Part shown: in pieces, positions 1 through 64,000 of the stretch | Layout of the letters: every line of letters begins with the position of its first letter | How positions within the stretch are numbered: position 1 is the first letter of the stretch | NCBI GenBank assembly: GCA_009103225.1 | Contig: RHPI01001921.1 | Coordinates: 122,719 to 186,718, forward strand | Source of the DNA: Chlorokybus atmophyticus | Lineage: Eukaryota > Plantae > Mesostigma and Chlorokybus algae | DNA: 64,000 nt | Direction: 5' to 3' | The notes under the pieces: model-generated | Told to the model about the DNA's origin: nothing | The model's database searches: none | Seen by the model: only the letters and a program-made list of their open reading frames with translations | Position numbers and translations under genes: made by a program

Positions 1-585
1 TTAGGTTGAGCCGTATACAAGGTATGTCTCATGTAAAAATACGTACAAGAAGTATACATAAATGACGTCACTTGTAATAGCCTCTCATGAGACCGCAGAA
101 TGATTGACAGCCCCGACCAAACGTTGTGTCCAACCAGCCAGTAAATACCTACGTTAGTGCCGCAATGCGGTTTTGATATTAATATCGTGTAAACGTATAT
201 ATACACTTATATGGTATAAATACTATAAATACTATATACACGAATGCTTACATATATACACATGCAGATGTGTGTATGCGCACGCAAGCAGGATGTTGAC
301 AACCCCTAACAAGGTTACATACTCATAGACAACCCCCAACAAAGCATTGTAGTTAACAAACCTTGGCAGCCGCCAAAATGCGGCTGTCTGTGTCATCAAT
401 AATGACCTAAAATAACGTAATACCGTTGATTAATACTGGTACAGCCTATGCACATTGATAGCGCATGCCTATGGGCCTGTCAAGTCACAACGCCGACTTC
501 TGTGCAAGTTCCCGCCGCCGACAGTCGCCAAGCGGCCGTCGGTACAATCTATAACGCAAGTACTACAGAGACCTTGCCGGTACGT

Positions 586-658
586 GCACATGTAGCTTAG
601 TGGTTAGCGTGTCGTGTTTGTACTACAAAGGTCTTGGGTTCGATTCTCGGTGCACGCA
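586..658 (+). pseudogene. tRNA-like sequence (degenerate tRNA or tRNA-derived SINE head)
   Basis: A box TAGCTTAGTGG and B box GGTTCGATTC at tRNA spacing, with a TGT triplet in the anticodon-loop position. Acceptor and anticodon stems pair poorly. Confidence 0.55.
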
Positions 659-2072
659 TGTGTTCTTGACTAATCATTTCTAAGACACCGCGGCCTCGTG
701 CGCTGCAACCTGCGGCCCCGCAGGCCGGGCGTGGCCGGTACCGTTGGCTCAAGATAGAGCACTTTTTCGTCATTTGCAATTACATCTGATGCTTATGAAT
801 TAGTAATGCGGTCGATGGTCCGGTGGCCGGACCAGTAATGATGTAAAGTACATTTGCATGATTAATTAAGTCCCTGGTCCGCTGGCTCGTACCTGGTCCT
901 GACGCGACCGTAAACCGGCCGGACCAGACATGATGCGACCCCAAAAAATTATGGGACCGTTCACGTGAGGTTTGGACCATGCATGTCCGACTGTCAATGA
1001 CAACCGGACCATACATAATCCACCGATTTCACTAAGCAGGGCAAAATCCTGGCCCAAAGGCACGGACCATTCATGGTCCTTTAACGTCAAGCGGTGTGGC
1101 TGCCTCCATCCACATGCTACATCAACAACCACTGTACTACTAGTTTGAGTCACTGTTGCCGCCTGTTGTAACAGCAGGAGAAGAGTTTGCAGCACATCAA
1201 CGTACATGTTGCACACCATCGAAACGATGGTGTTATGTAGATGCACCAGGGCATCATACATGTCATCATCAACCATCTCCTACTCTTGATTGATATCGCG
1301 CAGAGCTTGGTTATGTCGTCGTAACAATAGCAGCGCCATGCGTAGCAGACCAACCAGCGCCCTCACATCTGCACATCGACACTGAGCGTTAACCCTATCA
1401 TGAAATCCCGTGTACTCACACACTAACTACTTTGCGTATACACAGTGGCACACCCTTTGACGCTACCTAACAATTACACATCTCTGCACACACACGCACA
1501 GCAATACGCATACCCACTTGCAGCAAACTTCGCAATGCACCCAAGAGACGTTGATAAGCAGCCAGCCAGTCAGCCATCAAGCCCAATTACCTGCCATATC
1601 GCCCACACTCTCTCGTTGCAACAACAGCAGCCAGCAGGCGAAAGTCAGACGCCGCCTGCTGCCTCCTGGTGGCCAGCCTTGCCAACCTAACACACGCCAC
1701 CACCCGCATGCACGCCGCCGCCGCCATCGATGCCGCCGCCGCCGCCGCCACCGCTATTGCTACCGCCGCCCTGCTTCCAAGACGGCGGGAACAATGGCAT
1801 GCTCATTGCGGAAACTTCCGCCAATCAGGTTCGTTCAACTGCCGAGGTACGGTCATTACGCAGCTCGAGAGCCTGGTTAAAATGTTGCTAAAAACTAAGT
1901 CCACGTTGGCGTTCGCTGACGCCACGTGGAAGCCAGCTCAACCATGAAACGAGTTGCTTTGCGTATGTCTGACCGGCTGAATGCGTTTTGCGAGATAAAT
2001 TCGGGCCGCGGGGTGCCCCGCGCTCAAAATTACCCAGTCAAACGCCCGAGCGCTCCATGTCTGCACGGGCTC

Positions 2073-2260
2073 TTAACTGATCCACTCTACCATGTAACGC
2101 TAATTGATTACACGCTATAATTACTGCATTATCAAACATGATCAACAGCCGCAAGGCATGCCGCCACTACTCACCCTCGTTTTAACTGATCCACTCTGCC
2201 ATGTAACGCTAATTGATTACACGCTATAGTTACTGCGTTATTAAACTTGGTCAACAGCCG
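2073..2260. repeat. Two tandem copies (period about 109 bp) of a dispersed repeat also present at 51655-51758
   Basis: TTAACTGATCCACTCT...AACGCTAATTGATTACACGCTATA...CAACAGCCG occurs twice here and once near 51.7 kb. Confidence 0.85.
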
Positions 2261-2482
2261 AAAAAAAAAGTAATCTTGTGTTGGATTGGGCTCCTAAAGG
2301 CTCAATGTTCACATGTTCAAACCCTTGCGGGCGTTTGGTGACGGGGGCCGGGGCGGGGTGGAAGGGCGGCGGCAGTCTCGACGATTACCTCGTAGTATCA
2401 TGGCCTGTTCTGTATCAATGAGTAACCGAGCAGCCATCCGTTGATGCCAAAAGGTTGAAAATGCCATGCCAAAAATAAAGTG

Positions 2483-2555
2483 CGACCGCGATGGGACTCG
2501 AACCCACAATCTCCCGCTCCGGAGGCGAGCGCCTTATCCATTAGGCCACGCGGTC
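2483..2555 (-). tRNA. trnR-CCG: tRNA-Arg (anticodon CCG)
   Basis: Reverse complement GACCGCGTGGCCTAATGGATAAGGCGCTCGCCTCCGGAGCGGGAGATTGTGGGTTCGAGTCCCATCGCGGTCG folds into a cloverleaf with a 7-bp acceptor stem GACCGCG/CGCGGTC and a CCG anticodon. A T-run Pol III terminator follows. Confidence 0.96.
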
Positions 2556-3866
2556 ATTTCATCACCGCAACCTGTAAGCGCATACTTATGGAGCGTGTAT
2601 ATGTTAACAAAGTTGCTGTATGTTTCAACTTAGAGATAAAAATGCCACTATTTGAAATTTCCAACATCGTACACCTTGAGTGAAAGCATGTGAAGATACG
2701 CTGTTTCCCATTTATAAATTGACCAAAAATTTTCATGTTATAAGCGCAATATGCTTACACTCATTTATAAAAAGGTGCTGCGGATAGATGCCAATGAGAA
2801 TTGTATGATCCAACAATAACAAGCCTTATAATCATAGAACATGATATAAAATGCACAATGTCACTTGTGTCATTCATAATACACAATCGATGTAGCTGAT
2901 GCCGTAATTCCAACTGACTCTTCACAATTTAAAATTATAAAATTACGCATTATACCAGGGGACGTTACAATAGCTGATGAGAATCATGATAATTGTTGGG
3001 TATACCATACATCATGGTACACTACATTTTCAATCGATCATTTGGCAGATAAACTTGCCGCAACAGTTGCGCAACATATAAGGTTGTTACAATATTATAT
3101 TCGGTGTTATAGCTTGTAATATCATCATGTGTAATGCACCATTGCTTAAACATATCCACATGAAATGGGACAGTATCCATGTTTATTATTGTGAAATTAC
3201 ATCAATTACATCATGTGATAATGGGCAAGCTGCTTGGGTTATGTAATCAATATAACGAAGTTATTACTCATATTAAAATGCTAAAAACACACACCTAATG
3301 TGCGCTCTTCTTGTTGTTGATGTTTAATCTATTCAAACATTAACATAATTGCTGATCATTTATACCTATCACCAATTATCATATTTCACATTTGGTTGCT
3401 ACTTGGTACATTGCCCCTCCTGCAACCCAATTGCGCATGCCCATGATAAACATGGGGTGACCCTATGCTGTAAGTGTCGCTCACAAAATGTCTATCATGC
3501 TCGGAGTTGATCACGTGGCCGGATGGTGTCTGCCTCTGACATCACGCTTTCTGACGGACTTGCAAGACCGATATCGCTGCACGGCATGGGCGATATCGCG
3601 CGCACGGGTCAAGCAGAGCAGCAGTCAGGCTGCTAAATGAGGCGCCGTGCAGGCAGGCTTGTGCGCCACCACCAGGACGGTCACAGCGGCGGCGGCGGCG
3701 GCGGCGGAGGTAGTGGATGCTGCTAGATGATGAGGCCGGATCATCTGCAAGTCTGCTGGCCGCTTCAGGGCTGGCGGTGTCAGGTGCGCCGGGTGGTAGA
3801 AGGACGACTCTAGCCTGCTCTGGTCCGTTCTAGTCTGGACCTGGTGGGCTGGGGTAGCCGGCAGCC

Positions 3867-4101
3867 ATGCCGCCGTCAAAGATCAACACGTCTTCGGGCG
3901 ATAGCGACGGTCCGTCCTCCACCGACGCCTCTCCCAAGTCTCCCGCCAGCCACAATCCTAAGCGCAACTCCCACCCCTCCTCACCAAGTAAGCGACACCA
4001 CCACACACATTGCCTTAAAGTGGTCGAACCCGCTGTCCCATACTGTTATGTATCGTAGTAACTACACATCTGATCACGACCCAACAAGCTTCTCTATCAA
4101 T

Positions 4102-4141
<40 letters not shown>

Positions 4142-7100
4142 CCACCATCACGGTGGGCGTAAGGCTTGCCTTCGGTTCCTCACTTGTCCCAATCTCAAAT
4201 ACAAAGTCCCCTCTTCTCACCCTGGTGCATTCTGCTCCTTTTTGCGTTGGGTGTGTGTCTTGTGGTGTGCGTGCGTGACGTGCGTGTAGCAGGGCGGGCC
4301 AACGGCAGCGGGGCGGGCGGGAGCAGCGGCGTGGGCACCCCAACCGCGGCGGCCGCATCCAAGATGTCTTCGACAACAACCAAATCACCGAGCCGCAACC
4401 ACCTGCGCGCATCGTTGTCAACCAACAGCGCAACCGTCAAAGCTGGCAAAGAGTCGCGAACACACTCGGGTAGGTGTTGGATTGGTAGGGAAGAGAGAGA
4501 TGGGGTTGAGATCAGTGGTGGGCATGTGTATCAACTTCACTTTACAGAGGCGGATGTGCTAAGTCGGGTGGCTTCGCATGCCGCGGAGTGCAGGCTTGGC
4601 ATCTCACATGATGGCGATGGGGATGGCGACACATATGGTAGGCAATTACCCACGCTCGCACACAGGCGGACACGGATGAATGAACACGCATACATTCGCA
4701 CGCACGCGCGCATGCATTAGTACGTAAATGGTTGGCGCTTTGGCGCATGCCACACATCCCAAACCCCCACGCACCCATGCATACACGCACAGGCACGCAC
4801 ATGTGCACGCGCATGCATCAGTCTGCAACACGGTTGACAGTCTGAGTATGTATACGACACCTGTCTCTTGTGCGCCAAGCATTGATTATACATTGTGATC
4901 GGCACAGGCTCCTCGTTGCCATCAAGTCCTTCGTCCAAGGGCAAGACCAAGAGCAGAAGCCTCAAAAAGGACGCCAGCACGCTCTCGCCCAGGTAACAAT
5001 GAATCTGACTGTCCTATATGACTGTGCTGTGCTTGCAGACGTCCAGTTTGTAGAGTTCAGCATATGCACACAATCAACACTGTGCACACGTACAGGTCAC
5101 GTGATGAGGGCGGGCACTCAAGCACCTCTGCCAGCATTGGTAAGGCAGTGTGCTTATGAAGGTTGTACTCATTGCAGAACCAACAGAAAAGGAGACAACA
5201 TATTCATGTCAGGTGACCTGAGCCATAAGTGGGGTGAGTTGGGCGCGTCCGACACGCTGAGCACGTGGGCTTCAGATCTCTCCAACGGTGGCTGCGACTG
5301 GGGTCCATCTGAAGTGATTCGTCCCGCGTGTTCTGCGCCGGCGGGCGAGAGCCTCTTCTGCGTGGAGGACGAGAACGCCACTGCCTCCGTCGAGAGCGTC
5401 ATCAAGTGTTTCACCATCACGGACCCAACGTTGGCGGACAACCCGTGCGTGTACGCTTCCCCCGGGTTTGAAGCTCTCACGGGTTACACGTGCGAGGAGT
5501 TGGCGGGCCGCAACCTCAACTTCATGCAAGGTGCTGAGACCGAGCCTATTGCTGTGGCCGAGCTTCGTGCTGCCGTGGTTGAGAGAAGACCTGCACATGT
5601 GGAGATCACAAACTACCGTAAGGACGGGACCGCGTGGACCAACTTATTGTTTGTCGTGCCCGTCATCGACACCGCCACGGGCTCGGTTGTACGCTTCGTG
5701 GGATGCCACTTTGACTCGTCACGCGGGAAGAACAACAACAACAACAACAAGGACGAGGGCCGCATCGCACGTCTACAAGAGTCTGTCTCACGCCACGTGT
5801 CGGCCTTCGCTCTCTCCGACACAACACGGCCAGGTTGTCCCGTCACGACCATTAGCCCGGGCTTCGAGTCCCTCACCGGCTTTGCGTGTGCGGATGTTAC
5901 AACGGGACAGTTGGATTGTCTTTGCGTGCGTGCGCCCGCATCATCGGCTTTGCCGGGTGGCTCGGGTGCTGCTGCTGCACTCGCAGCTATAAAGGCAGCG
6001 GTCGGGGCAGGAAGAGCGGGAGGGGAGAAAGTCCTGTGCTGCAGAAAGGATGGCAACCCGTGCTGGCTGTACGTAACGGTGGCTCCAATGGTTGACGGGT
6101 ACGCGTGTGTGTGTGTGCGTGCGTGCGTGTGGGGTTGTGATTGTGGGTGTGCGTACGTGGGATTGCATGCGTGTGTGCATGCATGTTACTAACATGCATC
6201 AGGAGTACTGACGTGTGTGTGTGTGTGTCTGCCAGGTTGTGCATGTTAGTGTGATTCACTCATGGGGAATGCTCTCAGGGTGGAGACTTGGAAGGTCACG
6301 CGGCACCTGTGCATGTACGCGGATGTGACGTCCACGCGCCAGAAGCGCGTGGGGAAGTATCTCTTGGGGCGGGTCGTTGGCAAAGGAGCGAGCGGGACCG
6401 TCCATGTTGGCCGAAACACGCACACGTACGTAGTGTTTATCTCACATGCCAATGGTATGGCACGTGCCACGTACGCCAAGCAAAACCTTGAGTTGACTCC
6501 ACAGCAACGAGACGGTGGCTATCAAGGTTATAGACGCCTCGCGCTTCCGCAACGTTTCAGAGATAGATCAGATCAACGACGAGGTGTGCGCTTACAGATA
6601 CAGATATGTACACATGCATGCACGTGCACGTGCACACACACGCACACATACACACACATGTATGCAACTGTTCTGCGCAGATCCGGATACTGGAAACCAT
6701 CAAGCACCAGAACATCATTGGGCTGCTTGAGGTGAGTGGATACTCTGAGCGATTGTGACAAGCAAGCGTGATGACACTTCCATATGCGTGTGCAGCTGGT
6801 GTACACAAATCAGACGTTCTACTTTGTCATGGACTATGCTTCGGGCGGTTCATTGATGTCCCACATTCAGAAGCAGCCACTGAAGGTAAGAGAGAAGTGT
6901 ATGCTTTGTGCCCACGCATGCATGGTTGTGACATGCTCGTGTGTGCATGCTGTCACATTGCAGAGGCTGTCGGAAGGCGAGGCCAGGCGCGTGTTTCTCC
7001 AAATAGTGTCTGCGTTGGACTTTTGCCACCGTCGATTGATCGTTCACAGAGACTTGAAGGTGAGAGAACCAAATCAGCAACCTCACTACTTGCAATGCTT

Positions 7101-8342
7101 TGGGTCACATCCACCATGGTTGTTGGGTTGTGTTTGACCACTCCATCACAGCCGGAGAACCTGCTAATGGACAGCAACGGCGACGTCAAGATTGCGGATT
7201 TCGGGCTCAGCGCCATCATATCACCTTTTGGAGCGTCGCTCGATGTCGCGTGCGGTACTCCCGAGTTCACTGCACCCGAGATTATCGCTGGCAAGGAGTA
7301 AGTGTGATCCTCATGGCATGTCACGTGTACGTGGACACATAATTTTCTAGTTGACACTCCTTTCTGTGCTCCAGGTATGATGGTCCTGCGATTGATCTCT
7401 GGTCTCTGGGTGTGATCCTGTTCGAGCTGATTGCTGGAAGGCTGCCGTTCCCACAGAGCATGCAGAACGGCCTCTACAAAGCCATCTGCGCCGGCGTGTA
7501 CACGCCTCCCGATTTCATGTGCGTGACACTCGCACTGACCGGGCAGTAAAGCTGTTGCCAGAATTCGTTCATACCGGTAGTAATGTTAGTGTTTGTCTCT
7601 CAGGTCACCAGAGTGCAAGTCGCTGATTTCCAGGCTACTAACAGTGGACCCGCTGAAGAGAGCCACACTGCTCGAGATACGCTCGCATCCCTGGTACGTG
7701 CACGTTGTGGGTGTGCGCACTGATATACAACATCCCCACAAAGGTGAACAGCTCGGGATGCAGTCACTTCAACTCTGGAGCATCATCCTCTGCTTGTGTC
7801 TTGACTCAACTCAGGTGCAACAAAACGGGTGACGATGATGCGGTGGCTGTGCCATCCGCCGAGGACGACGCTCGCCTGCACAGGGAAGCCAACTTCAATG
7901 ACGCGCCCGCCAGCAGCGCTGAGGTGTGCATGCGCATCTGCGTGTCCATGTGCATATGCGTGAGTGTGCGCGTGTACCTTAGAGGCTGCTGTGTTGTTGA
8001 TGAGCAGGATGCGCTTACCGGCAAGTACCAGCATCTAACCATCAGGGTTGGCAATGGCGAGACATCGGAGGACAAGTTTGAGACCACCAGCGCACGCAAC
8101 TCCCCACACGGTATGGCTCTAGGCCTTGAGAGTGTTGTATCATACGGCTTGTATGTGCTGCTACAAGTCACGCTTATGTGGTGATAGAACCCAAGAAGGG
8201 CACTCCCAAAGCCAAGAACCACCTAGCAAGCACAATGCCGAATGCCGCTGCATCTTTCAAGCATGGGAGCCCCAAGCCAAGCTCCCACACTCCAACGCAC
8301 AAGAAGCACTCTGACTTCCAGTTGCCGCCAGCCCAATACTAA
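3867..8342 (+). CDS. Multi-exon PAS/LOV-PAS/LOV-Ser/Thr protein kinase (CAMK group, CIPK/SnRK-like kinase domain)
   Basis: LOV1 5407-5715 (FTITDP...NP.VYASPGF..LTGY..EE..GRNLNFMQG...NYRKDG). A degenerate LOV2 starts at about 5803. Intron 6099-6278 joins it in frame to ...RHLCMYADVT STRQKRVGKYLLGRVVGKGASGTV. Kinase motifs VAIK, HRDLKPEN, DFG, CGTPEFTAPE, IDLWSLGVILF and DPLKRATLLEIRSHPW lie in successive exons; stop TAA at 8340-8342. The start codon and 5' exons are less certain. Confidence 0.85.
4102..4140. repeat. (ATC)n microsatellite in an intron
   Basis: About 13 direct ATC units. Confidence 0.9.
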
Positions 8343-8892
8343 CGGGCTTGAAGTACCAATTGCAACATGTAGAGAAAGAGGCTCCTTTGCCATCGTGCGC
8401 TGTTCGTGTGCATATCATAAAAAGGGATACACATTGCGCTTGATGAAGCCAAGTTGTAGTGAGTTGATTCAATGAGGTTATCATGTAGTTGAGTAAATGG
8501 CAAGGGAACTACATCACTATTTGATAATTACATTATCTATCATAAAGTCTTTAAGTAGTTCTTGCAAATTATGCTCGTGTGCAAGTCGAATATATAGCTA
8601 TCAAGCTTTGCCTATCATTGCGGGTATAAAGAACGGACTTGCTAAGTTGTGCATTTGCGAGCTGGTACCGCCAAGTACACAACTAACCAACGCGACAACG
8701 ATGATGACGACGATGTTGGCGCATTGCGCTTTACATGCGCATGCTTGGAGTGTGCAAGTATAATGGCATTATACAAAAACTTGATGCAAAACCGGTACAA
8801 TTGTATTTAACTGCATCGTTGCGTTTTAACCGTCACTGTTGAAATGCATAGTAATATTACAGTTGTTGATCATTACTAGTATAAGTGTCAAG

Positions 8893-9197
<305 letters not shown>

Positions 9198-9991
9198 NAA
9201 GTTCATCCACTTATGCAACCTTTAAAATCAGCATTGCAGCATATATATTGCCGTAATGCATTGAAAATGTATTCATACCTTCACAAATGGTTGCAGTTTG
9301 TGTCTGGTGTGATATGACATGATGCCTTTTTTTTGAGAGTTATAACATAAGCAATTTGATGCAAAATCATTGTGTTGGTAACATTACAACGCAGAGAATG
9401 TTTCATGTAATTCTATGCACTTGATGAACAAGGATCCCCTTCAGGCGTTAGTCCTTAACCCAGCCTTCGTTAGCTTCCCCCACCTGTCACTGAACCCCTT
9501 TCGAGCGTCCCATCAATGTGTTGTCCTCGTCATACGCCACGTGGCAACCGAACGACGTCGACATCGCACGTGACTTCGAGCGCGACGTGACCGTCGACAA
9601 CGGACAGCTACACTGCGCGATTCCAGCCGTCGGCGGTCGACGGTCCGCGAACCTGCAGTCTTTTTTGGGCTTGTGTGTGGCTTTCTCTCATAGCAGCAGA
9701 CACGTTTGACCGGAGTGTGAATGCGTGTGTCTGTGCGTGTGTGTGTGTCTCTGTATACGCTTAGCAGCCCAGCCCCACACCGTCGCCCACGCAGAGGCGC
9801 CTGAGGAGGAGCAGGAGGAGGAGGGAGCGAAGGTGGGAAAGAGGGTGGAGAGAGCAGAAGGGAGAATAGAGGAGGGGAGAAGGGCACAGTAGTGTGTCTG
9901 GGTGGACGACGGGGTGAGGGGAGGGGCTGAGGGAGGTGTATACATTGTAAGGGTGAGTTGTGTGTGTGTGTTGCTGGGTGTTGGGGTTGGG

Positions 9992-11993
9992 ATGGCGGCA
10001 GCGACGCCGGGTGGCGCGCAGTCGGAGGGCGGCGGCAGGCAGAGCACGAGCATGAGGCGGCGGCCAAGGGACCTCAGCCCACTCAAGCACACAACCAGGC
10101 TCAAGTCCATGTTTGGATCTCAGGCAAGCACTGGCTCAGTAGCGGGGTTGGAAGCAGCTTGTCTGGGTTGCACCACGGGTAGTGACATCATCACATATGT
10201 ATGTGTGCAGCCGGTGTCGCAGAGGGTGTCGTCCCCGATGTACGGCTTCGGCAGCGCAAGCCGCAGCAACATGCAGAAGGTGTTCCTCACAAAGGACCAC
10301 GACAAGTCCAACTATGGCGGCAACAGCCCCGGTACGAGGCTTTGGACAGCAACACCAAGTTATAGTATATTAGCTGATGGTATCCAATTGCTAACCAAGT
10401 GGCACACGCGCAGGCCCCATCTACGACCTGCATTCATCCATTGGCAAACAGAACACCTCACGCAACGAGTCCTCGCCGCTCTTCAGCTTCGGCACTGCCA
10501 ATCGCTTTGACAAGGTAAGAACGAGCAACCAGCAAAATAGCGTTTAACCTCCACTTCCGCACAGCATCCATGTTGTCAACAATAGTCACAAACAAAGGTG
10601 AAACTAAGAAACAATCAACACAAGCACACGCGCACCCACACGCGCACACCTATAAACCCATCCCCGTAGCAGGGACGACCCGGGACTGGCAGCGCTCCTG
10701 GCCCCGGCGCATACGTCACCAAGCCTTCTATTGGCACAGCGGTGAGCAACGACACGCACACACAGTGCGGTTGTGGTTGCTACTTCTTGTATCTTACATC
10801 ACGTACAAGCTAGACGACACTATCAAGATGATCCACTCACTGATGTGCCCACCACAATGCAGCAAGCGGAGAGCACCACGCGAAGCGCCAGCACGTTCAC
10901 ATTCGGCAGCAGCACGCGGGAACACCAGAAGCACATCTACGTCTCATCCGAGCTCGCAAAGGTAAACTTGACAAGTCCATTGTGTGTTATATACATAAGT
11001 ATGACAACATCATAACACACATGTCCACAGGCGGGTTTCGGTCAGAACTCTCCCGGCCCGAGTGCGTACGCCGTTCGTTCGAGTGTTGGCCCGCAGCTTT
11101 CTTCGCGCAACACCAACTCTCCTCAGTGGGCTTTCAGCAGCGCTGATCGCTTTAAGGGCGGTGGTGGTGAGGGTGTTGCGGGTGCGGGTACGGGTGGCGG
11201 CGGGTCCGCTTCCTCACCCACCTCACCCACCATTAGCAAAGCCACGCCCGGCGCGGGACAGTATAATGTTGGGTCCACGCTAGGCAAGCAAGCTGACAGC
11301 AAGAAGGCATCCCTGCCGATGTACTCGTTCGGGTCCTGCGCGCGTGATGCGAGAGCCAAAGTGTACATCTCACCTGAACATGAGAAGAGCCACTTTGGAG
11401 AACACTCACCGGGACCCACATCCGCCAACCCACGATCCTCCATGGTGAGTGTGTGTGAGTGTGCACACAAGTGCATTTGTATGTTGTGCATGTTGTGCTG
11501 GTTGGCTTGGCAGATGGCGGCATGGATGGAGCATAGTTGTAGTGGTGTCAAGTAGAGTGGCTGTTTGGGTTGGTTGCTATAAGGACTGATGGGGCATAGT
11601 GGTAGTGGTGGTTAAGAGGGTGAGAGAGAGCAACCACACACCCTCTTCTGGGCTCACTTCACAGGGCAAGCAGCCGGTGTCGAACAAAGGGTCTTCGGCA
11701 GCGTGGGCGTTCGGGTCCGGTCCTCGCTTCAACCAACACGCTGCTGCCCTCGCTCCGGGCCCCGGCGCATACGACACATAAAACTCTAAAGCACACTCAC
11801 TGAAGAAGGAAGGGGAAAGCCACAACCACAACAACCTCAATAACAAAACAACAACAACCACTTTATTCAGGGGGTGCAAGGTTCCTCTGTCAAGACGTCC
11901 GCGGCGGTGTGGGGCTTCGGCACCGCCTCGCGCTTCAACCGAGGTGGCGACGGCAAGGCGACGATGCCCGGCCCGGGGGCATACGATTTGTGA
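9992..11993 (+). CDS. SHIPPO-repeat / ODF3-like ciliary microtubule-associated protein
   Basis: Repeated modules of the form (G.Q..S...S.P..(S/G)FG...R)...(PGPG.Y) across about 7 exons, e.g. SPMYGFGSASR, APGPGAYVTKPSIG, SPGPSAYAVRSSVG, TPGAGQYNVGSTLG, MPGPGAYDL*. The start codon is uncertain. Confidence 0.75.
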
Positions 11994-12507
11994 TGGTGGT
12001 GATGATGATGAAGATACTGCTTGTTGATAGACTATGGAACTGATTGATACAAATGTAGCGCGTGAGACGCTGCGCCAGGCTGAACACATACACCTGCTGA
12101 CCTATACCTCTACTATTCGCAGTTGTGGCTGGTGATATGCTTGCTTTGCACGCTTTGCACGCTTTGCAAACATGTTCAAGATATGACCTCCGCTCTCTCC
12201 AGTCTCCACAACAAATGCATGCATGCAATGCCATAAACATGCATACCGCTGGATGTGGCTCCAACTCACCAATGTGCCAACTTTGCAAACGGCAAGCAGC
12301 CTGTGCCTGTGATCATTTGGAGTAGGAGAGTTGCAATGAAATTGCAGATGCATAAGAGTCACACCATCAGCACTGCTGGCATCCCATGTCTGTTTTGAGT
12401 AGCGTGTTGCCTTTTGTCCATCCGCACAAACACAGGAACGGTCGGCATGTGCGACCATCTCATCTGTACAAGTTACTACTGATACAACTAACCGTTCCAC
12501 ACCATCA

Positions 12508-13887
12508 TTATCGCATGGGCCGGTTCGGCACCACTGGCAATCCAAAATCATCCACCTGCTGCTCAATCACAAAGAATAGTAAGAACCCATGCAAGTCAGG
12601 CACGCACACACGCACGTATGTATGCATGCACATGCACACGCACGCACACGAACACACAACACACCTCTGCGCTGGCGGGCTGTGCGATTCGTCCAGCAGG
12701 TGCAGCCGGTAGTGCCATTTCCGCTTCATGTGCGCTGCCAACCGGTTCCGGCTGTAGATAGGACGGCACATCCTCTGCAGCTGCCGAGTCCGATATCATA
12801 TCCGTCTCAAGTGCATCGAGCTCCCCGAGCAGCTCATCCTCGTCGATGTCCTCGGGCACACCGTACGACCTCCCCATCACGTCGTTCATCTCGTTGGCGT
12901 AGTCCACGAGGTCGTACATCTCGTCCTGCATCGCCTCGATCTTGTTGATGTTCATCGTCTTCTGGTAACCCTTGAGGTCCTTGGCCGCAGCCTTCATCGC
13001 GGTAAGCTGCTGCTGGGAATCCTTCATTGTTTGCTGCGCAAACGCCACCTGCAGAGAACAAGAGAGAGCATACAACACGCACGTGTGTGTATAAGACCCA
13101 ACATCGACCATAACATACTCAATGTGGTGTATGTGACATGGATGCATGTCAACTTGTAGACCGCTCGAAACATGATGATGTCATACCCACACGTGCACGT
13201 GCACGCACAAGCACGCCGCATCCGCACACATGCGCGTAGGCTTCATGTGTACAACATAACACAAACCTGTTCGAGGCCAAACTGCTGGTTGTACAGCTGC
13301 TCGCGTTGCCCCTCATACAGTCTCTTCTGCTTGAGCACCTACAGGAGCAGCAAGGAAGGAGTGTCTATGCATGTGTGAAAGTCTCTTTGCATACTGAAGA
13401 CGTATGCCCGCGCACCTGCATGGCGCGGCGCTTGACCGCTTCCTGCGCGGGGCCGGGACGTGTGCGCTTGATCTGCTCGCGATATTGCGCCAGCTGGGCG
13501 TCCAGCTTCCGCACCTGACGAAGAGAGAGACGTGTGAGATGACGAACCGAGTGTGCTGTTAACCATGGTGGTGGTTACGTTGCTGTTTGGAAGCATGTGC
13601 AGGTGCAGTTTCGTGCATGCGCCAAGTTGTGCAAGGTGTGCGTTGAGACAGTCTGCAGAAGTGCCATGTTTTTGCGACGCGTTGCAACGCGAGGTTTGAT
13701 CTAGCAAGCACGAGTGATTGAGTTTGAGACGTGATTATCCTTGCTTGTCTATATGTGAGCGCTGCTGGTAACTAACTGTACGCGCCTTGTCGTCCACGGT
13801 GTCCCCGCGAGAGCCAAGCGAGCTGTTTGCATCTTCCAGCGACGGCGGCGGCGCCTTCTCCTTCGCCGCCCCAAACAGCCGCTTCAT
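12508..13887 (-). CDS. VPS60: ESCRT-III subunit Vps60/CHMP5 (Snf7 family)
   Basis: MKRLFGAAKEKAPPPSLEDA...VLKQKRLYEGQREQLYNQQFGLEQ...INKIEAMQDEMYDL...GRSYGVPEDIDEDELLGELDAL...VDDFGLP; 5 exons with GT-AG junctions. Confidence 0.92.
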
Positions 13888-14256
13888 CTTGGCTGGCCTG
13901 CGGCTGGCCTGGTGCCTACACTACCCTGCTGCCCCCTTGCTCGCCACCCCCACACCTTGACGCCAACGCCACAGCCCTAACCGCACCACGCGCTCAATCA
14001 GCTCATTCCTTGACAGCAGCAACCCGCGTAAAGCTGTCTCCCACTCTTCCGCCGCCGCCAGACACCTGCACACCGCGGCGGCCAACACTGCACCTGCTAC
14101 TGCCGCGTGTCAGCAGTCAGTTTAGGGTTTGAACGTCAGAAAGGAATAACCACATCGGCTATACGAATATAAAGAAAGTGTCCGAAAATACACGCTTGCT
14201 CTTGCTCAGCTTGCCACGTCGTCACACAAGGAGGAGGAGGGGTTGGTCACGTGACC

Positions 14257-17200
14257 ATGGCGGCGGCGGCGGCGGCGGGGAGGGTGAGGATGGTGGTGTC
14301 GGTGTGGGTGATGATGGCGCTTCTCTTGGGAGTGGCTGCTGGCGTCCGTGGGGTGGATGGGGGCAGCGTGGAAAGGGAGTACAGGCGTTTCCTAGCGGAC
14401 CTCACGGATGAGCTCAATGTAACGGTTGGTATGACTTCTGCATACACTGATGCTTTCATTCCCACTACTTTGGAAATGTAACTGATCTTTCACAAGAGTC
14501 GAGTTTCATTGTGTGATTTGCCAGCGTTTTGCTAAGCAGACCCGAGCACTGCACTATTTGCAGCCTGGACTCATCAGAACTAAGTCAAAGTTTAATTAAC
14601 TGAGTTAACTAAGAATATATGACCAAGGTATCAAGATTGAAGGGTTTGGTGTCTTTTGTAATAGAGGAGATAAGCACGAGTATCACTATATTATTATATT
14701 TGCAGTCACATTTATGTTTACGTGCATGCTAGGCTAGTGGCACAGTGCGATATGTGGGTTTGTCCTCATTATAGTGTAATCTGAGCGCAGAAAGGCAGCA
14801 GTTGTGCATGCATGCATCTGTCAGGATGCTGCCATCTCACTATTCGCATAAACCCTTGTGTATTGACCCTTGCTGCCACCTCTCCCGCCCCCACCTTTTG
14901 CCCCACAGTCAGTAGTCGCCCGCACCTCACTCTCACAATGCACACCTTCATGCACGTTTACACAAAACACCCACACACTCACACACTTTTGGTCTGTCTC
15001 ATTCACATGCACAAATATACATGCCCGCCCGCGCAAATGCACACGCACGCACAAACAAGCAAACAGACACGTAATTGCAGGTGACCTCTCCTCCTCCTCC
15101 TCCTCCTCCTCCTCCCCCTCCCACTCCACCACCACCTCCTCCCTCTCCCCCTCCCTCTCCCTCTCNNNNNNNNNNNNNNNNNNNNNNNNNNNNNNNNNNN
15201 NNNNNNNNNNNNNNNNNNNNNNNNNNNNNNNNNNNNNNNNNNNNNNNNNNNNNNNNNNNNNNNNNNNNNNNNNNNNNNNNNNNNNNNNNNNNNNNNNNNN
15301 NNNNNNNNNNNNNNNNNNNNNNNNNNNNNNNNNNNNNNNNNNNNNNNNNNNNNNNNNNNNNNNNNNNNNNNNNNNNNNNNNNNNNNNNNNNNNNNNNNNN
15401 NNNNNNNNNNNNNNNNNNNNNNNNNNNNNNNNNNNNNNNNNNNNNNNNNNNNNNNNNNNNNNNNNNNNNNNNNNNNNNNNNNNNNNNNNNNNNNNNNNNN
15501 NNNNNNNNNNNNNNNNNNNNNNNNNNNNNNNNNNNNNNNNNNNNNNNNNNNNNNNNNNNNNNNNNNNNNNNNNNNNNNNNNNNNNNNNNNNNNNNNNNNN
15601 NNNNNNNNNNNNNNNNNNNNNNNNNNNNNNNNNNNNNNNNNNNNNNNNNNNNNNNNNNNNNNNNNNNNNNNNNNNNNNNNNNNNNNNNNNNNNNNNNNNN
15701 NNNNNNNNNNNNNNNNNNNNNNNNNNNNNNNNNNNNNNNNNNNNNNNNNNNNNNNNNNNNNNNNNNNNNNNNNNNNNNNNNNNNNNNNNNNNNNNNNNNN
15801 NNNNNNNNNNNNNNNNNNNNNNNNNNNNNNNNNNNNNNNNNNNNNNNNNNNNNNNNNNNNNNNNNNNNNNNNNNNNNNNNNNNNNNNNNNNNNNNNNNNN
15901 NNNNNNNNNNNNNNNNNNNNNNNNNNNNNNNNNNNNNNNNNNNNNNNNNNNNNNNNNNNNNNNNNNNNNNNNNNNNNNNNNNNNNNNNNNNNNNNNNNNN
16001 NNNNNNNNNNNNNNNNNNCCCCACCCCCACCCCCACCCCCAGCCACAGCAACACCACCCACATCAACCCCAGGGTGTCCGACTAACACCCTGTGCGAGAG
16101 CGGGTGGGTGACAAGGTTGGACTCGCCATGCGTGTGCGTGCAACCCAGTATCACAGTCCAGCTGAAACTAGACTCCAGCTTCGCTGCCTTCACTGCGCCG
16201 GGCAAGCAAGCTTTGTTCGTATCCAATGTTGCTGCCGCGTGCTCGGTGCAAACCCAACAGATTGACATACTCTCCGTGCGGGCCGGGTCCGTGTACGTCA
16301 CCTTTGGGGTGAAGCCGTTGACGGGTGAGTATCTGTCGGCGTCGAGCGTGGCGGACATATCGAGAGTGTTTGTCACGGGGACGGCCGTGTTGGATCCGTC
16401 GTTCGGGAGCTATACGGTGGTTGTCACGCCGACGACAATGGCACCGCCGCCACCTCCGCCCACTGGTGATGTCAAGAAGTCATCCAAGAACAAGGTGGTT
16501 GTCATTGCGGCGGCGGCGGGTGGCGGGTCCCTGCTCATCCTTTCTGGTGAGTGTGCGCGTGCGCTTGCTCTGTATGTACATGGGTAGGCACATATGCACG
16601 TATGTTCGTGTATGTGTGTGCATGCGCGCACGCGTGCGTGCGTGCGTGTGCATATGTGTGTGTGCGTGCGTGCATGTGTGGATGTGTCCGATTGTCTCAC
16701 CCACCCTCGTTCCCCACTCTCTCACCCGCTCGCTTACTTACTTCTCATCCGCCCTGCAGCGGTGATCTGCTACTGCATCCACCGCAAGCGTGCCAGGGAG
16801 GACAGCGAAGAAAAGGACGACCTACCTGTGCCACCAATCGCACCATCATCATCCGCACCCCCACCCCCACCAGCACCAACCCGCCCTTCACCCGCACTCG
16901 CATCATCCTCAATGTCCACGCACGGCGCCCCACCTCCGCCACGTCCTCCGTCGCGCGTGCCCTCAAACCCGTCGTTAGCCCCCCCGACACCCGTATCACC
17001 CGCACTCTCAACCACGGGAAGCATCTCCTCCCCCATGTCAACAAAAGGAGGAGTGTTAGGAGTAGAGAGAGGCTCTTTGTCTCTGCGCTTCTTCCGGTTC
17101 GAAGAGTTGGAATCAGCCACGGGTCGGTTCTCACCCTCGGCGTGTTTGGGTCAGGGCGGGTCGGGTACGGTATACTTGGCTCACTTGCCGATGCCCACAT

Positions 17201-18694
17201 CACCGACAGGAGGTGCGACTCAGGTCCGTTTGGCTGCGGTGAAGTGGTTGGATGCTGATAATGGTGGGGACCACAGTGCGGGCGAGTTCGACGCGGAGCT
17301 GAGTGTCTTATCACGCCTGAGACACGAGAACTTGGTGTCTCTCATTGGCTTTTGTAATGAGGACCCGCATCGGCGACTGCTCGTGTACGAGTACGCCACG
17401 CGAGGGAGCCTCGCTAGCTGCCTGCATGTTGGGCCCAAAACAACCCAACATGGGTCGGATACACCCCCTCCCACGCCTCTCACGTGGCATGAGAGGCTGC
17501 GCATTGCTGCGGGGAGTGCAAGAGGGTTGGCGTATCTACATGATGCGGTCCCGCCGGTGGTGCACAGGGACTTCAAGCCGTCCAATGTGCTTCTGGATAG
17601 CACACTCCGGCCCATGCTAGCGGACTTTGGACTTGCGCGACAGGTTGCACCCGAGCGCACGCACGCTACCACACGCATCATGGGCACATTCGGATACGTT
17701 GCACCTGAGGTAATGATCACGAGCACACGCTTGCGCACACACAACCACACACAAGCGTGGACACATATGTACACGCATGCACGCGCGTGGGCGCAAGCGC
17801 ACATACCCACATGCGCGTGCGTGCGTGCGCGCACACACATGCAAGCACGCACGTACTCACGCACACATGCACGCGTGTACACCCACCCACACTTACGCAT
17901 CTCTCTGCATGCGTAAATGTGCTTGCGCACGCATGCATGTGGGTATGTATTACAACTGTTGTCTCACGATTGTTATCTTGTAGTACGCGATGACGGGTCA
18001 CCTGACCTCTCACTCCGACACCTACTCCTTCGGCGTGGTGTTACTAGAACTCCTCACCGGCCGCGAACCCGTCGACATGCGCCGCCCCGCAGGCGAACAA
18101 ATCCTCGTACGCTGGTGGACAACACTATCCTCAAACTCTTCGACAACACCTTCTTCAATAGCATCCGCCATCGATCCCAACATGTTGGGTCCAATTCCGA
18201 GTGTAGATGAAGCTGCTGCGGTTGGTGCAGTTGCCTCACGTTGCATCGCACCCGAGCAGGAGTCACGCCCGTCCATGAGTCACGTTGCGTGGCTACTCGA
18301 AGGGATACAAAGTGGTGCTATCACACACCCAACGCAAGTCCTCGCCGCACCCGACCGCAAACACAACAACAACAACATAGCCACGAGTCCCAGTCTCACC
18401 CGTGCAGCCACGCGTGACGTGAGGTTGCGTATCATAGAGGAGGGCCCCGCTGCTGCGGCCGACACACCAAGCAACAACATGCCCACAAAGAAGGGTGGTG
18501 GGGTGAAGTCACCCGCGGAGATAGGTGCTGGAGGATCGAGACGACAGTCGCATAGCAGGCACGGAAGCCGCGATTATGACTTTGACTTTGATGATGAGGG
18601 TGGAAGTGGTAGTGGTGATGGCCATGGTGATGGTGTGGCGAGGAGTGTTGCACCTACGGCTGCGGTGCACTCGCGGCGAGGGAGCCGCTCGTAG
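14257..18694 (+). CDS. RLK/Pelle receptor-like kinase of the extensin/ALE2-like type: signal peptide, Pro-rich ectodomain (partly in a gap), Cys-containing SEA-like module, TM helix, kinase
   Basis: Hydrophobic N-terminus MVVSVWVMMALLLGVAAG; poly-Pro; SPCVCVQPSITVQLKL and VRAGSVYVTFGV; TM VVVIAAAAGGGSLLILS|AVICYCI. Kinase motifs LGQGGSGTVY, HRDFKPSNVLLD, DFGLAR, TRIMGTFGYVAPE|YAMTGHL, SDTYSFGVVLLELLTGREPVDM. Confidence 0.88.
15166..16018. other. Assembly gap inside the Pro-rich ectodomain exon of the receptor kinase
   Basis: N run flanked on both sides by CCT/CCA/CCC proline codons. Confidence 0.95.
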
Positions 18695-19239
18695 CGGTGA
18701 TGTTGGTGTTGGTGTCGGTGTTGTACTGTTGTTACGCATTGTAGTTATGTTTCTGATTTACTACGGGATTGGTGTACCACATTAGGTACCTATTCCCGTC
18801 CGCACCATAAGCATGACGGGCGCGGCCTCATCGTAGGTGTGAGGCTGATGTATTTGCTACACATTGTGGTATTGTTGATGTTGTTGGTAGTGGTGGTGTT
18901 GTGCTTCATGCTGCAGTCATATCAGTGACTGCAACATGCGACGGGTGGTGTGATGTGTTGGTTTTCGGGTGCGACCCTTCCAGACTTCTGCCTATTGTGC
19001 TTGCATGCCATTGTGATAGTCGCCTGCAAACTGTGAGCACACTGGAGAAACCACATGCTCAACACGCTCAAGTTATCGCATGCAGTACTGAAACTGTTGC
19101 CCGCTGAACTGTATGCATGGTCGCCATCCCATTGGGTTGTGGATGGATTACACAGCAGCCCAAGTGCAAAGCCGAGTCATGCACATGCACATCAACGCAA
19201 CCTAGCACATCACAGCATAAGGTCACTCGACGTCACACG

Positions 19240-22200
19240 CTACTGCTGGTCATGTGTCTGATACGCGCGCTCGTGTCCGTCCTGCACCGTCATGGCGTTG
19301 AGTAGGTTGCTCTCGACAGCCGCCAGCCGCGCCTTCATGCCCGCCAGGGCCTTCTCTATGCTCTGCACCGCGTCCGGTACCTGCGCCACAACAAGCATGC
19401 GGGTCACACAACAAGCATGAATCAACGTGTGAGTGGTTGCACTCACCACAAGGGGCTGGGTCTGCTGCTTGTGGGGTTTGAGCACAGGCCGGGAGTGGAA
19501 TATCTCACGCATGCGCTGCTTGCGCTGGATGGAGGCTGTCGTGGTCTGCTCGTGGTGCTTCGGCTTTGAAGCACTCTGCGTTGGGCGTGTGTGTGAGAGT
19601 GTGCGTATGTGTGTGTGCGTAAGTGCACTCTTGGACACCGTGTTGCAATGACGCACACACGTGCGTGAGCGCATGCTTGTCAAAAGCAGCACCAAGCACG
19701 AAAGGTAATGCTTGATATCCGCTACTCTCACCTTTACAAGTGGATGTGCGAGGGCGTACTTGAGGGCCGCCAGCGCGGACGTGTGCTGCATGTTGGCGCT
19801 CCCAGACGTGCATGCCGGCAGCTGCTGGAAGGCTCCAACCTGAGAGTGTTGGGTAAGTACATTACTCGTGTAATCACCACTCATACAACACACAATACAA
19901 CGGAACGTACAAGTAAACGCAACGTGCATACCCTTCGTGTGCATCGCTGCCGGTGATTCCTCTCACCCATCCTCGCAAACAGGCCCTCAACGCTCCCACC
20001 CTCTTCATCAGTCTCACTCTGTTGTTCCTCACTCTCCCCATTCCCACCCTGCAACATCTCCTCATCTCCTCCTTCTCCCCTCAACTCCTCCTCGCGCCGG
20101 CCCCATGCCTCAGCCGCCTCGTTGATGCGTTCCAACGCAGCCCTCATTTTCTCGGACTCAGCATCAAACTTGAGCTGTGAACGACAACAACTGTTAGTTG
20201 GAAGCTTGACATGCCGGCACGCGTGCGCACATGCACTACACACCCATGTACCTTTGGTGATAACAAGTGGTGGTCTTCGCACTCGGGAGGCTCTTTGCGG
20301 TAGGGTGCAGGGCGCGAGGGGAGAGGTGCGGGGGGCTGCGGGTGCATTCATTACGTGTTGTGTTGGGTAATTGTACGACTTTGTGGATGATCAACATGGC
20401 AGAGAGACTTGCCAGACACTTACCGTGAGGGTCCACTTCATGTTGTAGGCCTTGAGTGCCCTCCTGGCAGCCTCGAGCGTGCGCTCGCCGCCCGTGAGGG
20501 TGCGGTTGTCCTGCGTCACGCATGCGCGCACCGCCATCGGGTTGCCCCACAACACCACCTGTGTGCATGTGTCAAATAGACATATACATTGTATCCATCA
20601 ATCATACAACAACATCATCCAGCCAAGCGTACATGTCGAAGAGTGGGCACTCGCTTGAGCGGTAGCAACTCGTCGTCCGTGTTGATCCGATTCAGAGATA
20701 GGTCCAACTCCGCCAGCGATGGGAAGCGCCCCTCACCGAAGGCCTGTGGCGATGCGAGTTGTCTGAGTGAGTGCGCCACGCACAAGCTCGATTGCATCTT
20801 GTTTGCAATCACAGACAGATTCCTCGCACCTCCTGAGGCATGTGGGTGATGTGGTTGTTGCCCAGCGACAGCTGTCGGAGCTTCTCCAACTGCTCAAAAG
20901 AATACCGTTTAGGAGCGCATCAGGTACCACAATGCACGCAAGCATGCGCGTTGGCGCACACGCGCATGGCATCACACACACAGATAGACAGACCCACACT
21001 CGCACCCACCCACCCACCCACCCACCCAGACCCCCTCTCACCTTGCTCAGCGCCGCAATCGCTTGCCCCGTCAGATCATTCTCATCCAGCCACATCTGCT
21101 CCAGCATCGGGAACACCCTCGCCGCCTTGGAGTCATAGCTATCATGGCTCGTGCGTCCTAGTTGTGGCGGGACGGACCCCAGCCCGTTGTGAACGAGGGA
21201 GAGGGCGCGGAGGCGAGGGAGGAGAGAGAGGGAGAGGAGGGACTCGGGACCCAGGGCGTTGTAGGACAAGTCCAGGAACTGAGAGGGAGGGGGAGAGTGG
21301 GTGGGGAGAGTGAGTGTGTAGTTTGCCTTCTCTCACTGACTTCTCACTTACTTCTAGGTTTGGGAATGAGTTGGGTGGCGGTTCGACATCAACGAGTCGG
21401 TTGCAAGACAGCCACAAGCGTCGAAGCTTGGGTAGTCCAGCGAGGGACTCCTGTCCCACCACCACTTGTTGGATAATGTTGGCAACACGGTACCACCAAC
21501 ATGTGTGTAAGCGTGTCTCACCATGGAGACGCAGTTGTCGGACAGGTCCAGGCGCTCCAAGTTGACAAACGCGCGCACGTCCTGGAGCTGCACTCCGCAC
21601 ACGCCCGCCGACACAACACGCACCGCGTCCACCTCCTCGGGTCTCTCACACCCGCTCGCCTCCAACTGCACTTGACTATGTTATTACAGCACCTCAAGCA
21701 AAAACTGACTGACTGATGCACTTACTAGTGTGCGTGTGCGCAGGGGCTCGGGGCTTGGGGGGTCCACGGCGAGGAGAGGCAGGCGGGTGTTGTTGGGATT
21801 GGGGTGGGTGTTGCGGCGGCGGCGGCGGGGGCGGGGACGAGGGGGTGCCAACTCGGTTGTGGAGATGATAGCGGGGGGACGGCGCACACGTCTAGAGTCA
21901 CCTGCGTGCGTGCGTGTGCATGCATATGTGCCCGTGCGCGTGTGTGTGCATGTGCGTGCAGGTGTGCTTATGGCTGTGCAAGTGCAATGGGTTGAGACCA
22001 CCCCGTGCATGTTGTGACACTCACGCCTAGCTTTGCGTTCTTCACTGCGAAGCTGTGCACGCGACGGTGACTCTGCCCGAGGCGAATGCGTTGCCGATGT
22101 TGACACGGATGCCGACGACGCGGACGTCCTCTGCGTGTCGAGGATATCTGCACTCTCCTCACCTTCACTCGCAATCTGCGTCGCACACAATCAAGGGACA

Positions 22201-23743
22201 TCAGACCTAGAATCGGGAAACCATATGGTGATGTGCAGGCCTATCTAGTCTCTCACCATTCCGTGTCTTTCTTCGTGCTGCAGAGTTTCGGCTGGCTCAT
22301 CGTGATCAAAATTGTCTCGGTCATCGCTCTCAGGTGTGGCAACATCAGCAACAGGCACGGTTCCAGCGTTATCGGCAACCGATGATAATGATGTATCCGT
22401 TGGTAGCGTGGTGGTCTCGTCCTCCTTTTGCTGCTCGACGGTGCTACGGCGCCGCTCTGCTGCACTGCGAGGCCTGCATTCAACATCTTCAGCACGCCTC
22501 CACATAGTAGAACACACATGTACAGTCACCAACTCACATGCGCATGGACACGTGTATGCGTGTGCGCATGTGCACGTGAGCATGCGTGCACTTGCGTAAG
22601 CGTGCACGGACACGCGCGCACGCTCGCATGAATAATATATACGCCGCACGGGGAAAGCTCCAGGCTCCCGGAGTTTCTCACCTCGTGGGTGGTGTCGACA
22701 TTGCCGTTTGTGTCTTGGGCGCTGAGCTTGGGCGGGAGTGCCATGGTCTTGATGATGTGGTGACGGTGTTGGGAGATGAGCGCGGGCGTGGCGGCGGGAG
22801 GATTGCGTCTGAGATTGGTGCGGTCTTTGTTGTTGAGAAGGTGGACGCGGAGCCTGAACATGACAACAATGATTGCTATACAACAACCTCTAACACGCAC
22901 GCGCACACGCCTATACCCGCACTCGCATATGCCCGTACGCATGCACGTGCACACACACGCCGACGCCGACGCACGCGCACACGCACGCACGCACGCACAC
23001 ACACACGCACACACGCCCTGCACTCAAGCTCCATACCTGGCCGCTGGCGCCAGGGCTGAGCGGATCGCGGCCGCCAGGGTCGCTTCGAAGCATCAGTGCT
23101 CAATGAGTATGACGATGACGCCTGTGACAACAATACGACACAAACTGGGATGCATGCCTCGAGTGATGCAGACAGCGAGGGATGCGCGCGGCACAGATCA
23201 AGCCAATTTTACACGCAAAGTAAAGCATACTCTGAGCATACTCTGAGCATTTAAGCAATACTGTGTGTTATGTGACCTTACCGCGTTGTAGTTGCGCCAA
23301 GGGTCGATGGCAACGCCATCCACCGTTGAGCTCGCAGCCCCGAGACCCGACGAGAAGCTGTTGGCTCCGATGTTGCTTGACGATGAAGGAAGCAAAGCAT
23401 CATCATCCAACACTCCAGGGTGTGGTCTTTGACTCTCATCATCAACATCGTCCTCCTCCACCTGATGTATCTCTACTACTACCTCTACTACCTTTTCCAC
23501 CCCTCCACCACTTTCTCCCTGATCTAACTGCTGATGCTCATCAGCAATCCATGATCTTTCATATTTGTCAACATCAACATCCTTAACAATAGCTTGCGCG
23601 TTTGCTATCCTCTCCTCCTGCTCCTCAACCGCATCACCTCCGCCCTCGTCATCATGTACGTCCTCCCCCCGGTCCTCCACCTCCACCTCCACGCCGCTCT
23701 CAGCGTCACCCCCAGCGGCGTCAAGCATCACCGCTTCCTCCAT
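19240..23743 (-). CDS. XRRA1: Leucine-rich repeat protein, XRRA1-like
   Basis: LEASGCERPEEV, then SDS22-type LRRs: LERLDLSDN, LRRLWLSCNRL, LEFLDLSYNAL, LPRLRALSLVHNGLGSVPP, FPMLEQMWLDENDL, FPSLAELDLSLNRINTDDELLPL. C-terminal IEKALAGMKARLAAVESNL. LRR order and the FP.LE motifs resemble XRRA1 as recalled. The 5' end may extend towards 24.2 kb. Confidence 0.7.
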
Positions 23744-24788
23744 TTCAACACTAGCACCAGTCCTGTAGGTGCCTCACAGATGTGGCCGCGCAGGTCATGG
23801 ACGTGGACAAGGACATCGCCGACACCCCTGGGAGCACGTGACGTACGAGTGCGGGTACGCCGCGGCAATTGGTGCAGCAGCATACATGTACTAAGAGAAT
23901 TCGTTCCGGAGCAGCGGTGCACAATGTGATCACTTCGTTGTTGGGTTGGAGATTCAAAAGAATATATGGCTCCGACCCTAAAAGTCTGAGGCGTTCCTCG
24001 AGGACGCGGCGGCAGCGGCGGTGGCGGGGAGGAGAGGGACGAGGACGAGGAGGAGTATAGAGGGGAGGACGGGGAGGACCAAGTGAAAGGAGCAGGAGGA
24101 GTGCCTGAAAGTTGAGGAGACTTAAAGTCATGGAAGGGCGGGGTGTGCGGAGCTGATCTAGGTGCTTCATCATGTGCATGATCCGCATGCTGCTGTTCAC
24201 AATGCGCATTTGAACACAGTGCATGTCGGGTCAATAATAAATTGCAGCCCACACATACACACAACCGTGATCAAGTTCTTTCTTGTTCACGAATCATACA
24301 AGCACCGTCGTTATTCAGCATTGTCATGAGTGCAGCAGCAACAATTGCTACATGGGCGCACAATCGGGTGTCACAGTTCCCCCAGTTGCGGAAATGTTTG
24401 TTCATATCTTGCCAACGGTGCACCTTTATCAAGATGTAGTACACAGGCACAGACAGCATGGGTCCAAGATACACAGAACAAGCCGCTAGTTTATGCACCA
24501 TCTACAACTACATCAAGTCCGAAACAGTCAAGACTGCAACATCTTGATGTCGTATCCACTACCGAACATGTCCAACATCTCGTGTATGCTTGGATATAAC
24601 ACGAACACAGCATAACAACAAGCAATCACAGAGTTCATACTTTCAGACAGTGCAGTGATGATTATCATCGAGTGGTGCATGCGATTGTGCTTTACTGCAA
24701 TGTCCAACAGATCCACATAGGTCTGGTCTGTTGTTTATGCGACACATGCACGACAGAATAGTGTGTAACTGTGAGAAAGCAAGCGGGT

Positions 24789-25085
24789 ATGGCGTCACCC
24801 GATGACGACGACGAGGAGGAGCTGGACGATGACGACCTGGATGATGACGATGACGACCTGGACGATGACCTGGATGACGATGACGAGGAGGACGATGAGG
24901 AGGATGAAGACAACGCTGATGACAATGATGAGCAGCCAGCTGGCGCACAGCCAGGTAGTGGCAGAGACAATAGTCATACACACATATACAAATGTGCGCA
25001 TATATGACACGCATGCGCGCGCGCGTACCTACACGTGTCGGCACACACACACCTTCCTCGCCACAGATGCCATAGCCTCCGCCTT

Positions 25086-25117
<32 letters not shown>

Positions 25118-27697
25118 TCGCGGCCGCGGGCCCCCGCATCACCACCACAGCCCACCCCGCAGCGCAACCTGCGTCCACCCGACCCGGCAGCGGCGGACAG
25201 GATGCTGTCACCGCAGCACGCGCAGCAGCAGCGGCAGCAGCCGCAGCACAGGTGAGAGAAAGAGACTATCATACTGTGCGTGTACGTGTATGTGTATGTC
25301 ACTTGCGTGTACTGACAACTGGGTTTTGCTACAGCAGCAGCGATTATTATTGGCGGGGACTTCATTGCAAGCGCGGCCGGCGGTGCAAACAGCCGGCCCG
25401 AGTTATGCAATGTCGAGCGGTCTGCAGACAAGCTTCAGAGCAGCACAGCCAGTAAGAAAGCACATCGCACCCTTTGTTGTTATTAGTGACTTTCCTTGGA
25501 TTACAACCAACGCTATTGGCACGCATCAGGTGGGTCGGCCTCCCGCAACGACACCATTGCAGCAGCAAACACAACAGCAGTATGTGCCTCGCACGCCTCT
25601 CACGGGGACGCCAGGCCGGCCGCCTTTGGCCGGGAGAGTGACACCAGTGTTGGGTACTCAGAGTGCCATGCAAACACCAGGAGCCATGCTGTCGACACCA
25701 ACACAGGTAGGGGACGATGGCACATATGTTGGGTTGGGTTCCTGCTCAAGCAGTCACTAGTATGTCCATGTATGACAGATCACGCCCGCGCCTCGCCCGC
25801 AAGCCAAGCCTCCCGTGCAGATACCCAACATGCCCCCGCCTCCCCTCCCGAGCCTCGGGCCGCACCTACTCGTGGCCCCATCCTTTGCCGGTGAGTGTTG
25901 TGTTTGTGTGCCGCATGCCAACCTGAAACCCAACATACCCAATACATATTGTGTAGATGTTCACGGTCAGAGGATGGTGCTTGCGCTGCGTTCGGGCGTG
26001 AAGAGCGAGGTGGCGTGGGCTCTCAACGCCCTCACGGTGCTGTCCTACGCCGACGAGGGGGAACTCAAGGCCCAGGGGTTGCTAGCGAAGATACCGGGAC
26101 TGCTAGACACACTCCTCTTGCTGGTACGCATGATGATGAACACCATCGTCACACTCATGGCGACGTATCGACGTTCAACTTGTTGTTTTGTCATTCAAGA
26201 TTGATGAGTGGCGGGATGCTGCGTGGCCTCGGGATCAGCGAGCTGCGCGCAAGCGGTTGAAAGTGTTGGGATACGGCCGCTCTGTCACGGGTTACGGGTA
26301 TCTGATGGTTGCAGTCTCATCAGGCGCTAGCTGGCTTTTTGTGAAAAGGAATGCAATTTACGGCATATTTACGAGCCTGTGGTTACTCGCAGAATGGACG
26401 GAGACACGTTCATGCAAGAAGAGCCACTGGAGGATAGCGTTGCCAACCGCGATGCTGCAGGTAAGCGCAAAGCGCTCCTGCTACAATTGACTTGATCTTT
26501 GAATACATGTGCGCGCCTGTGCGTGTGCGTGTGTGTGTGCAAGCACACTCGAGTGTGTGCATACATGCGTTTATGCGTGTGTATCTCACCACGTAGGTTG
26601 GTGGTGGGAGGAGGATGGTTTGTTCAACCTGGACGAGTTGGCGCGTGCCGAGAAGCACGCTCACGCGGTATGCGCGTCCAACATCCTTCGCAACCTGTCC
26701 TTCTCCGGCGCGGACAAGGAGAACGCCATGTCTGGCCACGTGCGCTGCCTCGCCCTGACCGTGGCCGCCGTCGAAGACATGGACACGCACGACGACGACG
26801 ACGAGGAGCTCGTCAAGAACATGGTGGACGTGCTCGTGAATGTCGCGGGCGCCCTTGACCTCAACTCCATCCACCACATCGAGCTCAACGAGTCGTCTCA
26901 CTCCCACCACACGCACGCGCACACGCAACAACATCCACGCCACCACCCCACGCACACGCACCACCCGCCTCTCACGGTCAAGCGCGCCCTCAACGCCGCC
27001 CTGAAGCTCCTCGACACGCCGCGCCACGGCGTGTCCACAACCCACTTTGCCATCGCCGGAGCGGATATAGTGGCCCGTCTCGCAGCCAATGCTGTGAATG
27101 AGTCTCTTGTTGTGGGGTTTGGACCGAAGGTGTTCCCGAGGCTCGTGCAGATGTTGGCCTCGAGTGATGCGGAGGTGCAGGCGTCGGCAACCGTGGCGAT
27201 GCATGTGCTAATGGAAGCGGACCCGGAGTCCAGACCGCTGCTGGCGCAGCAGAGAGGGTGAGAGGATTTCAAGCGTGTGCGTGCGTGCGTGCGTGCGTGC
27301 GCGTGTGTGTGCGTGCGCGTGTGTGTGCGGGCGTGTGCATTTGGCCGAGTATTTGCTACTGCGTGTCTATAAAGGGCGATCAGGCGCCTGTTGAGCGTGG
27401 CCAAGACCCACCCGACCTTTGAGGTCTCTCGCAAAGCCGTGCAGACGATTGGCGGTTTGGCGGCATCCCCCTACAGCAGAGAACACGTGAGTGTGTTTTT
27501 GTTGTGTCTTGTTACACAGTCAGCACACATTGCTGATACATGATATGTTGGTATATCAGGTGGCGTTGCATGAGCCGGCACTGGTGGATATGGCTATGAC
27601 CGATGGACGCCTTGCCGATGCGGCAGCGCGCGTGCTGTTTGACTTGAGTCCGAAGGGCGCGGCGAGGGCGCCTGTCCTGCGCGCGTGGGGGTCGTGA
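24789..27697 (+). CDS. LFR: Armadillo-repeat SWI/SNF subunit LFR (BAF250_C-like) with an Asp/Glu-rich N-terminus
   Basis: RMVLALRSGVKSEVAWALNALTVLS; IDEWRDAAWP; WWWEEDGLFNLDELARAEKHAHAVCASNILRNLSF; DEELVKNMVDVLVNVAGALDL. These match recalled plant LFR blocks. Confidence 0.85.
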
Positions 27698-28678
27698 CAA
27701 CAAGGGCAACATCGTGTTGGCCATGTTAGATGTACCTTTCTATGTTTGGTTGCGCAGGGTTGTAGCCGCGTGTGGCACACGGACCCGTGAAGCAACACAT
27801 ACTCTGCATGTGTGTTTAGAGGGCTGCTGCTTTCCAACTGCTACTAACTGTCAGTGGTCTGGGCGAAGCAGACTAATACACACACGAGATGGATCTGGTA
27901 TGTTGCGACACACAGCATCTGCTTGTAGATGTATAGTTGCAAGGACAGCTTGTGAATGCGCTAACCATATGCAGTCATTGTATCATCTCACACACTCATT
28001 CTGGTCGAGGGGGGGAGGGGATGCTGCTGGTTGTCCTGCTGCGTGCTGAACGGCACTACTGATGCATACCCACATGATGTCGGGTGCGGATTCAGCCAGT
28101 TGAGAGGAGTCACACACGGATTAAAACAACAAAGTGTTTTGCGTCAGCATCCTCAGGCATGTGTAATTCATGCGAGGAGATGTGCCGGTGGGTTGGGGGC
28201 ATCATGTGGGTGTGAACACGCGCATGCATTGCAGGAAGTAATGGGATGATGGGGAGGATGTTGCTTAATGGTGAGCAACAAGGGGTGCCAGTATTGGGCT
28301 GGGCCACTGTCGGCTTGACAAGTGTACATGTTTTGCACTGAGCGTTTGTTGCATCGGTCATAACACATCGGAAGGAGTGTCAGCATGCAGGTGAAGACTT
28401 TTATTTCGCTCTGTATCAACATGTAGGTGAAGACTCTGTTTCGCTCTGCCGCCACATATTGCACTTTCCTGTTAACTACTTTCGTAGTGTTAGCTATTGC
28501 AGATTATAAGGCCTGCGCCGATTGATACAATTCAGCTTGTGCTAATGCTTGTAAGGTGTGTGTATGCAGAGTAATTGAGAGGGGTGTGTGATATGGATGC
28601 TGGCATGTTGCACATTAACTACAGCATCTAGCAGCTTCATTTTGATGGATCAGCAAAGTTTACTATTGGGTAGGTGAA

Positions 28679-29487
28679 CTACATCAAGCTGAAGTTCAAC
28701 CTAGGCAGATGGCTTGATTTCCTTGTGCAAAGGCACTCAGCCATGCGGTGGCCCTTTTGGTTGCACTTGAAGCACACGTTGGCTTTGTAGCGCAGGGCCC
28801 TCTGCTTAGGTGTTATGCCCAGGTCTTGCACAACCCTATTGCCATTGTTGTTGTTACGGGGCTTCTTGCTGCTGGAGGGCACATGTGCATGGCCATTGAC
28901 ATTGCCCTTTGCACGCCCTTGCTTGCCATAGCCGTTCTTGATAGTTGAAACAGAGGACTGAGCCTTCGAGGCCTCAGGCAGAGGCAGATTGCCAGCCTGC
29001 TCTTGCATGCGCTGTTGGTTCTCATAACCAATGGCCTTGCACACATGTTGACCATCAGGTCAAAGTGCTTGTCCCTGTATGCTCCAAACCATCACGGTCC
29101 TCGCTGGGCTTGAACTGCGCCTGCTCTTGCACCTATGAAGGTTGCCTGAGCATTCTCAGGCAACAGCAGCGATATCTGTCAAGCTGCTTAGCCTCAGATA
29201 GTGGGCAGTCAATGCCAATCTCATGGCACATTGATTAAAGAAGAGGGTTGACTGTTTACCAGACTAGCCTGTTCTGTAACGCATAGCGGCCAGCTTGTTC
29301 CTTGCCTTCTGATACGGGTGCACACCCCGTAGGCCCGCAAGTGAGCACCCCTAAACACATTGAGGCTCTCCGTGTTCAGACCCTGCTCTCTTGCGCGAGG
29401 CTCTGTCCCTTCCCACATCCGGGCAGCTGTCTGCCTCACGTATGATGCAACAATCTCCACGGACCGAAGTTCATGAGCTGGCAACAA
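28679..29487 (-). mobile_element. Decayed LTR-retrotransposon gag fragment with CCHC zinc knuckle
   Basis: CFKCNQKGHRMAEC knuckle at the end of the 28679-29044 ORF. An upstream gag-like ORF lies in a different frame; no pol follows. Confidence 0.65.
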
Positions 29488-32400
29488 CCCACTGTTTTGT
29501 AACAGCGTTTGCTGTGTGCCAGCCAGTCACGCACCTTAATGTTAATACATCATCACATATATAAAATAACATTTTTGCCCTTCCCACTCGGGGAGCTCAT
29601 AAAGAATACAAGCTTTTGCGTTATGTCCTGGTTGGCATTCGCAAGTGTAAGCTTGGCCGGCTCCTTCCCGTGCTGAACGATGATACTGTCCACCTCATGG
29701 CGCGGACTTTAAATGCTAGGTTGATGATATTGCATTTGTCATGCAGCAACGATGACCCGCCCATGAATACACACGAGGATAAACAACAACGCAATGCTTA
29801 AGAAACTGACACATAGTCTTAGGCGTAAGGTTTTATATTGTTTAACCGAAAGCCCGTGCAATAATGTATGCATGTGTGTGTCCTTACATAACCCGAGTGT
29901 GTATGCAGCAATCTGCACACACAGCAATGTAAAATTGGTGTCACACCCACTTCACAAGTGCGTGCATGCGTGAACAGTGCTGCACATCAATGAATGCAAG
30001 CAACACCGTGTACCTGCAGCAATGCTCATGCACATGTATGATTGAACTGGTCAGTTACCAGCATGTATAACGTGCTAGTGAACAGCTGCGAGGTGCATAC
30101 ACAATCAGTGAATGCAAACTACGCACCGATACCGCTTGGACGCGTACTACACAATTATCGTAATACTGTGCACTATGGCCCAGCCTTTTCAACTTTCAAC
30201 TCATGCAATCATGCACAAGGACATGACCAATGCACATCATGCATGCACATGAACCATGTACACAAGTCCGCACACAGTGGAGACACATATGTCTATTATG
30301 CAAACAGTCACATGCACGGTGCTCCCTTAATGGAGAGGGAGACGTGCACAGATAGCGAGGCTAAGGAACAAGCTTCCCTGGACTCGCAGCGCCGTCGTTT
30401 ATGCCAAAGGCTTGCGGACATCCCATACTCGTAGCACCCAGCACAACCGTCAGTTAGACGGCATCAACATGCACACATGTTACAAGCACCACCTCAGTGT
30501 GATGCTAGGCACTTAGTGCAAGTCCATGCATTAATGCAATGCCCCGTAGGTCGTTTGCACCCAGGGAAGCATGTGGCATGTCCTTATGAGCTTCCACGGC
30601 CAAGTGGGGATCACACGAATCGTCCCGCTTAAGGCGGGTCATTCAGAGCTGCAATACCATCATCACCATAGTGTGGAACACCTGCTTGTAAATGCTCATC
30701 CAATGCGTGAGCATGCAATGTGCTCTAGAGGATGCAGCCACACATGCACAACCATTTGCAGGCAGTTGTGCATGCACACAGGCCATGCACACCCTTAGCA
30801 TGCAAGGCATGCACACATGCACATGCACAAGGGCAGAACCGGCTAGGCAGGGGTTGTCCACAATAACATGTAGTCAAGGAAGAACACCAACAAGACCACC
30901 AGCAGTAGCAGAAAGTGGGAGGCGCCTCTTCTTCAGTACAGGCGTCAACTACAGGATAAACACCTCAAAACCTAGGTAAACCACTTAAAAGCGCCCCACA
31001 CAGGAGGGTAAGGAAGGCCCCTCGAACAGCTAAGCCAAGCACCCCGTACACACAGCGAGTGAGCCACAAGCTGAGTCCCAACACCATGCTGGCCTAGCCT
31101 ATTATACTACTCCCTGTTGCCTTCCCACTTGGCCACATGCGAGCTGAAAAGCCATCACCTTTTCGCCCACACTGTGCTGACACATCAGATTCTCTTGGCT
31201 ACACAGGTCTTGCTGAGGTATTAGCATCTTCTATTGGCATATGCCAACATGGTGTGACACATGTCACCTCAGCCATTTCTATAAATAGCTGGTCTATCAC
31301 ACACAATACATTGGTGTGAAACATGTCTCATCACTCCTCACATGTCACATCAGCAACCAGCTGGTAGCATCGTGATGTCCACGGATCAGCTCTGTGCAAG
31401 CTGCTTATTAGTGCCTTGTATAGTTCATCTTGCCGAAGGATCATGAGCACAAAGATTGACTGTATGAGCAAACCATTTGGGTATTGCACACACCTAAGCA
31501 GTTTAACTCCCATGCAATCATGCTGTCATATCGCAACATAGCAGCTGAGAGTGATAAAGCCTTGCTTGTTAGGCGTGATACCTACCTGTCCGGGTGTGTA
31601 GCAAACTTAAAAAAAGAAATACTTACCATCACTTACCAAGTGATGTATACAACCACCCCACACGGGAATGGGGGAGGGCCCCTTGAACAATCAAGGCTAG
31701 GCACCCCACACACACGAGTAGAAAATAGAGTAAGTCCACTTACGCTCCGTTGCTCAATACAATATTCGCAACACCCTTATACACTCCGCCTTGCTGCCTT
31801 TTAACTTAGCGCACCAATGGTAAGGCTCTTTGCCATCCATTGCTGCATCAACCAATAAGAGATAAGATCATCTTATATTGCACTCTGCCTCATGGCAGCT
31901 CCGTGCATGTGTAATTATGTTGCAGCGAGGATGTGACACAACCAAGCTATGTCACGTCATTGTCATTACCTGTGCCAGCTCACTCATGCTTTGTGTGGGT
32001 TATCATGCCCAAAGCCGCATACTGGTGGGCTTAGGGGCAGGCTGTGCATATGCACATCTCGCAAGCACTACACATGCTTATGAGGCGGAATTCTCACACA
32101 GCCCAACGTATTACCATAAGCAAATACTTAAGAGTGACACGCTTTGCCTTGTAGGCGTGACAATTATATATTTTATATATTGTTAGCATTATGTTACATT
32201 TTATGAGTGTTAACGCGCAACATGCAATACACGTAACTAAACATATACTCATACATATAGCATGAAAGATGATGCGTATCAAAAACGCTGATGGCAAACA
32301 TGTACGGCAGATGTTTAAAAGACTCCATGTACGTACAATTCCATTCATTATGAGTAGCCCTCTTTAATGTTTCCTGCAACAACACACATGTGAGCATGTC

Positions 32401-32878
32401 GTCATAAATACCCATTCATGTGTAAGCAATATGTCTTCGCTTGCTTAACTGCTTAAGTTGCCATGACAAGTCGCGTGACATTGAGGACCCTCAGCAGCTC
32501 ATGCATGAGTTGCGTTACAAACTGCAATTAGCCTTCGCCAGGTTTGCATTGTGCCAGCCTGAGCGGTGTTCAGTGGACGCCCTGGGCAATGCATCGACCA
32601 CATTATAGCGGTACGTGCCCAGCGGCCAGCGCACCGGCTATAGCGATGGCCAGACACTGGTGGCGAAGATGGGGCCGCACGCATCGGACGGCTTGCGCGG
32701 CGCCATAAGACTGATCGGCTCCCATCCGACGGCCGCCACACCCTACGCGTCGTCCACAACCTTAGCCTTACCTAGAACGCCTGCACACAATTTTTCGTTC
32801 GCAGGCGGCGGCGGCGGCGGTGGCGGTGTGGGTGGGGGTGTAGGTGGGTTCAGCGTGCAGAGTTGCGGCATTGCGGCA

Positions 32879-35864
32879 ATGGCATCGACGGTGGCCATGC
32901 AGGCGTCGTTGACGGTGAAATTGGCTGGGGTGGTGGCGCCTGTCGCTGCTGCCACTGCTGCGCCTAGCCGGCCGCCCAGCAGCAGCAGCAGCAAGTCGGC
33001 GTTCCTTGCAGGCGGGGAGCTGAGGCAGGCGGTGGCGAGCAGCAGTGGAAGGGGAAGGGTTGCGGCGTCACGCGTGCAGCGAAGGCCTGTGCTTGCATTA
33101 TCTGTTGAGGCTGGCGAGGAGGTCGCCGCCGCTGCGGAGGAGGCGGCCAGCCCCGCCGCCGTTGAGACAGCTCCCACTGCCGCTGCTGCTGACGCACCTG
33201 CCGACGACAGCGCACCCGCAGGCGATGGCGCATCTGCGGAGAAGAGGCAGGGCGGCTTTAAGCGCGGCCCAGGCGGCGCCAAGTTCCAGAAGCGCACGCC
33301 AAAGACTTTCAGCGTCAAGCTCGCGGATCTCCAGCCCGACATGCAGCTCACTGGCACTGTGGTACGCCATCACAGCGCTTTTTGACTTTGCAATGCATTG
33401 ACGCTAGGATCAATGCTGCGTGCAGCGCTGATGGTAATTGCATGTCCCCCTGACATAATCCCAATTCTGTACTGCAGAAAGCTATTCAGACCTATGGCGC
33501 ATTTGTGGATGTGGGGGCGCGGGAGGATGGGCTCGTGCACATTTCACAGCTGCAGGTAGGGCTGAGTTTAAGTGCAACCAATGTCTGTGGTTCTTTCCAT
33601 TCACACTCTTCCAATCACTCGTGTCATCAATTACAATGGCTTTGCTGCCGGCCCGTTCTTCCAGGCTGGATTCGTGAAGGACGTGAATGAGGTCGTCAAG
33701 ATTGGCCAGGAGGTGCAATGCCGCGTCCTGGAAGTTGATGTTGAGAAGGGACGACTCAGCCTCAGCATGAAGGATCCAAATGAACCGGTAAGCCACTGGA
33801 CAACATCACTGTGGATGCGCCAAGTTGGTGTGGTTTCTGTTTTGCAAAGAGTACGCCCATGTCAGTCGTGCATGCTTACAGTGTGAGAACCTCACGCATA
33901 CATGTTTTTAGGCGCCGGAGAAGCGCGAGAGGCGAGAAACCACAGAGCAGTCGAGCAATTTCAGGGTATCCGCACCTGCAGCAGATGGGACTGCTGATGC
34001 TGCTGCTGACTCTGCTGGTGCTGATGGTGGTGAGGCCAAGCGCGGATCGGGAGTCCGACAGGCCACACGTGGTGTGTTTGAGAAGAAGGAGCGGTCTTCA
34101 GCGCCCGGTGACAGGAGTGATCGTGCACCCAGGAGAAGCCGCGGACCCCCGAAGGAGAAGCTTGACCCAAAGACGCTCACTGCTGACACGGAGCGTTCGG
34201 AGCCATATGAAAGCCAAATCGCTATGGCTCTCAGCGCTGTCGGCATCTCAAGGGAAGCATTCCCTGGGGCTGATATCAGGCCTGTGGGCGAGGAGGAGGA
34301 GGTCGCCCCTGCCGTGCCTGAAATCCCCACAGCACAGAAAGTGGAGGTTGCTCAGGCTGTGCCTGAACCGGAGGTGAAGGCAGAGGCTGTGGCTGCGCCT
34401 GAGCCTGAGGTGGTTGCCCCCGCTGTGCCTGAACTCCCCACAGCACAGAAGGAGGAGGTTGCTCAGGCTGTGCCCGAACCTGAGGTGCAGGCGGAGGCGG
34501 AGCCTGAGGTGAAGGCAGAGGCTGTGGGCCAGGAGGAGGAGGTCGCCCCTGCCGTGCCTGAAATCCCCACAGCACAGCAGGAGGAGGTTGCTCAGGCTGT
34601 GCCCGAACCTGAGGTGGAAGCGGAGGCGGAGGCTGAGCCTGAGGTGAAGGCAGAGGCTGTGGGCCAGGAGGAGGAGGTCGCCCCTGCCGTGCCTGAAATC
34701 CCCACAGCACAGAAGGGGGAGGTTGCTCAGGCTGTGCCTGAACCTGAGGTACATACAGAGGCTGAGGCTGAGCCTGAGGTGAAGGCAGAGGCTGTGGGCC
34801 AGGAGGAGGAGGTCGCCCCTGCCGTGCCTGAAATCCCCACAGCCCAGAAGGGGGAGGTTGCTCAGGCTGTGCCTGAACCTGAGGTACATACAGAGGCTGA
34901 GGCTGAGCCTGAGGTGAAGGCAGAGGCTGTGGGCCAGGAGGAGGAGGTCGCCCCTGCCGTGCCTGAAATCCCCACAGCCCAGAAGGGGGAGGTTGCTCAG
35001 GCTGTGCCTGAACCTGAGGTACATACAGAGGCTGAGGCTGAGCCTGAGGTGAAGGCAGAGGCTGTGGGCCAGGAGGAGGAGGTCGCCCCTGCCGTGCCTG
35101 AAATCCCCACAGCACAGCAGGAGGAGGTTGCTCAGGCTGTGCCCGAACCTGAGGTGGAAGCGGAGGCGGAGGCTGAGCCTGAGGTGAAGGCAGAGGCTGT
35201 GGGCCAGGAGGAGGAGGTCGCCCCCGCCGTGCCTGAAGTCTCCGCCGCTGCCGCCACTGAGGCCAACACCAGCGCGCAGCATGAGGAGAAGGTCGCCCCC
35301 GCCGTGCCTGAAGTCTCCTCCACCACCGTTGCCGCCACTGAGGCCAACACCAGCGCGCAGCATGAGGAGAAGGTCGCCCCCGCCGTGCCTGAAGTCTCCT
35401 CCACCACCGTTGCCGCCACTGAGGCCAACACCAGCGCTCAGCAGGAGGAGAAGGTCGCCCCCGCCGTGCCTGAAGTCTCCTCCACCGCCGTTGCCGCCAC
35501 TGAGGCCAACACCAGCGCGCAGCATGAGGAGGAGGTCGCCCCCGCCGTGCCTGAAGTCTCCGCCGCTGCCGCCACTGAGGCCAACACCAGCGCGCAGCAT
35601 GAGGAGAAGGTCGCCCCCGCCGTGCCTGAAGTCTCCTCCACCACCGTTGCCGCCACTGAGGCCAACACCAGCGCGCAGCATGAGGAGAAGGTCGCCCCCG
35701 CCGTGCCTGAAGTCTCCTCCACCGCCGTAGCGGCCACCGAGGTCAACGCCAGCGCTCAGCAGGAGGAGGAGGTCGCCCCCGCCGTGCCTGAAGTCTCCTC
35801 CTCCGCCGTTGCCACCACTGAGGCCAATGCCAGTGCTCTGCACACTGTGGCGACGCGTACTTAG
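32879..35864 (+). CDS. Plastid-targeted S1-domain protein (PSRP-7/PETs N-terminus-like) with a long acidic tandem-repeat tail
   Basis: Ala/Ser-rich transit peptide MASTVAMQASL...SKSAFLAG. Spliced S1 domain: LADLQPDMQLTGTV|KAIQTYGAFVDVGAREDGLVHISQLQ|AGFVKDVNEVVKIGQEVQCRVLEVDVEKGRLSLSMKD. The last exon encodes more than 500 aa of EEEVAPAVPE repeats and ends at TAG 35862-35864. Confidence 0.8.
34290..35844 (+). repeat. Coding minisatellite: 135-nt (45 aa) units followed by 75/81-nt (25/27 aa) units
   Basis: Unit starts at 34531, 34666, 34801, 34936, 35071 and 35206 (135-nt spacing), then 35283, 35364, 35445, 35526, 35601, 35682 and 35763. Confidence 0.93.
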
Positions 35865-36062
35865 CTACTAGTAGCTGGCGGCATTAGTATTTCAATTGCT
35901 CTGTGACTCAATATCAAGAGACTGTAGTCTAGTTAAGACTGGTGAGTCTAGTTTTGACACATGCTGGCGTGCAATTGGATATACAAATATAAAACAGCTG
36001 TGTGTGTGCGCGCGCGTGTAACAGCTGTATGCATAGGGTATACCTCATGCACGTGTCTGCAG

Positions 36063-36320
36063 ATCACACAGTGACGAACAGACGCATTTACATTTTCCGC
36101 TACGGCCGCTGTGAATCGTCCTTTGAGGAGTTCCAGCGGCAAGTGCCCAGTATATCTGACCTACAGGATCGTGATATTCAACTGAAGTACTTCACCCTTG
36201 CTGGGGAGGCCCGCAGTCTTGAGGATGAAGAGGATCGCCACGAGCTGTAGCAGTGTGTACTGGTCTTTGGAGTGGCGGTCTTGGAACATCCACTTAAGGG
36301 TCATTGCGGAGACTCGGTGA
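36063..36320 (+). pseudogene. PB1-like domain exon, copy A (no first exon, premature TAG)
   Basis: ...RRIYIFRYGRCESSFEEFQRQV...DIQLKYFTLAGEARSLEDEEDRHEL* after a CTGCAG acceptor; homologous to copies B and C. Confidence 0.6.
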
Positions 36321-36708
36321 GCCGTGATGTGGTGACCTCTTGGTCTTTCTGCCTGAGTGGAAGATGAAGCAAAGTGTGACAATCTGTGCTCAGGGCTGGG
36401 GGGCAATGTCAATCATCACAGGGCGTATTGTCGTGGTGATAGCAGCACAATGCAGTTGGCAGTCCGGTTAAAGTGCACTAAGTGACGTTGAAACATCAAA
36501 CACTACTGGCATTAACAAAAGCGCGAGCACAAATGAAACTCTCAGGAGCATGGTTGCCGCCACTGAGGCCAGCGCTCAGTACACTGTGGCGACGCGCACT
36601 TAGCTACTAGTGGCGGCATTGGGGTTTCAGCCGCTGTGTGACTCAGTGTCAAGAGACTGTAGTCTAGTTAAGACTGATGAGACTAGTTGGCTAACACATG
36701 CTGAGTGA

Positions 36709-37125
36709 GCTGCTAGTAAGACTTGAGTTCTGGAGGGCCTGGCTGTTGGGCAGCCTCCGGGAACCTTATTGACATATTGCTGATAAAATACCGCAGACTC
36801 AACTGAGTTGCCCCGGCTGCTTCTGGCATCAGCAGTCTTGCGGCTGCACAGCTGTCATTCCCTCTGTTGGCCTAACTAACACATGCAGCTAACACAACGC
36901 ACTCAAGCTCAGCAACATCCGCTTCTGAACCATCACCAACCATGCGGAGAAAAGCACCTAGTGTCCTGGTAACACACGGCGGGTACCGCTAGACTTCTCC
37001 TTTAAACCTTAACTCACTCACTCCTGGTTGCTGGTGTATTGCACGCGACAACCTTGGCGCCAGTCTCGACAGGTGTTGTAGTGCCATTGTAACAATGCAT
37101 TAGAAGTATGCAACGCTGTCTTTAC
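36709..37125 (-). mobile_element. Degenerate element fragment, possibly Ty1/copia gag-protease; duplicated at 37900-38315
   Basis: Clear nucleotide similarity to 37900-38315. The HMVGD-like motif resembles the copia protease region. Confidence 0.4.
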
Positions 37126-37297
37126 CCCCCACCCCCACCCCCACCCCCTCCACCCCCCGCAACTCCCCGCGCAAAGTACAGGCTGTCCGCCTTATCCAAG
37201 TTGTTGACGCTTTAGTACACATGTGTACATTACATCCCGTCACCCATCATGCATGCGCATCAGCAGGGCCCAGTAGCCGCATCATTTACGCCGCGCC

Positions 37298-37693
37298 ATG
37301 ATCATACAAGAGTCCAAGGTAATCCTACAATACGGCAGAGGACTTTGTGAGCGCGCGCGAGACGTCTGCGTATACAGAATAGTAAGAGTGTGCGCGCGTG
37401 TGTAGCGACGGTGTGTGCTTGTCTCTGCAGATCACGCATGGCACGGTATCTTACAAACGCATCTATTTGTTCCGCAACCTTGCGAGACCTCCTTCGAGGA
37501 CTTCCAGCAGCAAGTGCGCAGGATGTTCTGTTCGCTTGAATATTGCGACATTCAACTCAAGTACTACAGCATTGCTGGGGAGGCCAATGTCCTCAACGGT
37601 GATGAGGGCTGGCACGATTTGTGGCAGCATGTGCTGGACTTTGGAGTGGCGTTCTTGGATCATCCATTGAGGATCATTGTGGAGACTCGGTGA
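37298..37693 (+). pseudogene. Two-exon stand-alone PB1-like gene, copy B (frameshifted)
   Basis: Exon 1 37298-37318 MIIQESK|GT; exon 2 from 37431 ITHGTVSYKRIYLFRN, then a frameshift to CETSFEDFQQQVRRMF...IQLKYYSIAGEANVLNGDEGW...LRIIVETR*. Confidence 0.62.
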
Positions 37694-37899
37694 GCCGTGA
37701 TGTGCATGTGACGTCTTGGTCTTTCCGCCTGAGTGGAAGATGAAGCAAAGTGTGACACTCTGTGCTCAGGGCTGGGGGCCAATGACAATCATCACAGGGC
37801 GAATTGTCGTGGTGATGCAAGTTGGCTGTGTGGCTCAATGGCAAGAATGACATGTCTAGTCAAGACTGGCAAGTACAGGGCTGGCACATGCTGACTGAA

Positions 37900-38315
37900 C
37901 TTCTAGTAAGACTTGCAGTAAGACTTGAAGTCTGGAGGGCTGGCTGTTGGACAGCCTCCAGAGACCTTCATAACACAAGGCTGTTAGAAACCGCAGACTC
38001 AACTGAGTTGCTCCGGCTGCTTCTGCATCAGCTTTGCAGCTGCACAGCTGTCCTTGTTTCAGTTAGCCTAGCTGACACAACGAACTTAAGCTCGGCAACA
38101 TCCGCTTCTGACCCATCACCAACCATGTGGAGAAAGCAACTAGCGTCCAGGTTATATACACGGCCAGTATCGCACGACTCCTCCTTTCCACTTCCTTTCT
38201 CCTGGCAATCCTGGTTGAGCTGCTGGTGTACTTGACACGCAACCTTGGCGCCAGTGACAACAGATGCTGTAGTGTCATTGTGACAATGCATCTGTAGCAT
38301 GCAACGCTGTCTCCT
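37900..38315 (-). mobile_element. Degenerate copia-like fragment, second copy
   Basis: Translation includes VYNLDASCFLHMVGD, similar to the copia W.LDSG.S.HM.G motif. Confidence 0.45.
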
Positions 38316-38558
38316 CCATCCCTCGCAGGCCCCACCCATAAACCTCCTTAAGTGTTGGGAGTTTGTCAAGCTCTGCCCACCTGTGTCCTGAGCAACAAGT
38401 TCTCCTTCAACAGGACTGCACACTGTATTATGCTTGCATCAGCACGGTCATACGCCCTATGTTTGGCCCTAGCCACATGTTGCCCAAGCACTGCTTCAAC
38501 TTGCAGCTAACAGGCAAGAGAGACTGATCCATCATCATCATCATCATCACAGCACAAC

Positions 38559-38926
38559 TCACCTAGTCGCCACCACGACACGCACCGGTTGTTCCAGAAA
38601 CGCCGCGTGGGCCTCTCCAAACTCTCGCACATGGTGCCCCAGCGCTTGCCAGTCCTCTTCATTGTTGAGACTCCTGGCCTCCCCAGCGAGGTTGAAGTAC
38701 TTCAGCCGGATGTCAAAGGCTTGCAAGCCTAACCAGCCAGCGCACTTGATGCTGAAACTCCCCGAAGGAGAGTTCGCAGAGGCCGTTGTGGAATCTGTAT
38801 TGGCGATTGCAAGTCTCCGTGCTTTATACGTGATCTGCAGACACACAGCCCCTTTCTCTCTCTCTCTACACACACACATACAGCTGTTTTGCATCAAGAT
38901 CTTACCTTGAAGTCTTGTGTCACCAT
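38559..38926 (-). CDS. Two-exon stand-alone PB1-like gene, copy C (open after splicing)
   Basis: Exon 1 38926-38906 MVTQDFK|GT; exon 2 from 38834 ITYKARRL...FDIRLKYFNLAGEARSLNNEEDWQAL...PVRVVVATR*. Confidence 0.55.
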
Positions 38927-40518
38927 GCCCATGATGCGTGTACTGGGCCCTGCTCATGCGCATGCACGACGGGTGCTGGGATGAGATGCTCATGTGTACA
39001 CAAACACATGCGGGAGAGACTTTACCTTGACTTGCTGCGTGTGTCGTCCGCAAGCACACCCTTGCAAGGTTACCCTTTCTCCCCGATGATCCTGACGGAA
39101 GCCCATACCATTGTCAGTTGAAGGGCTCACACAAACATGTTGATTTGGCGCATTGTGAAAAACTGGTCAGGTCGCTGAACATGTGAATGGAGTTCCTGAA
39201 CAAGCATGCATACACTACAACAACACGCATGCAGTCATCCAACATGCATTTCTTGTTGCAGACGCAACGGCATTACACTAACATACAATGGGGACACTGA
39301 GCCGCAAGAGGTTCCGGAAAAGAAGGCCGCCGCCGCCGCCGTCACAAGGACGAAGCAGAACGCTGACAGCAACTGAATCCCCACAAGGCAAGAGAAAGCA
39401 CATGTATGCTAGCAGTTGAAAGAGTATCTGCTACATGTCGGGATGCGGCTGAGGTCATCACGCCTTATTTGAACACAAGTGAGGTCGTCAAGTGACGCCT
39501 TCTAGTGTTCAAGCAAGTGAGTCGCGCTCATCAAGCCAGCCTCACTTGAGCAGCAAGTTGATGGGCTGACTTCAAAGTGTGAAGTATGGCATCATCAAGC
39601 CGTGACTTGATTGCATGCGGTCTCATCAAGCATCAAGTAAGGCTTACCCGAAGGTCATCATGACCTTCGCTTGGTGATGTGGCATCAATGCGTGCATGTC
39701 TGGTTGGTGTCGCGACGGTCATGTTATGATGGTGGAATGCTGGTGTTGTCAAACTCCTGTATGATGGCAAGCAGGTTGGGGTTTGATGCTGCTCTCTACC
39801 AGCATTCCCCAGATTTTGTGAAAGGAGCAGCTCGGGGGTCCTCAGCTTGCGTACGCAAGTGACAGGTGTTTGCGCATCTGCCTACCTATCATAGTGGTAG
39901 TTGATTGAATGGCACTCTCCTCTCTGGCTGCAGCTCAAGTGAACCATACCGGTACTCCTGCATGTTTGGCTGTGCTTTGTGTGTGTCTCGTGTGCCTGCC
40001 TAAGTTGCTGTCAGCCTGACTGCTTCGTCCTTGTGGCGGCGTCCTCCTCCAGAACCTCCTCAGGGCTGCTGCCAGCTCAGCGCCCCTCTCCTACGCCCGC
40101 CCCCCCNNNNNNNNNNNNNNNNNNNNNNNNNNNNNNNNNNNNNNNNNNNNNNNNNNNNNNNNNNNNNNNNNNNNNNNNNNNNNNNNNNNNNNNNNNNNNN
40201 NNNNNNNNNNNNNNNNNNNNNNNNNNNNNNNNNNNNNNNNNNNNNNNNNNNNNNNNNNNNNNNNNNNNNNNNNNNNNNNNNNNNNNNNNNNNNNNNNNNN
40301 NNNNNNNNNNNNNNNNNNNNNNNNNNNNNNNNNNNNNNNNNNNNNNNNNNNNNNNNNNNNNNNNNNNNNNNNNNNNNNNNNNNNNNNNNNNNNNNNNNNN
40401 NNNNNNNNNNNNNNNNNNNNNNNNNNNNNNNNNNNNNNNNNNNNNNNNNNNNNNNNNNNNNNNNNNNNNNNNNNNNNNNNNNNNNNNNNNNNNNNNNNNN
40501 NNNNNNNNNNNNNNNNNN

Positions 40519-40555
<37 letters not shown>

Positions 40556-41345
40556 TGTGTGCGCGTGCGCGTGTGTGGCTGTCTTTGTGCGACATGCAGG
40601 TTGTTGTAGTGCATGCATTAGCGTGTGCGCGTGTGTATGCATGCATGCACAAGTTCACATGCTGTTCAGCCCAGGAGCAACAGAAGGCCAAAGCAACTGG
40701 CCCCAAGGTTGCATGTGGAATACAGCAGCAGCTGAAGCCAGAATTGCCTACGAGTATGATTGAGCTGGGGATGCTTTTGCTCAGGGTTATCACAGGTAAC
40801 AGGAATGCAGCAACACAGGCCGTGCGTGCAGTAACCATGCTTCCATTATATGGTTGACGCTTGCTGCGCTGCTCCGAGGCCACCACACTGCGGTTGGCAG
40901 TCCTGTTAATGTGTGCTCTTGGACCGTCGATTGTGAGCAATAGAGAGACGGTTTCAGCATAGCAAGAGTGTGGGGAGGAGGAGGGCAGATGGGAGGGAGG
41001 GAGGGTTGGAGATAACGCTACAGAATGCCTTGTCACGATGACACATTGTGCACGTCACCTGTGCCAAGGGATGCGCTTTGCGACTGAACCTGTGGCTCAC
41101 TACACGTTTCATGAAGACAATACAACGCAGCCAGCGTGTCTATACAGGGCAAAGTGCAATTGCGCTAGACTACTAGTACTCATAACACGTCTTCTAGCAT
41201 TGAGTCTGCATCGCACAGTCTACACGTTACGTCTCCCTTTCAAGCAAGCTACAGCTCGCCCTCAACTCAAACTTGTCCAACTACATCCCTATGCAACCCC
41301 AATACCAATCTACCTCCCGTTGCTATCTCTGTGATGATGTATACC

Positions 41346-42760
41346 TCAGTCCCTCCTCTCGTACACGACGTTCATGAACTCATCAACTGCCTCCACGTAC
41401 ACCAGCGGGTTGTAGTGCCGCGCGTCGATGGCGTGCTCGCACACCGCGTCGAGGATGGTGAACGTCAACCACTGGCGTACCAACGGTGGCTGCAGAAGCG
41501 TGAGAGTGAATGAAGCTGTTACCCATGGGATGCAAGATGAGGTGCATACCTGAACTCTGGTCGCTGTAAGAGAGTGGACATCGTCGCGTGGTTCCGGATG
41601 ATGTGGCCGTTCAAACGCCAGGTGCAGGTGCCCGTAGTGCCACTGCCAAACAATGTGGTCTAGCACCAGAAACACAAAGTGGCACAGTAGACGCAATGTT
41701 GTTGTGGTGGTGGTGGTGGTCGCTGTCGTCGTTGGTATCCTTATTGTCACCGGTGCGTGCACGCGCATGCGCGTGTGAAAACCCATCACTCACCGTTTGC
41801 TAGCCCAGAATGGAGGCGCATACACCCCACACGAGCTTCGTCTTCTTATCCCTGAAGAACTCTTGAATCGCTCTAATCAACAACGGCGCGTACTTTTCAT
41901 ACTCTTCAGGTTCCCTCGACTGCGCGTCCCAAATCCCCGCTCATCGCGAACACGTTGGGTGTGTCAATATCCAGCAGGCCCAGCTCCTCTCACACCTGCG
42001 TGGTGTTGGCGTACCGGTCGAAGGATATCGGGCAGAAGAAGGTCTGGGAGAGGTCATGTTGGGATGGGTCAACTCTATGCTATACGGCGTGTGCATCGGG
42101 AGGGAGTTACTGACCCAATCTTGCTGAGATTGCCTACTCACTGAACTCATCTGCCCAGCCGCCTGCAGGAAGAGCAAATATTCACATTCACACTCTGCAC
42201 GTCGTCTGCGTTTGTGCGCGCGTGTACATGATAGGCATGTGCACACACGCACAAACCCACCCTAACACAAATGCACACGCACGCATGCTGCCACCGTAAC
42301 ATACCCCTTATATACACATGCACACGCACGCACAAATGCACGCACACGCGCGCACGACATACGCGCGTGTACATGTTATCACACAACGACATCCACTGCT
42401 ACTTAAGCAAGAGTGCAGTTTACCAGCACGATGGTCTCAGTGAGGAGCATCATGAGACTGTCCCCCACAACATGAATGCGTTGGCAGCCGCCCGCGCACT
42501 TGGCGGCCTTCGCAACCAGCCCTGGTTGGTAAAGCTGTGAGGCGGGAGCGAGCCCGTGACACCGCCACTCTATGCGCTTCTTTGCCGGGAGCCTCATATG
42601 TAAGCATACATACACACGCGCGTGTACGTAACGGTGCGCACATGTGCATGCATCCGTGTGCATATACATTTACACATACGCCTTTGTCTACCACGCTCTC
42701 GCAATCATGATGATACTCACTGGTGTCTTTCCCCCTATCAAGATTATCAGGAGCGTCCAT
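41346..42760 (-). CDS. SGNH/GDSL-like (PC-esterase/TBL-like) protein; 5' end uncertain
   Basis: IHVVGDSLMMLL (GDS nucleophile block), FAMSGIWDAQ, C-terminal AIDARHYNP (DxxH) and several Cys; multiple GT-AG introns. Confidence 0.55.
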
Positions 42761-43444
42761 GCCTTGACAGAGAGAAGACCTTAGTTGTCCAAGAATAGCC
42801 ACTGTAGACCTTAGAACACAGATGTTGTTGTAGTACATAGCATGGCGAAGGGACAGACATGGAGGCGCGTGTTGGGGGTTGTGGGTGGAAGTGGGGAAAG
42901 AGAGGCAGTGGGATAGTGGGTGGGGACCCAAAGTGGTGAAGAGGGGGCGGGGCCGAGAGTGATGAGCTTTTGTGCGGAAACTGACTGGGTGCGTGCGTGT
43001 GTTGTGTAATGCGCGCGCTCGTGGCGCACAGGCATGATTTTGTGCGTATGTGTGGGTACTTACGCATATGTTGGGCTTGGGCTCTCAGCACCTTTCAAAC
43101 TGAGGCTGATGCTTCTGTGGGACGAAGATGATTGGGTGCCATGTTATTGTTACAGAGCAAACATCTGTGGGCAACCCCCATCAGTGGAATCAAGAATAAC
43201 AGACCCATTAGCAAAATTGGTACAATCCTATACGCTGCAAGTTTAACAGTAACAACGCAACCCCCTCAACCACAAGCTACTGCTTTTAACCCCAGAGGGC
43301 CTGGATGCTATCCTACATGTCCTACAAGCCTGAAAAGGGAAACTAGCAGCATTAGCCAACAGTCATAAGGAAAGGGAAAATGATGGAAGAGAAAGAGAGA
43401 TGCTGAGATCTATCTATCTATCTATCAAACTGTGTACTTTAAGC

Positions 43445-44535
43445 CTACAGGCAGTTGGGCTTTGTTATGACGATGATGTGGTCGGGATCGTAGTGGGGTG
43501 CATCGGCGATGTAAGTAAAGAACTTGATTTTGAACTGGCACTTGGTAACATGCCCAATGGCGAATGCGGGGTTGCCCTCACCATCACCGCGGTTGTTGTT
43601 GTAGATGACCGTGCTGGTCAACAACATCAAGTAGTCAGTAACATTGACTATATAAAGTACAGCACCACAAAGAGAGAAAGAGGAGGGTCCAAGAGGGTCC
43701 AACATCTCCCTACCTGTAGTCGTTGGTGTCCTTGAATCCCGCAATGCCGTCCGCGTACTGCACGAGTCCTCCGCTCCCCGTCGTGACAAACTGCGTGGCC
43801 CCCGCATCGTGGACCTGATAGAAGCGCCCCTGCTTCACACCCGCGTGACGAGGGTCCGCGTGCGTCAGCGTGTGGTCGTGGCCGTTCAACCACGCGCTCA
43901 CATTGTACTGGTCAATCAGGCTCTCGACCTGTTCGAGTAGAGTGGGTGAGTGGTGATGGGAGAGATAGACAAAGTGATGCCACACTCATGTCGTGTGTGT
44001 ACTTACGCTGGCCCATGCGCCGCACTGTCCGGGGAATCCGTTGCTCGCGGTGGGTGAGCTGGATCCATACTGCGTGTCGGAGCCCCACAGTGGGAAGTGC
44101 GTGCTGACGGCCTTCCAGTCGCTGAGCTTGTCCTCGAAGGTGGACAGACAGGATTTCAGCCAGGGGATCTGCGGACAGAGTGGGTGGGTGGGTGGGGAGG
44201 TCAGGAGAGAGAGAGAGAGAGAGAGAGACCATCATCACACCTGGCCAGTGGCGGTGGAGGAGATGTCGTTGATGAAGCTCGCATTGGCGGGAGGGACAGT
44301 GCATACTCCTGTCGTCGGGTCTGCGTAGGCCTTGGCATCCGAGTTCAAAAACTCCGGGGTGGAGGTGGTGATGAACTCCTCGTGGTAGTACGTGTGCTTT
44401 GCGGGGTTGTTGTACTTGACAATGAAGGGGACGGTATCAAAGAAGGCCACGGAGAAGGTGACGCCGGAGGAGGACTCAAACTGCCTTGCATAGTAACGGG
44501 AGGGGAAGACCCAGCTGCAGCACACACAAAATGCA

Positions 44536-44609
<74 letters not shown>

Positions 44610-44639
44610 NNNNNNNNNNNNNNNNNNNNNNNNNNNNNN

Positions 44640-44686
<47 letters not shown>

Positions 44687-45696
44687 CAGCACACCTCAGA
44701 CAGCAGCACTCTCTCGCATGCATGCATGTGTGCGCACACATGCATGCACATGCGCACAGACCCACACAGCTTGCACGCAACACAGCACACTTACTTCTTG
44801 TCCACGTAGTGATGGGCCAGCTGAATCTCCACGCTCTTTGGCAGTCCCACGTCGTGGTTGCCGATGACATTGTACCACTTGAGGTCCTTGATGTAGGGCG
44901 TCTTCGAAGTCTGGTACACGTCGTGCCAATCGGTCTGAAGCCGGTTCAGACCCGTCTCGGGAGCGTCAGCGCCGCAGGGGTAGAAGCTGTGGGCATGTGT
45001 GTGTATGTGAGACAGAGAAAGCGTGCACTACACTACACTGATGAGGGGCGAAGTGCGAGAGTCAGTCAGGGTGGAGGTACAGCTTGTGGTGTGTGTGTGT
45101 GCACGCGCATACTACTTACTTGTCGCCTGTGTTGATGATGAACTGGCAGCCCTCTTTCGCGCAGGCCTTGTCGAGGAGCTGCGCGGTGTCAATCTGCTGG
45201 GGACCACCAAGGACATCCGTGAAGTCGAAGTCATCGTTGTTGTTCACACTTTGAAGCTGGATGTGAGGGGAGCACAGACAGATGTCAGTGCATGCCATGC
45301 ACCTGTCCATGCACACAGAGTCACATAGACAGAGCATGCAGTCTTTATGCATGCAGCTGGTCCCTCCACTCGAGTTCATACCGAGGAGCAGCAGTACTGT
45401 TCCGAGGCGCAGAGGTCCTCCGTGACCTTGTTCATAATACTGTACTCCGCCTTCACCCTGCCCCAATCTGCATGCAACACACACTTAAAGCCATGCACGA
45501 GCTCTCTTCCCTCCCCTTTCACTCTCTGTGTCTATCTCTCTCTCTCACCCCCAATGATGGCGAAGGTGAGGTCAGGCGTGTCAAACTTGACTTTCTTGGC
45601 GCCGCACTTGGGCAGCGCTGACACGCCATTGCCGCCAAGGAGCACAACCAGGGCAACCACCGCCACCAGCACCCCAGCCCTCGCCATCGCCGCCAT
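43445..45696 (-). CDS. Secreted purple acid phosphatase (type 5/ACP5-like metallophosphoesterase)
   Basis: Signal peptide; FAIIG|DWG, FIINTGD|NFY, WYNVIGNHD, W.FPSRYY, FFDTVPF, VSTHFPLW, AWLNGHDH, FVTTGSGG. All five PAP metal-binding blocks are present. Confidence 0.9.
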
Positions 45697-45806
45697 CGCC
45701 GCCACCACCGCCGACAAGGACAAAGACACCGACAAGGAACCGGACGTCTACTGTGTGTTTATATCCGCGCGACAAGGTAACACAATTCCCCGGTAACCCG
45801 AAGTCT

Positions 45807-45842
45807 TCATGACGTTTTCTGTCATGACAGAAAACGTCATGA
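45807..45842. promoter_or_regulatory. Perfect 36-bp palindrome about 110 bp upstream of the phosphatase start codon
   Basis: TCATGACGTTTTCTGTCATGACAGAAAACGTCATGA equals its own reverse complement. The palindrome is certain; its function is unknown. Confidence 0.5.
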
Positions 45843-47982
45843 GGCAGCTTTGTCCCCCTTTACTCAATGGAGCGCAAAGTAGCAGACCTTATTGAACATG
45901 TCACGTTGACAATCGATAAATCTGCCTCGGCCTGTTCCGCACTTTAATAAGTTAACTAAGTTAAATACGCCTCAACGTTATCATTTTGACCATCATCATT
46001 GCTTTCGCTTCAAGGACGGCGACAGCATCTCTCGCCAGCGGTCGTGCAGAGCAGTGTGTCCGGTGCAGTACAGGGTATCAGCTCGGGGCTGGATTCGGCG
46101 ACTCACGGGACTTCGCCGGCGAAGTCCGGCGCTGCGAGATGCGGGAGGGAATCTTGTGCTGCATTTCGCGGCGCATAGGGAAGATTCCACCGCTACATAG
46201 CATGCACCATCATGACGGCGGAGAGGACACACTTTGTATTGTCCCCCACACAGTGCGACGAGGGGCCACATCGTGTGACTCGTGTGACTCACATGTAGAT
46301 ATGGGCGGGGGGGAGGGGAGTCTGTCTAGTGACACACAAGTTTAACTGACATGAACTTGTTGTGCCAGTATGTTCTTGAGAGAATGGATGGTGTTGCTTA
46401 TCATAGTTATTGTCAACATAATAGAGATGGATGATCACGTTAAGATTCAACTACTCACATCAAGTTGCTATATGATTTGAATGACATAATGGATTCACTT
46501 CGTGTCTTCAATGCTCCATTAGTGTCCTATTGCATAAGCCGCGACTTAGGGCTTGTTTGATACCCACTGAGAGGGTCCGTGTTTTTACAAGTGTAATTTA
46601 AAATGTACTATGTGAATGGGTAGGATTAGATATGATGTGCAAAACCTTTTTAACACAATGATAGCCGTTATGTGTACTCAACACGTATGGTTAAATAGTG
46701 AATTTTAGGTAACATACCGAACATGTAATTAATTATGAACCATCATGCGCGAGCATTCTTGATAATGTGCATATACGTTCAAGATTATTGCTTAACGTAC
46801 ATGTTAATATTTAACCAGCCCCCTTGAGCTTTCGTGATGTGCCGCATATGGAAAATTGAATTAGATGAAAATAAAATACAATAAAAATGGCATGAACCTG
46901 ATACTAGGTGCGCAAATAAACATGGCATGTATTTATTGGCACACATTAGCAATGTTGCAAGCTTAAAGCCACTGCCTTGAGTATGCTGCAGCGGCATGTG
47001 TTATACACGTTTACACATCATGTCATGCTATGCTGACATTAATGGCATAGATTTAATATTTAATGGGTGTTGCATTCATAGCCCATGAAGCCAAGCATCA
47101 ATGTTTTTGTCTTGCCTCTCAGGTTTTTTGTTTTATTAAAATATGTCGCACAAGGCGTAATATGCACAACCTTATGGCCCAAAATAAATGCCCCCCCTTC
47201 CCTTTCTTTCCGTATAAAGAAAAGGATAGTTGCTTATGGCTACACATCTCAGCACATGCACGCAGTGTACATGTGTGCAACACATCAGGTGTTGCACACA
47301 TGTACACTGACAGCTGCGACGTAACTGTACAAGTGTGCACAAGTAAGCACACACAGACATACACACGTGAGTGCGCAGGCGCATGCACACGAACAAATAC
47401 TCATAATCACGCACACGCGCCATCATTGTCGTCCACCGTTATCAACGTCAACAAGTGCTTCTAGTACACCACAGAAACTAACATGGACATAGCCAATTGG
47501 CATACATGGACACAATTGGTAGAAGTGCAACATGTACTTATGCACACCCAAAAGTTGAACTACACATGTATCCATCCAATACCCGAACATGCAAGTTTGA
47601 TGAGAGAGACAGAAAGAGTGTCCTTCAACGCTTATTGTGTGGTTTACTGCAATTTGCGCCCGCCGCATCGAAGAGTGTAGCCACAAACTGGTGGCGGCAT
47701 CATCATCAGGATTACCGCCAGCGCTACAGCGCCCGCGCGGCTCATGCACCGTCACTGTAAAGATGGAGCTGGACATGAGCACTTGTGCTCCGGTTGATGA
47801 CAGTAATTGCTGCTCTCATCTGTGTTTTCAGATATCTGTCTACCGCTCGCTATCCTGTACGTCATTGGAGCTGTAAGGTGTGCTCGAGCACAGCTCATAG
47901 CCCCTCATCAATTACAAATGGTTAACAGCGATATAGTAAGCAAGTGCTAAGCTTACTTATAACCAGTGTTTGGACACAGCAA

Positions 47983-48030
<48 letters not shown>

Positions 48031-48163
48031 NNNNNNNNNNNNNNNNNNNNNNNNNNNNNNNNNNNNNNNNNNNNNNNNNNNNNNNNNNNNNNNNNNNNNN
48101 NNNNNNNNNNNNNNNNNNNNNNNNNNNNNNNNNNNNNNNNNNNNNNNNNNNNNNNNNNNNNNN

Positions 48164-48199
<36 letters not shown>

Positions 48200-48319
48200 G
48201 GATGTGCCTTTGCTCTGCAACCTACTGACTGCACGCATGCACCACGATGTACCACGTACGCTCCCTGCAAAATTCAATCGCGTTACGCTGCTATGGCATA
48301 ATACAGTATACCTCCTCTT

Positions 48320-51130
48320 AAAGACCTCGCGCCAAAAGAATAACCCCGCTAACAGCATATAGAGATTATCAGACGGAATAGACAGCTATTGATGTAGCAC
48401 CCCTCATTACAAAGCCCTTATCTACATTAGGGTCCCAACGGGTATATACAGCCACCTAAGCCGTATTGAGGTCGTGAACTTAGTGTTAAGGCCCTAATGT
48501 AATATTAATTATCTGTAATAGTGATACTAACATAAGACATGAATCTCGTGTCGATATCAGTTGTATGACGGCACTGCTAACGCAGCGGCCGCCATAGCAC
48601 GGAAATCCTTTGCTCCGGCAGTGGCCGCTAGCGGCGGCGGTGTCGACGACGTGGCTGGTGGCGGTGTTGGGGGTAGGGGATGAGAGGGGGCGGTTGCACC
48701 CCACCTTACAATTGATGCCCATGGCCACCAAACTATGCTTAACCGCAAAGAGCATATTTTCATTTTATTTTGTGTATCTCGCAAATTGCATTGAGCGATA
48801 TTGCAAGGTTTGGGAGTAGTGCGTGATGCATATGGCACAAGGCGTGATGTTTGTGATAAACAGGTGGCAATGGATAGGTGTGACGCGTGGTCAGCGTAAT
48901 GGCTGTGATGGCGCGATGGGCGAAACGTGATGCGTGTGACATGGTGGGCGTGAGATAATCGGCATTATTGCGTTAACTACATATTTATGCTCTTGATACC
49001 TAAGAGCATAAAATGCTCCTAGACGCTAAGGGTTGTTTCGCACCGGGGGTTAGCGTCGCTGTCACAGCCCACTCGACCACAAAAGACTTGGTGCTTTTAT
49101 GGTCGATTTGTGGTAATTTAATGTACCTTCCCGTTACATTCCCCCCCACTTAAGAACGCTGACGTCCTCGGCAGCCGGCGCTCTCATCAGCTGGGGAATT
49201 TTCCCAGGGGTCTGATTTAGGGTCGGTCACCGGCCCCACCATCCACGGACCGGCCAATTTAGGCCCATACCGGTCAGCGCGCGCATATCGCGCCGCTGCC
49301 GGCCCCACAGGTCGCGTCGCCGCGATAGGCAGGTCGCGCCCTGCCGCGCCAACTGAACTGGTCAGTTCGGCGCGACTGCCATTAAGCAAGTCGCGACCCA
49401 TCGATGATGGCACTCATAAAGTGACCATTTACGATGTTATTGGATCGAGAACTAGCGGTGCGGCTGATTGGGCGGGATTGGGCCGGCCGGCCGGCCGGGG
49501 AGGACGGCATTAGGGCACAAAGACACATCACGCGCACTGAGGGCCATCACACACAGCACCCGAGACTACATGCCTGCCGCGCGCATACCGAGCAGCCCGC
49601 CTGCCTCTCATTGGCTATGCGACGTGTATCAGCTATCGGCCATTCGATTTGTGTTAAACAACTTTCAACCTTCCAAAGCCCATATCGTGCAATTGCACAA
49701 AGTACATGCGAATAAATAAAAGAATCCATTCATTTTGAGCACAACATGCACGGTGCACATATGCGTTATGTGTGCGTTGTACAGTCCACCCCCGCTAAAA
49801 GACTTTGCTCAAGAGAATAACCCCGCTTGTAGCATACGTTCTGAGATCACCAACGATGCTACAGGCAAATGTTAGTGCTTAAGAGAATATGACTAACAGC
49901 GAAGAGCATATTATTTTTCATGACATTTTTGCAGATGTCAGTGTGCGTAATCTTAACATTGAGGGAGTAGCGCGTGACGGGTGTGTCATCAGGCGTAATG
50001 AGTGCGATAGACAAGGCGTGATGGGTACAGTGTCACGCGTAATTAGCGTAATGAGCGTGATGGCATGATACGTGATGTAATGCGCGTGATGTAATGGGCG
50101 TGATGGGCGTATTGAATTGCATTGTAGCATACAAATGCTCTTAATGTTTAAGAGCATATTATGCTCTTTTTAACGCCAAGAGCATAACCCCGCCAGGAGC
50201 AAACTATCTTTAAAAACAAACAGCATGCTCTTAAAAGGGGCAGACTGTACAATAAATGTTTCAATGTAACTAGGTACGTACCACTATGTACCTTAACTGT
50301 ACAGTATACCTCCACTATATTCATCACGTGTATCTTTCATTCCATCAACGGGGTTATTCTCTTGGCGTTTACAATAATATATACGACTTTTTACATAATA
50401 TATATTCTATTAACAGGGGTGTTGCAAAATAACCGTAAGCCACGTTATTATGTTGTAACGTGGCATACATTAAATTGATAATAGTCAACAATATACCAAT
50501 TATGTACGTAACTATATATGAGTTCTGTAATATGTTTATGTATATAATATTTAAAATAAACATGCCATTAACAAGGTATTCCCCCGTAACAAGACTGCTC
50601 ACACAAAATTTGAACCCTTTGTTGTAGTCTTATAGCGTACAAAACTATTCCACTAACCGATGATATTAGTCTGTAAAACCATTGGATTTTTGCAAATTCA
50701 CGATCTCAACGGGGTTATTTTCATAAACCGAAGTCTTGTAACCGGGGTAGACTACATAGTTTACCCATTTGTAAGAGCATACTGGTATCCTCAAAAATTG
50801 TATGCCTTGGCGACTAAGAGCATAATATGCTCTTGAACGTTAAGGGCATATATATGCTATAAGCGCAGATTCATTTCGCCCATCACGCCTACTGGTCGGG
50901 CCGGCCTGTCGGCATTCAACCTACATCACACATCCCGCGCTAGGGCCATCACACGGCACCCGCGACTGCCGGGCTGCGCGGCAGTATGTGCGGCCCGCCT
51001 GCTTCTCATTGGCTAGGCGGCGAGAACAAGTGTTACACCGTTAGATCTGCCTAAGCACGATCCTGGCCGTCCAAAGCACATCCAATTGTTTAAGCGCATG
51101 CCAATAAATGTAAAAATAAGCACAGTTCTG
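48320..51130. repeat. Two diverged tandem copies (about 1.4-1.5 kb each) of a non-coding, probably non-autonomous DNA element
   Basis: The same motif order recurs in 48320-49790 and 49795-51130: AAGAATAACCCCGC, GCGTGATG arrays, ATGCTCTT-N7-AAGAGCAT hairpins, AGGGCCATCACAC...CTCATTGGCTA. Confidence 0.65.
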
Positions 51131-51654
51131 CAACGTGGCCGCTTATGGCTGCATGTTGATAGTTTCTTTAAAGTGTTACATTAATTATATTGATAAGTAT
51201 GCTGCAATATGGTGCAATATGGTGCGATATCATTAGCAAATGCTGTTAAGTGTTTCAAAACTTAATATTCAACGTAACGTTCACGCCACGGTACGTGCTG
51301 CGGTACTCAATATATAATGCCGAGGTTACGACCATAAAAATAATGCTAACCTGAATTACCTTAACGTTAAGATTCAACTAAACGAAAATTGCATCGTTAG
51401 GCCACCATTTGGTCACGCATGAGTTCGATCAAATGGGATCGCAACGGTGACAACAGCCAGTTGCTCAAAAAGGCAGCGAAATGGCCAATCATTGCAAAAA
51501 TGCGTAAAAGATGCTGAAAAATATCTCAGCGGCAACCGCTTACCAACGGCGACCCAAAATTGCTAGGGATTTGGTGCAATTGCGGCATAGTTAGTGGTTA
51601 CAACGGCCGCGTTTTTGGCGGTACGAGGTCGGGGCGGGCCCCATACCCCAAAGA

Positions 51655-51854
51655 CATGCCGCCACTACTCACCCTCGTTCTAACTAATCCACTCTACCCT
51701 TTAACGCTAATTGATTACACGCTATAGTTACTGCGTCATCAAACATGGTCAACAGCCGAAACAACAACCGCGGAATTCGTGTGCAAGGCAGGAATCGAAC
51801 CCGGGTCTCAAGCTCCGATGACCAATGTAACAGCACCACCGTCGCCGGTGATGC
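51655..51854 (-). mobile_element. Putative tRNA-derived SINE (degenerate tRNA head plus the body repeated at 2073-2260)
   Basis: The minus strand has GAGACCCGGGTTCGATTCCTGCC (B box, 51791-51801) directly followed by the dispersed repeat body. Confidence 0.5.
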
Positions 51855-52786
51855 CCCTTCAATCTACCCCAACACCCACACCGCCTATGACAAGCCTTTC
51901 AACGGCGTGGCCGCCACTGAGCAGAGAACTGGAAGTCCCCACATCAGATTGATGTGACCTGCTATATCAAGAGTATATCAACTATATACCTCTCGATAAT
52001 TAACTCACAACTAGACATCGACCCTACAGATAGGGTAGTTAGGAAATCTAGCGTGAGCCAATCACAGCTCAGATAAGGTACTTATCGATAAGGTACCTAT
52101 CTAAAGATACATATCGTAAGGTACCTAACGAGATAGTGATCACATTATATCAAATGTGACACTAAATAGGCTTGAATAAGCGGTTCTACACCCATTGGGA
52201 CTTATTTAAGCTATGATCAAGCATCATAGCCTTTAATAAGCGAGGAACCGTAGAAAAGAGGTATAAATAAGCATATTTAAATACTTATTCATACAAAATG
52301 TGTTATTTAGGTAGCAATAATACCCCTATTATTATTGCTCCCGTTACAGTCGCGGTGTTAGGGCGGCTGCTAACTCCGGTGTTTGTGACGCTATCACCAA
52401 ATGTTGCTAACCTCGTTTCGCGATAAACGGCGTCTTGTCTCAGTCTGGTGACCGGACTCTGGCAGGGCCTGCACTGCGTCGGCCGCAGCGGAGGCGGCGG
52501 TGGGAGGGTGGCGCGGTGGGTGGTTGCTGTGGGGATCCAGATTGATAGATAAACCGCCCGGTTGGGAGGGCGGAGTGGGTTGGGCGACCCAGCCTACGAG
52601 CACTTGACTGTGGTGGATCGCCGCCATTGCAGCGTTAGGTTGTGCGCCGAGCGACGATCAGCAGGTACATAGTTATGTGGCAAGTTCACAAGTGTGTGGC
52701 TGATCTTCAATGCTTGTGGTGTGTGATAGTTGTCGCATTCACTGTAAGTTTCTGCACTTTCTCATTGGAGTTGTTGTCTTGCAGGC

Positions 52787-54199
52787 ATGGTGCGACCTCC
52801 AGCGTTCACCATGGTTGTTCTTGTCATGCTGGTGCTACTCATTCGTCAGTGGTCTGTAACCCGAGCCCGGTTGATGAGAAGAGCTGCTCGTTTGCGACGG
52901 CGCATGCGTGTAGAGCGTCGGAATGCATCCATGCGCATGTATCTTATGCTGGCTTTGCAGCGTCGCAGTTTGCAAGCAGGCAACTGGGGCTATGTGTTCC
53001 CAAGGTCTACAGCTTGAATTGACAATTCTGTGACATTCTTTTGGCCAAATGAGATGTGGGTTAGACATTAAATATTTTTGCATGAAACGAAGTACTTTTG
53101 ATAGAGTATGCGAGTTAGTCAATTCGGTTGCTGCTGCAGACACAAATGCTAGACTCGCAATACCATTACGCAAGCGGGTTGGTATAGCAGTGTATAGATT
53201 AGCGCATGGGACCAAATATGTGACTATCTCTGAGTTGTCGAGAGTTAGCGCTGTGCATGGAATCTTTATTGCATTTTGTCACCGGATTAAAAGAAGTAGC
53301 TAGCCAGCATGTGTATTGGCCTACGGAGCGTCAGTTGCGACGAGTCATCATGAAGTTTGAGCATGAGAAGGGCTTCATTGGGTGTGCTGGAGCAATTGAC
53401 TGCAGCCATGTTCGCATCACCAAGCCCAGGATTGAGCGTCCCGCCGACTATTGGAGCCGAAAAGGCTTTTACAGCCTTATTATGCAGGCATGTGTTGCTT
53501 GTGCATGCGTATCATTAATTTGTATCAAATGATCTGAGAGCACGCATTGATGGTTGCCTTTTGGTTGTAGGCCATTGTTGATTCTGATGCCCGATTTCTC
53601 GACATCAACCTAGGTTCCCAGGTAGTGTGCACGACACACGCATTTGGCGCAACTCTGGGTTTTACGCACGGGTACAGCTCGGGAATTTGATGCAAGCACC
53701 TACTATGGAGTTACCAATGGGAGATACTATCAAGCCTGATCTATTGGGTCAGTCTAGCAGCATACCCATTTCTATAATGCATTCAATACGCCTCTCACCT
53801 GCCCCGCATGCAGGTGATGCGGGCTACCCCAACTCGGAGCACATAGTTGCGCCATATCCTTGCGTGCGAGGCAATCACGCCATGCCAGAGTTCAAGCATA
53901 TCTTCAACTTCAAGCATAGTTCAGCACGCATGTGTGTCGAGCACGCATTCGGGGTATCTAAAAAGAGATGGACACTACTAGCTGGAGAGATCACAAATGG
54001 CTTGCAACATGTGGCCACAATAGTTGTAGCAGGCGTTGTGCTGCACAACTTCCTAATTGAGTGCAAAGAAGACATGCCCGAGGTGGATGTGTTTGAAGGC
54101 AACGACGACAATACGGACATGGACATGGACATGGAGGATGAGTTGGGTGCACAAGACATCCGTGACAGACTATCACGACTGTGTGATATATGGCAATAG
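52787..54199 (+). mobile_element. PIF/Harbinger DDE transposase (HARBI1-like), decayed
   Basis: MKRSTFDRVCELV, IPLRKRVGIAVYRLAHG, GCAGAIDCSHV, YWSRKGFYSLIMQ, GSVHDTRIW, LLGDAGY, FNFKHSSARMCVEHAFG.SKKRW, VLHNF. In-frame stops and frameshifts occur in the 5' part. Confidence 0.9.
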
Positions 54200-54239
54200 C
54201 TATGACACTAGCTTGCAGGGCGCAATACGGCGGCCAAAG

Positions 54240-55764
54240 CACCAATACAACGCTCTAGTGAGGCATTGGACTTGTCAGCTTGCTCGCCCATCCACTTGAG
54301 CTCTTCTTGCTGCATTTCTCGATGTGCTTATAAACGCTCGTGCTCCATGTCCAGCGTCATATTGGTGTTGTGATTGAATGCCGCCACCACGGCATCGGAA
54401 GCAGCTGCGCCCCTACGCCTGCGACCGCTAGACTTGTCCGTGGCTGGTGCTTTATCTGGGTCTGTCAAGGCAGTCACTTATAAGGCACATTATAAGCATT
54501 TTAGCAATCCCATGCATGCATACACATTATCACACCTGTGTCTGCCTCCGGACTAAAAGAGTCCCACGCGTTCTGCGGGTCTGCTGCATGCAAGTTCTTC
54601 CTGCCATTCCACAATGCATCATACAGAGGAGCGCTGTTCATTAGCAGCATCGGCTTCATGTTGGCAGCCTTCTTCTCTTCTAGTAACATGCGAAAATTAA
54701 TCTTTATTCCCACTTAAGTTGATAAAGTCACGCACTTCACTAAACTGACTTTTTACAGCCTTCCACCTGCATGGCACCGCCAATACGCAGTCTGATGGGT
54801 GTGAGCATGGGCATGGTGACTGATGTGTGCTGCCTATTGTGAGTAAGCGTGTGCATGCTGACTGATGGCTTTGTCATGTGTGACTGAACGTGTGCGTGCA
54901 CATGCGCGTACGCACGCGCATGCGCGTGCTGGTCGTACATGGACACAAGCGATGGACTGATGTGTGCTGGCTGTTGTGAGTCAGCGTGTGCATGCTGACT
55001 GATGGCTTTGTCATGTGTGACTGAACGTGTGCGTGCACATGCGCGTACGCATGAGCATGCGCACGCGCATGCGCGTGCTGGTCGTACATGGACACAAGCG
55101 ATGGACTGATGTGTGCTGGCTGTTGTGAGTCAGCGTGTGCATGCTGACTGATGACTTTATCATGTGTGACTGAACGTGTCCGTGCACATGCGCGTACGCA
55201 TGAGCATGCGCACGCGCATGCGCCTGCTGGTTGTACATGGACACAAGCGATGGATTGATGTGTGCTAGCTGTTGTGAGTCAACGTGTGCATGCTGACTGA
55301 TGACTTTATCCTGTGTGCGTGCGCGCGTGCTGGTCGTACATGGACACATGTGATAGCTTGCGCGTATGCTGCTGTTCATGCATGTGCCTATGCATGTTGG
55401 CAGGTGCAAGTGAAGGTGTGCATGATAATCGATCAGCGCATGTGTGACTGCATGCTTTCCTTGCGCGTGTGCATGCGCAAGCACGCACACGCGGACGTGC
55501 ATGTGATGGCTGCCAGGTGTGCTACTATCTCACTACGCACCTGTTTTTGCATTATGGCAGCATTCTTATCCACTCCACATCTTGTTCGTGACACATCGCA
55601 AAGACTTCAATCCACTTTTGGGGCTGAGACTTCGTTTGCTGATAGATGCCCCCTTCCAGTGTCTTCTGGTCCATCATGTTCCACGCCTCAATCAAAGCCA
55701 TGGTCTCCCCAACGCTCCACTCAAGGTCTCTACCTCGCGTGTGACGGTGCTCGTGCCTTGTCAC
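54240..55764 (-). mobile_element. Harbinger second ORF: Myb/SANT-like (trihelix) DNA-binding protein, decayed
   Basis: EWSVGETMALIEAW...QKWIEVFAMC...WIRMLP*CKNR| (the stop lies where the QCK motif has Q). It is convergent with the transposase, as is typical of Harbingers. Confidence 0.7.
54818..55290. repeat. Tandem repeat (about 137-149 bp units, about 3.5 copies) in the intron of the Harbinger Myb ORF
   Basis: GACTGATGTGTGCTG...GTGTGCATGCTGACTGATG... units start at about 54818, 54955, 55104 and 55253. Confidence 0.85.
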
Positions 55765-56012
55765 CTGCGAGCTGGTCCAATCAACAACCCTCTCACCAAG
55801 GCACGGTTTTCACACCGGAACCTTGCCCCCTCTGCCAAGCACACACGCGCGCCCCGCCACTCGCGTACGCACGCGCACGCGCTCGAAGCTACACACCGAC
55901 TTGTGTAGCGCCTTGGATCGTCACACAAGCAAGCACACACGTGTGGACATACGCTACCAACCCTTGCTAACCACCACCAGGCTTGCACACAAGAAACTAG
56001 GGAGCTAAAGGT

Positions 56013-57886
56013 TGTATTGCAAATTGTCAAATGTCACTTTTATACCTACCAGTCTGCACATGCTACTATCTAGACGATTCTAGCGCTAGACGGAACTAGA
56101 AGCTAAGATATTCTTGCAGAATCTTGTAGTACACTTCTAGACCTTTCCGACGCAACAAAGTCTGCTCATATGGTCAAGTTGTACTACTTGGCGCCAGGCC
56201 CTTCCAGAAATCTGGTCGAGCCCTTCTCGACTGGCCCTCCGTTTTCTGGCGTCTTGAAGACTGACCCTGGGCCGGTCGATATCTGCGGCAGACTCGCAAC
56301 TCGTCGATATCCGCCACAAGTTATGAAAAACATGAAACCTCACAAATAAGGCCTAACATGGCCATGGAAATCGCAAATTTGGTCTTTACTATTACACTCC
56401 TCCCCCCCTATGTGAGCTTCGTCCTCGAAGCTCGCGAGGTTGTCGTCGAGCAAGATAGTCACGCACAGCGTCTCGAGCATTAGCCAAGTGTGCCTCTGGC
56501 TCCCAGGTTGCTTCATGCAATTGACAGCCCTTCCATTGCACTAAGAACTTGCGCACGCCATGCACAAACTTCTCACCAAGGATGTCTGCTACCTCCCACT
56601 CTGGTTCACCATGCCAACTTCGGGGGGTAGCCTTTCTGGCGGTTGTCCTCGATATGTCTTCAGAAAAGAGACGTGAAAAACGGGGTACACACGCATGGTG
56701 TCGGGTAGCTCCAGCTTGTATGCCACGTCCTAGATAACTTTACTGACTTTAAATGGTCCCAACCAGCGTTCATTCAGCTTGCGAACTCCCACACGCACGT
56801 GTACATGCTTTGCGGAGAGTAACACAATGTCGCCTTCTTGAAATGTGAGGTGTTGGCGATGCGCGTCCGCATACTGCTTCTGCCTGTTTTGTGCCATTAA
56901 TAGCGCCTCCCTAGCTGCCTTATTAATGTCCGCGCACTTTGTGAGGAGGTCAATTGCTGCCTCCACACACATGTCATGTCGTCGCGGTGTCCATGCCGTC
57001 AATGGTGTCAATGGATGTTGCCCGTAGTTCATAAGAAAGGGAGTGACACTTGTGCCTGCATTGTGGTGGTTGTTAATCGCAAACTCCGCCAATTTAAGCA
57101 GCTCCGCCCAATTGTCTTATCGCGCGTTAACCTAGCAACGCAGCATGTCGTCGATTACACGGTTGGCCCGCTCCATTTGCCCATCAGTTTGCGGGTGGAA
57201 TGCCGTGCTAAACTTCAATGTGGTACCCAGTGGACTATGCAGCGCCTCCCAAAACTCACTTGTAAAGCGCGGGTCGCGATCACTCACAATGCTTCCTTGT
57301 AATTCATGAGAACGAAACACACACTTGCTTCACGAACAAGCGTGCTGCCTCCGGTGCCGTGCAAGACTCACCACACGGTGCCAAGCGCACCATTTTGCTG
57401 GTTTTCTTGACGAACACAAGTATAGCGTCGTACCCTTCTTTTGTCTTTGGTAGCCCCGTGATAAAATCCATGGTAGCTTGCTCCCACTTGGACAATGGCA
57501 TAGGGAGAGGTTGCAGCAACCCACTTGGCTTTTGGTTGCTTGCCTTCACCCTTTGGCATGCGTCGCACAACGCCACGTAGTCGCGCACATTGCAATGCAT
57601 CTCTCGCCAGTAAAAACGCTCCAAGCTTGCCAAAATCCTCTCCAACCCTTGGTGACCAGCAATGGGCACGTCATGAGCTTCTTTAGCAACTTCACATGGA
57701 TATGCGCAACGTTGGGGATGTACAAGCGCCCGTGGTGCCATAGCAGCTCGTCGCGCATGGACCAATGCCCACTTGTGTCCGTGGCTGCACTTTTCAGCTC
57801 TTGCAACACTTTCATACCCTCCGTGTCTTCACGAAGCACTTGCCGAATCTGATCGGTCCACTCGGGCTGCACTTGAGCGAGTGCCT
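56013..57886 (-). mobile_element. 3' part of a chromovirus (Ty3/gypsy): integrase, chromodomain, PPT and 3' LTR
   Basis: HHCC finger (GHQG...CDACQ), [46 protein letters not shown] and chromodomain FLVQWKGCQLHEATWEPEAHL. PPT at 56397-56408, followed by TGTAAT at 56396; LTR end at about 56013 is tentative. The ORF is frameshifted. Confidence 0.88.
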
Positions 57887-58009
57887 CACACCGGTAATTC
57901 TGGACCCCCCGAATTTCTGAAAATTCAGCGCATTTGCCCTGAATACTCATCTGTTTTATGTGTGAACTCGCCACTTGCGTGGCTGCAGAGGTCGCTGTTA
58001 CGATTGCTG

Positions 58010-58560
58010 ATTATTCAGGCCAAATGCCCTGAATACAAGCAATGGATATTCACACGTTTTGGTCATGAATAATTGTAGTTGTCCATCTCGCACACAACCT
58101 CCTACATGTGAGTAGTTATTCACTCGCGACAGAACTGCATATTCAGTCTTCTTAGGTATACATGGTCCTAGACTTGTACCATGGCACCAAGTGATTATTC
58201 ATACTTTGTGTGCATGAATATTTACAGCGCCTGCTCTCACACTATGTCCTCCTTATAGGTAATTATTCACACGCATATTGGCTTAATGTTCACACATATT
58301 AAAGCTGTTTCAACAGCACATGTACCATACTAGCAAGTGATTATTCATATGATTTGTGATTGAATAATACAGCATATCTGCTCTCACACATAGTCCTATA
58401 TATGAGTGGTTATTCACCCATAGTATGGTTGAACAATCACTGCTGCCTTTGGTCGATTTTTCACGCGAATGATAATTGAATCATACAGCACTTCTGCTCA
58501 CACACAGTCCTACATATAAGTGGTTATTCACTCACAGTTTGGTTGAATAATCACTGCATC
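58010..58560. repeat. Degenerate tandem/subterminal repeats containing TTATTCA
   Basis: CTGCTCTCACAC...GTCCT...GTTATTCAC units recur at about 58070, 58230, 58380 and 58495. Confidence 0.6.
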
Positions 58561-58707
58561 TTGCTATCGTCAACAGCTGTGACATAGCATAGCTGTGACA
58601 TAGCACATAGCAATCAGTCCAGCCGGTGAATCTGGACAGCAATGTCAGCTGAATGGCAGCTGACTCGAACAACAAATTCACTGATGTCTACAATGTATCT
58701 CTGCTAC

Positions 58708-61223
58708 CTACTTCTTGCTGCCTCGACCACGCCCACCGCGCCCACCCCGCCCACCCCGCCCACCCCGGCTGCCCTTCCCACGGCCCCTCCCGCGCTGTGT
58801 GGTTGTGCCTTCCTTTGCTGGCTCCCTCACCTTGATACTCTTCAGCAACCCAACAGGCCAAAGTAGCAACAAACCCGGCTCGCACTCTGCGCATACATCA
58901 ACCACACATGAACTCAGCTGACTTGCACAATGTTGAAACTGTTCATGCAATCGCATGCACACAAACGCGTTCACCTTTCAAGTGGGTCACTTGCACTCCA
59001 ACCCCATCACGCTTGAAGCTGATTGGCAGAGGCACAACCTCTTCTTCCCCTGGTCCGGGACGTCTGGTCCTAGTGATGGGAAGACTGCGGCTGAACTGGA
59101 CCACCATGTTGCCGTCTCCAATCTTCTTGCCATGAAACTTGTTGACAGGATTGATGTCGCTTACGTGCGCCTCCCCTACTGGTTCTTTGCGCCCGTTAAT
59201 GAACAGTTGGACTTCACTGCCAACCTTCATCGTCGGTGCGGTGTCGTCCTTGTCGCTCAGCTCTTCCTGCGCATGCAAGTGACAAACACATCAAGAGGTA
59301 CACACATACACAGATGTGATCTCTCATACAGCGCTTGCGAAGCGACCTGCCTTCTGCGAGTCGTTGTCGCTGTTGTTGGGGCTGTCCCCCTCGCTGTCCG
59401 GGGCGCTGTCCTTGGCGCCATCTTCACCGCTGTTCTCGCTTCTACCTGTCTCAGGCATTTCTGAATACGTTGGCTCATCCTGCGCGACAAGGTGACACGA
59501 CGTGTTAACAAGCTTACAGCCGTCACGCAACGAATGCGTGCCTGCCGCAGGTGACAGTTTGTGTGCAGCCAGAAGAACGCAAGAAGCCCATAAGATCAAG
59601 TACATGGTGCTTTCATACCTCCTTTTGCTTGCCGCTCTTCTTCTCCAACACCGTCTCCTGCTTGCCAGTCGAGTGGCCTGCCTCCTGAGACTTGTAGGGA
59701 GCCGGTATCGAGCGAACAGTTTTGTTTGTTTTCTTTTTGGGGGGGCTTGACACCTCATCCTCCTGCCAACAGCATGAAGTCAGATGGTGAGCCACAACTC
59801 AGTGCATTGCCGCTCTATCAAGTCCAATGCTGCGTACCTCACCAGACACTTTGCGCTTCCCTGAGCTGCTGTCACGCACATCAGCACCCTGCTTGGCACG
59901 TGCCTGAACACAACAGTCATGAACGATCATGAACACATGTTTAGCAAAGTACAAGCAGGAGCGGCATCTGACCTGTGAACCAGTAGCAGGAGAACTTGAG
60001 GGTTGTGGTGCAGTGCCTTCCTTGTTACCTATCGCATACACAAGGCACCGATCACAAAAGCCTGCATATACACACAGTACTCCAGCAGCTGCCTGCGCGC
60101 GCAAGACGCGGCTCACGCTGCGAGGTGCCATTTCTGTCGTCGCTGGCGTCGCTGGCGGGATGTGAACGCGTGGGCGCCGTGCAATTACAAGGGGTCATCA
60201 TACACACCACACAACCTGCATACATAAGGCACCATCAAACACAAAGCATCGTTCTCAACACGACATTGACAAAGCCAACTTTGTGCAAACTGTAGGTCAC
60301 CCTCTGAGGTGGCATCCTCGTCGTCGCTGGCAGATTGCACTTCTTTTGACTTCTTGGGCTTCTTCTTGTTGGCTTTCTATCAAGCACATGGCAAAGGCAC
60401 TCAAGACATGCACATCGCACGAACACCTTAGTCACTACATGACACACACCTTGTTGTTCTTGTCGCTAGGCCCTCCCCTGCGCCTTGGCACAAAGCCCCC
60501 CGCGAAAGCCTTCTCCATCATCTCCTTGTAACGATTCCGACTCTTTTCTTTCTGCTTCTCTTTGTGCTTGGGGTTGCTGTATCCCTTTTTGTTGCCCAGA
60601 TACTGTTGAATCTTCAAACGCGCCTACCCACCAATGAAGAAGTTGTGAAGGCCAACACATGCAAAGCAAACTCCTCCTAGCTCAGACAATGCTGCCATAT
60701 TGCATGACAGCTCATGTAACTGTGGGAATTTGCCAACCATTTGATAGGAGAGCTCTGGATTCAGCAGATGCCAGCATTTGGTTGCAAGAGCGAACTTGAA
60801 TGGGTCCTGCTTCGTTTGAGTCTTCCCCGGCATCATGCGACAGTACTCGTAGCAAATCCGGCCTTTGTCGGCCAGCTTGGTGACCTTGCGACGATCACGG
60901 GCATGATGCTTCCCACGCCAATGTAGGACCTTCAGTGCCTGCATGATTTACATTGGTGCACTAGTACAACATGGGACAAAACAGACTTCGGCAGCAAGGT
61001 CTGACATTGATTGCGGATGCTTGATGCATAAGCTCACTTTTAAGGAGACCATTGCTGTGGTCTCAAGATCACGCAGGTGAACAGTCGCCTCACTGGTTTC
61101 CCACTCATGCTGCAGCTGCTCATCAGAAGGACCACCAGCATTCTTCCCCCATATCTCTTCGTCCAAATTCTCCCATCCTTCGCTGCAGTTGCTGGACCGC
61201 CCACCCGACGTGGTGCCTGACAT
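58708..61223 (-). mobile_element. Spliced, decayed CACTA/EnSpm TnpA-like ORF (Transposase_23-like C-terminal domain)
   Basis: MKVGSEVQLFINGRKEPVGEAHVSDINPVNKFHGKKIGDGNMVVQF resembles the TNP1/EN/SPM domain as recalled. It has low-complexity K/S/D linkers and an RGG tail. Confidence 0.5.
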
Positions 61224-61419
61224 GATGATGCCCTCCTGTAGATAGATCAAGCTTGCTTTACAAGTCAGTTGCAACCGCAACCCTAATCAACCTCAAGTCT
61301 TGGTTGACTCAAGTGACTGCAGGTTGTAAGCCATGTGGACTTGCTTGTTGACTTGTCACAGCAAGCAAACCATGTACCTTGCAAAAGAAGTGTCTCTAAG
61401 CTGCTTGCACAAAGGCGTG

Positions 61420-62455
61420 CTTGTGAACTTGTCAAACAGGCACACTGCAAGCCAAACACCCAGTACCTTGTAGAGTAGAAGCTGCTTCAGCTTCTTGCCA
61501 GCTGAACACGACAAAGGTAAGCCTAACAGCAAGCTAGCAGGCAAATGGCATGTGCATGCACAAACATGTGCTTGTGAACTTGTCAAACAGGCACACTGCA
61601 AGCCAAACACCCAGTACCTTGTAGAGTAGAAGCTGCTTCAGCTTCTTGCCAGCTGAACACGACAAAGGTAAGCCTAACAGCAAGCTAGCAGGCAAATGGC
61701 ATGTGCATGCACAAACATGTGCTTGTGAACTTGTCAAACAGGCACACTGCAAGCCAAACACCCAGTACCTTGTAGAGTAGAAGCTGCTTCAGCTTCTTGC
61801 CAGCTGAACACGACAAAGGTAAGCCTAACAGCAAGCTAGCAGGCAAATGGCATGTGCATGCACAAACATGTGCTTGTGAACTTGTCAAACAGGCACACTG
61901 CAAGCCAAACACCCAGTACCTTGTAGAGTAGAAGCTGCTTCAGCTTCTTGCCAGCTGAACACGACAAAGGTAAGCCTAACAGCAAGCTAGCAGGCAAATG
62001 GCATGTGCATGCACAAACATGTGCTTGTGAACTTGTCAAACAGGCACACTGCAAGCCAAACACCCAGTACCTTGTAGAGTAGAAGCTGCTTCAGCTTCTG
62101 CCAGCTGAACACGACAAAGGTAAGCCTAACAGCAAGCTAGCAGGCAAATGGCATGTGCATGCACAAACATGTGCTTGTGAACTTGTCAAACAGGCACACT
62201 GCAAGCCAAACACCCAGTACCTTGTAGAGTAGAAGCTGCTTCAGCTTCTTGCCAGCTGAACACGACAAAGGTAAGCCTAACAGCAAGCTAGCAGGCAAAT
62301 GGCATGTGCATGCACAAACATGTGCTTGTGAACTTGTCAAACAGGCACACTGCAAGCCAAACACCCAGTACCTTGTAGAGTAGAAGCTGCTTCAGCTTCT
62401 TGCCAGCTGAACACGACAAAGGTAAGCCTAACAGCAAGCTAGCAGGCAAATGGCA
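61420..62455. repeat. Near-perfect tandem array of a 151-bp unit (about 7 copies)
   Basis: Units start at 61420, 61571, 61722, 61873, 62024, 62174 and 62325. The copy at 62024 has a 1-bp deletion. Confidence 0.96.
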
Positions 62456-62969
62456 GTCCAGAATGCTAGCGGCACAACACCATGCTGTATTTGCTAATTG
62501 CAACGACGTGACCCAGCATGCAACCACTAGAAAGGCAGTGCGACAAGACAGCTGACAACGCTCGCTCACCTCGCCACAGCGCCGCCGCCGCCAACACAAC
62601 CAGCAAGTACGCCGGTGCTGTGGGACAATCAGTGCAATTCCCGGTGCGGAAATCCCTGCAATCAATGGAATGCAGTGATCGTTCGGAAAATCCACATCAG
62701 CAATTGTGCTGGTCGGACACCAGTCGCGTCTCCGCTTGCTCCGACCGCAATAGGCCGCACGAGCAATTGCCGTGGAAATTGCCTTTTGTCGAAACTTTGA
62801 TTGCCAAAATGAACTCTATGTTTATTGGTCCATACAAACCAAGCGAAATTACATTCTCTATTTCCGATGAAATCTTCCATGTCCGAGGACGGTGTCTGTG
62901 TGGCTTACCCCAAACTATAAGTAACCCTAACCCAAACATCCAATGCATGCTGGTAGTTGTGCTGCAACA

Positions 62970-63879
62970 ATGGACCCCCCTGTACCCATGCGCACCATGA
63001 ATGAGGCTCTAACGCAGGCGCTCCTCGCAGTCGGGCGGCGATTAGTGGGACTAGGTCAGGTCTTGACACAACCGTGGAACGGCTATGTGGACTCTGGCGA
63101 TGCTCGCTATCATCAGGTATCTTTCTCGCTATTCATGGTGTGAGTTGCGTGCGCTATGTCACTCTGCATGCTGCTGACTATGCATGCCACTATGCATGTG
63201 CCATACTGTTGCGCATTGTTTGTACATGCGTATGCCTTGTGTGCGATTTGGGTTGAGTTTGCCTGTGTAGTGTGCATATGTTTGTCCTGCTATGATAGGA
63301 ACGCCTATATATATGCACAGCTCTGATTGCTACCATGCAGCACCCTTGCGCGTTACATGCCGTGCATGTCATGCCATGCTACTGCCTGAATGCGTGTCCA
63401 GTTCATGTCCATAACAATAGAGGCGCTGCCTATGCATTTGCATCAACTTCTGGCGCACGTTTATAAATGAATGCGATGCAACATGCGAGTTAACCTGTAA
63501 ACTTGTTTGTCAGGTCCAATTATGCAATTGGGAGCTTTCAACTCGTGGAATTGTTCATCAGGCACCCATTGCGATTGCAGCTACTGTACAAACCGGTGTG
63601 TATGTGGCAGTCTCCGTGCATGAGAACACTCCCTCGCCTCCTGATGCGCCTCTTCCTGCTCGCACTATCATTGACTCGGGCACCTATGGCGCTGCTAGCC
63701 TGCGCGTTGTGATCGAGTGCGACAACAATATTGCTGCACGCTGGAGTGTGTTTACTGGCTCCGAGGTCCCTGCACCTGGTGCAACGCCCGGTACCAATCT
63801 CACACCAACTTGTAATGGAATTTCCCCCACTCGCGACCCTCCTAGTGAACCTAGTGACTCTGGTGACTCATCGCAATGA
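62970..63879 (+). CDS. Hypothetical two-exon protein (about 170 aa), function unknown
   Basis: Exon 62970-63116 (MDPPVPMRTMNEAL...DARYHQ|GT) splices in frame to the exon starting at 63514 (VQLCNWELSTRG...SDSGDSSQ*). Confidence 0.4.
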
Positions 63880-64000
63880 CCATTGCTCTACACACTTTGT
63901 TTGCCCTTTACACTGTGGTTACCGCTGAGCTGCTCTGCTGGTAATTCTCCAAGTGTGGCTGTTGCATGTGCAATTACTGATAACAGTGGGGTGTGTGCCT

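What the first reader, a model, noticed from the sequence alone, without database searches (positions are those of the whole stretch)
3867..8342. LOV-LOV sensor fused to a CIPK/SnRK-type kinase: a phototropin-like architecture built from different parts
Seen in sequence: two tandem LOV-type PAS domains spliced in frame (intron 6099-6278, phase 2) to a complete kinase. The kinase has DFG (7197-7205), no insert between subdomains VII and VIII, and starts KRVGKYLLGRVVGKG. Established knowledge: phototropin kinases are AGC-VIII, with DFD and a long VII-VIII insert, while RVGKY..GR..G.G is the typical CIPK/SnRK3 start. LOV1 begins FTITDP and lacks the Cys, as I recall for plant LOV/LOV (LLP/PLP) proteins, which carry no kinase. 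Inference: an independently assembled PAS-PAS-CAMK sensor kinase, possibly coupling a flavin, redox or ligand signal to SnRK-like signalling.
Basis: partly seen in the sequence, partly recalled or inferred. Interest (0 to 1): 0.88.

Follow-up and report, generated by a model that had tools for sequence, protein, structure and literature searches.

The report
Cysteine-less LOV–PAS sensor on AMPK-like kinase
This Chlorokybus gene fuses a light-sensor-type (LOV) domain that has lost its light-reactive cysteine, a degenerate second PAS domain and an AMPK-like kinase; it belongs to an uncharacterised family found across green algae, distinct from phototropin, and the reference annotation records only its kinase half.

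Summary
A 17-exon, all GT-AG model (3867-8342, 871 aa) reads open from a Ser/Pro-rich N-terminus through LOV1, a helix and a degenerate PAS2 into a complete kinase. RNA contigs confirm 8 of the 16 junctions, but not the key one, 6098|6279. That junction rests on three things: gap-free collinear homology, relatives' transcript-sized contigs, and the last PAS2 strand lying in the first kinase exon.

The window is Chlorokybus atmophyticus. Its reference model Chrsp96S08369 covers only the kinase, starts at an ATG inside the intron, and skips an RNA-supported exon.

The gene is not a one-off. Collinear LOV–PAS–kinase proteins occur in Mesostigma, Nephroselmis, Pedinophyceae, Trebouxiophyceae, Bryopsis and Chlorophyceae, where volvocine entries are named AMPKR1.

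The kinase is CAMKL. It is 42-47% identical to AMPK, SnRK1 and CIPK kinases and 25-31% to phototropins. It lies outside both the CIPK and AMPK/SnRK1 clades and has no T-loop threonine. LOV1 falls outside the phototropin/LLP LOV clade.

Most chlorophyte members keep the adduct cysteine. Chlorokybus has Leu and Mesostigma has Pro there, yet both keep five other flavin contacts. I read it as a sensor that cannot form the adduct and probably still binds flavin.

I found no functional study of the family. The scan's earlier notes cover this same stretch only, not other DNA.

The parts
3867..3987 (+). Exon 1, with the putative start ATG at 3867
   Evidence: Open frame and a GT donor. No RNA support and no homology. 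The N-terminus is therefore uncertain.
4290..4469 (+). Exon 2, Ser/Thr/Ala-rich
   Evidence: AG/GT sites and a frame continuous with exon 1. No RNA support.
4548..4637 (+). Exon 3
   Evidence: An RNA contig covers 4569-4636 and joins 4637|4908. The 5' boundary at 4548 is inferred from the AG; intron 4470-4547 is 78 nt and in frame.
4908..4992 (+). Exon 4, Ser/Lys-rich
   Evidence: RNA junctions 4637|4908 and 4992|5096.
5096..5139 (+). Exon 5
   Evidence: RNA junction 4992|5096. The contig runs on as GT past 5139, which fits an acceptor at 5213.
5213..6098 (+). Exon 6: N-cap, LOV1, connecting helix, and PAS2 up to strand H-beta
   Evidence: Pfam PAS_9 with two stretches, E 1.2e-20. AF2 model pLDDT 85.7, pTM 0.83. 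No RNA contig lies on it.
5398..5721 (+). LOV1 domain (residues 236-343). Leu replaces the adduct Cys (5515-5517), Asn replaces the phosphate-binding Arg, and His replaces the signalling Gln (5707-5709).
   Evidence: PDB LOV hits at E 8.5e-27. Fold match to iLOV at rmsd 0.7, TM 0.93. Residue table from the alignment.
5722..5793 (+). LOV1-PAS2 connecting helix, including an Asn6 run (AAC repeat 5727-5745)
   Evidence: AF2 helix at residues 177-194 of the exon product and at 141-158 of the Mesostigma model.
5794..6333 (+). PAS2 (residues 368-487), a LOV-derived PAS domain split by intron 6099-6278. Its last strand, KVTRHLCMYAD, is in exon 7. All polar flavin contacts are lost; a CxC motif (DCLCV) remains.
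   Evidence: Alignment. The PAS2 (d2) clade is supported 99/100. AF2 finds four strands in the exon 6 product and the fifth just before the kinase in the homologue.
6099..6278 (+). Intron 6, phase 2, GT..AG. It holds the in-frame stop at 6190-6192 and the ATG at 6262 used by reference model Chrsp96S08369.
   Evidence: No reads cover it.
6279..6425 (+). Exon 7: the last PAS2 strand, an 8-residue linker, then the kinase G-loop
   Evidence: RNA contig from 6344 and junction 6425|6505. Gap-free alignment to Mesostigma across the splice.
6505..6583 (+). Exon 8 (VAIK lysine)
   Evidence: RNA junctions.
6681..6731 (+). Exon 9 (alphaC helix, IRILETIKHQNIIGLLE), missing from the reference annotation
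   Evidence: RNA junctions 6583|6681 and 6731|6796. It shows as a 17-residue gap of P0291 against AMPK.
6796..6885 (+). Exon 10
   Evidence: RNA junctions. Pfam Pkinase match.
6964..7059 (+). Exon 11 (HRDLK catalytic loop)
   Evidence: RNA junctions. Pkinase E 8.4e-08.
7152..7297 (+). Exon 12: PEN, DFG (7197-7205), a short activation loop with Val (7245-7247) where AMPK has the T-loop Thr, then APE
   Evidence: RNA contig 7150-7300. Pkinase E 2.1e-11. HMMER alignment to AMPK.
7375..7518 (+). Exon 13
   Evidence: GT-AG sites and open frame. Pkinase match. Identical to P0291.
7604..7693 (+). Exon 14 (end of the kinase domain)
7815..7923 (+). Exon 15 (C-terminal tail)
   Evidence: GT-AG sites and open frame. 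Agrees with P0291.
8008..8110 (+). Exon 16
   Evidence: RNA junction 8110|8188.
8188..8342 (+). Exon 17, with stop TAA at 8340-8342
   Evidence: RNA contig 8187-8337. Identical to the P0291 C-terminus.

Best explanation
This is one gene of Chlorokybus atmophyticus encoding an 871-aa sensor kinase. Its order is: disordered Ser/Pro-rich N-terminus, N-cap helix, LOV1, connecting helix, LOV-derived PAS2, an 8-residue linker, a CAMKL (AMPK-related) Ser/Thr kinase, and a disordered tail.

It is the Chlorokybus orthologue of an old green-algal LOV–PAS–CAMKL family that is separate from phototropin in both its sensor and its kinase.

Shown here:
- the open spliced frame;
- the domain identities;
- collinear homologues;
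- the placement of kinase and LOV in trees;
- loss of the adduct Cys, one phosphate-binding Arg and the signalling Gln in LOV1;
- absence of the T-loop Thr.

Inferred mechanism:
- The kinase has every catalytic motif but no phosphorylatable T-loop residue. It is therefore probably not switched on by an upstream kinase.
- Instead it is probably controlled allosterically by the sensor stack. PAS2 abuts the N-lobe with no J-alpha helix, and LOV1 acts on PAS2 through the connecting helix, as in bacterial LOV-PAS-histidine kinases.
- In most chlorophyte members LOV1 keeps the full flavin/Cys set and is probably a blue-light input.
- In the Chlorokybus and Mesostigma members LOV1 cannot form the adduct but keeps five other polar flavin contacts at 50% identity. 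It most likely still binds a flavin and reports its redox or photoreduced state. Failing that, it serves as a fixed regulatory module.
For: One gene:
- All 16 introns are GT-AG and the frame is open over 871 codons.
- Eight junctions are confirmed by RNA contigs. Depth is similar upstream of the PAS exon (4.8) and on the kinase (4.9-5.1).
- A single BLASTP alignment of 548 residues at 52% identity to Mesostigma P0011 spans LOV1-PAS2-kinase. Others span it at 40-46% (P0046, P0024, Nephroselmis P0048).
- There is no gap at the splice site in the alignment.
- Relatives sit on transcript-sized contigs barely longer than their coding sequence: 2742 nt for 850 aa, 4003 nt for 1033 aa.
- AF2 of the exon 6 product ends after four PAS2 strands. 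The Mesostigma model has the fifth strand 11 residues before kinase strand beta-1 (pLDDT 88.3, pTM 0.76).
- The rival reference model P0291 demonstrably omits RNA-supported exon 6681-6731.

LOV1:
- PDB LOV hits at E 8.5e-27. The fold matches iLOV and Chlamydomonas phot LOV1 at rmsd 0.7-1.0.

Kinase:
- The window's own product matches AMPK alpha best (6e-63), then MARK, SIK, CIPK and Snf1.
- The tree is and the identities.
- Val sits where AMPK has the T-loop Thr. The same holds across the family, except Nephroselmis, which has Ser there.

Flavin contacts:
- N449, Q454, R467, N482 and N492 equivalents are kept in both Chlorokybus and Mesostigma. The Cys-less trebouxiophyte and pedinophyte members have lost them all.
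- Identity to Mesostigma is 50% in LOV1, against 25-31% in the linker and tails.

Precedents:
- Natural Cys-less LOV domains bind flavin and respond to chemical or photoreduction. Halobacterial BAT-LOV is one, with Pro at the Cys site as in Mesostigma (PMC4682037).
- The best structural match to the LOV-helix-PAS unit is Brucella LOV-PAS-HK (6pps, 6ph4).
Against: - No read or contig crosses 6098|6279, and none lies on the 886-nt PAS exon.
- The reference annotation treats the kinase as a separate 391-aa gene starting at ATG 6262.
- Exons 1-2 and the start codon have no support beyond the ORF and splice sites.
- Flavin binding is inferred from conserved residues only. Three key residues are gone (Cys to Leu, Arg to Asn, Gln to His), and a bulky Leu over C4a might exclude the cofactor.
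- The signalling Gln that relays N5 protonation in known LOV domains, Cys-less ones included, is His here.
- The interdomain packing comes from an AF2 model of the Mesostigma homologue, not from this protein.
- No functional data exist for any family member in the literature I could search.
Confidence: 0.6

Rival explanations
1. There are two separate genes, as in the reference annotation: a PAS-PAS-only gene ending at the stop at 6190-6192, and a kinase-only gene starting at ATG 6262 (Chrsp96S08369).
For: - P0291, the annotated 391-aa product, starts MGNALR at 6262.
- The PAS frame reads on to a stop at 6190-6192.
- No RNA contig covers 5270-6331.
Against: - Only 69 nt would separate that stop from the ATG.
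- The kinase-only product would begin with the orphan last strand of PAS2, and the PAS-only product would lack it.
- Every homologue is collinear across this point without a gap, and several sit on transcript-sized contigs.
- The annotated model is demonstrably faulty elsewhere: it lacks the RNA-supported alphaC exon.
Confidence: 0.05
2. LOV1 is a fully blind, cofactor-free relic. The PAS-PAS unit serves only as a constitutive dimerisation or scaffold module for a kinase regulated in some other way.
For: - The Cys, one phosphate-binding Arg and the signalling Gln are all replaced.
- Other branches of the family (Pedinophyceae, Myrmecia, Apatococcus) have lost every flavin contact yet keep the protein. 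The architecture therefore works without a flavin.
Against: - Five polar flavin contacts are kept in both Chlorokybus and Mesostigma despite deep divergence.
- LOV1 is twice as conserved as the linker and tails.
- This pattern differs from the branches that are truly eroded.
Confidence: 0.3
3. It is an orthologue of animal/fungal PAS kinase (PASK), which also combines N-terminal PAS domains with a CAMK-group kinase independent of activation-loop phosphorylation.
For: - The overall logic is the same: PAS-PAS, then a kinase with no T-loop switch.
- The Atlas feature search lists PASK clusters among its look-alikes.
Against: - The first PAS domain is a true LOV-type domain.
- No PAS kinase chain is among the 60 best PDB matches of the kinase. 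Those are AMPK, MARK, SIK, CIPK, Snf1, BRSK, SNRK, HSL1, MELK and Aurora.
- The DFGLS and GTPEFTAPE motifs are typical of the AMPK/MARK-type kinases that head those lists.
- PASK could not be put in the tree.
Confidence: 0.03
4. It is a divergent phototropin.
For: The domain order is LOV-LOV-kinase. Surveys commonly label proteins with a LOV and a Pkinase domain as phototropin homologues (PMC8017926).
Against: - The kinase is separated from phototropin kinases by a 100/100 branch.
- It has DFG rather than DFD and no activation-loop insert.
- There is no J-alpha helix.
- LOV1 lies outside the phototropin/LLP clade.
- Chlorokybus has a canonical phototropin as well (P0059).
Confidence: 0.01

Closest known systems
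Volvocine 'AMPKR1' and the 'putative LOV domain-containing protein' entries of green algae (Volvox carteri D9CJ94, Gonium, Volvox africanus, V. aureus, Dunaliella salina, Nephroselmis olivacea AML77883.1, Mesostigma Mv21778)
   Same: - The architecture is the same and collinear: LOV1-helix-PAS2-CAMKL kinase.
- The kinase is 51-62% identical and LOV1 40-50% identical.
- They share the CxC PAS2 motif, the RQKRVGKY junction, DFGL(S/A)..PF..GTPEF, and (Nephroselmis excepted, Ser) the lack of a T-loop Thr.
   Different: - Chlorophycean, Nephroselmis and some unnamed members keep the adduct Cys (NCRFLQA, NCKFLQG and similar) and the signalling Gln.
- This gene has Leu/Asn/His and Mesostigma has Pro/Ser/His at those sites.
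- None has a published function that I could find.
Phototropin (LOV1-LOV2-Jalpha-AGC VIII kinase)
   Same: A tandem LOV-type sensor lies N-terminal to a Ser/Thr kinase in a green-lineage organism. It probably works on the same principle: the sensor gates the kinase.
   Different: - The kinase is CAMKL, not AGC.
- It has DFG, not DFD.
- It has no VII-VIII insert and no J-alpha helix.
- LOV1 lacks the Cys and the second domain is not a flavin binder.
- Both domains fall outside the phototropin clades.
Brucella abortus LOV-PAS-histidine kinase (PDB 6pps, 6ph3, 6ph4)
   Same: It is the best structural match to the whole LOV-helix-PAS unit, about 250 aligned columns at E 2e-15. In both, a LOV input passes through a helix into a cofactor-less PAS and then into a kinase.
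   Different: - The output there is a bacterial histidine kinase and the protein is a dimer.
- Its LOV has the adduct Cys.
- Sequence identity is only 24%.
AMPK alpha / SnRK1 / CIPK / MARK (CAMKL kinases)
   Same: The kinase domain is 42-47% identical. AMPK alpha is the best PDB match at E 6e-63, and the homologue's fold matches at rmsd 1.6.
   Different: - It lies outside the starred AMPK/SnRK1 and CIPK clades.
- Val replaces the T-loop Thr.
- It has no UBA, KA1, NAF or beta-subunit-binding C-terminal domain.
- It has an N-terminal LOV-PAS sensor instead.
Natural Cys-less LOV-like flavoproteins (halobacterial BAT-LOV; PMC4682037)
   Same: A LOV fold with the adduct Cys naturally replaced, by Pro in BAT-LOV as in the Mesostigma orthologue. 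BAT-LOV binds flavin and responds to chemical or photoreduction.
   Different: BAT is an archaeal transcription regulator. Flavin binding is untested here, and the conserved Gln is His in this protein.

Membership tests
LOV domain (sensu stricto photosensor) | PAS fold with LOV-type sequence | tested here: met
   LOV1 matches only LOV chains at the top of the PDB list, E 8.5e-27. The AF2 model has pLDDT 95-98 over LOV1, and its core matches iLOV at TM 0.93, rmsd 0.7.
LOV domain (sensu stricto photosensor) | Adduct-forming Cys in GXNCRFLQ | tested here: not met
   LOV1 reads GRNLNFMQG, with Leu codon CTC at 5515-5517. PAS2 reads LDCLCVRAP, with the Asn, Arg and Gln of the motif lost.
LOV domain (sensu stricto photosensor) | Flavin cofactor bound | not testable with these tools
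   Five of eight polar contact positions are kept in LOV1 and none in PAS2. This needs recombinant protein and spectroscopy.
Phototropin | AGC VIII kinase with DFD and an activation-loop insert | tested here: not met
   The motif is DFG at 7197-7205 and DFG-to-APE is 28 residues. The phototropins in the comparison set show DFD plus inserts. The tree splits them at 100/100.
Phototropin | J-alpha helix between LOV2 and the kinase | tested here: not met
   About 8-11 residues separate the last PAS2 strand from kinase strand beta-1, with no helix. This was read on the AF2 model of the Mesostigma homologue and on the alignment.
CAMKL group (AMPK/SnRK/MARK-like) | Kinase domain nearest to CAMKL kinases | tested here: met
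   For the window's own product P0291 the best PDB hits are AMPK, MARK, ssp2, SIK3, CIPK23/24, Snf1 and BRSK2. Identity is 42-47%. The kinase sits on the CAMKL side of the tree.
AMPK/SnRK1 | Activating T-loop Thr (AMPK Thr172 position) and C-terminal regulatory domains | tested here: not met
   Val at 7245-7247 aligns with the Thr. There is no UBA, KA1 or AMPK C-terminal domain in Pfam. The starred AMPK/SnRK1 clade excludes it.
CIPK/SnRK3 | NAF/FISL domain, and placement in the CIPK clade | tested here: not met
   There is no PF03822 hit in the window's product, whereas the CIPK hits carry it. The CIPK clade (100/99) excludes the family. A sister relation is not rejected (AU p 0.25). The RVGKY..GR start is the only CIPK-like trait.
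PASK (PAS kinase) | Orthology of the kinase and PAS domains to PASK | tested here: inconclusive
   No PAS kinase chain is among the 60 best PDB matches, and PAS1 is LOV-type. PASK sequences could not be fetched for the tree.
Green-algal LOV-PAS-CAMKL family ('AMPKR1'-type) | Collinear LOV1-helix-PAS2-kinase with the family motifs | tested here: met
   Single alignments span all three domains. The kinase falls with the family, which forms one side of a branch at 79/56. PAS2 lies in the family clade at 99/100, and LOV1 is sister to the Mesostigma LOV1 at 98/96.

The most novel reading that the evidence does not exclude
Green algae carry a second, ancient family of LOV-regulated protein kinases that has not been recognised as its own class. 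Its layout is LOV-PAS-CAMKL, and it is as old as the chlorophyte-streptophyte split. It couples blue light to AMPK/SnRK-like signalling without a T-loop switch. In the Chlorokybus and Mesostigma members the photosensor has become a flavin sensor that cannot form the adduct and reads flavin redox or photoreduction through a His in place of the usual Gln.
Probability: 0.3. Interest if true: 0.8.

Novelty: new variant of a known kind. Interest (0 to 1): 0.55.

Why it matters
- **A second LOV-kinase design.** Phototropin is treated as the LOV-kinase of the green lineage, and surveys label proteins with a LOV and a Pkinase domain as phototropin homologues (PMC8017926). A recent review of algal photoreceptors did not turn up such a family in my term search (PMC12558739). 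A separate LOV–PAS–AMPK-like kinase family, present from Mesostigma and Chlorokybus to Volvox, would be a second, independently built way of putting a Ser/Thr kinase under a LOV sensor. It would also link light or redox state to an energy-signalling type of kinase.
- **A natural series for study.** The family contains Cys-bearing members, members without the Cys that keep the flavin pocket, and fully eroded members. This series is well suited to asking how LOV signalling changes or is lost.
- **A different coupling geometry.** The short, helix-free PAS2-kinase junction differs from the J-alpha mechanism used in optogenetics.
- **An annotation error.** The Chlorokybus reference gene model is wrong. 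It lacks the whole sensor half and the alphaC exon.

Tried and rejected
Gene model:
- My first by-eye exon coordinates were off by a few bases and gave stops. I replaced them with exact splice-site anchoring.
- I rejected acceptors 5178 and 5192 for exon 6. With RNA-supported exon 5096-5139, 5178 breaks the frame. Both fit the contig's overhang worse than 5213.

Reads and contigs:
- RNA reads: only three small runs were offered, and one holds the gene at depth about 5. None covers the PAS exon or the key junction.
- The look-up of encoding contigs for P0291 returned nothing on record.

Literature:
- Searches for AMPKR1, LOV+CAMK(L), phototropin-like+SNF1, LOV+AMPK-like+Volvox, and Volvox+gametolog+AMPK found no description of the family.
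- Glantz et al. 2016 (PMC4801262) deposited several family members as 'putative LOV domain-containing protein'. It is not held, so I cannot say how that paper classed them.
- The REC-CAMK proteins of Mamiellales (PMC12704426) are unrelated.

Other searches:
- The Atlas feature search returned only generic PAS+kinase clusters.
- The N-terminal 210 residues show no significant homology to Mesostigma.

Rejected readings: phototropin, CIPK, SnRK1 and PASK membership (see the membership tests).

Full report
**Gene structure**

Reading 3500-8800 and the open segments of all three forward frames, I anchored each exon on exact splice-site strings. The result is 17 exons, every intron GT..AG, running from ATG 3867 to TAA 8340-8342, for 871 codons with no stop.

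Logan contigs of RNA run X1 laid on 3500-8800 show spliced joints at 4637|4908, 4992|5096, 6425|6505, 6583|6681, 6731|6796, 6885|6964, 7059|7152 and 8110|8188. All eight match the model exactly. Contig depths are 4.8 upstream of the PAS exon and 4.7-5.1 on the kinase.

The contig that crosses 4992|5096 runs two letters (GT) past the donor at 5139. That fits an acceptor at 5213 (exon starts GTGAC), and only that acceptor keeps the frame cleanly. I therefore start exon 6 at 5213 rather than 5178.

The tool warns that such holes prove nothing. Exons 1-2 also have no RNA or homology support.

**What the parts are**

- *Exon 6.* Its product gives Pfam PAS_9 in two stretches (E 1.2e-20).
- *LOV1 (5398-5721).* Its best solved relatives are all LOV domains: a Meiothermus LOV histidine kinase at 8.5e-27, then aureochrome, phototropin and Brucella LOV-HK.
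- *AF2 model of the exon 6 product* (family alignment A2; pLDDT 85.7, pTM 0.83). LOV1 has pLDDT 95-98. A helix follows at 177-194, then a second PAS with only four strands before the exon ends.
- *Foldseek on that model.* It places the LOV1 core on iLOV (rmsd 0.7) and Chlamydomonas phot LOV1 (rmsd 1.0). The whole LOV-helix-PAS unit lands on the Brucella LOV-PAS(-HK) structures 6pps and 6ph4.
- *Kinase exons.* They match Pkinase piece by piece and carry GKGASG, VAIK, the alphaC Glu, HRDLKPEN, DFG (7197-7205), APE and the subdomain XI Arg.

**Organism and reference annotation**

A kinase-domain search returned P0291, 'jgi/Chlat1/9084/Chrsp96S08369' of Chlorokybus atmophyticus. It is encoded exon for exon by this window.

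That 391-aa model starts at ATG 6262, which lies inside my intron 6. It omits exon 6681-6731, which the RNA contig includes. Against AMPK it shows a 17-residue hole exactly at the alphaC helix. The LOV-PAS half did not turn up in any protein search. The gene is therefore mis-annotated in the reference.

The same species has a canonical phototropin (P0059, AHZ63908.1) and an LLP-like twin-LOV protein (P0037). NCRFLQG is present in all four of their LOV domains.

**Is the fusion real?**

An exhaustive HMMER search with the PAS exon found proteins matching the whole query in one stretch. Pfam shows they are PAS_9 x2 + Pkinase.

Locally, the spliced model aligns in single HSPs across all three domains:

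| Protein | Identity | Aligned length (aa) |
|---|---|---|
| Mesostigma viride P0011 | 52% | 548 |
| P0046 | 46% | 582 |
| MMETSP transcript P0024 | 42% | 604 |
| Nephroselmis olivacea P0048 | 40% | 617 |

In the multiple alignment there is no gap at the splice. The window reads VAPMVDG|VETWKVTRHLCMYADVTSTRQKRVGKY, against IFPLFDF-MTRKVTRHLCLYVDITCARQKRVGKY in Mesostigma.

Several relatives come from contigs barely longer than their coding sequence, so they are single mRNAs.

An AF2 model of Mesostigma residues 226-765 (alignment A1; pLDDT 88.3, pTM 0.76) has this order: LOV1, a helix at 141-158, PAS2 with its fifth strand at 255-265, then kinase strand beta-1 at 277. In the window that fifth strand is encoded after the intron, in the first kinase exon. 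A two-gene reading would leave a PAS domain without its last strand and a kinase beginning with an orphan strand. I put the two-gene rival at about 5%.

**The family**

Further searches add these members:
- Volvox carteri 'AMPKR1m' (D9CJ94), Gonium 'AMPKR1' / 'AMP-activated protein kinase', Volvox africanus, V. aureus, Pleodorina, Astrephomene and Tetrabaena;
- Dunaliella salina, Haematococcus and Chromochloris;
- Myrmecia, Apatococcus, Symbiochloris and Elliptochloris;
- Bryopsis and Pedinophyceae sp.

The family thus spans Chlorophyta plus the two deepest streptophyte lineages. No land-plant or higher streptophyte member appeared, although the searches were capped.

**Kinase placement**

The window's kinase domain is 51-62% identical to family members, 42-47% to AMPK, SnRK1 and CIPK kinases, and 25-31% to phototropins.

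In a maximum-likelihood tree (45 rows, 272 columns):
- phototropin kinases split off at 100/100;
- CIPK (100/99) and AMPK/SnRK1 (100/99) are starred clades without any family member;
- a starred branch (97/85) unites CIPK, AMPK/SnRK1 and two other CAMKL kinases against the family.

The family is one side of a branch (79/56). AU tests reject neither a CIPK sister (p 0.25) nor an AMPK/SnRK1 sister (p 0.13). It is a distinct CAMKL lineage, so 'CIPK-type' overstates the case.

No NAF, UBA or KA1 domain is present. The residue aligned with AMPK's activating Thr is Val (7245-7247). It is non-phosphorylatable in the other five aligned members except Nephroselmis, which has Ser there.

**LOV placement and the state of the pockets**

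In a tree of 50 LOV domains:
- the family's second domains form a starred clade (99/100);
- its first domains lie outside the phototropin + LLP (+ glaucophyte) clade (88/81);
- the window's LOV1 is sister to that of Mesostigma (98/96).

The motif table shows the adduct Cys kept in Tetrabaena, Volvox, Astrephomene, Dunaliella, Haematococcus, Chromochloris, P0046, P0024 and Nephroselmis. It is lost in Chlorokybus (Leu), Mesostigma (Pro), Pedinophyceae, Myrmecia and Apatococcus.

Chlorokybus and Mesostigma changed the same three positions: the Cys, the adjacent Arg, and the terminal Gln (to His). Both keep the equivalents of N449, Q454, R467, N482 and N492. The other Cys-less branches lost everything.

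Identity to Mesostigma is 50% in LOV1, 41% in PAS2 and 62% in the kinase, against 25-31% in the linker and tails. The Cys-less LOV1 is therefore under constraint.

PAS2 has lost all polar flavin contacts in every member. It keeps a CxC motif, and in many members, this one included, the first Cys sits at the canonical position.

**Mechanism (inferred)**

The catalytic core is intact and there is no T-loop switch. PAS2 is joined to the N-lobe by about 8 residues without a J-alpha helix. LOV1 connects to PAS2 through a helix, as in Brucella LOV-PAS-HK. Together these suggest allosteric control of the kinase by the sensor stack.

For the Cys-bearing chlorophyte members, a blue-light input is the natural reading.

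For this gene the adduct is impossible. Because the remaining pocket residues are retained, I favour a bound flavin whose redox or photoreduced state is sensed. Yee et al. showed that Cys-less LOV proteins signal through the neutral semiquinone. They also showed that natural Cys-less LOV domains, such as BAT-LOV with Pro at the Cys site, bind flavin and respond to reduction (PMC4682037).

The Gln-to-His change and the bulky Leu are reasons for doubt. A cofactor-free structural module remains a serious rival at about 0.3.

**Literature**

I found no functional description of the family.
- A 2025 review of algal photoreceptors did not turn up such a family in my term search; its kinase passages concern phototropin and neochrome.
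- A plankton survey labels LOV proteins that carry a Pkinase domain as phototropin homologues.
- Several members were deposited as 'putative LOV domain-containing protein', a label the same AML accession series also gives to many plant phototropins. From memory, these are from Glantz et al. 2016, which is not held. I cannot exclude that the class was noted there.

**Verdict**

It is too narrow on kinase type, and it is wrong in treating the gene as a lone invention: this is one, secondarily Cys-less, member of an old and uncharacterised green-algal family.

Noticed in passing
window 6262-8342: Reference gene model Chrsp96S08369 (P0291, 391 aa) starts at an ATG inside intron 6. It omits RNA-supported exon 6681-6731 (alphaC helix), and the LOV-PAS half of the gene turned up in none of the protein searches.
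   Followed up: yes
window 8894-9198: An uninterrupted run of about 304 C ends in an N, roughly 550 nt downstream of the stop codon. It looks like an assembly gap or artefact rather than biology.
   Followed up: partly
window 17047-17715: tblastn of the kinase product also touches this stretch (26% identity, E 2e-8). This suggests another protein-kinase gene in the window.
   Followed up: no
window 4100-4150 and 5727-5745: A (CAT)n microsatellite lies in intron 1. An (AAC)6 repeat encodes Asn6 in the LOV1-PAS2 linker. Many introns are TG/CA-rich.
   Followed up: no
PAS2 of the family (window 5794-6333; alignment): PAS2 keeps a conserved CxC motif, such as DCLCV or SCLCLCGPET. In many members the first Cys sits at the canonical LOV adduct position, although every polar flavin contact is lost. 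Its role is unexplained; a redox or metal function is possible.
   Followed up: partly
Family members outside the window: The adduct Cys of LOV1 appears to have been lost several times: in Chlorokybus and Mesostigma, in Pedinophyceae, and in Trebouxiophyceae. The pocket is retained only in the first case.
   Followed up: partly
Mesostigma P0011 and P0151-P0154: Five annotated isoforms of the Mesostigma orthologue range from 682 to 872 aa. Two of them (P0151, P0152) align with this gene's model only up to a point inside the kinase domain. This suggests alternative splicing or unreliable gene models.
   Followed up: no
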